A stretch of DNA of 64,000 nt, from contig NW_026250410.1 in NCBI RefSeq assembly GCF_024521635.1, positions 372,001 to 436,000 on the forward strand. Reading direction: 5' to 3'. The stretch's first letter is position 1. Each line of letters opens with the position of its first letter. The DNA comes from Tricharina praecox. Taxonomy: Eukaryota. Under the pieces are notes generated by a model. That model saw only the letters and a list, made by a program, of their open reading frames with translations. It made no database searches and was not told the DNA's origin. A program made the position numbers and the translations under genes. Below, one piece after another: positions 1 to 64,000 of this stretch.

Positions 1-376
1 GTTTAGTGCTGGTGGTGGAGGGGGGGATGGGGAGCCTGCGGGGGGCGGGGGGAAGGCGGGGAACAAGGCGGGCGGCGGCTTGGGCATGGTCGATCTTCAT
101 GGCCTATATGTTGCCGAGGCGATCGCGAGGGTCAAGAGGCACCTTGAGAGGTGTGCGGAGGCGGGGGTCGACAGGACTACCATCATTACCGGGCGTGGAC
201 TGCACAGCCAGGGCGGGGTCGCGAGGATCAAGCCCGAGGTCGAGAAGTGGCTGGGGGAGCACGTGGCGCAGTATAGAGTGCTCGCTGGCGCGAATGGAGG
301 CGCGTTTACGGTCGAGCTGATGCAGGAGGAGCAGAAGGGCGTGTTGGGTGGGGTGTGGAAGTTTCTTGGGTGGTAG
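1..376 (+). CDS. Smr/MutS2-domain protein, 3' part (truncated by window edge)
   Basis: Frame is open from base 2 to TAG at 376 and contains Smr hallmarks DLHGLYVAEA, IITGRGLHS and NGGAFTVEL. Confidence 0.85.
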   Translation, partial: FSAGGGGGDGEPAGGGGKAGNKAGGGLGMVDLHGLYVAEAIARVKRHLERCAEAGVDRTTIITGRGLHSQGGVARIKPEVEKWLGEHVAQYRVLAGANGGAFTVELMQEEQKGVLGGVWKFLGW

Positions 377-793
377 GTGGGAGGGAGGGCAGAGGAGGAT
401 CTTTGGGCGTTGGGTTTTGGGTTTTGGGATGCATGCTTTGGATCGGAGTTTGTTTGTGCGCGGATATCTACCGGCGGCGTTTGGGTTTATGTAGCGGCGA
501 TAGTTTGTGTGTTTATGCTTTGGTTGTACCGCCTCTGATGATTACTGTTTGGATCATCTCCCTATGGTGAAGAACTTCATGAATACTTCCAATTGTTGTT
601 TTTTTCTTTGGCCCGTGCGCGATGCATGTCTACACGCTAGCGTGTGTAACATCAGGCAGCTGAAAGCACCGTGGTTTCACAGCAACGCCAGGAACATCAC
701 TTTACACAGCTCAGCTCTACGACAGACAAACAACCCCCACCATTTCCAAACCTGTCGCCCTACCTACACCGTCGCCCTACCTACACCGCACAA

Positions 794-2874
794 ATGCCAC
801 CACCACCCTCGGCGCCGTCGCTCCTTGGAGACAGCGGCACTGTTGCGGCTCCGGTGTCAGCGCCGTCGTCCCGCAAGAAATACCAAACTGCCCCAGCGTC
901 GAACCCCAAGATGGAGGAGTTCCTCAAGAACTGGAGGCAAGATGCGCTGAACAAACATCAGTACGATGCGGCGATCTTCATCGGTGATAAACTCTTGGCA
1001 TTGACTGGTAAGTGCCAGGAAACAAACGTCGTTCGACGCCCGGAGGTGCTGACGTTCGCTAGGTGATCCGAAAGATGCGTTCTGGCTTGCGCAAGTGCAC
1101 TTCAGCACCGGCCACTACAACCGCGCACAAACGTTCCTGACGCGTAACGATCTAATCTCGCGCTCCACGTCGTGTCGCTACCTCGCCGCGCTGTGTTTGA
1201 TCAAGCAATCGAAGTACGACGAGGCGTTGACAATCCTCGGCGAGAAGAACCCGTCGCACCTCACCATCGGCAGCACACCCCAGGCGGCTAAGCGTCGCAG
1301 TGGGAAAGGAAACAGTAAAGACCGCGATGAGTACGGAAATAATATTAAGTTCGAGGCGGCGATGTGTTACCTCCGTGGCCTGGTCTATGCGAAGCAGAAT
1401 GCTTTCGACAAGGCTAAGGATTGCTACAAGCAGGCGGTGTTGATCGATGTTAGATGCTTTGAGGCATTTGACCAGCTGATGAAGAATGCTTTGATGAGTC
1501 CCGACGAGGAGTGGAAGTTCCTTGAGAGCCTCGACTTTCAGTGTTTGAGCAGCGATGGAGACGAGGGACAGGAGGCCCATTTTGTTCGCATGCTTTACAC
1601 TACCCGCTTGAGCAAGTATAAGAACCCGGCGGCTTTCAATGCGGCGACTGAAACGTTGGGCACGAGCTACAACCTAGCGCAGAATGCGGACTTGGTAATC
1701 TCTAAGGCGGAACTGCTTTTCACCCAATGCCGGTTCAAGGAGTGCTTGGGGCTCTGTGAGGGCGTGATTGCGGATGACAACTACAACTTCTCGGTCTACC
1801 CGCTGTACTTGGCATGCCTACACGAGCTCAACATGAAGAATAAGTTGTTTCTTGTTGCTCACGACATGTCCGACAACTACCCCGAGGAACCCGTGACGTG
1901 GCTGGCTGTTGGGATCTACTACCTCACCACCGGTAAGATCGCGGAGGCTCGACGGTTCTTCTCCAAAGCGTCAATGATGGATCCCCACTTTGGACCCGCC
2001 TGGATAGGGTTTGCCCACACGTTTGCTGCCGAGGGTGAGCATGACCAGGCCATATCCGCTTACTCCACCGCCGCTCGGTTGTTCCAGGGCACTCACCTTC
2101 CCCAGTTGTTCTTGGGAATGCAACATCTCCAGCTGAATAACATTACGCTCGCCGACGAGTACCTCAACACCGCCTTTTCGCTCTGCAAGTCGGACCCACT
2201 TTTGCTGAACGAGCTGGGAGTTGTCTTCTACCACAAGGACGCACTTAAGGAGGCAGTCCAGCTGTTCAACAAGGCCCTAACGATTGCCGACGAGATTGAG
2301 TCGAATCCGAAAGCTTGGGTGGCGACCAGAGCAAACCTGGGACACGCGTACAGACGTCTCGAGATGTTCGATGAGGCGCTGGGCTGTTTCTCTGAGGTTA
2401 CGAGGAGCTCGGATAGCAAAGATGCGAATGTTTACAGTGCCATCGGCTTGTGCCATCTGCAGGCTGGTAGACCGTGGGAGGCAACTGTAGCACTTCATGA
2501 GGTGGGCTTTCCTCTCCCTGCCTCCTTTTAGAGCTTCGTAGCTAACGAGGTGAAAATAGGCACTCGCCATGAGCCCGCAGGATCCAGTGGCAACAGAGCT
2601 TCTCGAGAAGGCTCTTCGAGAGAATGCAGACAAGGACAACATTTTCATCTCGACCATGCTCAACTCCGATGGCGAGATCGTAACGCAAGACGACGTAGAG
2701 GTTGATGCCATGATCTACCAACGGCAGTCGTCGAGACGTTCGGGAACACGAGGAGCCGTAACCCAGGCCTCTGCCTCTTCTTCCCGTGCTCAACCACCTG
2801 TCTCTAGAAAGAGACTGGGAGACGTCACACGAGACTTCGGGGGCATGGAGGTTAGTGACGAGGACGGTTTGTAA
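794..2874 (+). CDS. cut9: Anaphase-promoting complex TPR subunit Apc6/Cdc16/Cut9 (3 exons)
   Basis: WRQDALNKHQYDAAIFIGDK and TPR array (AWIGFAHTFAAEGEHDQAISAY). Introns 1008-1062 and 2502-2559 (GT..CTRAC..AG) join the frames. Confidence 0.93.
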
Positions 2875-3859
2875 ACCACTAAACCACTTGATTGATTGAT
2901 TGGAACTGGTTGGGTTGGGTTGGGTGCTGCTGGGACTGGGCTGGGGCTGGGCTGGAGTTTTCTGCTTTGTTCTGTCTGGATTAGCTTTTTCTGCTCTTTT
3001 CTTCTGCATCCTGCATCCTGTAACCCTTTCTTTCTTTCTTTCTTTCTTTCTTGTGCTTTTGTTCGTTCTTGGTAATCGCATGCATCCATTGCATTAGCCT
3101 CACAATGGGATTTTGGAGATGTTCCTTTTCTTCACTTCTGGTTTTTGGTCATGTTTTGAGGCTTTTGGGGCTCTGGGAGTTTAGGTATCTGGTTCTTTGG
3201 GATGTGGAGTGAGGGTTTGTTAGAGTTCCCGCGCTATGGGGGATGCGGGATGTGGGATGGGATGGGGTGGGATGGGTACACGGATGGATGTGGGGAACGA
3301 AGGCACGCATGTGGGGGGGAGCGAAGACGCGGATCCGGACCGATCCTTCGGGTAGGCGGCAAACCGACCTTTTTTGCCGCCATTAGATATGGAATTTTCC
3401 TGGCGGGTTGGGTTGGCCGCGAGACGTGCGCGCTGTGGTGTGCTGGTGGAATCGTTGTGGGCCTGGGCTTTGCTTGCGGGCTTTGCGTCGATGGGGCATT
3501 GGGGTAGAGAATTGGATATTGTTCATGATACCTACCGGATCACAGGGAAATAAGGGACACGGCGAAAACGTAGTACTCGTACCTATCGGCATCCCTAGTC
3601 AATCAGGTTGCCTTTGGGGTGAGGTCGTATTGCACTTGACCATTTTGGCTGCCTCGATGGTTTCTGGCGGAGTGGAGGTGCCCTACGCAGGGCTGGACAA
3701 TCTAACTCGCGATTGGCCTTGCACAGGAATACTCGGCTTCAGCCTCACGGCAGCCCGTCCTCACAGAGTTCCGCAGTTTGGCGTTACTAGTACCGTGGTC
3801 CGCTAATCGGACCCTGTCACACAACCGTGAGCCATCATTGGCCAAGGTCCGCACAGGGT

Positions 3860-3901
3860 GCTTATCCGTCCCTTGGCAGGGCTAGCGCTTGAAATTTTCA
3901 A
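3860..3901. promoter_or_regulatory. GATAAG (PAC-like) plus RRPE-like motif upstream of the DEAD-box helicase
   Basis: GCTTATC at 3860-3866 and TTGAAATTTTCAA at 3889-3901, about 250 bp upstream of the ATG at 4142. Motif resemblance only. Confidence 0.35.
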
Positions 3902-4141
3902 GAAAAAAAGTTCGAATCTTTATCAAAAAGCTCAAAAGCTCGAAGCCAAACCCACCACGGCCACTCAACCCCACCTTCAACCGCCTCACCCTATATCCTC
4001 CCACCACCACCCTCCTCTTCCCTCCTCTCCTTCCTCCCTCCTCCGCCTCAGAGACCGCAATCGCAAATTAAAGGTCTTTTTTCTCCTCCTCCTCCTCCTC
4101 CACGTCTTCTCCCCCTCCTACAGTACATCTTCCCCAGAAGG

Positions 4142-6556
4142 ATGTTTTCGTCCATTCGCAGAACGTCACGGTTCCTCCGCCTGCGTGTCGCTCCCTCGAC
4201 TGTCTTCGTTCCTTCTTCCCTTACTCTTGTTCACCATGCTCCAGCAGCAGCAACATCCAACTTTGTCCGCACAATGGCGTTTGTCCGGGAACCCAGCAGG
4301 CGCAACCTCCCTTCCGTGATGGATATGTCCGAGCACGAGGCGATCCTCGATGACGCTGAGCATGAGGTCGCAACCTCTGAGGCGGGCATCGTCCGATTCC
4401 AGGATTTGGCCGACAAGCAAATCATCGACCCCCGTGTCGTCAAGAACATCACCGACGGTATGCAGTACGATGAGATGACCAAGGTCCAGCGCAGAACCGT
4501 TACCTCGACGGTCAATGGAGACGATGTCCTCGCGCAGGCCAAGACCGGAACTGGAAAGACTATTGCCTTCCTCCTACCAGTATTACAACGATTAATCACC
4601 TCCCCCGAACCCATCCAGCCCAGAAGTACCGATATCCGCGCTATAATCATCTCGCCAACCAGAGAGTTGGCTATCCAGATCCACACCGACGCCCTGAAGC
4701 TGTGCAAGGGAACTGGCATCGTCTGCCAGGCCGCTGTCGGAGGAACCGGAAAGTCTCAGGCCGTTCTGCAGATGCGCCGTGAGGGTTGTCACATTCTGAT
4801 TGCCACCCCTGGACGTCTGAAGGATTTGCTGCAGGACGGGCGCGCCGGTGTGAATACCGACAAGGTTGATACACTTGTGCTTGACGAGGGTGATACTCTG
4901 TTGGACCAAGGATTCGCGGACTCTATCGATGAGATCATTCGGATGCTTCCTCCTGCGGGTTCGCCGGTGCGTCGTGGCGCTGGAAGACAGTCGATGGTCT
5001 TCTCCGCTACTATGCCGCAGAAGGTTCTCGAGATGGTCCGCCGCACGCTCCGCAAGGATTATAAGTTCTTGAAGATGGTTGACAAAGGTGAGACTGCGGT
5101 GCATGACCGTGTCAAGCAGCACCTCATCAAGTGCCGTGGCTTCGAGAACATCTTGCCCTCGCTCTACGAGCTTGTGATGAAGAACCTCGACCTGGCTGAG
5201 AATGACGGAGAGGCTGGCGTTGTTGCTGAGGATTCAGCCGAGGAGAAGGAACCTTTCAAGGCGATTGTCTTCTTCCCCACCACTAAGTTCGCCGCTCTCG
5301 CCGCTGCTACTTTCCGCAACTTCGAGCACAGCGAAGGCGCCCACCCTCTCTACAGGCGCGTGAAGATGACCGAGATCCACTCCCGTCTTTCCCAGAGTCA
5401 GCGCACCAGGGCTGCCGAGAAGTTCAAGAGTGCCAAGAGCGGTATCCTCTTCGCCAGTGATGTCGTTGCCAGAGGAATGGACTTCCCCCACGTCACCCAC
5501 GTCATCCAGGTCTGCGCGCCTTCAAACCAGGAGCAGTACATCCACCGTCTCGGACGTACCGGTCGTGCTGGACGTTCCGGTGTCGGTTACATCATGCTCA
5601 CCGAGTCAGAGCTCGCTGAGAAGAATGTCAGCGCGATCCTCCATGGCATGAAGATGGACGACACACCTCTTGGAACATCCGGTGTCGACTTGCAGACCGA
5701 ACAGCAGCTCAGCAAGTCCGCTCTCGACGCTATCAAGTCGGTGACCGAGGCAAGTCTTAGGACCGACGTCAAGGAGCGTAGTGACGCTTACATGAGTTTG
5801 TTGGGTTACTTCACCGGTGTCCTCGGCGACCGCCAGGCTCTCGTTGACGGCCTCAACCGTTGGTCTTCCCTCGGATGGGGTATGAAGACTCCCCCTCACA
5901 TCTCCCCCATGATGATCAACAAGCTTGGTCTCTCCAAGGTCCGTGGCTTGAACGATGCCTACGTTCCTCGCGAGGAGCGTGAGGATGGTGGCTTCTCGTC
6001 CGGCGGCAGCAGCAGAGGAGGGATGAGTGGTGGCCGTGGCGGTTTCGGTGGTCGTGGTGGAGGACGTGGTGGCAGCTCTTTCGGAGGCCGTGAGCGCAGC
6101 AGCGAGCGTCCCGCTTTCGGTGACCGCCCCGCTTTCGGTGACCGCCCCGCTTTCAAGCCCCGTGGCGACTTCGGTGGCCGTGGCGACAGGCCCAGCTTCG
6201 GTGACCGTGGTGACCGACCTGCGTTCAAGCCCCGTGGCGACTTCGGCGACCGTGGCGACAGACCTAGCTTCGGCGACCGTGGTGACCGTCCCGCCTTCAA
6301 GCCCCGTGGTGACTTCGGTGGCCGTGGTGGTGACAGACCCAGCTTCGGCGACCGTGGCGACAGACCCAGCTTCGGCGACCGTGGCGACAGACCCAGCTTC
6401 GGCGACCGTGGCGACAGGCCTAGCCGTGGAGGCTTCGGTGGTCGTGGTGGCGGCCGTGGTGGCAGCTCTGGAGGCCGCGGCGGTGACAGGAACAGAGCAC
6501 CCTGGATGGGACGTGGCGCTCGCGAGGAGGGCGGTGAGCGGAGACAGCGGTATTAA
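4142..6556 (+). CDS. MSS116: Mss116/CYT-19-like DEAD-box RNA helicase with mitochondrial-type presequence and RGG-rich repetitive tail
   Basis: AKTGTGKT, SPTRELA, ATPGRL, DEGD, SAT, ARGMD and HRLGRTGR motifs. Arg/Ser-rich N-terminus and AYMSLLGYF C-terminal extension typical of this subfamily. Intronless, 804 aa. Confidence 0.8.
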   Translation: MFSSIRRTSRFLRLRVAPSTVFVPSSLTLVHHAPAAATSNFVRTMAFVREPSRRNLPSVMDMSEHEAILDDAEHEVATSEAGIVRFQDLADKQIIDPRVVKNITDGMQYDEMTKVQRRTVTSTVNGDDVLAQAKTGTGKTIAFLLPVLQRLITSPEPIQPRSTDIRAIIISPTRELAIQIHTDALKLCKGTGIVCQAAVGGTGKSQAVLQMRREGCHILIATPGRLKDLLQDGRAGVNTDKVDTLVLDEGDTLLDQGFADSIDEIIRMLPPAGSPVRRGAGRQSMVFSATMPQKVLEMVRRTLRKDYKFLKMVDKGETAVHDRVKQHLIKCRGFENILPSLYELVMKNLDLAENDGEAGVVAEDSAEEKEPFKAIVFFPTTKFAALAAATFRNFEHSEGAHPLYRRVKMTEIHSRLSQSQRTRAAEKFKSAKSGILFASDVVARGMDFPHVTHVIQVCAPSNQEQYIHRLGRTGRAGRSGVGYIMLTESELAEKNVSAILHGMKMDDTPLGTSGVDLQTEQQLSKSALDAIKSVTEASLRTDVKERSDAYMSLLGYFTGVLGDRQALVDGLNRWSSLGWGMKTPPHISPMMINKLGLSKVRGLNDAYVPREEREDGGFSSGGSSRGGMSGGRGGFGGRGGGRGGSSFGGRERSSERPAFGDRPAFGDRPAFKPRGDFGGRGDRPSFGDRGDRPAFKPRGDFGDRGDRPSFGDRGDRPAFKPRGDFGGRGGDRPSFGDRGDRPSFGDRGDRPSFGDRGDRPSRGGFGGRGGGRGGSSGGRGGDRNRAPWMGRGAREEGGERRQRY
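6108..6421 (+). repeat. Coding tandem repeat (FGDRPAF / FGDRGDRPS / KPRGDFG units)
   Basis: Repeated ttcggcgaccgtggcgacagacccagc (27 nt) and related units seen directly. Confidence 0.9.
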
Positions 6557-7397
6557 AAATTTGACGACATCACGATCTTGAATGAGGGCGTCAGATAGGG
6601 GTATGAGTGTTTGGGTGCTGTCTTTCTTCACATTCTTCGTCTTCTTGTACTATTATATGGCATCTGCCATTAGATATGGTGGTTGGTTGGTTGGTTGGGG
6701 TTTGCTTCATCTCGGTTTGTTTTCTTCATGTATTTCCTTTCACTTCGTTACTGCTGCTTAGACGGATGCTGTAAGATATATCTCTGACCCTTCTTCTTTT
6801 TTTGGTCTGCGCTTATGTGTTTTTTATCCCTGGGCTTCATTTCGAGTTTGTTTGGGGGTTGGCTGGCTGGTGACGGAAAAGGACGGGGTTAATGTTTTCA
6901 TAATTCATCATGTAGAAAAGTTTTGCGATTTGTCTGTACTATCATAGAGAAGAGGTAGGGGGAAAGGAAAGGGTGAATGGAGAAGGAAGGATGGGGATGG
7001 ATGTTTCTCTGCTCCATTTGAGGCCTTTTGCGTGAACGTGACAGTATCGGAATGGGATGTTGTGACATTTGTAGGTCCTTGTGGACGAATGACTGGTTTT
7101 CCTGTTGTTTTATCATTCCCATTCGATCGTGTCTGGTCATGGAAACTCATAAATTCGGTCCTGTCACCCTCGGATGAATGGTCTCCAATACGGCCATTGG
7201 GCCATCTGATCGTGGTGTAAGTGATATTTTGTGTTTCACTAGCTTATTTTCACCCCACCATGCCCCTCACGACGTCATGCATATTCATATCCACCACCAC
7301 CACCACCACCTCCAACCACGCTCATCTCCAACCACCACCATCCTTTACCACCAACACCAATCCCACGCCCCTCCAGCCCTCCAGCTCTTCCACCGCC

Positions 7398-7900
7398 ATG
7401 TCGACCTGGTTCCAAAAAACGATCCGCCTGCCCTCGAAGTCTCGGGGCTCCTACCTGGTTACCGACGAGCTCACGGCAGCGCTCCCGGAGATCGGGTCCT
7501 ACAAGATCGGACTGCTGACGCTATTCGTGCAGCACACGTCGTGCGCGCTGTCGCTGAACGAGAACTGGGACTCGGATGTGCGGCTAGACATGAGCGACGC
7601 CATGGACCGCATCGTTGTCGAGGACAAGAACGGCGAGGGGATCTATCGCCATGATGCTGAGGGCAGCGATGATATGCCTGCGCACATCAAGAGCGCGCTG
7701 ATAGGGGCTACCGTAACCGTGCCAATTACGGATGGAAAGTTGGCGCTCGGGACGTGGCAAGGTATGTGCTACGGCTGGGTGGGGGGAGGGGGAAGGGTGG
7801 AGGGCTGACGACGACCAACTTAGGCATCTGGTATATGGAGTTTCGCACGCAGAGGCATACGCGGAAGGTGGTGGCTACTATCCAGGGTGAGAAGCGCTGA
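7398..7900 (+). CDS. UPF0047/YjbQ family protein (2 exons)
   Basis: QHTSCALSLNENWDSDVR, YRHDAEGSDDMPAHIKS and LGTWQGIWYMEFR after removing intron 7762-7823. Confidence 0.92.
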
Positions 7901-8075
7901 GTGGGTGGGGATGTGGATGGAAGTAGGAGAACACGGAATATTGATTGATTCTCCGCCATAAATGAAAACCCTATAGACCCATCATCCCCACACCGTACCG
8001 TACGAAAAGCAAACCCAGAATACCGTACATATCCATAAAAAAAAGCAAGTGGTATAGCAGCCAGCAGCCAGCACC

Positions 8076-8852
8076 TCACAGCTTTGCCTTCCCCTCCCGT
8101 GTCTTCGCCTCCCACTGCCGCCTCCTCCACCAATTCAGCGCGACCATCCACGTACCCAGCAGCACCCCCACAATAGGATTCCCCCAAACCCACCTCCACG
8201 GCCCCACCCTGCCCCTCCTAATCTCCCGCACCACCTGATCAACCTGCAACTTCAACTCCTCAACCGTGCCCTCATTCTGGACGACCCACGCCCTCTCTCC
8301 AAAAACTCCCTTCGCCAGCGCGACCTTCTCCTCGACGCTCCACTGACTTTTCACCCTCTTCCTCGCCTCCTCCTCCGTACTTCCATCCCTCCGCATGAGC
8401 CGTTGGAGCTGACACTCCTCGCCCACGCCGACGACAACAACAGCACCACACACACTCTCCAACCGTGCCTCGAGGAGCAGGGGCACATCCAGCACGACCG
8501 CCCACGCGCCGCTCCACCAGGCCTTTACCACCTCGCGCGCAATCTCCCTGCGCACCAGCGGATGGATAATCCCGTTGAGCACGTGCCGGTCCCGCACGCG
8601 CTCGGGGGAGTCGCCAAATACTCGCTTCCCCAGCACGCCGCGGTTGAGCGGCCCCCCCGCAATGCCCACCAGCCCGGGCGTCGAAGCTGAGAACGCAGAC
8701 AGGATCTGCCGGTATCCGGAGGTACCAGGCTCCACCACGGAGCGCGCGAGAAGGTCTGCGTCGATTATGGGGAGATCGTGCGTCGAAGAGAGGTACGAGG
8801 AGACGGTCGATTTGCCGGTCGCGATCGAGCCGGTGAGGCCGAGGAGGAGCAT
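8076..8852 (-). CDS. CAB5: Dephospho-CoA kinase (CoaE family) with C-terminal hydrophobic segment
   Basis: MLLLGLTGSIATGKSTVS P-loop, IIDADLLAR, VLDVPLLLE, QLQRLMRRD. ATG at 8852. Confidence 0.92.
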   Translation of the reverse strand: MLLLGLTGSIATGKSTVSSYLSSTHDLPIIDADLLARSVVEPGTSGYRQILSAFSASTPGLVGIAGGPLNRGVLGKRVFGDSPERVRDRHVLNGIIHPLVRREIAREVVKAWWSGAWAVVLDVPLLLEARLESVCGAVVVVGVGEECQLQRLMRRDGSTEEEARKRVKSQWSVEEKVALAKGVFGERAWVVQNEGTVEELKLQVDQVVREIRRGRVGPWRWVWGNPIVGVLLGTWMVALNWWRRRQWEAKTREGKAKL

Positions 8853-9721
8853 TTTGTGAGGTGGGGTGAGGTGGGGATGGGCGAGGAGGCAGAGTGGCGG
8901 CGGCGGGGGTGCGAGACGATGGTGATGTGGACGTGGATCGTGGGTAAATATAAGGTATGTATGAGGTATGTGCGTCGCGGGTATCTGCGTGAATGTGCTG
9001 TGCTGTGTTGTGCTGTGCTGTGCTGTTTCACGGAGATAGCTATGCAAACAAACAAGCAGACAAGCGAGTGGCGACACCCGCTGCGATGATGATGATGATG
9101 ATGGGCGCACCCTGTAAGTTGTTCAACCCTAACCTGCCCCGGTGCTCAACCCTCAACCTCGGCCCGAAGTCCGCAGTCCGAATTGAATGGGAAAAAGTGG
9201 TCCCATCTCATCGGGAAAGCAAGCAAGCACGAGTCGTGATCGTCATCGTTAATGGGCAAATGTTAAACGAATACCTGGTAGGTATGTGTGTGTGTGGAGG
9301 GGATGTGGGGGTATGGAGCTGTGGATCCTGTACACAAGCTGGGTGGGGAATGTCTGCATGCATGCCATGCACGTGCATGTCGGCGCCCCCCAGTACATGT
9401 GATACCTGGATATGATATGTACCTGGATACCTGGACTGGCGACGCCATCTCCGATTGGGTGTGGCAATAACATTACCGTCATGAACTCTTCTTTACAGTC
9501 ACAATACGTGACAATACGAGTCAATACGAGTCAATACGAGCCAATACGTTCCATGACAATACCACTGTCACATTACATCCCAGTGCCATCCTAGTGCCAT
9601 CAATCGTATCAATCGTATCATACAGTACAGCAACCACAACAAAAAAAGCTTTATACTCTATTCCAAGGAGGGAAGAAGGAAGAAGAAAACCGAGAGCACA
9701 CAACACAGCACACACTCTACT

Positions 9722-12700
9722 CTAAAGCTTAACCTCGGTGCTCTCAAACTCGACCAGCGGCTTAACGGGCCTAGGGCCGGCAGAAACGCGGCAGCTAGCC
9801 TTCCACGCGACCACGTCCTGAATGGACTCAAAGATCTCACCAAAGTCCTCCATCTTGAACTTCTCCTCGTCCGCCTTCTTGACCGGGATCGCACCGACAA
9901 GCGCTGCGCGACCCTTCTCGAGGATCTCGTGGATGTTGGCCTCCTCGATTTTCTTGACGTCCTTGAGGAATGTGTGGACCGCGGCGACGACGGCGTCCGT
10001 GTCGTTGATGTCGATGCCTTCCAGGGCTTTCGTCACTTCCGTGTGCTCCGAGACTACGCCCGCGGCGGCGGAAAGGAACTGGACTAGTGCCTCGACGAGG
10101 CCGGGCTTGCGGTCTTCGGGTGTGACGGCTGCCGCGCGCATCTGGATCGACGCCTTGGAGCGGCGGGGAGAAGCGGAATTTATGAACGTGTTGTAGAAGT
10201 CGATGGTATCCTGTTTGGTCAAAGCCTTCAGGATTTCGACGTCCTCATCCGCTGTCAATCGGTGTTAGTTCGTTCGTTCGCCCAACCTCGCTCGCTCAGG
10301 GATTTCTTACTCCGCTCAAAATCGTACATCTCGCTCGCGATGAACGTCCACAGGCGATTGCTCTCCTGGTTGAGGTTCTTGAGTCTCTCCGTCTTGCGGA
10401 GGATCACCGCCTTGACGTGAGATTGGAATTCCTTGTCGGTTATATCCGCAAGCTTTTGCGCGACGGATTGCAAAAATTCTTCGATCCGTGACTCCAGATA
10501 CGGCGCGGAACGTTCCGACTGTACGATCACACGGTATCCCATGGTGGTCGCGCTGTACCGACTGCCCGAGAATACAATGTATCCGAGCTGCTCCTTGGTA
10601 CGAAGCTGGTCGAAACATGGCCTGGACGTAGGGGTTAGCCGGTGAATCGAGTAAAAAGAACTAGGACAACTCTTACTCCTCAGTTATCTGAGAGAACAAG
10701 GCGAGGAGGTTCTTAAGTCTCCGGTCCGACTGTTCTCCAACATAGAGGGTGTATTCGATGACGGAGTTAACGTTCTTCGGGTCCTCCAGCGCCCGGTCCC
10801 AAACATATCTTGCTCCCTCGGGGATGATGAGCGAACGTCTGATGCCATGCTGAGTCGGCGGGAGCACCCTAGGTTTCAGAATAGTCTCGATGAGATTGAT
10901 GTACTTCAGAGCATCCTACATGTCCAGCAGCAGATTAGCCACGTTTCCCAACCTCCCAACAGCTGCAGGCGACTTACCTCTTTGTACAAATTTCCGTGAA
11001 CCAACGCTTCTATGTGAGTCTGTCCCAAGATCTTCTGGAAAAAGGTTTCAACGTCCGCTGCGGTAAGGCACTCAAGCTCCGCCAGCACCTCCTCGTTCAG
11101 CCACATGGTCTGGGAGTTCATGTATCTAATGTATTCCATGACTTGGTGGTAGGGCTGTTGGAAGATCCAATTCCTGTAGGCCCGAAGATTCTTTTCCTTG
11201 ATGATTTTGAATCTATCGGGCAGGACCTTCAGATCCCTCATCTGGATTATGACCTTCTCCAATAGCACCGACATCTTGTCGTTGTATCCGGCAACCTCAA
11301 TCTCCAAACCAACGGTGCTAGAGCTGACTGTGTAGTCGAGGCCGGCAATCTCTGCGTCGTAGGCATACTCATTGAGTGCGTCCTTGACAAGGTCGCAGTA
11401 AATTCTAGCTGCAACGGCATTGGCTGGCGAGGAATATACCAGCGGGCTGCGATGACATTAGCGCAGCACCGTACCAGTGTTTCCACACGAAGTAAAGGGG
11501 ATCCCTACTTTCGCAAAGTAATGTAGACATTCGCCTTGGGCACCCAGAAAGTGTCGTCCTTCTTGTACCAAATCCTGGAGAGTTCCGTGTTCTTGATCAG
11601 AACGGGGACCTTGCTAGGAGTGTCGACCTTCTTCTTCTGCACATCAAAGTTCTTTGGGATAAACTCGTTCTTGTGCGGCAGATGAAGCTCGCCGTGCAGC
11701 TCGCCAGCACCTATACCTGTGGCAGCAGTACTCTTCACCTTCTGAACGAAGGATGCCGGCATCTTCTCCACCCGGTATTCCGTCCCATACCACTTCTCGG
11801 TCTGGTCAAGCGGTCCACCTGGGCAATGGCGTGCCGCGATCTGGATTCTAAAATTGTCAGGACGAAGATAGTCCAGCGATTTGGCGATCATTTCGGGGTC
11901 ATATTCTCTGAACAGGAACGAAGAGAGCAGCCATTCCCTGGGGAGGGGCTTCTGCATCGTTCCAGCCTGACGAGATGTGAACTTGGACGCCGGGGACTTT
12001 TGACGGAACTTGAAATCCACCGCAGCGGTGTCCTGCAGCTCTTTAAAGATCCAGTTCTGCACTGGTGTATCCTTGATGAGGTTGATGTAGTGGAAGACAG
12101 CCTTCACGATTTCCTCATAGTTTTCTACGGGGGGATGGGGTCAGCAAGATACATTCGGAGGAGATACAGGTGCGTTAGAATCTCACCCAGTCCATCTTCG
12201 GTAAGCTTGATGTTGATGTGGAAGAAAGCAGAGCCGACGCCGACAGGAGTAGCTCCAGCAGACAATTCATTCACCCAGCCCTTCTTCTTCAAGTAGGCCA
12301 GGAGCGAACCCGGACCTTCATGACCGATCAGATGGCTTGCATATCTAGAAGGTTGTGTCTCGAAGAGGGGTTCCTCGTCCAGAAATGGGAATATGATGTC
12401 AATCTGTCGGGTGTCCATGACCGGCTTGGCAAAGATTTGTGTCTGCAACCATCAATAAAAGTGCGCACCAGGGATTGGTGCGGGGAGGGGACAGGATGGG
12501 CGCGGCAGACCATGAGATGCTCCGGTAGGAGGGGTTGTCCCTCAAACCTCTGTTCGGGCAGATCTTTATTCTTGACGCCTTCAAAGAGCTCAACGGTCCA
12601 CTTCTCCAAGGTGTCGAGATCTTCCCGACCCAGAACCACCAACTTCATGGTATTTGCGGAGTAATACTTGTCATGAAACTTCATAAATTCATCTCGAACA

Positions 12701-14131
12701 TTAACACCTCTCTGTTCGGGCAGCTCCTTCAAGGTTTGCAGATTTCCTGTGGAGAAGTGACAGTACGGGTGCTTCGGGTTGGATAGCGCTTTGGAGAGCT
12801 GGTGCAACCTCCAGACGTCATTCTGCAAGTTCTTCTTGTTCTCCGAGTCAACAGCCCTCAGCTCACGTTCTAGAGTTTCGGCAAGAAACAGTGGCGAAAT
12901 GAAGAACTGGGCGAACCGATCCAGCGCGCCGTAGAAGTGTTCGTGGCCAACCTCAAAGTAGTAGTTTGTAGACGTTGAGGCTGTGTAGGCATTGGAGTTA
13001 CCCGAATGCTCGGAAAGGTATTGCGAGTACTCGTTCTCTTTTGGGTACTATCGGGGTAGGAGAGGCGATGTTAGCATGGGAGGCGATATCTGGGGCGGAG
13101 CGGGAGGATGACGGGAGGATGACGGAGAAGTACATACCTTTTTAGTTCCCATGAAGAGCAGATGTTCGACCGCATGTGCTTGACCCTACAATTGCGTGCG
13201 GTTGCTCGCGTCAGCCTGATCACATCTTCATCCCATGTTTACTTGCATGATGCATGCCTGCCAGCGTGGTTCCCCAGCCAGCCAGCTCTGAAGCGTGCCA
13301 CTGGCTGCAGATATGTAGATAGCCGAATCGGGTGTTACCGAGCGGGATGGATGGATGGACAGGATGGAGGGATGGGGCGGTATCTAAAACGGAATCCCGC
13401 ATGGGGGATGGGTGATGGGCTATGGGGGAGCTGGCTGCATTCAGGTGGAGACGCAAACCAAAACTTACTTGCAAGTCGATGCTATCGGAAAAATTGCCCA
13501 CGTGCACATCTAGAGCTGCAGAGGCCTTGTCGGTATCGGGATCATGCACCAGCAATGCTTCGAGCTTGTTCGGCAGCTGGATAACCCTGTAGGAACGATC
13601 ATCCAGGTCCGGCTTCTCCAGCTGGGACGCAACGACGGTAGCTTTGCCGCGGATGGGAAGGGTGTCGGTAGTCATCGTGAAGGCGGCCGAAGAGTAGAAG
13701 CGTTTGGTAGCAGGGGCGGTGGGGAAGAAGAAGCGGGATGTTGGACGAGGTGGGATAGGTGTTGCTTGAAGTGGCGAACGCGGTGGTGTTGCTAGTGGCG
13801 GAGCAGCAGTAGGAGCGGCGGCGGCAGCAGTGGATGGGGACGACTGTGAGTACTTATGCAGTTGTCGGCGTGCAGGCAGCAGCAGCAGTGACTGTGGGCA
13901 ATGGCTGACCTTCAGCAGGAGATGGACGGGATGGGGAAGGGGAGGAAGGTGGAAGTGTGTCGCAAGCGTCGAGAGTTGATTATAAGTGATGGCGGTAGTG
14001 GCACTTCGTCTGAGGACGGAGGGCGGCTGTGTAGTCAAAGCGGATGATGACGGCGGTGACTCCAAGACCGGAAACCTTGTTGGCAAGCGTGTAGAGGCCG
14101 CGACTGCTCTGTAGTGCAGAGCCGGTTGCAT
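9722..14131 (-). CDS. STE23: Insulysin-like M16A metallopeptidase (multi-exon); alternative start at 13675
   Basis: DDRSYRVIQLPNKLEALLVHD and the HXXEH motif (AHAVEHLLFMGTKK) on a 48-nt exon 13138-13185. Also HLIGHEGPGSLL, KKDDTFWVPK and QLRTKEQLGYIV. Confidence 0.93.
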
Positions 14132-16083
14132 TCAATGGCGGAGAGACCAAGTAAAGGGCAGAGGATTTTATTTGGTTCTGTTGAGGAGGGTGTGGTGATT
14201 CGGCGGAAGACCCGTCAAGTGAATGAGTGATAATACTGGGGGGTGGTGGGGGAGGGGGCGACGGCGGGATTCGTTGGTTACATAGGGATTTAGTAGGCGT
14301 GCGCCCGTAAGTTGGATAAGTCACCAAGTATAGCAGTTAGCACGGTCTCACATTCGCCTCAGGGCACGGACTCACACTGGTAGTCCGGGGGTGGGTGAAG
14401 CAGCAAACGCCAACGAGGGGCGGGAATGGAAGATCCATTTCTGCAGGGGTTCTCCAGCCCTCGATTGAGCGTGTGGGCGACCGGCGGCAGCTTCAGATGG
14501 GACACTCGCTTGGGGTGCTCTGTTCGGCGGAATCCGCAGTCTTGGGCGCGTAGCACACGCGGGAGCCAGCCATGGTTGCCAGCCGAAAACCGGCTAGAGT
14601 GCACACCCCGCTGGGCAGGAAGACGCTCGCCGGACAGGGCTAACTATCGCCGATGGAAATGTGTTCTGTCGATCGGAAGATGGTCTCTCTGACTGGCCGT
14701 CCTTCGGTGGAGACCATGGCCAGTGTCGAGGCTGCCAGTGTCGAGGCTGCCAGTGCCAGTGCCAGTGCCGTACCAGTGCCAGTCGCACTGGGGACTCCAA
14801 ATGTTGTCTGTCCTTTATATTGTACCAATGGTACCAATCCTTCACGTACATGTACTCTACATACATACGGGCTACAGTTTGTCTATTGCCCCCACTGAGC
14901 TCCTTCATGTGCCGAGTTGCGTGCATGCAAACGTGCTTTGCCATTCAAAAGCAGGATGCTTATGGCGAATGACGGGAGTGACGGTAAACGGGATATACCT
15001 TCTTGAACCAGCTCCCATTCCTGTGCATTGATCCTGTTATCAGAGCTTTGAATGGCCACCATGTGCAGCAGCAGGAATTCCGGAGACTTATCGGAACCGG
15101 AATATTGAGAATCGATGCGAGGAGGAATCTGCGACGGCCCGCCCAAAACCCCCATACATAGCCGTTCTGTCCAACCTCAGGATATGTCTCCGTTGAGTCT
15201 ACTGGGAGGCTACTTGCAGCCACTGTTGTTCTGGAATGGACCTGAAGGCTGAAGGCTGAAGGACAGTAGATCTCGGAGGTTAAAGTAGGATGGTATGCAC
15301 ATACATAGCCGGTCCCAAAGGCAGCGCTCGTTCCACACTGTCGGAATAGGTGGGACGCCTTACTGATAGTTGCATCGATACCTACGAGTCTCCGACTCTC
15401 CGATCTTCTCCGGCTAAACATCAGGAAACCCTACCTAAATACCTGCCTCCTAGATGTTTGGATTATCCTGTCCTGCAACACTGATGTTCACGTCCAGGGA
15501 CCTGAATGGGTTGAATGAGTGTCGCATTCTCATTGCCCAAGGGTACACTGGCAGTGGCCGTCTACTTCTGCACTTCCCCATACCGTAGCCTTGCCGAGAA
15601 TGTGGTCTTCGATAGCCACGACTCCAGGTCTTAAACTCGTTAAAAGCCTGCCATCATAGAGGGAAGACAGATACCCTCGGGTAGGTGAATTGGAGTTTCC
15701 ATGTCCATTCATGGTGGATAATCTTCATGAGTGATCGTGAGAGATGCGACGGCGATCTCTGTTCTCTGATTCGCTTAACCCCACTATCTACCGTTCATGG
15801 GTTAGTGCGGGAATTCCCTCTATCGTGTCTTGGCAGTCGGCTGGGAAAGTTCGCAACGCCTCGTTCCCTAACTCAGCTTTTCTTTCCTTTTTCTTTGAAG
15901 GAGTGCCGTGCCAGTCAGTCAGTCACTAGCGCACATAAATTTGGTCCCTTCCTGTTCGTCTCTCTCCATCGTCCTCAAAGTTTACCGCCTTTCCTAGCAT
16001 CCATTCTTTCCTGCTTGCTCCGCGCCTCTTCTTTGTCCTCCCCTCCCCGGCCAAAGATTCATACTGCGAACACTCCAGACACA

Positions 16084-17402
16084 ATGTCCGAACTTAAGCC
16101 CGAAGAGGTCGAGAGACATTTCGTCCAACTCGCCGAACTCGAGAAGGAATTCGACAGGGTTGATGTCGAGATCCGTAAGTTGCCTGTCGCTCTTTCCCTG
16201 CTTCACCGATCGCTTGCGGGCTTTTCCTGGGGAGGGTCGTGCGCCTCCTTGGGGGGGCACATTGTTTGCACTCGCCCGTTTCGGGGTGAGTGAATATTGT
16301 CGTGAGGCTGCCAATTGCCCTCAACCCGATGCGGTGTCCTACCGTGGCAGACGGGCTGCTTGCTGTGTCGCGCAAAGAACAATCAGTGACAATGGCAATG
16401 GCAAAGATGATGGGGATGATACTTACAACAACGATGCTAACGCACAAGTGCAGTTCGCGAGACCACCATCAAGCAGAGCCCGCTGTACGAGAAGCGCAAT
16501 GCGATTACGTCTGCGATCCCCGGCTTCTGGCCGCACGTGTTCGAGGACGCCTCGAGCGCGCTGCGCTTTGACGAGCACATCACGCCGGAGGATGCGGAGG
16601 TTCTCGCGCACCTCACGGAGCTGAACGTCACGCGCCCGCACGCCGAGAAGGGCGACCCGCGCGACATCGAGTTCACCTTCAAGTTCAAGGACAACGACTA
16701 CATGCCCGCGCAGACGCTCGTCAAGCTGTTCACGTATCAGGAGGGCGGCAAGCCCGGCTTGACCGGACTCATATCCACCCCCATCGAGATCCAGTGGAAG
16801 GGCACCAAGGACCTTACTTTCGGCGTGAATAAGGCCGCGGTTGAGGCGTTCGAAGAGCGCAAGGCTAAGGCGGCGGATAAGGAGAAGAAGAAGGGCGGCC
16901 TGGGTGACAAGGAAAAGAGCCTGCTGGAGCTTCTTAACAAGAACTCCCAGAGCTTCTTTATCTGGTTCTCCTATGCCGGTGCCCACCACGGCCTTGGCGA
17001 GAAGGAGGGCGAGATCGAGGATATGGATGACGAGGAGGAGGATGCGATCACTGGCCCGGTCGAGGCGTTCCCCTACGGCGACGAGCTCGCTATCCAGTTG
17101 GCTGAGGATGTCTACCCGGCAGCTGTCAAGTACTTTAGTACGTGTTCCGTACCCTCTGGAGAGGTTTCTGAGTGTTGTTGTTGATGTGCGCATGCTGATT
17201 GAGCGCTCGCAATGTAGCCTCGTCCCTCGAGGAGTCCGATGATGAGGATGACTCGGATATCGATCTCGACAGTGATGCTGAAGAACAGTCGGCCAAGCAC
17301 AGTCATAGCCACAGTGGCGGAAGCTGCGGCGGCAAGCACAAGCACAGCCATTCCCACAGCGAGTCCCCCGACGAACCAGCCAAGAAGAAGGCCAAGAAAT
17401 AG
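16084..17402 (+). CDS. Nucleosome assembly protein (NAP/SET) family histone chaperone (3 exons)
   Basis: PLYEKRNAITSAIPGFWPHVF, TPIEIQWKGTKDLT, SFFIWF, DELAIQLAEDVYPAAVKYF. Introns 16175-16453 and 17138-17217. Acidic tail and PAKKKAKK NLS-like end. Confidence 0.85.
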
Positions 17403-17754
17403 AGGGTTCGCAGGGCGGTGTTGATTTACTAGCAACGTAATGGATAAAAAGTGGTATTTCACGAGTAATCTACATAATGGGAAAAAAATGGGCTTTCTTG
17501 TACAGCAGTTTATGACGAGATTGAATTGAGCTTTTGCTCTATGGGATGGGGATATTTGGTCTTCTAAGTAGAGTACGATTCCGTGATCCTGTGTATTCAC
17601 CGGCGTGACGACTTTGGGTCCAAAGTCCACAGCAAAATCCTTGGTGATCTATTCGCCAACCTGCCCTAAAGAGAAGTGAAGTGATATAGCCATAGGCAAC
17701 TCCCAACGCCCGGAAACGCAACAAAGTAAACTAAACTTCCCCATCGCTGCCCGC

Positions 17755-18544
17755 TCACATGGATTTCCTCGCCTTCCTAGGCCAGGAATCACCTCCATCG
17801 TTGCGCCGCTTCTTTTTGGGGTTGGGGCAATCGTTACTCATGTGACCCCTCCCACCACAAGCATAGCACTCCGCCTTGGGGCAATCGGAAGACTTGTGCC
17901 CGTTCTTGCCGCAGCTATGACACTTCATAGTCGCCAGCCCAGCCCTCCCAGCATTGGAAATACCGGTCAATCCCTTCAGCGGATCTTTCTTCCTCCTGGG
18001 CGTGTTCTCCTCCTCCTCCTCCTCCGAGCTATCACTGTCATCGGAACCATCCTCCCCTTTTCTCGGAGTGCCTTCCTCGAAGTTCTTTTTCCGGAAGTTC
18101 CCAAAGACCATGCGTCCGGTAGTCTCCTTCTCTTCCTTCACCTCCTCCTCTTCCTCGTCGTCTTCTTCTTTTTCATCCTCCCCTAGCTGCGCAAAGCCCA
18201 TGTTGACCACCTTCATCCCGGCGCTGCGCTGCGACGAGCGCACATACGACAGCTCCCACCGCGTCTCAGCATCGCCGCTCGACTGTTTCTTCGGACGCAG
18301 CGCCAGCGTCGCCGCCTCACGGCGCGCATCCTCTTCAGCTGTGGCCGCCTTGATCGCTTCCGTTGCGGTCTTGTTATTGGGGCTCGAGTACGCCGCGCGT
18401 TGCATGAACTTTTGAGGTGTTAGCGGAGGGCGCAAGGGGGAATGGAATGGAGAGGGAAAAGGTGCCTGCCTTCATGGTTAGCAGGCGGCTCGACATGTTC
18501 TTGCTGGCGGGCACGCCGGGTTTGCTGGGAGATGGGGCGCTCAT
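17755..18544 (-). CDS. Mpp6-like protein (SSRLLTMKFMQR motif) with two C-terminal CCHC zinc knuckles (2 exons, GC-AG intron)
   Basis: Exon 18544-18470 plus exon 18408-17755 gives KNMSSRLLTMKFMQRAA, GRMVFGNF, CHSCGKNGHKSSDC and CYACGGRGHMSNDC. Confidence 0.75.
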
Positions 18545-18771
18545 GGTGCGTGTTTGGAGGCGCGGAAGGTGAGGTTTGGTAATTGGTGGTTGTTGGTCTT
18601 GGTCGTGAAGAGCAATTCAACTTTCCTTCGAGTCGCCCCGTCATGTGCAACCACGCTTGTCCTTGTTAGATAGCGTCTTGGCGTCAACCCACTTCCCCGG
18701 GGACCTCCACCTTCCCTTGCCGCTCCGCAGTCCGTCAATCCATCGACAACGCGCAGCCAACCGCCACCACC

Positions 18772-19386
18772 ATGACCCCGCTCCTCCTCCGTCCGACGCT
18801 CCTCCTCTCGCGGCTCCCCCGCGCCGCCCTGCTCGTGCGTGGTGTCCAAACCACCTCTCCCACAATCACCAAGCCGAACGTCGCCGGCACCCCCAACGCC
18901 TCGGCCACCAATGCGGTCCCCACCGACTCCCCGGCCATGGACGGCCCGCACCCCAAGGACCTTGCCGAGTCCGTCGAGGCCGGCGAAGCCGCGCGCCACA
19001 CGCAGGCTCCCAACCGCGCCACTACCTGGTCCCGCTCGCAGCGCTCTAGGGCTATGGCTATGGTCGGCCCGCGCTTCGAGCAGACGAATATTGCGCAGCA
19101 GCCCGCACCTTGGGCCGCTATCGACCTGATCCATCAGCAACCGGTGAGGTGGTCCGAGAGCAGGGTAGTTGCTTGCGATGGCGGTGAGTGATCTCTTCGG
19201 GCCCGGCGGGGAAGGCACGAGTACTGACGGGTGCATCAAGGTGGTGGCCCTTCGGGACACCCCAGGGTGTTCATCAATGTCGATAAGCCCGAGGTCACAC
19301 CGTGTGGGTACTGTGGCCTGCCGTTTGCGCATGTCAAAAATCGGAAACACCTTGAACAACACGGTGCGAGCTACCCGTTGGAATAG
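18772..19386 (+). CDS. NADH:ubiquinone oxidoreductase zinc-finger subunit (NDUFS6/NUMM family; 2 exons)
   Basis: [52 protein letters not shown] after intron 19184-19240. Mitochondrial-type presequence. Confidence 0.92.
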
Positions 19387-19737
19387 GGACGGGCGGCGCG
19401 GGGTGAGGGCTTGTATAAAGGGCTGTATTAGAATTGAGATCGGTGACTCTCGTTTCTGTGATCCATCCGGAGCTCGTCCTTGCCCCTCCCCCTGGGGAGA
19501 GATTCGTGATGATAATATCCCGCGTGTTGGCTTTGCGGCCAAACCTTGCGGGCATCCCCTGATACTTTACACGTGAACGGCTTTTATGTGGCATTTAATA
19601 TTAATGTAGACCGCTGTGGGCCACCCAGGTTACAACATATGGCTACGAGTACTCAACGCCCAGAAGTAAAAAGCACACCCAAACTCCATCGCGAACTCTA
19701 GAGCGCGAAAACCAAAAAAAAAACCGAAAACCGCTTG

Positions 19738-20558
19738 CTATACAATGATCAGAAGAAACAGTAGGATGCACAGAACAAGTATCAGCAAGCCAATACACCA
19801 ATTACTTGCCGTATCTGTCATCCATTAGAATCCGTACCCAGCCCAACGAGCAGACACAGAACTCACCTTCATTCTTCCGTATAAACTTATTCAGATCCTT
19901 CAGGCCCTTCCCCAGCTTTCCTTGAACCCTGTCCACATCCGTATCGAGGGCACTAATCATCTCCGCCTGTTCCTCCAGCTCGCGGCCCATGACATGCGCC
20001 TGCTCCCTGAGATTCCCCACGGTCCTGTAGACGCCATCGAGCTGCAAGTCCTGCTCGCGCATGATCTGCACCTGCTGCTCCTGTTCATAAGCGCTGAGCG
20101 GGTCTGCGGCGTAATGATCATCGTCGTCGTCATCGTCGCCGACGAAGCCTCCATACTGCGGATGAACGGGCCCGGCCATCTCCTCCTTCATATCCTCGAC
20201 CTCGCCGGCCGCCTCCTCGACGAACCGCCGGCGCGCCGCAACGTCCGCCACATCGAGCCCGTACTGGTACGGGTCCTTTTCGACGGCCTTGACGGCCGCG
20301 GTCAGGTCCGCAAGGTCGTCAGAGAGCGTCGCGAGGTGGTCGCTGAGCTCCTGGCGCGCCGAGGCGAGGTCCGCCCGGTTGGGCGACGACGGCAGAGAGC
20401 GTAGCCGTAGGAAGTTCGTGAATGACGTGCGGGTCTGCTGTAGGAGCGATTGGACTTCGCTGTAGCGCGTTAGCTGCCGTCACTGCGCGCCGCCGGGAGC
20501 AGGGGACGCACGACTGGAATTGGTGGTACGGGTCCGTGTCGGTCGTGGAGGACATCAT
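19738..20558 (-). CDS. TLG1: Syntaxin-6/Tlg1-like Qc-SNARE (multi-exon)
   Basis: DPY N-terminus, SNARE motif MREQDLQLDGVYRTVGNLREQA..ELEEQ, C-terminal TM (NWCIGLLILVLCILLFLLIIV*). Confidence 0.88.
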
Positions 20559-20928
20559 TTTCGCGGCGGGTATCTCGCTTTCCTTTTTCTGCGTCTTCCT
20601 GTGCGGTTCCGTCGTTGTGGTGCCGGGAGAGAGCCAGGTATCTGTAGGGTTACGTATTGGCCAATAGGTGAAACGAGCTGCTGAGAGCTCGATGCGGTGC
20701 GAACTAGAGCAGCAGCAGAGCCGCCTCACCTGAACCTATGATACATCGTCCCATCTTTCTTGGCGTGCACAACGTCATTTGAGAATGTTTGGTGGTGGAA
20801 CAGACCAAACACACATCGAAGCATATCATTCTTTACACACCTTTCCTCGTCCAGGTCGACCTCTCGCCCCGCTTCGTTCGAAGCACCTGTTCTAGCAGCG
20901 GAGCAACTACACACAGAGACAGACAGGC

Positions 20929-23180
20929 ATGGCGGATTCGGTCCCCGCACCCCGCGGAAGAGCAAGTGTCTCACCGCACGACGATCGCGACCACCAGCAC
21001 CACGGAAACGGCAGTGCGCGCCAACCGAGCGACGACAACTACGATTCCGAAGAATACGATCGGGACGACGACGTGGACGACGGCGAGGGCGAGAGCGATG
21101 ACTACTACTCCATCCTCAATGTTCCGCGAGATGTAAGATTCCGGACCCCACGGGAAAGGGAATGGGGTGATTGCAGTCGGTAACTAACGGTCCGTAGGCT
21201 TCTCCGAACCAGATCCGCACCGCGTATCACTCGCTATCGCGCCGTTTCCACCCGGACAAGCAACCGCCGGATATGCGCGACCGAGCCACGACGCACTTCA
21301 ACCGCATCCTGATCGCCTACGAGACCCTGATGAACCCCCACAAGCGTATAATATACGACCAGTTCGGTGTCGAGGGGCTCAAGGAGCGGGCGTGGCAGCT
21401 GGGTGTCAGGCCGATGAGTCCCGAGCAGTTCAAATTCTGGCTGGAGGAGAATATGCGGAAGCAGAAGGCTGAGCAGCTGGAGGAGCTGGTGGCTTCTCAC
21501 GGGAAGGTGGAGGCCACGGTTGATGTCTCTGGCCTGTGGTTCTCGCAGGTCATGCTGCATCAGCAGAAGGATGGGAGGTATACTGCTGAGGAACTGCAGC
21601 CACCGGTTGGTGCGATTACGCGGTACGTGGTTAAACATTCCTTCAACATCCCGTTGGAGGAGTTTGCTAGAATCTTGGAGGCACCGCTTCCAACTTCGGT
21701 CAAGGGGTTGTGGGAAGGTGTGGAGAGACCTCGGCCAGCGAAACATGAGACAGCACCCAGGCCGAAGCCGATGCTGACGTTCGATTGCGCGCTGGATGGG
21801 GCACCGCCGCGGAAAGGAAGGAAAGCGAGCCCAAATCATCTACCGCAGTCCGTGTTTGCGTCGACATCGTTTACTGCGACTCTGATGCACATGTTCCCCA
21901 ACCTCCCACCCGACGCCCCTCGATCCGTAGCTTCCCTGCTTGCTGGCAATCAATTTGCTATCTCAGCGAGAGTTCTTCCGTCACCTGTGGTTACCGCTCA
22001 GGTTTCCCGCGCGTTCGGCCAGAATGCTCTCACCACATCGGCCACCTTTATTGGAATCCCACGCTGGGAGAAGGCTCCGATCGTAGAAACCAATTTCACG
22101 AGACGACTGGCGGTTCGTCACAGTGTCTTCGTGGGCGTCAACACTGGCGGAACCACGTGGCTCGCCAACTTCAGCGAGCTCTTCAGCCTACCGCGCTTCG
22201 GCTCTGTACGTAGTGGGTATGCGTCGCTGGGGTACACCTTCCACCCCATCTCCTCCGCTCTGGAAGAGGCAAGCGAAAACGCCGAAAGCGGCACATCCAA
22301 GATGCCCTCCTCGCGCGCTAGCCGCTCAAAGCGAACAGAAACCTACACGGCATCCGTAACCGCTGGTCTGCTTGCCGCCGGAATCCAAGCCAAGCTGTCC
22401 TGGGGTCGTACCTTCTTCGTGGGCACTCCCGTAACCTCTGCGATTACCCCCGGCAAACCGCGCTCTCCCGTCGGGATCCGTCTCGGCCTCGAGACCACCC
22501 TGCACGTCACCGGCGCAGCCCAATACACTGTTAAGGCCTCGCGCAGGTTCTTCGAGAACACCACCTGCGGCGTCGCCGCAACCATGGGCGGTTCCTCGGG
22601 CAAAGGCGGCGTGATAATCAGTCTCTCCTGGTCCCGCCTCGGCCAGCGCTTCTCCCTCCCCGTCATCCTCGCGCCGATCCCGGACAACAAATTCATGATC
22701 TACGCCACGGCGCTTCCCTTCGCCGCCTACGTCGCGACCGAGCTCTTCTGGCTGCGCCCCCGCGAGCGAAAGCTGCGTGCCAAAGAAGTCGCCCGTCTCC
22801 GCAAAGCCCTGCATTACAAAACCCGCCGCCGCAAGCGTGCCGCCGAAGAAGCCGCAGAAATCATGGCGCCCTCCGTGAAACGCAAGATGGACGCCGAGCG
22901 GGAAACCGGCGGGCTGGTCATCGTCAACGCCACATACGGCGACGAAGCGACACGAGCAGACGTCACCATCGCGCTCGCGGCACTGGTTGAGGGCGGACAA
23001 CTCGTTCTGCCCAGGGGCGTCGATAAGTCACGCATCATTGGATTCTATGACCCCGCCCCCGGCGCGGAGAAGGTCCTCGATGTTACGTACCTCTGGCATG
23101 GTGTCACGCATTGTGTCACTGTTAGGGGCGCCCAGGGGTTGACCGCGCCGTTGAGGTCGCATCAGGTTAAGGGGAATTAG
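20929..23180 (+). CDS. DNAJC11-like J-domain protein with DUF3395-type C-terminus (2 exons)
   Basis: DYYSILNVPRD|ASPNQIRTAYHSLSRRFHPDK (intron 21133-21197), RLGQRFSLPV, GLVIVNATYG, GFYDPAPGAEKVLDVTY. Confidence 0.88.
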
Positions 23181-26100
23181 CCGGGGATTGTAACGATACT
23201 CTACTTTATTTTACTTTACTTTACTTTGCGGCGTGTTGACTGACTAGATCCGGTTTTGTTGCTGGTGTTGGGCTGGGCTTATATGCGGCTTTCTCGCGCT
23301 CTCTCTCTTCTCTTGTCTTGTCTTGTCTGGCCTTATTTACATGGATGGATGGATCGGGAGAGTCTGTACTTTTACGTTACGTTACTGAGGATGGGTACCT
23401 ACCTGATGTACCTAAATACTTGACTGTTGGGGCGAGATGTTGGAACAGTTATGGTCAGTTTACACTCACTCATACGATCTCGTTCGCTTGAACTTTGAAA
23501 TGTACGAGGGCAAAAGTCCAGTCATGCTGCTTGCGGACTAAATAGGACTGCGCGGGTAGAAACGGAGGAACGGGACCGAAAAACGAAAACATCTGACAGG
23601 GACTGAATATAAAAGCCTATGTATGCGCTCTGTATCGTCCCCGTCCCGAATCAAAGCCTTCTGCTGTGCCCCAGGCAGCATACGGTAGGTATTCCATCCG
23701 CCCCACGGTCTTTAGAGCATATCATAGGGCCTCTCTCCGCCCATAAGCGGTTCCGGCGCGTATAGTAGTTTTGGCGGAGCGCCCTCACTCACTCGCACGC
23801 ACTTTCATAGGGCTGCGCTCAGACCTGCCAGCGCTAACCAGTTTCGTTAGATACGTTAGCACTCTGGCGGGTTGTCATTACCTGTCACTCGCTGCCCCAA
23901 AACAACGGCGCGATATTCCAAGTTCCAAGTTCCAACTAACGTGATAATCAATGGCCGGGGTTTGTGGGCCAAACGGACTGATGGCATGCTTGGAATACCT
24001 ACCCCCAACATCTACCCCACCAATTATACTCGTACCGGATCCCGTTGACCTAAACTGTAGTCCGGGGTCCCGCCGTTCCGGACAGACTGGCGGGGAGAGA
24101 TTGGTGGCATGCTACTCGGATTGGACTCTGGAGTTTGGGGCCGCTCTGCACAGCACAGTGATCGAGAAGGGCTGGCTGGAGTAACGACGTATGTACTAGT
24201 ATTGACACTACTATAGACAACAATTGCTTTTTCCCTCGGTATCGCCGACATCTCATGATCTCGCATTTCCACACTGGCTGTGATGCCCTCCAACTGAAGT
24301 ATGCATACTACAGTAGTTAGTAGCTAGAGTGAGTAATTGCATGGATAGACGACTGTCAAGTACATTTACCTACTGACACAGGCCGAAGATCTGGGGAAAC
24401 CCAAACAAAAGCACATGGTGGTGGTCAGCGAGGCAAGCATACCGGTACCGATCTGGGATGTAGGTATTGTATCATGCTTCATGAATAGCCTCGCAATATC
24501 CGCCGTTTCTCTTTGACTCCCCCGTCGTCGTCGCCGCCGCGGTCAAGCATAGAGTGACGAGCAGTGATTCCGGAAGTGAAAGTCCGTTGAGAATGTTTCG
24601 GCCGTTTCGACCGTTTCAGATCCGTCGGCCTGTTGCCATCACGTCGGGCATAGGTATCGGTATCGGACCGGCCTTCTGCTCCGCCTCCCGAGGACCTGTG
24701 TATCCCAAACACACACACCCCAACCACCGACCACCGACCACCGACCACCGACCCGGCCTGGACCGTTTCGTTTCGTAATGTCGGCACATACATTCTTCAA
24801 GCGAGTACAGGGCCCAGGTTTGTAGCATTTGCTGGAGTGCATACATGCTACCTAGAGTATGTACGGTAGAGTTCGGTAGAGTAGAGTAGAGTATAAGCAC
24901 TCGGCGCAGCAGCAGGTAGAGAGAGATCGATCGTCCCGCGGTATCATGAGCATCTTACTCTCACGGGGAAACACTCTCGCCAGACTTGGTTCACCCCAGG
25001 CCGTTTCTCCGCACCGCCAATCTTCTAGAGACTCTCGTCAGACTTGGTCTACCGTACCCCAGACTCGCCCTCCACACCGCCAATCTTTCGGAGACGAGTA
25101 TTGTTGGCCCTTCTTTTTAGGCCCCCCCCACAAGATCATCAATTGACGCACTCACGCACGCACACACGCACCCGGCACTGGCACCTGTGTACCGAACCGT
25201 GCGGGGTGGTGATCACATGGAGTGAAGATCGTATCGCATCGTGAATTAGAGACCAGACAATTGCAAATCGTGCACTACTACTCTATGATATACCGGTATG
25301 TAAGTAGAGTAAGTAGAGTGGAGATCCATGCCCCCCCCCCCCCCCCCCCCCCGCCCCCATGCACTCACCCGCGCTGTTCTCCGGCCACCGTACGTATATA
25401 GTAGTCGTGGTTACAGCGTCACCACACCGCACAGCATGTGACGGACAAGACTTTTAACGGCCGACTCTCCTCCTTCTCCTTCTCTTCCTCTTCTTGATTA
25501 TGCTCCTCCTCCTGTTCCGCAACGGTACATACGACATCCGTCTATGCGTGCGTGCGTTAATCCCGGTATCTATGCCATATGCCATATGTATGTAGGTAGC
25601 CCGCACATTAGCCACCGAAAGGGGCAGCTAGACCGGGCACGCCGAGGTGGAGAGTCTTCATCACAAGCTTTTGCGCGCTGCAATAGGTATCTGGCCTCTG
25701 GCGGAGGCTGCTAGTGGGCGTAGATGCCGAAAGAGTGAGAGTACCCCGCCCTTCGCTTGGGGGAAAGGGAAGGAAGGAGCCTGAGGCGAGTGTGTGGAGT
25801 GGAGATGCACAACTGATGTTGAGTGCGTCCGTCCGCGCGTGTCGCTTGGCCGTCCGCCCGCCTCGGCAAGAGCGGTGTCCGAGCGTCATATAGTAGGTAT
25901 GGTTAGTGGCGAGTGGGAAAACGCCGACGAGGCAAGACAACGAGGTTGGGTCCATTCATGCGTTGATGGTTCTTGTTGTTCATCCGGTACCGGTATATCG
26001 CTCGCCCAGACAGACTGCTGAGCCTGTCTTTCGATAACCGTCGCTCTTTCCCTCCTTCCCTCCCGCGCTCCCTCCCTTCATTTTCGACTGCAATGCAACT

Positions 26101-27616
26101 GATTGGCGCAGCAAATGGTCCCCAATGAAATCCGAAACTGCCCACATGCCAACAATGTAGCTGGATATACGATGGAGCGGAAGTATTCGTACAAGCGTAC
26201 AAGCGCAACAACTCGGAGGGTTGGCTTACCGTTCTGTCAGCATCGTATCGTAACGTATCGTATCGAACATCGTATGTAGGAATGATAACCCCCCAGCGCT
26301 CCCACCATGCACGCCACATTTCCATGTTGCACCTGCAGGTTCAAGCGGGAATTCGACCTGTCCCATTGATCCCTCCCTCCTCCCTTTTTTTCCTTCCTTT
26401 TCTTCAGGGAAGGGCGCGCAGGAAATTCGGAGACTCCCGAGTACGCTGTATTCGATTCATCCGTGTAACTCAACACACACACCCATCGCCCTCACCCTCC
26501 CCCTCCCCATTAACCCCCGGTCTCCATCCCTTCTCCCTGCCAGCCATACATATGGTTAATTGTTCTTCAACCTGTATTCTACTAGTACTACCCTTCTAGA
26601 GTATGATCCTCTATACTCTGTCATGTGAAGCCGAATTAGCTGTGTAGTACTATGCTGCGAGCACACTGGACAGATCGAAGTTTCGCCATCCGCCATCAAA
26701 TCTCCAGGTTGAACGCACGCATCTCCCTCTGCGCCCTCTGCGCCCAACCACGTACAGTATCTACATACAGGAAGCATTCCGGCGGATCCGAATCCACGTC
26801 CACGTCCGAACCAGCTACCCCGGCAATAGCTGTTCCCAGCGTGATGATTGGACATCCGACCCAATAACTACTCTACATTTCTACCATACCCTAGGAATGT
26901 ATGTAGTTGCTCTAGCTAGGTACTCTACTCTACGCTACTACCTGTCTACCTGCCAGGACGCCGCAACTTGCAAGAGACTACGGTAGAGTACCTATCATAG
27001 TTATGGGGGTTTAATTATTTTTGTCCTGTGCTTGCTTGCTTGCCTTTCCTTTCCAACCTCTCATAGGTAGTTAGCCGCGTTTGAGCTTGACGCAGGTCGC
27101 AGGTCGCCACCCTGCGAGCCGGCCCCGGGGGCGGGGGGGAGGGGCTTGCTCTGCTCTGTGTGAAGCATTCAGTCCGCTGCAAATGATGGATTGAAATAAT
27201 TCCCTACATGGTAAGAAGTAGGTGTGTGGGGGGACCAGTATTGGGACGGGTATTGGGATGAGTATTGGGACGGGGAGGACAATGAGGAGGAGGATGGGCG
27301 GGGAGTAGGTAGTACCTAGGCGGGCGCTCGGAACTGCCCTACCAACTGATTTGGAGATCTAGAGTAAAAAACTGCGGGCATCCACATCTTTAACTAAAGC
27401 CTCGTGCCTGATTTACCCACGGAATTTGAAAGCCCCAGGGAAGGAAGCCGCCTACATACTTAGGTACATACCTGGATTCGCATATATACCCTTCCTCCCT
27501 ATTCTGTCCCACAGGTTCGGACGATTCGGTGCCTTGCTGCCCCATTCAACTATAACTCCGGCTTCGTTCCCATCTCCCAATACCTCGCAACAGCAGCAGC
27601 AGCAACTACAGCAAGT

Positions 27617-28802
27617 ATGTCGAAATTCAGCAAGCCTGACGATACGAAAATCGAAGATGCCGGTGTTGTCTACGGCCCCATCACGAAGCGACAAAAGGTC
27701 GGCCGACACTGCAAGCGGTTCTGGTGGGCATGGCTGGGGGGCTTCCTGCTATTCGTGCTGGTGATCGTTCTCATCATGTAAACAAACCCTCCCGTCTCTC
27801 TCCTCCATCCTCCGCACCGTAATCACTAACCCTCCCGCCACAGTATCTTCGCCGCCATTCCTGCCATCGCCCAAAAAAAAATCAACGACACCGAGTTGGA
27901 GCTACACTCCTTGAAGATCCTGAACCCGACCGCCGAGTCCTTCGAGCTGTCGATCAATGGGTCCATTACCGGAGCCACGGGCTCGGCCGCACACGCCCGC
28001 CTGGAGAAGATGGACGTCAAGCTCTTCCTTGAGGGCCAAGATCCGATCCAGCCGTTCCTGATCCTGCCCATGGACGAGATCCACGGCGGCGACGATGTTC
28101 CGGTGGTCAAGGACAGTGTGCCGGTCGAGATCACGGATGCGGGCGCGCTCGACGAGTTTGCCCTCCGCCTCATGGATAACGACCTGCTCCGCGTGGCGAT
28201 GAGGGGCCGCACTACTATGTGGCTCGGAAAGATCCATACCGATATCGATTACAACGAGGTGGTCGAGATGAAGGGTTTGTTCAACTGCCGGTTGCGAAAT
28301 ACGATAAGCGGGCAGGCGGGCTGATTTGTGCGATGCAGCTCTCAACCAGCTCAAGGGAATGGTCATCACCAAGTACGCCCTTGTCGCCAACAACACCGCC
28401 TACAACGTGGAGGGTGAAGTGATGATCCCGAACCCGAGCGTCGTGACGATCGAGATGGTATATACATCCATCCCTCCCCCCCTCCCCCCCCCCTTCCCTC
28501 CCCGCTAACCCCCTTAGGGCGACGTCAACCTCAAAATCGGGCTCACCGGCGCGTCGATCGGCACGGGTGTGATCCCTAGTCTGATCCTACGTCCGGGCAA
28601 CAACACGTACCGCTTCACGGTGCTGATCCCAGACCAGGCAAACATCTTGAAGATGGCCGGTGCAGCCATCGGCGGTGGCACACTCACCATCGGATCAAAT
28701 GGCACCACCATCGACGGCGTTAAGATCCCGTGGCTAAGCAAGCCGCTCGAGAAATTGTCCACCGAGGTGCCGATTAATACTAAGTACTTCGAGGAGAACT
28801 GA
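27617..28802 (+). CDS. Type II membrane protein with DUF3712-like (LEA_2-like) beta-sandwich domain (4 exons)
   Basis: MSKFSK..RHCKRFWWAWLGGFLLFVLVIVLII TM, IPAIAQKKINDTEL, IPNPSVVTIEMGDVNL, LILRPGNN, KIPWL. Three GT-AG introns. Confidence 0.75.
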
Positions 28803-29454
28803 TGGATCACCACGGGACGGGGCCATAAGTGGCTTGTGTTATGTATATAGCGTTTGATGAAGCGGGAGAGGGAGCGATGCGTGCTGCTGCTGCTGTGGGA
28901 AGGGGAAGGGGGGCTAAGGGCTTGGGGCATGGGATGAGGGGGCATCGTAGGGGGGCGTAATGATGGTGTACTCTTATCTAGGTCTGGAGGCTATGTGTGC
29001 GTTTTGTCGGCATGTAGATGATACCAATTGTGTTTACTGTTCTGTTCCGTCTTGAATCGCAAATAGCGTTTTATGGGGATTACCGCGCGGTGAATGGAAT
29101 GGTCAATATCAGATACATCGCTGGCTAAGGAGTTCGAAAAGGAGTTCGGACGTCGTAGGGCATCAATTCGCATGGGTGGGTGGGTATCATCATGGGGAAT
29201 CACTCGGTACCTGTCCGGAGCGGTAATGAGGTGTCTTTGGACGAGTCAGGCGATAGTTAGGTGGGGTGATGGTCACCTAGAATGGCTCCATCAAAGTTCT
29301 CAATTTCAGCGCCAAAATCCCCTAGAGGAATCTCAGCGCGCATGGACAATCCGAGGAGTGATCGCTCATGACTACGAGTAGTTACCCGGTAGAAGAATTC
29401 CTCAAGCAGCATGACGTCCGCAGTACTTATTGTGTCTCACGCAAACCCTCCGCC

Positions 29455-30996
29455 ATGCCCGCCGATTCCTCGGGCCTCTCGATACTTGGGCTCAAACCCC
29501 CGTCACCACCAGTACCGTCGTCAGCACCAGACGGCAGCAATGCCTCGCAACCCTCGCCTCCGCCGAGCACCAGCATCTTCGGGAGTCTCGGAGACAACCC
29601 TCTCTTTGCCGGGGTAACGAGCGCCCGCCCCTCCACCCGTCCTCGAAACCTCCCCCGTCTAAACGGCGCGTCTACGTAGGGACTAGCACTAGGCGCGATG
29701 ACTGCGGCGTTCCAGCTAGTGCGGCGCACCAGCACGCGCGCGCTGCATCTCGCGCGCCGCCAGCTGCTCGTCACCGTCGAGATCCCGTCCACCGATCCGT
29801 CGTACGAGTGGTTCTTGCATTTTCTGGCAGAGAGCCAGCGGGCTTCGGCATCTGCAGGATCCTACGGGACGGGAGTGATTCCCGGCTACTCGCTCTCGGC
29901 GCTACTGTCGCGGTTCCGGCCGGCGCCGCGGGAGCTGGCGGTCGAGACGCGGACTACGAAGCTGGGCTCGGGAGCGGCTGCTGCCGATTTTGTTCTGGTA
30001 CCTGGGCAGGGAAAGCATATCATCAATTACAACTCGACGCTGCTGCAGGTGGCGCGGACGCGGGATCCGCGGCGGTCCAATCCCAGCGGACTGCCGTTCG
30101 AGACGGTCGAGATCACGACGCTCAATTCGCGGCGCGGGGTGCTTTACGAGCTGCTGCGGGAGTCGCAGCAGCTTGCGCTGCACCGCGCGGAGGGGAAGAC
30201 GACGGTGTACACGTCGCGCGGGATCAGCTGGGAGCGGTTTGGCAACCCGCAGAGGAAGCGCCCGCTGGAGAGCGTCATCCTCGCGCCGGGGGTGAAGGAG
30301 GGCGTGGTCAAGGACCTGGAGGACTTCCTGTCGTCGCCGGCGTGGTACCAAGACCGCGGGATACCGTACCGGCGCGGATACCTCCTCTACGGCCCGCCGG
30401 GCACGGGGAAGACCTCGTTCGTCAAGGCAGTTGCCGGTCACCTCGACTACAACATCTGCCTGATTAACCTGTCGGAGCGCGGCCTGACCGACGATAGGCT
30501 CAACTACCTCCTGTGCAACCTCCCCGAGCGCTCCGTCGCGCTGCTGGAGGACGTCGACGCCGCCTTCGCGAACAGAAAGCAGGTGGGCGAGGACGGGTAC
30601 AGCGGCGCGAACGTGACGTTCTCGGGCCTGCTCAATGCCCTCGATGGCGCCGCCTCCGGCGAGGACAGGATTATCTTCTTGACTACTAACCACCAGGAGC
30701 GACTGGACGAGGCCCTCCTCCGCCCCGGACGTGTCGACCTCAAGGTCGAGATCGGTTGGGCTACCCCGGAGGTCGTCGATGGCATGTGGCAGCGCTTCTA
30801 TGGCGCTGGTGCGTTCCCGCAGGCAGAGAAACTGCGGGTCCGCTTCCTCCAGATCCTGACGGATGGACAACTGTTCGAGCCTGGCCGTCACGGTGTTAGC
30901 ACCGCGGAACTGCAGGGGCTGTTTTTGTTCTTTAAGAATGATCCTGAGGGCGTAGTGGGCGCCGCGGAGAATATGGTGCTGGCTAGAAAGGCGTAA
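29455..30996 (+). CDS. BCS1: Mitochondrial AAA chaperone Bcs1 (2 exons)
   Basis: DNPLFAG|GLALG (intron 29614-29679), RKRPLESVIL, WYQDRGIPYRRGYLLYGPPGTGKTS, VTFSGLLNALDG, ALLRPGRVD. Confidence 0.95.
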
Positions 30997-32746
30997 ATGG
31001 AGCTGTATGATGGCATGTCTGTATTCCCAAAGCTGGTGCTGGGATGTAAATACACTGTAAAGTAAGAGGTTAGAAGGGAAGCATCTGGAGTACAAAATCG
31101 GGGAGCGATAGTTAGTCCATGGGAAGTCGATCCACCGTTTGCTTATGTACCTGTCGAGTGATGTCCTGCGATTATACCCACGCAAAGACCATAACTATCA
31201 ATGAACGTGCATCACCCGGAACCGTGCGTGTTCGCCAGTACCCAGAGATCGTGCTCCAACTGTAGTTCCCGGGCGGGGGGAGCTTCAATTTGAGGACCGT
31301 GCGGGGACGGGAAGCAGCTGGACGAGAAAGCTGATATGTGCCCTACATACCATGCCAGTGTTCATTGACAGGCCCCGATCAGTCAATTGCCAAGGTACTC
31401 TTCACCAGTGAAATGACAAAGCAGAGTTGTCATCCGAGGGAGGGAGGGTGTCTGTAAGACTGTAAGATTGTAAGACTATCACCCGCGAGCTGACGTGATG
31501 GCTGAAGTTTGACGATGGACGATGGCGGCCTCGAGGAGGAGGCCGCTAAGCTGCAGTGTGGCTGGTGTGAAGCGTATGCTCGCGTGGAATATCTTCACCA
31601 CATATCTACATCACATGGTACTCACCTACTCTACATAGAGTACCTGTCCAAGACTGTGCTGTAAGACAAGGCATAGAGTGGAGTAAATATATGTAGTATC
31701 GGTACATACCGGCATAGATTGCATAACTTCATGCCCATTTAACCGCGCCGCGAGGCCCGCCTATGTAGAGTATGCAGAATAGAGTAGGCAGGTATTCTGG
31801 CATAGGTGGGATGTGAAAAGTCTGCCATTTTTCCGTTTGACAGTTGACAGTTGACTTCCGTCTCAGGACGAAGTCGGTCGAAGCCGAAGTTGCTATATAC
31901 ACAGCCATATGATGGCTCTGCTTACATATGCAGAACTATGAAAGCGCGAGGGTTCGCTTGTTGAGTCTTGACTAACTAGCGGCAGGGCTAAATTGGCAAC
32001 CTCGGCTCCGGGCTATGCATAGCTGCCCGCAAAAACACGTGTGCTCGCGCATTCGTCCGATGAGGGCCACAGGTGCGGCGATCGCGGGTTCGGAGAGTTG
32101 ACCATCGCGTGGATGGGCGCGGGCATTATGTATGTCGTGTATGTATGTAGTGTACGATGCTCGGTTCTACACGCATACCAGTCAAGTAGCAGGATCGCTA
32201 TGTATGTAGAAGGCGTCGACGCGCTGGAAGGTGAATGGAAGATCGATGTGTTGCACGGCCTGGACCGTCACGCGAAAAAGCAAAAGCTTGCGTAAGTACC
32301 TATGCTAACTTGGGCGGGCCATGGAACACTTCATCAAGCGCATGGGTGGTTGGGTTCGAAAAAACTGCGCTGGGCGACTCCACAGCATAGGTACGGTAAC
32401 TATGGGTGGTTAGGAGGTCAGCACTTTCTTACATAGATATGGCCGCAGCTCTCTGCCTTACATACAGAGTTATCCATCTCATCGGTTGGCACCGCCTCTG
32501 AGTCTTCGTCACTTTACATATCAGCTACAGTCTTCAGACGACACTGCCATCCTGACGCTCGCGAGGGTAAGGTGCCATATCTGAGTATATATCTAGAGGT
32601 ATGCATGCATAGCAATCTGCCGTGGAACGCAACTAAGTGCTTGGTTGACCGTCGCAATCTACTTATACCGTTGCGTAGGACCTTGCTCCCGGTTTGCGGC
32701 GTCCATCTAACTACCACCTCCATACCCCCGACACTGCGCCGTCGCG

Positions 32747-33725
32747 ATGTCGAAATTCTACCGCCTCTTCCACGTCACGCAGCCGTTCGATGTTACGAAC
32801 CGCTTCCAGACGTCGTACGTGCTGCCGCCGGGCGTGCTCGCGTGCGTGCGCCTCCTGATCTGCGTCTACATCTTCACCACCAATGTCTACCGATTGGTGC
32901 GCGCGCGTGTTGCTGGCGATACCACGCAGATCGAGCAGCATTGGAGCTTTTTCACCAATATCACTTACTGGTCAATGGGGTTCTATTTCTTGTTTGCGGG
33001 GTTCCATGGACTCGTCTACTCCAGGAGGGGGATTGCGCCGTTGCAGACTTGGCCGAGGATCCTCCAGCTGTTCCATGGTGTTTTGTGGACTACTATGTGT
33101 AGTTATTCCCTCGTAGTGTATGTATACTCGTTTCGCTCCGGTCTGCGATATGCAATCCGCAATTCGCAATCCACGATTCTCAAACCCTTGACTGACCCAA
33201 TGGCGTTCAGTACTATCGTTTATTGGGGTTTGCTCGCCGATGCGTCGTCGTTCGCGAATACATACACCTCGTGGTCCAACGTACGTCTTGACTCCATCCC
33301 TCTGTGCACTCCATCCCCCCGTGTCTAACGCTTCATAGATCTCCGTGCACATGATGAACACTGGATTCTCGCTCTTCGAGATCTTCATTAGCCGAGTCGA
33401 GCGGCCCCCGTGGATCCACCTGGTCTTCAACGTCCTCTTCCTAGCGTGCTACTTGGGCTTGGCCTATGTTACGCACGCCACGCAGAACTTCTACACGTAC
33501 GACTTCCTCGATCCCACCAATGGCGCCGGCTCGTTGGTGGGGTACATCTTTGGCATCTTCGTGGCCAGCTGCGTTCTCTTCCTCGTCGTGTGGCTGTTGG
33601 TTTGGTTCCGCGAATGGTTCTCGACTCGCGTGCTGCGCCTGGAGGGGAAGTTGGCACGCAATCACATGGCCGGCGAAAGGGTGAACTACAAGGAGGGGAC
33701 TCGGATGACGGAAAACATGGCATAG
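32747..33725 (+). CDS. Multi-pass membrane protein, FAR-17a/AIG1-like (3 exons)
   Basis: About 6-7 hydrophobic segments with SFFTNITYW, TIVYWGLL, NISVHMMN and YTYDFLDP. Introns 33118-33210 and 33281-33338. Confidence 0.7.
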
Positions 33726-34893
33726 GGCGGAGAGTGGAGGGCTTCTTTTTGGTTCCTGGTTTCAGCGGTATTGTTTTGAGTAGGGGCTTTGGTGGTGTTG
33801 TTCTGGTTATGGGCTTTGGTGGTATATATTGTTCGTTGCTGTCTGTACATTGTATCTCCCACTTACTTACTCTAATGATTATGGGCGGATGTACGGGTCG
33901 TTTTCAGGGCTTTTTTTACCCTTGCGAGCAAAGTCAACGGATCTAGGTACTCTACTTCTCTACTTTATTGCCATGCTTACTCCGTACTGGTTCGTTTGTG
34001 TTTTTCTCTCGAGCGGGGTAAATGTAATTATTCCGCGGCATTTTGGGCCGATGAAGGCCAATGGTCTGGTGGAAAGCGACCACGGGCACGCACGGACAGT
34101 TGTCGTCACATGCCCCACAGGGCTGGCTACTTATGCTGGCCTTCCCCGCAAAATAAGGCTGGGTGTTCGGTCTCTTAAGGAGTTGTTGACGTCCTCTGCC
34201 AGCGAACACCTTATGATGACTTGTACTCGACTCAAGTGCAGGTATGAGTATGAATGCACTCAGAGCCATCGAATCAATTCAGACATCCGTTCCTGGCGGG
34301 CAACATGAATCAGGGGCTGATTCGCTGTGATTTAATGCTCACTCAAATTTCTTCCTTTTTTTTGCTGTGTGGGGAAAGGGTGATGTGCGCTTGGCACAGC
34401 TCCTGCCTAATTTTAGCTGCTGACTGCTCGCTGGACGGCCACCAACCAAAAATTCGCAGGAAGGACCCACGCTGTTCCTGCTTCCAAGCTCCCTCTCTCC
34501 CTCAAACCTCCTCTCACCCACCATTCCCCCTCCCCTCCCCCCAACAACCACAACTCTCACCCTCACCTGCCACGTTTCGACGCGCCCTACCTTCCAACTT
34601 TCGCACATACCCATATGGCAGTAAATCCTACACGCGCCTTCGCCAACGTCGTTTCTGTTTCTCGCCCCGTCGGTTTCCAGCTGTTAGTTTTCGGTGACGC
34701 TCTCCTTCGACCCTGAACGAAGGTCGCCATTCAACCTCACCGGCGCTTTACGAAGCGCCTTAAGTTGCACCCTTAATTCCCGCTCGACTTCGGTCGAGCG
34801 GTTCTACCACCTTCAACCACAATCAACATCTAGCTAGCTAAAGGCTTTCCTCGGTCTACGAAACCGACGCACGCATCCGAAAGCTCTTGGATC

Positions 34894-36832
34894 ATGGCGA
34901 TTTTCGCTTTCGACGACGAACAAGGGGTTAGTTCCCAGAACGGCAACACGGCAGCCCCGCGCAACAACCGCAACCCCGAAAGCGCGACCCTCCTCGAGAA
35001 GGAATGGCCACGTCTGGGAGGAAAAGCTTCGCCCGCTCTGAAGCCCGCTTCGGGTCTTCGTGGAGCGCCCCAGACCGCGAGCACCAGCGCTTCGGCGGTT
35101 GGCAGCAGTCTCGCTAGTCTTCTCGATGCTCCTACGCGCGCTGGAAAGTCCACAGGTACCGCGAAAGGCGGCCTCGCTCTGCTATTGGCGAGCTCGTGCT
35201 CCTCGTCACGCGCACCCAGCGACGCAGGTGACATCGCGGCTGAACGCGCAGCCGAGGCAGCTAGCGCATCGCGCGGACGCAAGAAGAATAAGAAGAACAA
35301 GAACAAGAACAAGGGTGCAAACAACCGCGCCACGGGTGTCAGCACGGCCGGACTCGAGAGGCCGGATTTTCTGCTCCCGCGCACCCTCAAGGCCTCGCCG
35401 TCGACTAGCTCTCTTCGCGAGCAGTTCAACGTTACGGCTCCAACCGACGCCGAGTACACTTGGGGCAACATCAAGCGCAGCCTCGATTCTTCGTCGCCTA
35501 GTTCTGTTGCGTCTTCGCCGCCGAGATCGGGACTGTCGTCGCTTTTGAGCCTGGCTCACCCGGGCGATATTGTCACCATCGGTGGAAGAGGGAGTGATAC
35601 GTCGGCGTCTTCGGAGAACGGCGGCGATGAGCCGATGGTTGCTTATGAAGTCGCCATCGACGAGGATTACGTCTCCAAAGATGTGGACTCGGCCTTCACT
35701 TCGAGGGACGCGTCGCCATCCAGGAAGAAGGTGACTGCCGACGATTTCGAGCCTTTGAAATGCTTGGGAAAGGGAGCGTAAGTTGTGCCGTATTTCTTAT
35801 TGATGACTGTATGCTAATACTGCCTTCAGGTTCGGCACGGTACTTTTGGTTCGTCACAAGCCCAGCGGTCGGCTCTACGCGCAGAAGCAGCTTAAGAAGG
35901 CTTCCATCGTAGTCCACAAGAGGGTTATCGAGCAGACCATCACTGAGAGATCCATTCTCGAAGCTGTCCGCCACCCCAACGTGGTCAAGCTGTATTACGC
36001 CTTCCAGGATCAGGAGAAGCTGTACTTGATTCTCGAGTACGCACAAGGCGGGGAATTGTTCCACCATCTCGCGGAAACTAGAATGTTCAGCGAGGACACG
36101 GCTTCCTACTACATTGCGCAGCTCGTGTTGGCACTCTCGCACCTGCACCTCAACGTCGGCGTCGTTTACCGCGACCTCAAGCCCGAAAACTGCCTTCTCG
36201 ACTCCGAGGGCCAGCTCCTCCTCACCGACTTTGGCCTCAGCAAAGTCAGCAGCGAGAGCTCGCGATGCAGTTCTCTCCTCGGGACGCCCGGCTACATGGC
36301 CCCGGAGGTACTCACCGACGATGGCTCCGAGTACGGCGCGGAAGTTGACTGGTGGGGCGTTGGGATCCTGGCATTCGAGCTGCTTACCGGCGACCTTCCC
36401 TTCAAGGGTAGCACCCCGGAGAAAGTCCACGCCGGAATCCAGCGCCGCAAGCTCCAGCTCCCCAGCTACCTCTCGAACGACGCCAAGGACTTCATCAACC
36501 GCCTGCTGCGCAAGGAGCCACAGAAGCGTCTCGGCTACAACCTCGCCAAGGACCTGCCCACCATCAAGAAACACCGCTTCTTCCGCAAGATCGATTGGGT
36601 CAAGCTCGAGGCCAGGGAACTCGTGCCACCCATTCAGCCCCTCGTCACCGACCCGCTCCTGGCTGAGAACTTCGATATGGAGTTTACCACCCAGCCGCTC
36701 AGTCCCGCTGTCGGCCATGCGTTCCCCGCCTCGTACGCCGAGGCGAAGGAGAATCCATTCGGCGGCTTTAGCTTTGTGGCGACTAGTCTGCTGGAGCAGG
36801 AGTATGCGGAGGGCAGAGTCGTGTGGACTTAG
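34894..36832 (+). CDS. psk1: AGC-family Ser/Thr kinase, S6K/Psk1/Ypk3-like (2 exons)
   Basis: LGKGA|FGTV (intron 35778-35829), YAQKQLKKASI, YRDLKPEN, TDFGLSK, GTPGYMAPE, hydrophobic motif FGGFSF. Confidence 0.85.
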
Positions 36833-38204
36833 ACGGACGGTGGAGTGGTGCGGTGCAGGAAGGGGAGATTGAGTAATTGCGCTTTTTTTTTAACTCTTTA
36901 GCTAGGGCGATGGGAATAACTTAACTTAAAAGGTTTTGGCACTTTGTTATGGGGTACTCTTCTTTTTGTTACGTCAGGTCACTCTACTTAGAGGTTAGAT
37001 GCACATGCATGTTAGAATGCGATTTGCGAATTTTACTTTATACTTTATACTTTATTGTGAGGAGGCTTTTGCTTCATACTGGAACACTCGAGTAGGTCGA
37101 GAGCAGGCCAGCTTCTCCTTCCTTCCCGAGAACCGGGTAGAGGCTAGAGCACGGAACACTGAACAACGGACGTCCCTGCCAAACTTTGGACGCCCATCGC
37201 CCGGAGATGTGAGCACGAATAAGGTTTCGTGGCGAGCGATCAAGAGTCGATACTGAGTGTCGACGCGCATATGATTGCGCGGCGGGCTGGCGGTCGAGAT
37301 CCAGTGCTGTCGACACCCAGTGCTGTCGGGGGACGAGAAACCTTCGGCAGCACCTCAGTCTGTATATAACGCCGATGATATTGTTGCTGTATCGAATGGA
37401 AGGGATTATCTCTTCCCGTCTACCCAAATACCTATTCCAACAGTTCTACATGGTCTGGCAAGTTTGAAGCTCGGGGTAGATAGATGGATTGATAGATAGG
37501 AGCAGGCGAGTCATCGTGCGTGACTCATGAGACGGTGGCCCAAGGGGGGTCATCCTACGGTATATTCGACCGGGTCGGGACTCGGGACTCGGAACTCGGG
37601 ACTCGGAGCATGATAGTTCCAAATACTAGTAGAATACACACATACATAGAGTCCGTTACCTTCCCCCTCCCGCCTGCACGCCAGTGTGGACGCGGCAAAT
37701 GAGAAAGCTAAAAGGAATGAGTATTGAACATGAACGAAGCAAACCGCACTTGCACTGGCACTCGTACATTCTCGTTCCCCATCCCTGCCCCCGATCCCGC
37801 TCCCGCTCCCGCCGCCCCCGATGGGGACACAAGTAAGTAACTTCCGATGCCATAACCGGGAAAATGGCCGAGTGCAATATGATGAACCCCAAAAAAACCG
37901 TCCAATTCAAAACTCCCTCATCCATAAATACAGAGCAAAAAAGCAGACCAAACAGACCGAACCCCCACCCAAAACCCCAACCCATAAACATAAGGAAATC
38001 GCTAGAATACAGACAACTACTATGATGGGAAATACCCGCCTACCTCCCCAGGTTGACGGTTGGTGAAATCATATCGTCCAACGTTGCGCTGGCGCTTGCA
38101 TTCTGCCGGTCACATTGTATCACTATAAGCACAATTCGCGTTTACCGTTTAGCCAATCATCCTCCCTCCTCCATCCTCCATCCATCCACGGGGGGAATGT
38201 ATAA

Positions 38205-40402
38205 TTACCCAAAACAGTCCACGGCGCCCTCCCCCACTGCAGCGTCGACATCAAACTCCTTATCGTAGGGCATCTCGACCATGCCCGCCTTCTTCCCTCG
38301 GTACTGCGCTCCAAGCTCCATCGTGGCGGGCCCGAGCGACAGCTCGAGCGTGTACTTGAACTTCCGGCAGCGCTTGCCCGTGTACGGTTCGTTTATGCCC
38401 TTTTCGTACCAGCGCACCCGCTTGCAGTCCACTTCCCACGGGAGGTAGCCGAGGGCTTTGACTTCTGTTCGGGGGGTTAGCTGGGCGGGGGAGGAGGGGG
38501 GCAGGGAAGGGAGGGGAGGGGAGGGGAGGGACCATTGGTAAACGACGACGGCGGATTATCGTTGGCGCAGTAGAGGAACATGTCATAGAACTTCCTGCAG
38601 CCAAAGTCGAACAAGCGGACCTGTATTGTTCTCTGCTCCTCGACGCGGACTTTTCTGCCGTCCTTGATCTCGTCGCCCTTCTTGAGCAGCCACTCGATCG
38701 TCTGCGCGCGCCAGAACCCATCCGCGCTGTCCCAGATCGTCTCGTTCGCTTGGTGCTCCGTCGGGTCGAAGACCGGCATCTTCACGATCCCGTACGAGTA
38801 CCGCGATACCCGAGATTGGATCATCGGGATCTTCTCGCTGCTGTCGCGGCTCCGGCATCGCTCGAGGCCCCACATTGTTGCGCCACGGCAGACCGCGGAC
38901 CAGCTGGTGGTGGGGTGTCAGCGTCCGGGGCGGGGGAGTAAATGAGTGGGAGGGGAACAAACGCATTGTCGCCTTTCAGCACCATCTTGCCGAAGCGGGC
39001 TACCAGCTTTTCGTACAGATAATTGCTCTCGCCGAAGCCGCCGACTAGGAGCACCGCTTGCGTGCGTTTGCTGTCTGTGAACATGGCCAGCTGACGCTCC
39101 ACCAGTCGTTGGACTTTCTCGCAGGTGGGGTGGAAGACCGCGGCGTTCAAATCCTTCCTGTACTATGTCAGATTTCCCCCTCCTCCCCCTCCTCCGTCTT
39201 CCCCCCAGTGGTAGCTAGGGAAACATACGGCTTGAGCGTAATAGTCTCATCATTTATCCCCTGCGGGATATTATCCTTCACTCCTCTTAGGTCGATAGTG
39301 AGCCGGCCCGTCTTTTTGTGGTTGTACTCGACAATCGGCTTGATCCCCATCTCCCAGCGCCGCATCATGTCGTGCTTGTCACGCTGGTCGAGGTTCTTGT
39401 ACTGCGTGGGTCCCACCAGCTTGCGTACGAACGCTTCGAAGGCGTAGTCGAGGTAGACGGAGCCGCAGAACCCGCCTGGGAGCTGTCAGTATCTTGCAGG
39501 CCAAAAAAACAAAAAGCTTGAAATGCTGGAGCTGTGGTTACGCACCCTCCCCGATTACGCATTCCTTCACCTGCAGCGGCTCCAGCGTAATGATCTCGTA
39601 CGTGATCAGATCGCACGTGCCGCCACCGGCATCACAAACGGTGACCACATCGCCCTGTTTCAGATGGCACCTTTCCGTGGTGGTCTTCAGCACAGCCAGC
39701 GCGGCAGCCTCCGGCTCCGGCAGCAACTCAGTGCGCTTCTCCGGTAGCCCCGCCTGCTTCGCCAGCTCCCTCGTGAGCCCAATCGTCTGCGGCGTCCACA
39801 CGGCGGGCAGCGTGAGCACAACGCGGAAATCATAGATCTCCATCCAGTCCTTCCGCAGCTTGGCGCTCAGCTCCTTCTGCACGCTCTTCCATAGCTCGCC
39901 GAGGAAGTCCACCACCACCGTGTTCACCGTCTTGCCGTACGCGGTCATCAGCTGCTGGACTTTGGCCAGCTCTGCTCCACCACCACCTCCACCTCCGCCT
40001 CCCCCTCCACCCCCTCCCCCCGTCTCTGCCGCCGGTGAAGCACTGTACGTCGGCGGCTGCAGCAGCAATTTAAACCACGTAAACGGCTCGGAGTTGCGCT
40101 TCTTGTTCGCGCGGGTCCGGCGGATGGCGGGGTATCCCCAGTGCTGCAGCTTGTGCGGCGCCTTTGTGTCGTACGTCACCGCCGTGGGAACCTTGTGCGC
40201 CGTGCGGTTCACCGCCTCAGGGTCGTGCCAGTTGTCAATTATGTGGATTTCGCGCGTGTTGTCGTTGAGGGCCCAGGAGACGCCTGAGTGGCTGGATACA
40301 CCGGACAGAACGTCAGCAAGGGAGTGGGCGGCGGGGGGATGGGGATTGGGGAGAGTACGTAGTCCCGAAGTCGATTCCAATGACCAGTTCTGTCTTCTGC
40401 AT
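38205..40402 (-). CDS. Atypical Hsp70-like (HSPA12-type) actin-fold ATPase (about 6 exons)
   Basis: MQKTELVIGIDFGTT|HSGVSWA, KVPT, TLPAVW, PEPEAAAL, VCDAGGGTCDLITY, GGFCGSVYLD, LLVGGFGESNYL, AVCRGA, SRVSRYSYG. No EEVD or ER-retention tail. Confidence 0.9.
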
Positions 40403-40596
40403 CTCGGCGTCGTAAAACTACATGTGGTATTATACGTCGTCGACTATATTTCGATAGGGCAAAATCTCCGTTCGGTTGGAATAAGTGAGCCCGGCGGGGG
40501 GGACGGACAAAAGGTCACGCCCGATATATACCTGAACTTCAGGCCTCAGGGCTGGAAAGGTAGGGCCGCGGCGGCTCTTTTCCACGAGGGTGTGTG

Positions 40597-40690
40597 CGGG
40601 GAGGAGGGGGGAGGGGGACGGGGGAGGGGGGAGGGGGGAGGGGGGAGGGCAATGGAGGGCAATGGAGGGCAATGGAGGGCAATGGAGGGC
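40597..40690. repeat. G-rich tract followed by (AATGGAGGGC)x4
   Basis: Many G4-G7 runs at 40597-40650 and four perfect 10-mers at 40651-40690. Confidence 0.9.
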
Positions 40691-43600
40691 AATAATGCTC
40701 TTAGAGGTTCCTCTGATAGACAGACAGACAGACAACCTATCTGCCTGCAGGCGGGCAGCATGATCCACAATCACCCCGCAGTATAGTATCGCACACTACA
40801 TTTGTACATAACCTACACAACCGCAACCTGAGAATTGCGTATTGCGGGGTTATGGTTTGGGTTTGTGATGATTTAGGATCCGGTTCTCGTACGCAGGCTC
40901 TATATCAGGCCAAAGACAAGTAAAGCTCGCCCACCTGCCCGGCTGCGGCGTCGAGTTGTTGGCGAACACGTACTGACGATGCACGCCGCTTTGGCTTCCC
41001 GGGTACGTAGGTAGGTAAGTACACAGGTATATACTTTAGAGTAACCATAAGGCGCAGAAGCAGAAGCAGCAGCAGAAGCAGAAGCCGAAGTACACAGGGC
41101 TCGGCTGCAGCGGGTGCTGAGCCAATGGGCCAATGGCTGCGAGGCGTGATGTGCCATGATGTGCCGTGACGTGGCCAATGGCAGTTCGGATTGAGATCGA
41201 GATGGCAGTCATGGCGAATGGCGAATGGGAGGAATGTTGATAAGGGCCGCGATGTGCTTCTACGATGGCGGTTTGGTGAGGTTTGGTGAGGTTTGGTGAG
41301 GTGAGGTTGAGGTAGGAGGTTGGAGGCACGGTCCACCAACAAGATATATTAGACGGCTGTTGGGCGGTCGTGCAGTGCGCGGTACATATGTAGACAGTCG
41401 TTGCACATCGTTCCTACATACTCTACAGCTTCCGGAGTAGGCTGGCCGTTGGCCGCTCCTGCCTTTGCAATTGTCTTATCGTCTCACGGTGATCATGTAG
41501 GTAGGCTGCCTTTCTTGCAGTGCGCACTGTGGCCAGCCAGTGTAGAACGCTGACAATACGCGGGCAGTTAGTTAGTTGGGACGAGGATTGACGGAAACTC
41601 GATTCATGGTGTTTTGGATGTTGCACGTAGGTATGGATCTCTGAATCTCGTCTCCTACGCCATTCCATAGTTTTGCTTTTGCATCTTCCCAGGTTGCCAT
41701 GCCGGCCAAACATCGACAACCACCGCTGTCATGGGCGTTGCGATTCTCTCGCCTCCCCCTCCACCTCCAGCCAACAGACACCAACGGAAATAAATATATA
41801 GGATCGCCGATGCTGATGCTGATGCTGAGCTGAGGCTGTTCGGATTACGCTCGTCCTCGTATGTATTCGACGTGGTACGTACCAAATACCTACCTCACGC
41901 ACGCGAGCCGCAGCGCAGTCGGATGCACACTCAACGTCACGAACAGACAGACATCATGCAGACATACAGACATTTTCCCATCAGTCCACAACCATCGGAT
42001 GCTCAATGCAAGACATGCCATCGCTAGAAGCACAAGATTCTTCTAGCCTTCGTTTTCGGGCCCAAGCAAGTCCGGAAGGAAGGAAACGACTCGCGATGCG
42101 ATCCAGTTGTTCGTCGTCGTCAACAACTTCATTGATCGCCTCGGGTACTGCACCCGACTGCCTGCCAGCCTGCCAGCCCACCAGCCCGCAAACATCCATT
42201 CAATTTGGGGCGGATATACGACGGTGATGCCAGCATTTCGGCACTTTGGTGCTTCGGACGACGTCAAGGTGCAGCACCCGTCTCTGGGGGATCCAGTGTG
42301 GAGCTGACACGCTGCTCGACCATTCTACAGAATCGCACTCTACGTACGCCCGAATTCCCCAACGAAGTCAACAGTGCAGCTCCTGCCCGAGCCACCAATG
42401 GTTTCGGCAGCGGGTGTGCTAGTCAGCAAGGTATTGCACACACCATCATCCGGCCTCGCGTTGTCGGCAGACCATACAGAGGCAGCGAGTCCGCATGTAA
42501 CCCCCGCCTCGCATGAATGAACGAAGCAGCCTAGCAGGGTCCGATGTGCAACGAAGAGTGCACTATGCATTATCGGCCAGTTGAACCGTGCATAATCCGC
42601 CCCTCCCTCCCCGCAGAAAGGCCCTTCGAAGCGGATCAATCACGGCGCGGTGCAGCCTGGGATGAAACATGAATTCGGTTGGTCCCTGGCGGGATTTGCG
42701 AAAATATGATACTCTATATATCTTACTCACCACTCCACTCACTCCGCTCACTCCACTCTACCTAACTCGTGTAAGTCCTCACTCAACTCTATGTTTGTGC
42801 ATGAAGCGGGCGGCAGCAGCAGCATCCTGACACGTGTGTGGACCGTAGCGTAGCGTCTTGCCAATCACCCGAGCGCTTGCTGCACTGCACTGCACTGCAC
42901 ACGGCCAGAACGGAATTTTGGTCGGAGGGATGGATCGCCATGGAGGCCAATCCAACAGTCCCCCGACTGCACATCGTCCAGCGTCGGGCTCCAGTGCTTC
43001 GAGTGCGGGCTCATCTATTTGAAGGATCCCACCCGGGGGAAGGAGAGGGGAGGGGGGATCCAAGTATTGTACAATACATGGTCATGCGGGCATAGTACTG
43101 GGCGGTGGTGGGCGTTGGTGGCTGGCCGGTCCTTCGAAATCTCCCTCCCTCCCAAACCCGCCGGGGGTGCGCTGCGTATTTGTAGTCCAAGAGGCGTCGC
43201 TAGTCATGAGCGAGTGTCAGTGTTCGGCCTGTTTGGTTCTCACCACTGGGAATGCGGGGCGGTGTTCTTTTTTTGCTCACGGCGTGACTTGAGGGAAGAA
43301 CTTGAGACGACAGGCCCCCCGGGTCCCTCCACACCTGCCTACCTACTATCATTCACCACGTCTGCTAACCTACATACCGGTACCTACCTCTACCACATCA
43401 CCAAACAAAAACGTTAAAAGGGTAATGGTCCTGCACGTAGAGATGAGCACCACAGCCTGTTTGCCTCCCCTCACAAAAAAAAATACAACACAGCCGAGTG
43501 AGCATCACGGTCTAGTCCTCCCGTTCTTCACCTCTTAACACCCGTCAACCCCCATCTCCGCGCATCACTAGTCAGGGCGGACAGCTGGGAAAACCGTTGC

Positions 43601-44062
43601 ACATCTATCAATACCTTATATCCACCCGGCAAAAACGCTCTGCCTGCTTTGCCTGCCTGCTTGCTTGTCTCCACAGCTTAGCGAGTCTGCCTTTTACCAT
43701 ACATATCATACATATCATACATACTTGCGGTCAGTAATTCCTCCAACCAGCAGGGTAGCGGTCAGTGGTCCTCACAGGTACCTCAAGCCTCAGGCCTCAA
43801 GCCACTCATCCCCGCCGCAATGGCACTCAACAGCTTGTTGCTACGATCTATGGACTGTGTCCTATGTGCCGCTCCCCTAATCCCTCCACCCGGTGAATTC
43901 CGGAAGAACATGAAGATGAATATAAGAAGCTGATGTCTGTGTCCTGCAGCCCTTTCGGATCATATCGGTTTCCACAGCCCGTAAACCTTCAATCTTCAAT
44001 CGACAAGAAAACAAACACCAAAGCCCACTGCCCAACAGCAGCAGCAGCAGCAGCAACAAACA

Positions 44063-44936
44063 ATGGGCCTCTCCTGCTCCAAAGCCGGCGCAGACACCAG
44101 CTCCTGGGATCCCAACGCACGTATATCACCGACGAACTCGACATCAGGCACCCTCCAATACACGACCGAAAAACGTGTTCCCGAGCCCCACCCAAAGATC
44201 GGGATCTCGCACGCAGCCACAATACGGCCGGTGGACGACTTCGCACTGATCCAGCAATACAACCAGCTATACATGAAAGTGCGGACATGGTCGTCGGAGT
44301 TCCTCAGCGGCGGCAGCGGGGGCGCAAAGCAGAAATCGCAGATCCCCGCCGAAGTGCGCACGCAGGTGCAGCGCGTCGTGCTGCAGGGCGATGTTGCGCG
44401 CGTCCTCGCCGATAAAACACTGCATCGACATGTCATCGAGGGCCTCGTCGGGCTCGCTGTGTCGGAGCTGTTGAGTTCGTCCCCCATCCCCATCCCTCTT
44501 TCTCTACTAACACCGCCCCGCAGCGCCCTCGAAACTCCCGCCTCCCTCCGACCCCGCGTTGCTCCGCAAGGCGGCCTCAGACCTCTGCAGCACCGTCCTT
44601 CAATTCGCCAGCAGCAAGCGCAGCAGCAAGCAGCTGAAGTCGGACCTGCTCGGGATCCTGCAGCTAGCGGCGAGCCTCGACGCCGCATTCCGGACGCAGG
44701 CCGCGGGGTTCCTCGTCGTTTACGCGCGCGTGGTCAATAGGGATACGCCTGTTAACTTTTCGGGGATGATGGAGGATAAGACGAATGGGCGTGATACGGC
44801 GACGGCGGGACAGAGGAGTGTCGGCATGATGATTTTTCCCGGGCTGTTTAAGACTTCGAAGGGAGCGAGGTCGTGTTTGGTTAAGATCAGGGTCGTGTGT
44901 AAGGATGAGATGGAGAGGTATGTGGGTAGGATCTAG
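44063..44936 (+). CDS. Hypothetical 274-aa protein with N-terminal MGLSCSK lipidation motif and GrpE/Mieap-like C-terminal beta motif (2 exons)
   Basis: Exon 44063-44474, intron 44475-44523 (GTTCGT..TACTAAC..CAG) and exon 44524-44936 join two ORFs in frame (825 nt). Confidence 0.75.
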
Positions 44937-47900
44937 GGACGAGGCGGAGTCTACACGGTGGGACAGGTCACGGTTCTTTTATTCCATGCTTTTCACTTGT
45001 TTGCTTTGTTTCGTTTAATTTAGCGGGAGCGGTTTTGTTTTCTGTTTTCTGTTTTGGGATGTTTCTGTTTATGGGGTGTTTTGGGGATGACGATGACGAT
45101 GATGATAATGATGGGATGATGGGACGATGGGACAAGGTTACGACACTACTTAATCACTTAGACTTCTTCTTCTTTTTTGTACATATATTTGAAGTTTTTT
45201 GGGGGATATCTTTTGTGGACGGGGTGGGATGGGTTGGGATGGGATTGCGGGAGGGAGAGGGGATGGTGGAAAGGATGCAGAGCAGGGCAAGGCAGGGAGG
45301 AGGGGATGGGAGGAGGGGATGGGAGGAGGAGGGGATGGGATGCAGGAACCAGTTTGCAAGATGGTGGATGGGCGAGCTGGCAGATGATGGGCCAGCTGGC
45401 AGGCGATGCACGGGAAGGAGGGATGGAGGGAGGGCCGGGGAAAGGACGGAGGAAGGGACACTTGACTAGCTGGCTGGCTGAGTTGGTGGAGGGATGGCTG
45501 GGAGGGACTAGAAGGATTGTTGGATTGGACTGGAGTCTGGACTGGATTGGACTGGGTTGGGCTGGCTGGCTGGCTGGCTGTGTGGTTGTGTGGAAGATGG
45601 AATGACTATGTGGAATGACTACCTAGAAGGATTGTTGGACTGGACTCGACTGGACTGGACTGAGATGGCTCGATGGAGGGAGAACAACATGGCTGGATAG
45701 GCAGACCGACGATCAAAGTACTCGGGAAGGGGACACTTAGTAGAGTAGGTTGACTGCGCCTGTATTGTACAATACTACCATACTACTATCATAACTATTC
45801 TACATCGTGCTCACAGAATGGACAGTGGACACAACAGACGGATGCAAATGCAATGGCGGGACTACCCACCCATCCATCCATTCCATCCATCTATGGTCTA
45901 CCTAGTAATAACTACACAGGTACTCCGTTTACCCTTTACCCGAACATCTGAGACACGTGAGACATCGATCGTGCCGGCGCTGCGAAGCTGCGGTTGGATA
46001 TTGATGTCGTTTAGGCTGGAGGCATAATTCTGTAGTGCTGACATGTTATTGGAGGGGTGGGGGGGGGGGGGGGGGGTATGTAATGAAGCGTTAGTAACGT
46101 GACTGCGGTAACTACTTCAGTAGAGTGAGTGCGTTATGGAACGCCGCTACTCTATTATGTGTGTATGTAGGTGCTGTTTTTTCTGTGAAACATGCCAGCG
46201 AGCTCGCCTGGTTGGTTGGTTGGTCAACTGATTGGCTGAGTGGGGTATTCCGGGCTTGCCAACAACTCGGCGCTTCGTGGGGGTCGGCGGGGAGTCGGGG
46301 ACTACCTGGTATGTAGCAGCTCGGTGTTCCATTGTTCCTGGAATATCGTGCCAGCGCGGGGGCATTGCTGAACATCCATCGTCGAGGCGGGCGGGCGTTT
46401 TGCTGTTCTGCTGTTTTGCTGGCATCGTCGTAGAGTTTCGTGCGGGATTGAAAGTCTCTGGTGCGATAATCTTCGTTCTTTTTTCTTTTTCTTTTTCTGT
46501 TTCTTTTTTCTTTTTCTTTTCCGCCTCATTCATCATCTTCGTTATTGTGCTTGTACACTGCATGAGTCGCAACTGCCGGGGGGCGGGGGCGGGGGAGGGG
46601 AGGGGTCACCGCACTCCTGCCCTGGTTACATGTGTGCTGTTATGCTGTGCTGTGCTGTTCGGTCGGACCATGCCGGTATGTCAGAGACTCGTCGGGATTG
46701 GAATCGGAAATCGGAAGCGCTAACTACGGTTTGCCGTGGGTAGGTGGCTGACCTCAGCCAACTGCTCCACGGGTGTATGTAGCACCGAGTGCTGGATGGA
46801 TCATGGATATCGTCGCTCGGTCGAGTGATAGGTCGGAAATTAGCCACATGTCCAGACTCTACTACCTATACCCCGGGCACCAGTCTCCGAGTGGTCCGAC
46901 TAGATAGCCAGCAGATCTATGTAGGTATCATACTCAGGTACCGCCTCACTTTGCACTGTCCAGTGTCAGCCCTAATTCAGCCACATACCCGTCTAGATTC
47001 CAGACAGACAGATCGCGATGCAGGTACATAGGTGGAGATGCACTTACGACTGGTCCCCAACGAATCTTATCGGAGATATGTGTGGATATATGTGGAGACA
47101 TGTGTACTATGTGTGGATATCGTACACAGTTGACGGGCCTAGATCATCGGGAAATCCAGCACACAACAGTGCAGGGCATGCTCTCTACCTCCGTCCTTCC
47201 ATTCATCTTTCCATCCATCCATCTTTCCTTCCATCTTTCCTTCCTTGCATCTTTCCATCCATCCATCATCCTTCCTTCTGCACCCCTACACAGCCAGCTA
47301 TATCAATCCCACCATCCCGGACTCCCGGTCGGTTGATACCTACTTAGGTCTGCGCAAGCCAGTCAGCGATTCGGTATCTTGCGAGCACCCCAGGGGATAC
47401 CCAGGTACCTGGTCTATAGTAGAAGACCGTCAGCCACACCGTCCTCTAGTGGTTGGCTACCACCGCCGTCTTCGATGCCGCCAGCACACGGTTCAGATAT
47501 ACGTACATACATACAGTAAACATACCCTACCTACCCTACCCGGTGCGTACGTAAGTATCTACGGGAGCGGGAAAACACAGCCTGAGCCTGAGCGCCGCTG
47601 GGGTCAAGCTTTACATGGTCGGCCTTACTATGTGTCCAGCCTTTCCCTGCTGAACAAGGCCCGTTCATCGTTCTTGGTTCACTATAAATCATCAACTCCT
47701 TCCTCCCCCCCTTGAACCTTCAAGCTGAAATTCCCGCAATCCCCTGGTCGAGGATGATGTGTCGAGGTCTGGTTCGATACGAGCCTGTCCCTTGTTGCCC
47801 TCTCCGTTTACCCTCGCTGGGGAGGTAGATCCGTGAGAGGATCCGTTGCGCGGACGGTGTGGATACTGGAAACAACTACTACCAATCGGAGACTCCTCGC

Positions 47901-48012
47901 CACTCCATCCTTTACTCCCACAAGTTACAACCGGACGTTTGCGCGGATCTGATCTCCGAGTGGAGATTACTATACCGTATGTTTGCAAGTTGCAACGATA
48001 TTACGCTGGTGG

Positions 48013-48059
48013 TCTAGATTCTGGATTCTGGATTCTGGATTCTGAATTCTGGATTCTGA
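48013..48059. repeat. (TCTGGAT)n heptamer microsatellite
   Basis: About 6.5 imperfect units seen directly. Confidence 0.85.
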
Positions 48060-48152
48060 CGTTCGCTCGCTCGCTCTGTGGGCTCGCCATACGTAGATAG
48101 ACAGAGCGACAGGTAGACGGGGGTCCCAGTATCGCGTGGTGGGCTCGGTGAA

Positions 48153-48290
48153 CAATTGTTCGACATAGGTAGTCCGGTCCGGACTGCAGTCGGGACTGGA
48201 CGGGCTGCGTAAAAGTAGTCCGTCCAGTCCATGGAAATCGTGGACTGGGAGCGGACTGGGAGCCGACCGCAGTCCGGTAATGTGCACTTG
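48153..48290. mobile_element. Degenerate fragment of the same MITE family as 62850-63449
   Basis: Shares TGTTCGACATAG, AAAAGTAGTCCGTCC and GCAGTCCGGTA with the 62.8-63.4 kb element; GGACT/AGTCC-rich. Confidence 0.6.
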
Positions 48291-49824
48291 GTTGCACTTA
48301 TGACCGAAGAAAAGAAAAAAACCACCTTTGGGTGCTGAAACTTTCCGTCTTGAGTAGTTCGGGTGGTTACGGTGATGTACCGTGTACATTACTTAAACAA
48401 TGATCAGACTGAGTCTCACACTATGCAATGATTTTCGAGTCTGAACAGCGATGGCTAGTTGGTCCTACTGGATAGGATATGAAATACCCCAGGACTCCCC
48501 CGTTTGCTGGGAAGCCCAGGCCCAGGCTCAGGCCCAGGGGCCAGCACTCTCCTCTGTTCCTCTCTCGAGCCGCGGGTTTGGGCTGTGGCCATGAATCATA
48601 ATTGCAAATGTTGCGACTTCTCGTATGGTACGAAACGGTGATTAGGGGGTTTTGTTTGGTTATCCTCACATTCGGCATTCAGCATTTAGCATAGGTAAGT
48701 GAGTATCTAGGCTGCGGCGGCAGCTGTAGTTGGGGGGGGTCTTTTTAAAAAGAGTTCACCATTCTGTACCGTAGGTATTCGGCCACGCTCGACCATGATG
48801 ATGGCAGCTGTAAGCACAGACACCGTTTCCCGACCTCACCTCACCGGCCACAAAATGTTCAGCCTGACGTATTGTATGTAACTACCAACGGCGGTTACAT
48901 AGTCTGATTAGTTCTCCGGATAGACTGAAAGATTTTCGAACACGGAACAGAGCAGAGTGATAAGCTGTGAACATGTGGTGAAGTTTGCCGCTAGGAGTAA
49001 CCATTTCCGCCTCCGCCTCCGCCTCCTGCCCTACCGGTATGTACTGTATAGATTCGGGGGTAATAAAACCGATGTTTCCCGCTGGACGGACATTGATATC
49101 GTATCAGGGCATAAAAACCCCGTATTTTGACCGTGCTGATGCCATATCACTACCGTTTTCTTAAAGATGCGGTAGCAGTACCATTTCTTTACACCCCCTC
49201 ACTATATACCTAGTATATACTAGAAAAGCCGTTGCTCACGGTGTTTGGATTTCAGATTTCACTTTTCGCAAGACCGTCCGAGGCTCCGAGATTCCGAGCC
49301 ACGTACATGTCCCGTGCAGATATCTATCCGGCTGAGACGGACGGAAGCAAATCTGAGCCACGTGGGTATCGAGCTTCTTGTACATATCACGGGCGTGCTC
49401 GCACGAACCATAGTCAGTCGTCGTTCCCACAATAAAGTAAAGATATTACACTCCCCACCATTCCCGGCCCCCATCGGGACCATTTAGGCCGCTCATCCCA
49501 TATTCTCTATCCTAGTTACCTGCAGTGACAATAGCGAACGAACGAAGGAACGCAACAAAGTTCGGAAGCAGCAAGCAAGCAAGAGGGGGATCAAGCTACA
49601 AACAAACAAGCAAGCAAGCATAAAAGATAAGAGTAAAAGTGAAAAAAAGTATAGTGACAAAAGATGTATATAAGTAAAGGCCAAAATACTACTAGTAAGT
49701 AAGAATTGACGAAAGCAAGAAAAAACTCCTTGAACAATAAAGTGCAAGAATCCATCCCCTCAAGGCAGCATCGAAGAACTAGACTAAACAAAAGAACGCC
49801 CCCGTACTACACGGTATAGTATGA

Positions 49825-52253
49825 TTACAGCAGTAACAGATCCCCCTGGTTCTGGTCGGGTTGGTACATCTGCTGCGGTGCGGACTGACTCACAACTATC
49901 ACTCGAAGCATCAGTATGGATCCAAAGAACGGGAGGCAATAAAAAAAAGACGTACCATATTGCCCAGTATTACCACCTGTGCCCACGGGCGCGAACGGAT
50001 TGAGGCCCTGGCTCGAAGTGGAAAAGTAATCATCGGCCATATCGCTGGCCAGATCCGGCTGCGGCGTGAGCTGCATTTGCTGCTGCGACGAGGAAGAGGA
50101 CGGCGTCATCATCATATCAGCGATCAGCTGTCTGCTGCGTTCCGCCGCGATGGTGGTGGGCAGCTGGTGTTTCTGCAGTGCGGGCGAATCTATAAGTTTC
50201 TTGGGCCGCGCGGTACGGAACACTTGGTTTACGGGCTTGAGGTACACCGTTGCTAGTGTGCCCACGTTTAGGCACATTTCCTCGAGCGTTGCCGGGTCGA
50301 GCTTCTCCGCTTCCGCGGTGATCGGCGGTTTCTCGCCCATGACGATCTTTTTGGCGGTTGCAGGGTCCGCCGATAGGAGCCGCCAGTACATGTACCCTCG
50401 GTCACGGAGATCCGGGTTGTCAGTTTCTTCGGTGGCCCATTTGAGGACTTTGGGCACCAAGTCCTGCCCTTTGGTGGGACGCTGGATGAAGAGTTTGACG
50501 GTTGCGGTGAGGAGGGCTAGTTGTACCTCGACCGGCTCGTCCTGGAAGGAGAAGAGGAAGTCTTCAAGGAGCACATCCGAGTTCTCGATGCGGTCCGCAT
50601 ACTGTCCGATGACCCAGATCATGGCCGCCTTCGCTTCTGGCTCGTCGAGAGAGTCGAGATTCTCGCAGAGCGTAGAGATGATTGACTCGTACTGGTTCGG
50701 GTACTTGCGGAAGATGTTGCGGATCACGACGGTGGCCTCTTGGACGATGTATGAAACCTTTGTCGCGACGAGCTCGAGGAGCGTGTTGATGCAACGGCGC
50801 GCGGCAGGTTCTATCTTGATCGCGAGTTTGCCGATAGCACGAACCGATTTGCGAACGAAGTGGACGTCGATCTCGGTGGCATATTCGCGAAGCTCCGTCA
50901 GCACTTCCTCGATGTTGTCTTCGTTCGCCAGCATGAATATTAGTTCGAGCTTGGTTACTTTAACGTAGATCGGGTCGTTGTATTTGCAGAAGAAGACGCG
51001 GATGTCATTTCGTAGCACCTCGGGACGCCGCTGCAAGATCAACAGCGCGTTCCTCAGAGCAAGGTATTGCACCTCTGGACCTTTGGCCAGCAATGTCACC
51101 AGCGGCGGAGACAGTTTCCGACAAAGAGCTGAAATATCCTTCGGGTCGGATATGTAATTCATCAGATAGAGGATCATTCGGATGCAAGTGAGCACGACCG
51201 CCGAGTTCGAATGTTGTAATCGGGGTGAAATGCGCTCTGCCATGATGCTGGCTTCACTGCAGTCTTGCGGAACGTACGACATGAGCGCCTCCAGGATGTA
51301 CGTCTGCCCCCATCTGTAGACTCATTAGAGCTTCATCCTGCACGAACATGTTGTGGACCGCCAAATAACGTACTCTGAGCAGTCTGGGAGAATCTGCACA
51401 ATCTTGGAAGCATTTGCGTGGTCGATGGTGAGCTTGATGGTCTCACTGCGCTCCCATATGTCCATCAGCGATACCAGAGCACTCGACACAACTGTCGGAT
51501 TGTCGTCTCTCAGCAACGCATTCAATCCTTCTATCAACCCCCCGCCTCCGTTCTTGACCACCGAGCTCTCCACGAGCTCTCTATCATGGTCGTAGAGCTT
51601 TGCCACGCAGAATGCCGCCGTCTTTCGCACGTAGGGGTCCGGGTCTCGGAGCAGGCCGCGTAGGGGCGTCACTGTAGCTTCGACGAACTCGCGAACGTGG
51701 ATGTAGGAGAGAGTTCGTAGGGCGAGCGCGCGGACGAGGGGATTGGGATCGTCCATATCGGACACCAGAATCGGCAGGGCATGCTGTGCCATCTCCGGCT
51801 TCAGACGGCCGTAGTTTACAAGGAACAAGAAGCACCTGCGACGTCGCGGCGGCCAGTCAGTCAAGCTCTACGTTGCAGCACATACGCCGGCAGCGCTGAA
51901 ATAATGCCGCGCCGAGACACGGACGTGCGAGTGTGCGGGCATACATCTTCTTGATCTCAAGCGCCGGAATCATCATGCACTGGATGACGTCTGGGAACAG
52001 CGCGGCCATGTCGTTATTGCTCATGGTCATATTGGCAACTATCTTTTTGAGCGCAATCTTCTTCCTCGTGAAGTTCTTGTCCTTCTTGTCGCTCTGGAGT
52101 TCGGCGCGCAGCTCGGCGACTTTGCCCTACAGAAGCACGATTCATGGTCAGCTCCGGCTGCGGGGACAATGAATGGGGGGCGGAATCGAGTGGATTCGTG
52201 AGCGGGTGGGAAGTTACCCGAGCAAAGAAGCGTGCATCACCACCGCTGGACAT
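49825..52253 (-). CDS. APL1: AP-2 adaptor complex beta subunit (multi-exon)
   Basis: [41 protein letters not shown] is AP-2 beta-type. Adaptin_N motifs [36 protein letters not shown] and [16 protein letters not shown]. Confidence 0.85.
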
Positions 52254-52707
52254 GATTCTGCTCGTGATCTTGTATTCTTGGAAGCTTCTTCTTTTCTGTC
52301 TGGGAGGATGATGATCTTCTGCTTCTTCTTCGACTTTGTTTCTATCTACGTCAATTCTATGATTGGGAGATTCGCGTGTCTTCCGGCTGGGGGGATGGGG
52401 CGGTGGTTGCAGGGCAACAGGCAAATTGATGGAACTATCCGGCTTAGTCAGACTACCCCAACACTCCGCACAAGCCACGAGTGCGAGCCCCATCGGCTTC
52501 GCCATCCGAAACTCTCATCTGTCTCTCCTCAGCTGCACAGACACCGTCAGCCAAACGGACACTCCTTCTCTCCTGCCCCGACGCCAGCAACCGATACACC
52601 CCTCGAACCCGCCGAACTATCGATTGATCATACACTCGCTATTCCGATTTACCTTCTGATACATATAATTTGCAACACTCGAGAAATCTCTGTCGCCTGC
52701 CCGCACC

Positions 52708-53446
52708 ATGCCGCCGAACCATCCGCCCCGTATGCCCCCTCCGCCTTGGGTTATCGACCTCAAGAACCTCCCTGCCAACAAGCCGCGCCCGGTGTCCTCC
52801 TCGATCCCCGACCCGCCTGGATTCTCCGCTCCCTCCGGCTCCAAGGTATTTGACTATCCTACAAAATGCGGCTGCCCTGGAGAAGGAAAGAGAGAGATGG
52901 GGAGAGGAGAGGAGAGGTGTCGTACAGGCAGCTAACCGCCCTTCCCCAGAAATCCGCGAAACTAGGCCCCAGCACGTCCGCGAATCCCAGCGAAACCGAT
53001 GACCTGTTCCTAAAGAAAGCGTGGGAGATCGCACTTGCGCCCGCGAAGGCCATCCCGATGAACGCTATCATGATGTACATGTCTGGCAACACGCTCCAGA
53101 TCTTCTCCATCATGATGACTGTCATGTTGTTCATGAACCCGATCAAGGCTCTCTCGACTGTTGGCTCCACGTTTTCTCGTTTCGACAACGAGCGTACCCA
53201 CGCCAGACTCTGGCCGGTTAAGCTCGCTTTCATCGCTTTGCAAATCGCCACGATAGCACTCGGAATCTGGAAGGTTAACGGGATGGGCTTACTACCGTAA
53301 GTTATACTCCACCATGCGATTTACGTATGCTTGATCCTAATATTGACTCCTGTCACAGGACTACACGCTCGGACTGGCTCGCATGGGAGAGGGAACGACA
53401 ACCGATGGAATACTCTGCACCAGCCTTCCAGGCAATTCTCAACTAA
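52708..53446 (+). CDS. EMC4: ER membrane protein complex subunit 4 (3 exons)
   Basis: KKAWEIALAPAKAIPMNAIMMYMSGNTLQIFSIMM and GIWKVNGMGLLP|TTRSDWLAWE. Introns 52846-52949 and 53297-53358. Confidence 0.93.
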
Positions 53447-53716
53447 TAGAGATAAGTGACGGATGTGTCACTGTGAGAGAGGGGGGGGGAGTGACGCTGT
53501 GGATTACGAGATTTTCCTTTCTTGTCCTTGACTGCCTTTAGGAGCAGTATTATGCATGCATACTTGATGTGGTGGTTGCGGAGAATTGAACAAAGTGGCA
53601 TCACATTATCATCACAAACAAACTTGGCATCATTTCTCGTATTCGTTCCTCACCAGCTAGTGCAAACACTCGTATATGAGGTAGGTACTCACTTACTCAC
53701 ACACATACAATCCAAT

Positions 53717-54607
53717 CTACAGCTTACTATCAACCCATTTGACTTCCCTCTTCTCCACAAACGCCCTCAGGCCCTCTTGGATATTCGGACCCGCCTGCAG
53801 CTGCTTCCAAATCCCCTTCTCCACCCTCGTCGCCGCGACATCAACTCCCACCCCATCCCACGCCCCTCTCAGGGCCGCCCTACTAACAATCACCGAGTCG
53901 GGACTCATACCAGCAATCTTCCTTGCCACCTCGACGGCCCTCTCCACCACGTCTCCCTCAACAACTTCATTAACCAACCCCCAACTCTGTGCCTCCTGTG
54001 CACTCAGCACCCGGCCCGTGAGCGCAAGCTCACTCGCCCGCTGCATCCCCACAATCAACGCCAGTCTCGGCAGCAGGCCCGCAATAGCGACGACGCCCCT
54101 GCTAGTCTCTGGCAGGGCGAACAGACTCTCTTTGTGCGCCAGCACCAGGTCCGTATTCCCGGCGGCCTCCAGGCCTCCACCGAAGCAGATCCCGTGGACA
54201 GCCGAGATCACCGGCTTCTTCCCGAGGCGGGTCGACAGCCCCGCGAAGCCGCCGCCTGCTTGCGGGCGCGCGCGCCCCGCCGTCGAGTCCCATTCTTTGA
54301 GATCGGCGCCGGCGCAGAACGCCGCGCGCTTCTGGGGCAGCCGCGCCCCGGTGATGATCGCGCACCGCAGCGAAGAGGTGTTGTCGTACCACTCCCAGAT
54401 GCTGGCGAGCTGTACGTGGCCCTGCGTCGAGATGCAGTTCATGGATGTGGGACGGTTGAGGGTTACTGTCGCATGAGGTGTTAGCTAGTTGTAGTGAGCA
54501 AGGAGAGAGGTGGGTATACCCAAAAGGATGTTGTCCGCAGGGAAAGAGATCAGAACATGCTCATCCACCTGTGGCGGCGGCGGGTTGAAGGTGGGCGCAG
54601 ATGTCAT
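53717..54607 (-). CDS. Enoyl-CoA hydratase/crotonase family protein with PTS1 (SKL); 2 exons
   Basis: VTLNRPTSMNCI, AFCAGADLKE, KPVISAVHGICFGGGLE, FALPE, EGLRAFVEKR. C-terminal -SKL. Confidence 0.92.
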
Positions 54608-55209
54608 GGTGAATGATATTGATAATGATAGCACCTGGCTACTTCTTCTTTTGCTTCTTGTAATTGATATGATATGATGCCGCAAAGTTGCGTTTGTAGG
54701 GTAGATATAGGCAATTGGATATCGGAGATAACATTCTGGGGGAAGTTGAGGGGATTATGATGGGGAGAGCTCTCAGATGCTTGCCCGCGTAGCCGTTGCC
54801 GAGGTTCACAGCCGCGGCTGGAGACAACTGCAGATCCGTTGAATGCTGAAGGCAGGGAGACTCGCGAAGAGTGATGAGCGATGAATGGATTGTTGCACTT
54901 TTGCAAGATGAATATACACCGTCCCGAGCACCTGAATCCGTCACCAAGTCGATAATTCTTGTCGATAACACTCAAGCTGCAGGATTCCATACATCATGTT
55001 CGTCACGCCAGCTATGCGGCTCAACAGGTAATTAAGTACCTAGCTTTAAGGTCCCTACTGTTGTAAAACAAACAAAAACCCTGCACCTGCATCACCTCCC
55101 ACCTCTCTCCGACCTCCGACCTCCCCCCCAAGCTCCATCACACACACGTCCGCATCCCCACCGCCCACAACACACCAGCAACCTCCCAGCAACCAACAGA
55201 ACTACCACG

Positions 55210-55861
55210 ATGGCGACAACGAATTACAAAGAAGCGTTCGCACTGTTCGACAAGCGTGGCAACGGCCGCATCCCCAGCAGCAGTCTCGGCGACCTCCTCC
55301 GCGCGTGTGGCCAGAACCCCACGAACGGGGAGGTAGACGAGCTCGTCCGCGGCGTGAAATCCGACCGTACGCGCCTCCCCTCCCCTTCCCTCACCTCTCC
55401 CCCCTCTGTTTCCCCCGCTCTCGTGCTGATGGGATTCGTTAAAAGTCGACTTCGAATCGTTCCTCAAAATCCTGAACCGCCCCAATGGCTTCCGCGAGCC
55501 CGGCGAGCCGCAGGAGTTCGTGCGTGGATTCCAAGTGTTCGATAAGGATATGACGGGGTATATTGGCGTTGGAGAGTTGCGATACGGTATTATACCCCGC
55601 CCACCCGCCCGACCCCTGAGACGGAAGGAGAGGGATGGGATGATCACGATGCTGATGTGGTGATGGGAGGATAGTCTTGACCAGCTTGGGTGAGAAATTG
55701 ACGAATGAGGAGGTGGATGAGCTCCTGAAGGGAATGGAGATCAAGGGGGATCAGGTCAACTATGTTGGTGAGCACCATCGCGTTGCAACCCCTCCACACC
55801 TCACGACTCATGGCTAATCGAATACCTCACAGACTTCGTCAAGATGATCATGGCTAACTAA
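55210..55861 (+). CDS. cdc4: Myosin light chain Cdc4/Mlc1-like EF-hand protein (4 exons)
   Basis: NYKEAFALFDKRG, LGDLLRACGQNPT, EFVRGFQVFDKDMTGYIGVGELRY, LTSLGEKLTNEEVDELLK. Confidence 0.92.
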
Positions 55862-56315
55862 GCTCCATGACCGCATGCACTCCACACACGAGCTTAGCTT
55901 AATGAATAGAGGCGGTGGACAAGAGGGAGGAGTGCTTGTCCGTTGCTTTACTGTCTTACATACCATGGATCGGTTTCCGTTCTTCTTTCGCATCATACTT
56001 AGCGTCGCTATTATTGCTTGCTTATTCCAATGATTATGATGATGGTGATGATGATGGTGGTGATAATTGTGGAGTTTGTACGCTTTTCACGATGTGCTGC
56101 GACCTGCTCAGGGGATACAACGTCTTTATTTCAACGGCCCCATCATAAGCGAATCGAACGCAATCTGCTCTCCAAAAGAGTATGACTTCCACCCTCTTGC
56201 TCACAAGACAAGTGCTTCGACCAAAAAGAAAAGAATAGAGTAAAATGAATCAAAAACTCCGATGCCACACGGTCAAAAAAGAAAAGAGACCCTTTGCGTA
56301 TCACCCATACACCAT

Positions 56316-58151
<1,836 letters not shown>

Positions 58152-58452
58152 GGTGATAGGCGAAGCGGTGGATGGTTTGATGGATGAAAGTTCAAGTCTA
58201 GGAGATGTGTAAATGGAGGTCCGAGGGAATTGAGTTATATGGTCTCGCTCAAGCTCAAGGGCTAACAAGGAGATGCTCCGACACGGCTACGGGTCGGTGG
58301 GGGGGGGGTAAAATAAACGAAGCTTAGTGCGGGGTAGGTTGCTCAAGGCTAAACGCCGAGAGAAGCGCAATTCAAGCAAGCAAACACGGCACAGACAAAC
58401 AGATTGGCCTACATACCTCTTCCAGGGGGTTTCTATCTAGATCCGCACGGCC

Positions 58453-58457
<5 letters not shown>

Positions 58458-58505
<48 letters not shown>
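58458..58505. repeat. (CTG)16 microsatellite upstream of PGI
   Basis: 48-nt perfect trinucleotide run. Confidence 0.95.
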
Positions 58506-59838
58506 AGATGATGATGAGCTGTTGGAGTTGCAGGGTGGGGTGCTAATCGCAATTGCAATGAGGGGTTTTGTTTTCGAGATAGCTCGGGCACTTCTCTGCA
58601 GCTACATATATAGAGGATTTCCCTATCTCGTTTCCATATTGCATCACATCCCATATCCCGCCGTGGAGACCGGGTGACGTACGTACGTGGGCACTGGAGG
58701 AGATGGGGCGCCGCCGGGGGAAGGAAGGGGGATCCTTTGCTGGGGGGGCTGCTTTTCCGGCGCCCCGCCACGTCTAGTACTGCACCGATGTTTCACGGCT
58801 GAAGAAAGGACTAGAGAACGTTTGGGCGGCTGTGAACCAATCATCGCAGCAGCTGTCGCAGCAGTCGCAGTCCACTCTTGCTTGACCTCCCGCCAGTGGT
58901 GGGGCTTATGTAAGTGGGCAGGTATTGGGGTCGACGGTTAAACTCCGGATGGCCATCGCTCGAGCCCCAACGTTCACGTTAACGCCAACGCCGATGACCC
59001 CACGTCCGATCTCCACGGAAAACTTCCCCATGCTTCGCCAGCCTGCTCATAACCCCGCACTCGTTATCTGAATCGCCGGTATCAAATTTGCTCCCGTCGA
59101 CTGCCGGCTGAAAGCGGGCGGACCTTCGTGGCCCGAAATCAAGTGAAAAATTCGGCCTGCAGATTCGTGCAGTGCAGTTCAACGGATCCGGAGTTGCTGT
59201 ACACGTTGGAAGTGGAATCACAAAGAACATCTCAACTGCGGTGTCAGCACTGCAGAAACAAGACACTCTAGATGCACCGTCAATCTGTACTCTATACGTC
59301 GAGTAAAGTACATGGTGCTCATGATGATACTCTATTTACTCTTCCCGCCGTAGAAAGTTCTCTAGTATTCTACTTTTCCTAGGCAAACCTTCGCACTAAT
59401 GGCCGCCGCCGCACGCAGCTGTCTTGGGATATCGATGAGGTCGTCCCGCTCCACGATCCATCGCTCAACACAGCAATACTCATGAATGAGAAGATGCATA
59501 CATCCCATTGATTCGTCTCGAAAAAAACCTACATAAAAACGCCTCTTGCCCCAATCCTTTGATATCCTCGCGCTCAAGCATAGTACACGACTGTAATAAA
59601 AAAAACAATGTAACCTCCAACGGAAGCATGGAAAATCCCCCCCTCGGTCTGATCGCATACTCCAATTGAGCTGAAACGAGGTATGTCAGCCAGACGGAAA
59701 CAGCGGATAAAAAGAAGCGAGAAGCGTTTATCACGAAAAGAGACAGTATGTGTCAAGAAGATGAGGAGGATGGGAAGTGTGCTGAGTTGACCACGATTAG
59801 GCGAATCACATACAAGTATCTGTTGACAACCGGGTATT

Positions 59839-61639
59839 TCAAGGCTTGCCAATCCATCCAGAGTCAACGAAGAACTGATGAATCAGGCCAACCTTTTTGC
59901 CGTTATCCTCATTTTCAACCTATGTATATGGATGGAAAGAGTATGTTAGCCGTGTCATAATCGAAGCTATGGTTGGGTGATGACTGACCCTGCATAGAGC
60001 TTTTGCGGTGTCCACATCAACAATGCCGCCATTCTTGATGGCTTCGCTTATCAGCCGTTCCTTGATGCACATGAATGACTTGGGTTTGAGAAACATCTTC
60101 TTGCACAGCTTCTGTTCCTTCTTACTGAGGAGGTGATAGTCTGTGGCATGCTCGATGTTGTTCAGAGACGCCGTGTTACCGTTCACTCCATTCCTCCTCA
60201 CGCCATTGGCAGCCGGGGTTGGCGACATTGGTGATGATGAGTCTTCGCGAGCGAAGGACGTTGGCGGGAGCTTGGGGGCGGTGAGCGGGTTGATCGGTGG
60301 TGCCTCGACTGGCGGTGTTGCTTTGGAGTATCGATGGGAGAGGCGGTCAACAGGATTGAGCTTGTTTCGAAGCACTTCGTTCTGGAGAGATGCAGTTTTA
60401 GCGCCGAGGCTAGTGGAACGTCATGTGACCGGTGTCACGAGGACCACTCACTCGCTGAACCTTCTCGACCTCATATTTCTGCCCTGCTTCGAGGGTCTGG
60501 ATGCCCATTCGCCTCCACTCCTGCAACTGCGTGACGGCTTGTCTTAGTGTGTACTCTTGCAACATTCCGTCAGTGAAGTCATCATAATCCCGCTTATTCA
60601 TTATCCGTGCGAAAGGTTTGGGTTTATTGAGCAGATCTCTCTCATCCTTTGTTCGTCTCTTCTCGATGGCGGCGTTCTTGCGGTATTCCAAAAGACCGTG
60701 CTCGAACATGACCTTCTTCCGTTGGGCTCGCTGCGTGAGCTTGTGGTTGTATATGTCCATCACCGTGCACTTCAACTCAACCTCCGGTTCCACCTGACCA
60801 GTGCTCGGGTTGATCCCATCGCCCGGTTCGAAGAACAGATCCTTCACCGCCATTTCGGCCTCATTATCAAACTCCGTCTCAAACTCCAACCGACCAGGCA
60901 TGTATCCTTGGATTTCATGGCATGACGGGACCGACGCCGTTGGCTTTTTCTTCGGGGCCGACGGAGTGTGCTTCGCAGCCTCCTCCTTCCTCGTTTCGAT
61001 CCTTCGTTTCTTCCTGGACTGAAACTCCTCCCTCGAGATGCCAACGAACGTCCTGTCCCCCGGATCGCTGTGTTCTGGCAGCGGGAATTTCGGCGAGTTG
61101 ATGTAGGTCGCTATGTAGTGGTCTCTAACCTCATCCTTGTCACGTGCGCCTCCGATGTGATCCGCGATATCCGCCCAGGACCCCAACCCATACATTTCCG
61201 CGCCCTGGAGTAGCAAAAGCTCCTCATCGGCGCCCCAGTCCGGCGTGTATATGGGATACGCGTTCTGCTCGATCACATGGTATGAGTGCGAGACGCATTT
61301 GTGCGATCCGGACTCGGCACCGGAGGTGAAGCATGGCACGCAGAGGTCGTACTCAACACACGATGGGTGGGCACAGCGTATCCGAACCTACCGTGGGTGC
61401 GATGTCAGCGGAGTAGTGCGTTGGGGGATGCGTCAAGAGTTGGGTTTGACAGCGACGCCGATCGGAGCGTGCGTTGCGGTGTGTATAAGCGGCGGGGTTG
61501 GGGTTGCGGCGATGCGGTGTTGGCTGGGGGAGGGGGTCCATACGGTGAACGTGATATCGACATTACACGCGTCGCAGTGATAACGCACGCCGGGCTCTAC
61601 TCGACCGGGGTGCACAGACTTTCTCTTGATCACACCCAT
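59839..61639 (-). CDS. ADA2: SAGA/ADA complex subunit Ada2 (ZZ, SANT, SWIRM; 4 exons)
   Basis: [67 protein letters not shown]-like end (..[14 protein letters not shown]). Confidence 0.95.
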
Positions 61640-62849
61640 TGCTGTGTCGTGGTCTTTGACGAAGGCCTGTTAAGCTACCGCGCGAGCGAAGGCGTCCTAA
61701 TCGGGGGCCGGGATTCAACCGCGACACGTTTCGATGCTGATATGTGGCTAACCGACTCGAACGATCGCTGGAGGGCTAGTGTGAGTGGCTGATCGCGTGC
61801 GAGAGAGATAATCGACGCCGACCGGAGGAGCGAAAGGATCGGGGGTGTAGCAGCGGTGCGGTGAGAGTGCGGTACAGACGATGTTTTCCGGATTCGGCTT
61901 TGTAGTTCGTGAGGGGACGAGGGAAGCTCAGCTCCGGGCGTTAGGGGGATCGCGCCGCGGCTGGGTAGGACGTAGCGACTACTGGGTTGGAGTGCCCCGA
62001 TTACAATGGTGCCAAGCCAAGATCAAGCGAGAATAAGGAACGTGGGAGTCGAAACATGAAGTTCCGATAAACCTCCACCGGGGGACTTGGTTTCATTCAA
62101 AGAGAGATCTACTGCGGCTCTGCTCTCGAGATGCTTCACAACAGCATCCAAGCAGCGTGGGCTTCTGTGTGGGATCCATCTTCAGCCCGCTTGGAATTCT
62201 GGCCCATGGTGGCTTGGAATTCTGGCCATTGCGGCATGAGAATGCTAGTCAGAACTGGCATAGAAAGAGAAATCTTTCAGCCGCAGCTGCAGCCGCACCC
62301 ACCGAGTCGGGCAACTTAACGTGTGCACACTTCGTCAGTGCTGTGAAGGCTCTCTAACGGTACTTGTTACAGTCCCCAGCACAATCACAGCAACGACCAT
62401 TTACGGTATTCCTTCCACGACAAAGAATTCATCGACATAGGGAACTTGACAATAACTCCACTGTCAGCCCTCGGCGACAATGATTTCTCCAGGGTCCCAA
62501 AGGGCGATCAGATACCGAGCCAAGTTCATGGTGTCAACTGCGAAACCTTAGTTAGCCGTCAAAAGTGTTTGGCTGCCGGAGCCCGAACAACCGCACTATT
62601 GGCAGATCACTTTGCTAGCCGCGAGTGTCGACCGGACAGCCACCGTCAACCCGACCTAACAGCCACCGCCGTCCCGTCTCCCCACGAATTGTCCGCCATG
62701 ATCTCGATTCTCGATGGGCCGTATTCCATCCGATGAAGCAAAAAGACTCCGGTTATCAGAGTCTGCTTTCATCGCGGGGCGAGCGGACCGGACGTTTTCT
62801 CAGAATCCGGCTCGTGCTAACCAAGTCTCATTATTCATACACTCCAACC

Positions 62850-63449
62850 CAGTGTTCGACATAGTCCAGTCCGTCCGTTCTGAGCCTCGGACTGGGCTGG
62901 ACTGTATCTTGGCAGTCCGTCCGGGAGCAGTGTTCAGACGGACTGGTCCAAAAAATTGGAGGGTAGGACGAACTACTTTCACGCAGTCCGTCCAAATGGC
63001 CGGAATGGACCAGATTTTGGCAGTCCGTCCAGTCCGGACTATATCGAACACTGCTCCAAGGACCAACCCTCCGCTACGGACTCCCAAGACCCAGTCCCGT
63101 CCATGCCTTTTGGAGGACGGGATAAAAGTAGTCCGTCCCGCCCGTTAAGTTTCTGGACGGGATTGGACTGCAGTCCGGTAGTTAAAGAAAATTCCCCTCT
63201 TTCCAGCACTTCCTCTACCAAATCCGGCAGTAAGACCTTTCCAGGACACCACCTTCGTCCAATTTGCGCTGTACATAGGTATGTACTTTTACCAGTCTTG
63301 GTGGTCTTAGCAGTCGACTACAGTTCGTCCCGTCCGACCTTACTGGTAGACTAGTCCCGTCCAACAGAAACCTCCGGACGGACTGGATATATGTAGTCCA
63401 GTCCCGTCCATGGGTCCGAACGGACTGGACCGGACTATGTAGAACACTG
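62850..63449. mobile_element. Non-autonomous TIR element (hAT-like MITE), composite with an extra internal right end at 63053
   Basis: Left end CAGTGTTCGACATAGTCCAGTCCGTCCGTTC versus reverse complement of the right end CAGTGTTCTACATAGTCCGGTCCAGTCCGTTC. Dense subterminal GGAC/GTCC repeats; no transposase ORF. Confidence 0.75.
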
Positions 63450-63617
63450 CACGCATTGCTTGTACCCTAGGGAGCCCGCAGCCCTATCTTCTAGTCTTGA
63501 TCCATCTGTATATCGCCTTACCTTCTGTGTAGGAGATTCAGGTTTCCCGCCGTACATTTTGCTTCCTCTATTCCCTCGATAATGAAGTTCATCGTAGGGA
63601 TAGGTACTCACCTCCAC
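63450..63617 (-). pseudogene. Possible non-LTR retrotransposon RNase H remnant
   Basis: Short frame encodes YTDGSRLEDRAAG..LG, resembling RNase H motif 1, and ends at the MITE terminus. Confidence 0.4.
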
Positions 63618-64000
63618 AGCAGCGTAAGGTGTGTCACGTGATAATTACTGCCGAGTGATATCAAACTAGTGCTCCCTCCGTCACGCCAAAAACAAAAACA
63701 AAAACCGTCACCACCTCCGGTGGGTGGCTTGAAAACCCCAAGAGTTGAATACAAAGGTTTTCTACCTAGGTTAAACCCGGAAATTTCCCTCGACTCCCCT
63801 CGCCGATTGCATGGCCTAAACCACTAGACCACGCGGGAATTTTTCCGTGCTGGAAACAGCAATTCGATACCTATAAAGTGGTGGGTGCCCTCGCGACGGA
63901 CAAGCTCCGTCACAACGCTGTCTGTGCTGAACGAGTGAAAAACATGCCGTGTGCTTTGAATAGATCTGATGTGACGTCTTTCTGTGTTTGAACGAAAGGT

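Follow-up and report, generated by a model that had tools for sequence, protein, structure and literature searches.

The locus analysed here, within a 64,000-nucleotide stretch of the Tricharina praecox genome (the window), raises the question of whether two genes diverging from a common intergenic region encode a dedicated pair, namely an atypical Hsp70 and its own cofactor. The initial annotation, made from the sequence alone, had described an Hsp70-like gene on the minus strand and a spliced gene on the plus strand, arranged head to head across 3.66 kb, and had proposed that the latter encodes a lipid-anchored, GrpE-like protein. Both starts and the arrangement were borne out: the start codon of the ATPase gene is found at 40402 on the minus strand and that of its partner at 44063 on the plus strand, with 3,660 bp from ATG to ATG. 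The nearest recognisable flanking genes in a Pfam scan were a protein kinase (35807-36829) and an adaptin (49828-51867), and the neighbouring genes of the window, which also include a BCS1-like AAA protein and EMC4, are housekeeping ones. The claim that no other recognisable gene lies in some 13 kb held for the scanned interval between 44.9 and 49.8 kb, where ORFs of at least 110 aa gave no Pfam match.

Both genes were found to be spliced and transcribed, with canonical joints for every intron in contigs of two runs, X1 and X2. These runs were treated as cDNA-derived because their contigs lacked every intron of three transcription units; their RNA label is a guess, and contig depths were left out of any ranking of expression. 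Transcription and splicing of the 44063-44936 region were evident from the joint across the 49-nt GT..AG intron of the partner gene, seen in both runs, and its reading frame closes with a stop codon at 44934-44936. The spliced product was letter-for-letter identical to P0001, 'hypothetical protein BZA05DRAFT_443737 [Tricharina praecox]', so that a gene formerly taken as unannotated was in fact already on record. For the ATPase, a coding sequence ending at 38205 had been proposed. This stop was rejected since RNA contigs showed that its TAA is spliced out within the intron 38123-38208, and the protein terminates with ...CFGDTM before a TGA at 38110-38112. Far from being empty, the spacer carries a spliced plus-strand RNA whose start is an estimate drawn from the extent of the spliced contigs and whose longest ATG ORF is 91 aa. 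Its last donor (43728) was also joined to the acceptor 43949 in the 5' UTR of the partner gene, where an alternative donor (43865, joint 43865/43950) was used in X1 only. We read this RNA as a lncRNA or, failing that, as an alternative and long 5' leader belonging to the mRNA of the partner. Coordinates are collected in Table 1.

Table 1. Features of the divergent locus (window positions; residue numbers refer to the encoded proteins)
Feature	Position	Strand	Basis or remark
HSPA12-like Hsp70-superfamily ATPase gene	38110..40402	-	623-aa CDS, 7 exons; CT..AC joints in X1 and X2
ATPase exons	40402-40359, 40291-39546, 39475-39229, 39157-38963, 38903-38533, 38464-38209, 38122-38110	-	joining gives an open 623-aa frame
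ATPase last intron, 86 nt	38123..38208	-	joint 38122/38209, CT..AC, both runs; holds TAA 38205-38207
GIDFGTT motif	40378-40359	-	sequence
DAGGGT phosphate-2 motif	39616..39633	-	sequence; aligns to DnaK D194-T199
Loop equivalent to DnaK 28-35, ATPase residues 40-48	40192..40218	-	second part of predicted interface, mapped from stand-in
Lobe IIB helix and beta-hairpin equivalent, ATPase residues 299-343	39237..39371	-	most of predicted interface; mapped from P0002 290-334
Spliced, ORF-poor spacer RNA, 5 exons	~41103..43728	+	spliced contigs, 2348 and 2045 nt long, with GT..AG joints in X1 and X2
Spacer RNA introns	41499-41565, 41874-41945, 42267-42328, 42771-42848	+	
Partner 5'-UTR intron	43729..43948	+	joint 43728/43949, both runs
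Partner gene, 274 aa	44063..44936	+	exons 44063-44474, 44524-44936; intron 44475-44523; joint 44474/44524, GT..AG, both runs
N-terminal MGLSCSK, candidate N-myristoylation (Gly2, Ser6) and S-palmitoylation (Cys5)	44063..44083	+	sequence only
Conserved first helix, residues 58-80, DDFALIQQYNQLYMKVRTWSSEF	44234..44302	+	family alignment; AF2 helix 59-78, pLDDT 88-94
C-terminal beta-hairpin motif FPGLFK...RSCLVKIRVVC, residues 242-263	44835..44900	+	AF2 strands 234-249, 252-263

The minus-strand product displayed the phosphate-1, phosphate-2 and adenosine motifs of the superfamily (GIDFGTT, DAGGGT and VGGFG), and the corresponding columns were invariant or nearly so among 27 HSPA12-like proteins. 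A profile of the family matched the nucleotide-binding domains (NBDs) of DnaK and Hsc70 with E-values down to 5.8e-19, the best match being the DnaK NBD of PDB entry 1DKG. Matches of three homologues (P0002, P0003 and P0005) to PF00012 were confined to profile positions 1-359 of 599, and a canonical substrate-binding-domain match, a helical lid and an EEVD tail were all absent from the ATPase, setting it apart from DnaK. An NBD-only PF00012 match (profile positions 1-354) and the lack of lid and EEVD are features shared with the HSPA12A/B-type proteins, from which the window ATPase differs by a poly-Gly insert of 15 residues; the designation 'HSPA12-like' follows the source names of its homologues ('Heat shock 70 kDa protein 12B', 'actin-like ATPase domain-containing protein'). 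Identity with P0002 was 60%. A scan of bacterial contigs with the ATPase alignment recovered seven loci, four of them from Rickettsiaceae, in which a 165-169-aa ORF is followed by a 600-aa Hsp70-like ORF and then by a 110-117-aa ORF, an order that may be that of hscB-hscA-fdx.

The partner belongs to a small family. Among 1.84 billion representatives, 33 relatives were found by phmmer at E<1e-3, none of them a fused Hsp70-partner protein, and a wider profile search of a word-indexed database added only P0079-P0081 and returned no Mieap or GIL1 protein. In the AF2 model of the partner, disordered residues 1-57 are followed by a helical bundle, one hairpin and a final helix (pLDDT of the partner-family models: 70.5 and 66.5). 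The C-terminal motif quoted in the initial annotation is present and is where conservation within the family peaks, with 12 columns invariant in 10 sequences (F242, P243, G244, F246, K247, R253, C255, V257, K258, V261, V262 and C263). A dual-acylation signal consists of a Met-Gly start, a small residue at position 6 and a nearby Cys, a rule to which the MGLSCSK of P0001 conforms. The nearest relatives retain the MG..CS motif, in place of which other members have MCFGKK; N-termini read MGIFCSK in P0040 and MGSCYSR in P0045, and MCFGKK in P0037 and in the homologues at loci L007 and L013. The proposed lipid anchor is read from these seven residues, which are not conserved as such. Judged from this motif, the N-terminus is probably acylated, and anchoring of the partner in a membrane is an even prospect.

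The search for the affiliation of the partner spoke against GrpE. No match to PF01025 (GrpE) was obtained at E-value limits of 10 for P0001, 1 for 26 family members and 5 for 20 members; no GrpE chain occurred among profile-versus-PDB matches at E up to 10, and GrpE was not among the listed matches of four fold searches performed with partner-family models. These same sequence and fold searches revealed no likeness to any known nucleotide exchange factor (NEF). On this evidence the partner is almost certainly no homologue of GrpE, and neither the homology nor the GrpE fold suggested earlier for the 274-aa protein found support.

A tail of Mieap or DUF641/IRKI-C type had been named as another candidate, and this suggestion stood in part. 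Likeness to such proteins was repeatable in the ESM Atlas (feature scores of 0.76-0.83, TM 0.46-0.59), but all partner-family scores fell below the bar of 0.9 and no DUF641 match was found in the family. The C-terminal domain of plant GIL1/IRK-interacting proteins was the top named cluster for both queries (0.79 and 0.83; TM 0.59/0.36). One of 26 members, P0051, matched its Pfam profile PF24994 at E 0.19, with 12.2 bits against a gathering cut-off of 27, a sub-threshold alignment that places residues 76-124, the FPG..K hairpin region, on profile positions 9-53 of 53. The Mieap/SPATA18 C-terminal domain (PF16026) was also among the nearest named clusters, again below threshold: its Atlas cluster scored 0.76 and 0.81 with two family members sharing 31% identity, and its Atlas model aligned over residues 54-265 with a TM of 0.46 (query) and 0.58 (target). 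PF16026 itself went unmatched in 26 members scanned with an E limit of 1 and in 20 scanned with a limit of 5. In the accessible part of one paper on Mieap (PMC10845071), this protein is described as condensate-forming, with long coiled coils, and its orthologues are reported in metazoans, not in fungi; that part contains no Hsp70 term. For the whole partner model, the best Foldseek rows were COMMD proteins, which have the same order of a helical domain, short antiparallel strands and a final helix (E 0.04-0.1, TM 0.17-0.23, not significant). We lean towards the view that the partner is a distant fungal relative of the Mieap and GIL1-IRKI C-terminal domain proteins, a likeness to be read as a repeatable, sub-threshold lead.

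Analysis of partner homologues in metagenomes yielded 18 loci, about 10 of them distinct. An HSPA12-like gene adjoined the partner homologue divergently in L007/L008 (2.6 kb), and in tandem in L012 (2.3 kb), L013 (2.7 kb) and L014 (1.25 kb); no further Hsp70-like match was detected in any of the recovered loci, even at E up to 5. In tblastx comparisons, the window, L007, L012/L014 and L013 had only the two genes in common, L012 and L014 being otherwise syntenic with each other. Four contexts that have nothing else in common thus hold the pairing proposed in the initial annotation. For some 10-20 HSPA12-like copies and an assumed genome size of about 40 Mb, chance adjacency within 10 kb was informally put at the order of 1%. 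Linked ATPases formed a single clade (SH-aLRT 100) with three subclades corresponding to partner clades, a congruence that is expected if the pair was duplicated together. Linkage was not universal. Three contexts of partner paralogues (L004-6, L009-11 and L015-17, the last with a partner match limited to a 38-48-aa fragment) were free of Hsp70-like genes over distances of up to 10 kb, and 19 neighbouring ORFs of L004, L011 and L015 gave Pfam matches for a GH15 gene and a fragment of a retroelement Pol and for nothing else, hence no alternative recurrent partner. In Wilcoxina mikolae, the annotated partner homologue P0039 resides on a contig of 582,237 bp and the ATPases P0002 and P0004 on contigs of 1,690,262 and 311,391 bp, respectively. 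Loci L001-L003 are too short and L018 ends 631 bp past the gene, and these four are uninformative on linkage. All linked cases belonged to a single ATPase clade and to a single lineage, the proteins of which are closest to those of Pyronemataceae, and the four contexts may therefore trace back to one ancestral arrangement.

Physical association was evaluated by complex modelling on stand-ins from two different genera, P0002 for the ATPase and P0037 for the partner, and without the family alignments of this study. A complex was predicted: the pair reached an ipSAE of 0.75 in three of three runs, against 0.00 for the best of three controls, with at least 61% of contacts common to the runs and a partner pLDDT of 74. 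The mark used was passed by 51 of 78 solved complexes and by 2 of 108 mismatched pairs; when the tool was itself tested on blind neighbours, 7 of 44 also passed. Interface residues of P0002 (51-56, 290-302 and 310-334) align to DnaK residues 30-35, 258-270 and 278-300. The contacts of GrpE on DnaK are given as 28-33, 255-272 and 276-302 in the accessible part of PMC10825016, and the predicted footprint thus overlaps all three GrpE contact regions (PDB 1DKG). On the other side, P0037 residues 22-46, corresponding to residues 58-82 of the window partner, make the first helix the main predicted contact, and the C-terminal hairpin also lies within the predicted interface.

Between P0037 and P0001, 23 of 32 aligned interface residues were identical, for an overall identity of 51%; between P0002 and the window ATPase, the figures were 16 of 31 and 60%. 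Across the family, conservation of the partner interface did not differ from that of the rest of the protein (0.559 vs 0.561, p 0.43), and the ATPase interface was less conserved than the remainder of the NBD (0.466 vs 0.615). The two proteins would probably bind each other.

Like DnaK-GrpE, which is described as a dedicated, genomically linked pair, the window pair would bring together an Hsp70-type ATPase and its own partner, although the latter lacks the long coiled-coil stalk of GrpE and has a lipidation-type N-terminus. Lobe IIB is targeted by all NEF classes, and BAG-domain, HspBP1/Sil1 and Hsp110 factors converge on it with unrelated scaffolds, including helical bundles, according to the accessible part of PMC4753570. 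The partner, itself a helical bundle, would be comparable to these factors in its predicted position on lobe IIB; it differs from them by the absence of a fold match among the listed rows and by the hairpin that it adds to the predicted interface.

Several explanations compete with that of a dedicated regulatory pair. A partner that binds the ATPase without acting as an exchange factor, whether as a membrane adaptor, as an inhibitor locking the cleft or as a regulated client, is a rather unlikely alternative. Linkage and complex evidence apply to it as well, the acylation-type motifs at the N-terminus suggest a targeting role, the fold searches gave no likeness to any NEF, and the function of HSPA12 proteins was called unknown in the accessible part of a 2026 review (PMC13580251). 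The coincidence of the predicted footprint with the three GrpE contact regions argues for exchange, but an inhibitor could use the same surface. It is less probable still that the genes are neighbours by descent only, in an ancestral arrangement spread by segmental duplication, and are coupled neither physically nor functionally. The restriction of linked loci to one lineage and one ATPase clade is consistent with such a history, as are the three unlinked paralogue contexts together with Wilcoxina P0039, the absence of an interface conservation signal across the family, and the blind neighbours that passed the complex mark. However, the pair is common to the contexts while its flanks are not, adjacency was kept in spite of differing orientations (divergent or tandem), and the complex score of the pair far exceeded that of the controls.

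That the partner might nevertheless be a true, highly diverged GrpE seems extremely unlikely. Its modelled helical body with a small C-terminal beta element and its GrpE-like predicted footprint on the NBD recall such a protein, but the negative PF01025 and profile-versus-PDB searches, the absence from the model of a long dimerising N-terminal helix and the disorder of residues 1-57 oppose it. An analogy with the divergent two-gene het loci of fungi, in which the pair would serve non-self-recognition or defence, had also been drawn. It is very improbable and found no support here: the head-to-head arrangement and the expansion of partner paralogues could be read in this way, but neither protein gave a match to HET, NACHT, HeLo or any further domain of the death or recognition kind, and the surrounding genes of the window are housekeeping ones.

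The reading that we prefer, by a slight inclination, is a two-gene module made of a lidless HSPA12-like ATPase and a dedicated partner that would control its nucleotide state and, via a lipidated N-terminus, its position at the membrane. The earlier proposal of an Hsp70 with a cognate cofactor is thereby kept as regards the recurrent pairing and the complex model with its NEF-like footprint, but not as regards the identity of the cofactor with GrpE. In this module, the first helix and the hairpin of the partner would clamp the NBD across the lobe I-side loop and lobe IIB, a surface used by every known Hsp70 nucleotide exchange factor. From such a position the partner would set the nucleotide state of this one ATPase, by exchange or by locking. 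The predicted footprint makes an acceleration of nucleotide exchange conceivable, though we would sooner expect otherwise. As deduced from the N-terminal motif, a lipidated partner may in addition tether the ATPase, holding it at a membrane.

No paper connecting HSPA12-type proteins with Mieap, with GIL1-type proteins or with an exchange factor of their own came up in a literature search. One far-reaching extension, which we consider improbable, is that Mieap/GIL1-IRKI-type domains are dedicated cofactors of HSPA12-type ATPases throughout eukaryotes, and perhaps in bacteria, forming a fifth, structurally new class of proteins gripping lobe IIB. If this were true, a single conserved machine of ATPase and partner, in many cases membrane-tethered, would underlie the biology of Mieap in animals, of GIL1/IRKI in plants and of the orphan HSPA12 proteins. 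Should the likeness of the partner to Mieap and GIL1-IRKI reflect true homology, it would contradict the absence of Mieap relatives from fungi, as stated in the accessible part of PMC10845071, and would provide a mechanistic lead for poorly understood animal and plant proteins. At the level of the fungal family itself, a small, unnamed group of proteins adjoins HSPA12-like ATPases and is predicted to sit at their exchange-factor surface, which makes its role an experimentally tractable question with defined interface residues.

A dedicated ATPase-partner pair was the best-supported interpretation of the locus, formed by the HSPA12-like ATPase gene of the Hsp70 superfamily and the divergent partner gene. 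Recurrent linkage and a complex model built with stand-ins both supported this part of the initial annotation, but membership of the partner in the GrpE family, as had been proposed, is very unlikely. A metagenome scan with the partner C-terminal alignment yielded 18 loci (about 10 distinct, with flanks of up to 10 kb), in which ATPase neighbours were sought by tblastn with six HSPA12-like proteins as queries; loci L001-3 and L018 were too short and were excluded from the linkage count. An intact-looking ATPase gene adjoined the partner homologue in L007/L008 (divergent as in the window, spacing 2.6 kb) and, in tandem and downstream, in L012 (2.3 kb), L013 (2.7 kb) and L014 (1.25 kb). Against a functional linkage, three partner contexts had no ATPase inside the flanks: L004-6 (of the type of P0039, a Wilcoxina relative), L009-11 and the fragment L015-17. 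Also against it, P0039 was located on another contig than the ATPase relatives P0002 and P0004. No further Hsp70-like match was found anywhere in the loci at E values up to 5. All-against-all tblastx comparisons showed L012 and L014 to be syntenic throughout and L013 and L018 to have upstream sequence in common; the window, L007, L012/L014 and L013 had only the two genes in common. Retention of the pair thus extends over four distinct genomic contexts and two orientations. The bacterial HSPA12-like loci recovered were mostly hscA-like in appearance.

The phylogenies of the two families had matching clades, within the limits of a 'quick' tree method and of rows assembled from tblastn segments, hence approximate. 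The linked ATPases formed one clade (SH-aLRT 100), whose subclades window/P0003/L007/P0002, P0004/L012/L014, and L013 corresponded to partner-tree clades, respectively a group with the window and L007, L012/L014/P0046/P0057, and L013/L018/P0050. This congruence fits a putative co-duplication of the pair. Every linked example belonged to a single lineage, which counts against a functional linkage because there may have been no more than one independent origin.

Other partner copies displayed features of their own. The P0039-type paralogue at L004:9830-10702 (+) was an uninterrupted, intron-less ORF which also lost, or never had, an ATPase neighbour, and may be a retro-copy; a same-place intron was present in the copies of the window, L007, L011, L012, L013, L014 and L018. 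In L015/L016/L017 (around 10001-10126), a C-terminal hairpin piece of 38-48 aa (P0065-like) was present with no upstream helical part detected; these copies are probably pseudogenes or fragments of genes. A retroelement Pol beta-barrel domain (PF22936, E 2.5e-10) was found at L011:16112-16672 (+), about 5 kb from the unlinked partner paralogue, and sequence related to this region also occurred in L013 and L018 (tblastx blocks).

Gene structures were established from spliced contigs of two public runs, X1 and X2 (see table). These runs carry only the label 'RNA? (a guess)' and were taken as cDNA-derived because three transcription units were intron-less in them, with canonical splice ends. The partner was confirmed as a spliced gene starting at ATG 44063, since its CDS intron was present in contigs of both runs and its product was 100% identical to the 274-aa Tricharina praecox 'hypothetical protein BZA05DRAFT_443737' (P0001); it was thus already in NCBI and not unannotated, as had been stated. 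Just downstream, G strongly exceeded C over the interval 45000-46000 (skew 0.386), and long ORFs of low complexity lay on each strand, with no Pfam match. The spacer, described earlier as a shared 3.66-kb region, was found in both runs to be mostly filled by a canonically spliced five-exon RNA of the + strand (about 41103-43728), and contig cover was nearly lacking only at about 40651-41132. The last donor of this RNA (43728) also joins the acceptor of the partner 5'-UTR (43949). As its longest ATG ORF is 91 aa, this RNA is taken to be either a lncRNA or an alternative, long leader belonging to the partner mRNA.

Coordinates of introns, partner coding exons and neighbouring genes in the window
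Feature	Position	Strand	Remark
ATPase introns	40292-40358, 39476-39545, 39158-39228, 38904-38962, ~38465-38532, 38123-38208	-	X1, X2 spliced contigs
Partner CDS	exon 44063-44474, intron 44475-44523 (49 nt, GT..AG), exon 44524-44936	+	reproduces P0001 exactly
Partner 5'-UTR intron	43729-43948	+	X1, X2 spliced contigs
Spacer RNA introns	41499-41565, 41874-41945, 42267-42328, 42771-42848	+	X1, X2 contigs
BCS1-like AAA ATPase	29680-30993	+	neighbour, housekeeping type
AGC-type protein kinase	35807-36829	+	neighbour, housekeeping type
Adaptin N-terminal region protein	49828-51867	-	neighbour, housekeeping type
EMC4	52854-53297	+	neighbour, housekeeping type

The end of the ATPase gene had to be revised. 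The TAA at 38205, initially taken as its stop, is in frame but is removed with the final intron, and the CDS ends at TGA 38110-38112, giving a protein of 623 aa with C-terminus ...CFGDTM; gene prediction from the DNA alone would stop the protein four residues early (...CFG vs ...CFGDTM). The exon translations matched PF00012 weakly and full-length relatives aligned to the NBD portion only of this profile, while a profile of 27 relatives matched the NBDs of DnaK and Hsc70 with E values down to 5.8e-19. The motifs GIDFGTT, DAGGGT and VGGFG, which are conserved columns among relatives, were all present in the window ATPase, which has neither lid nor EEVD and carries a 15-residue poly-Gly insert. 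This insert, encoded by 15 GGN codons at about 39975-40020 (-) within the N-terminal lobe, is possibly a length-variable microsatellite inside the coding region; RNA contigs break there, with loose ends at 39977-39996. The database protein search returned no exact (100%) match. The closest relatives were P0002 from Wilcoxina mikolae (60% identity over 572 tree columns, and also across 591 aligned residues) and P0003 from Pyronema omphalodes (51% to exon 2). Homologues were named 'Heat shock 70 kDa protein 12B' or 'actin-like ATPase domain-containing protein' by their sources, and the function of HSPA12 is given as unknown in a 2026 review (PMC13580251).

The partner matched no Pfam family at E values up to 10. 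When 1.84 billion representatives were searched exhaustively with phmmer, 33 relatives had E<1e-3, among them 16 with E<1e-10 and 4 with E<1e-30, and the majority were short fragments; named ones were from Trichophaea hybrida (two), Wilcoxina mikolae and the lichen fungi Loekoesia and Pseudocyphellaria. Conservation was concentrated in the first helix (DDFAIIQQYNQLYMKVR.WS.EF), the motif LHRHVIEGLVG and a C-terminal block, F.V..PR...F...M.D....R.VG.L.FPG.FK....RTC.VK.KVVC.DE. The AlphaFold2 model (35-row alignment, pLDDT 70.5) comprised a disordered region (1-57), six helices over 59-194 (pLDDT up to 98), strands at 234-249 and 252-263, and a last helix at 264-273. The N-terminus, MGLSCSK, agrees with the rule for N-myristoylation plus palmitoylation, in line with the initial description as lipid-anchored. 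MG..CS/YS was kept in the nearest relatives, and others start with MCFGKK; membrane anchoring is a putative feature deduced from these residues.

Assignment of the partner to the GrpE family, suggested by its C-terminal head, was not supported by any of the sequence or fold tests applied: PF01025 was found neither in the partner nor in family members, GrpE chains were absent from profile-vs-PDB-sequence matches at E values up to 10, and GrpE was absent from the lists of four fold searches with the whole model and the separately predicted C-terminal half. The top Foldseek rows were COMMD-like proteins, at a non-significant level (E 0.04, TM about 0.2). The likeness to Mieap or IRKI-C, also raised initially, was recurrent but fell under tool thresholds throughout. 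The nearest named ESM Atlas clusters of P0001 were GIL1_IRKI_C (0.79) and MIEAP (0.76), with structure TM values of 0.46/0.58 (MIEAP) and 0.59/0.36 (GIL1_IRKI_C with DUF641), all below threshold; P0050, a relative 31% identical to P0001, gave the same families (0.83, 0.81 and 0.81, likewise below threshold). One of 26 members, P0051, aligned with positions 9-53 of the 53-position model PF24994 in its hairpin region, below threshold (E 0.19). The Mieap or GIL1-IRKI likeness, though repeatable, is a lead that falls short of proof. Mieap orthologues were not found in fungi according to PMC10845071. No paper was found joining two or more of Mieap, GIL1 and DUF641, and none of the three papers naming both HSPA12 and 'mitochondria-eating protein' concerned a pairing of such proteins, as judged by title and abstract start. 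A Basidiomycota cluster of 628 aa also aligned to the partner in an ESM Atlas structure row (TM 0.63 by query); 57% of its members have a PF01926 MMR_HSR1 GTPase domain, which suggests that a partner-type helical/hairpin module may be GTPase-fused in other fungi.

The complex was modelled with the stand-ins closest to the L007 pair, P0002 (619 aa) for the ATPase and P0037 (235 aa) for the partner. Their ipSAE was 0.75 in 3/3 runs, compared with 0.00 for the best of 3 controls, although this is a prediction with stand-ins in place of the window proteins; the runs had at least 61% of contacts in common and partner pLDDT was 74. In calibrations of the complex tool, 51 of 78 solved complexes attained the mark vs 2 of 108 mismatched pairs; for eukaryotes, 39 of 65 solved pairs without a like older complex did so vs 2 of 126 unrelated pairs. 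The predicted interface involved residues 42, 48-56, 290-334 and 405 of P0002 and, in P0037, the first helix (22-46), residues 76-80, dispersed positions in helices and the hairpin (206-215). Identity to the window proteins at aligned interface positions was 23/32 for P0037 (51% overall) and 16/31 for P0002 (60% overall); across whole families, conservation was not better at the interface than in the remainder. The model supports, but does not show, binding between ATPase and partner.

By profile alignment, P0002 residues 51-56, 290-302 and 310-334 correspond to DnaK 30-35, 258-270 and 278-300. As described in two sources, GrpE contacts DnaK at 28-33, 51-61, 255-272 and hairpin 276-302 (PMC10825016) and lobe IIB is the target of all NEF classes (PMC4753570). 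The predicted footprint of the partner stand-in overlaps the GrpE regions 28-33, 255-272 and 276-302. The defence or allorecognition role proposed for the locus found no support: domains of that kind were absent and the neighbours are housekeeping genes. For the dedicated pair, the partner is predicted to grip the ATPase NBD at lobe IIB and at the loop on the IB side, so it would work like an exchange factor or a nucleotide-state regulator for the ATPase, which it would probably also localise to a membrane.
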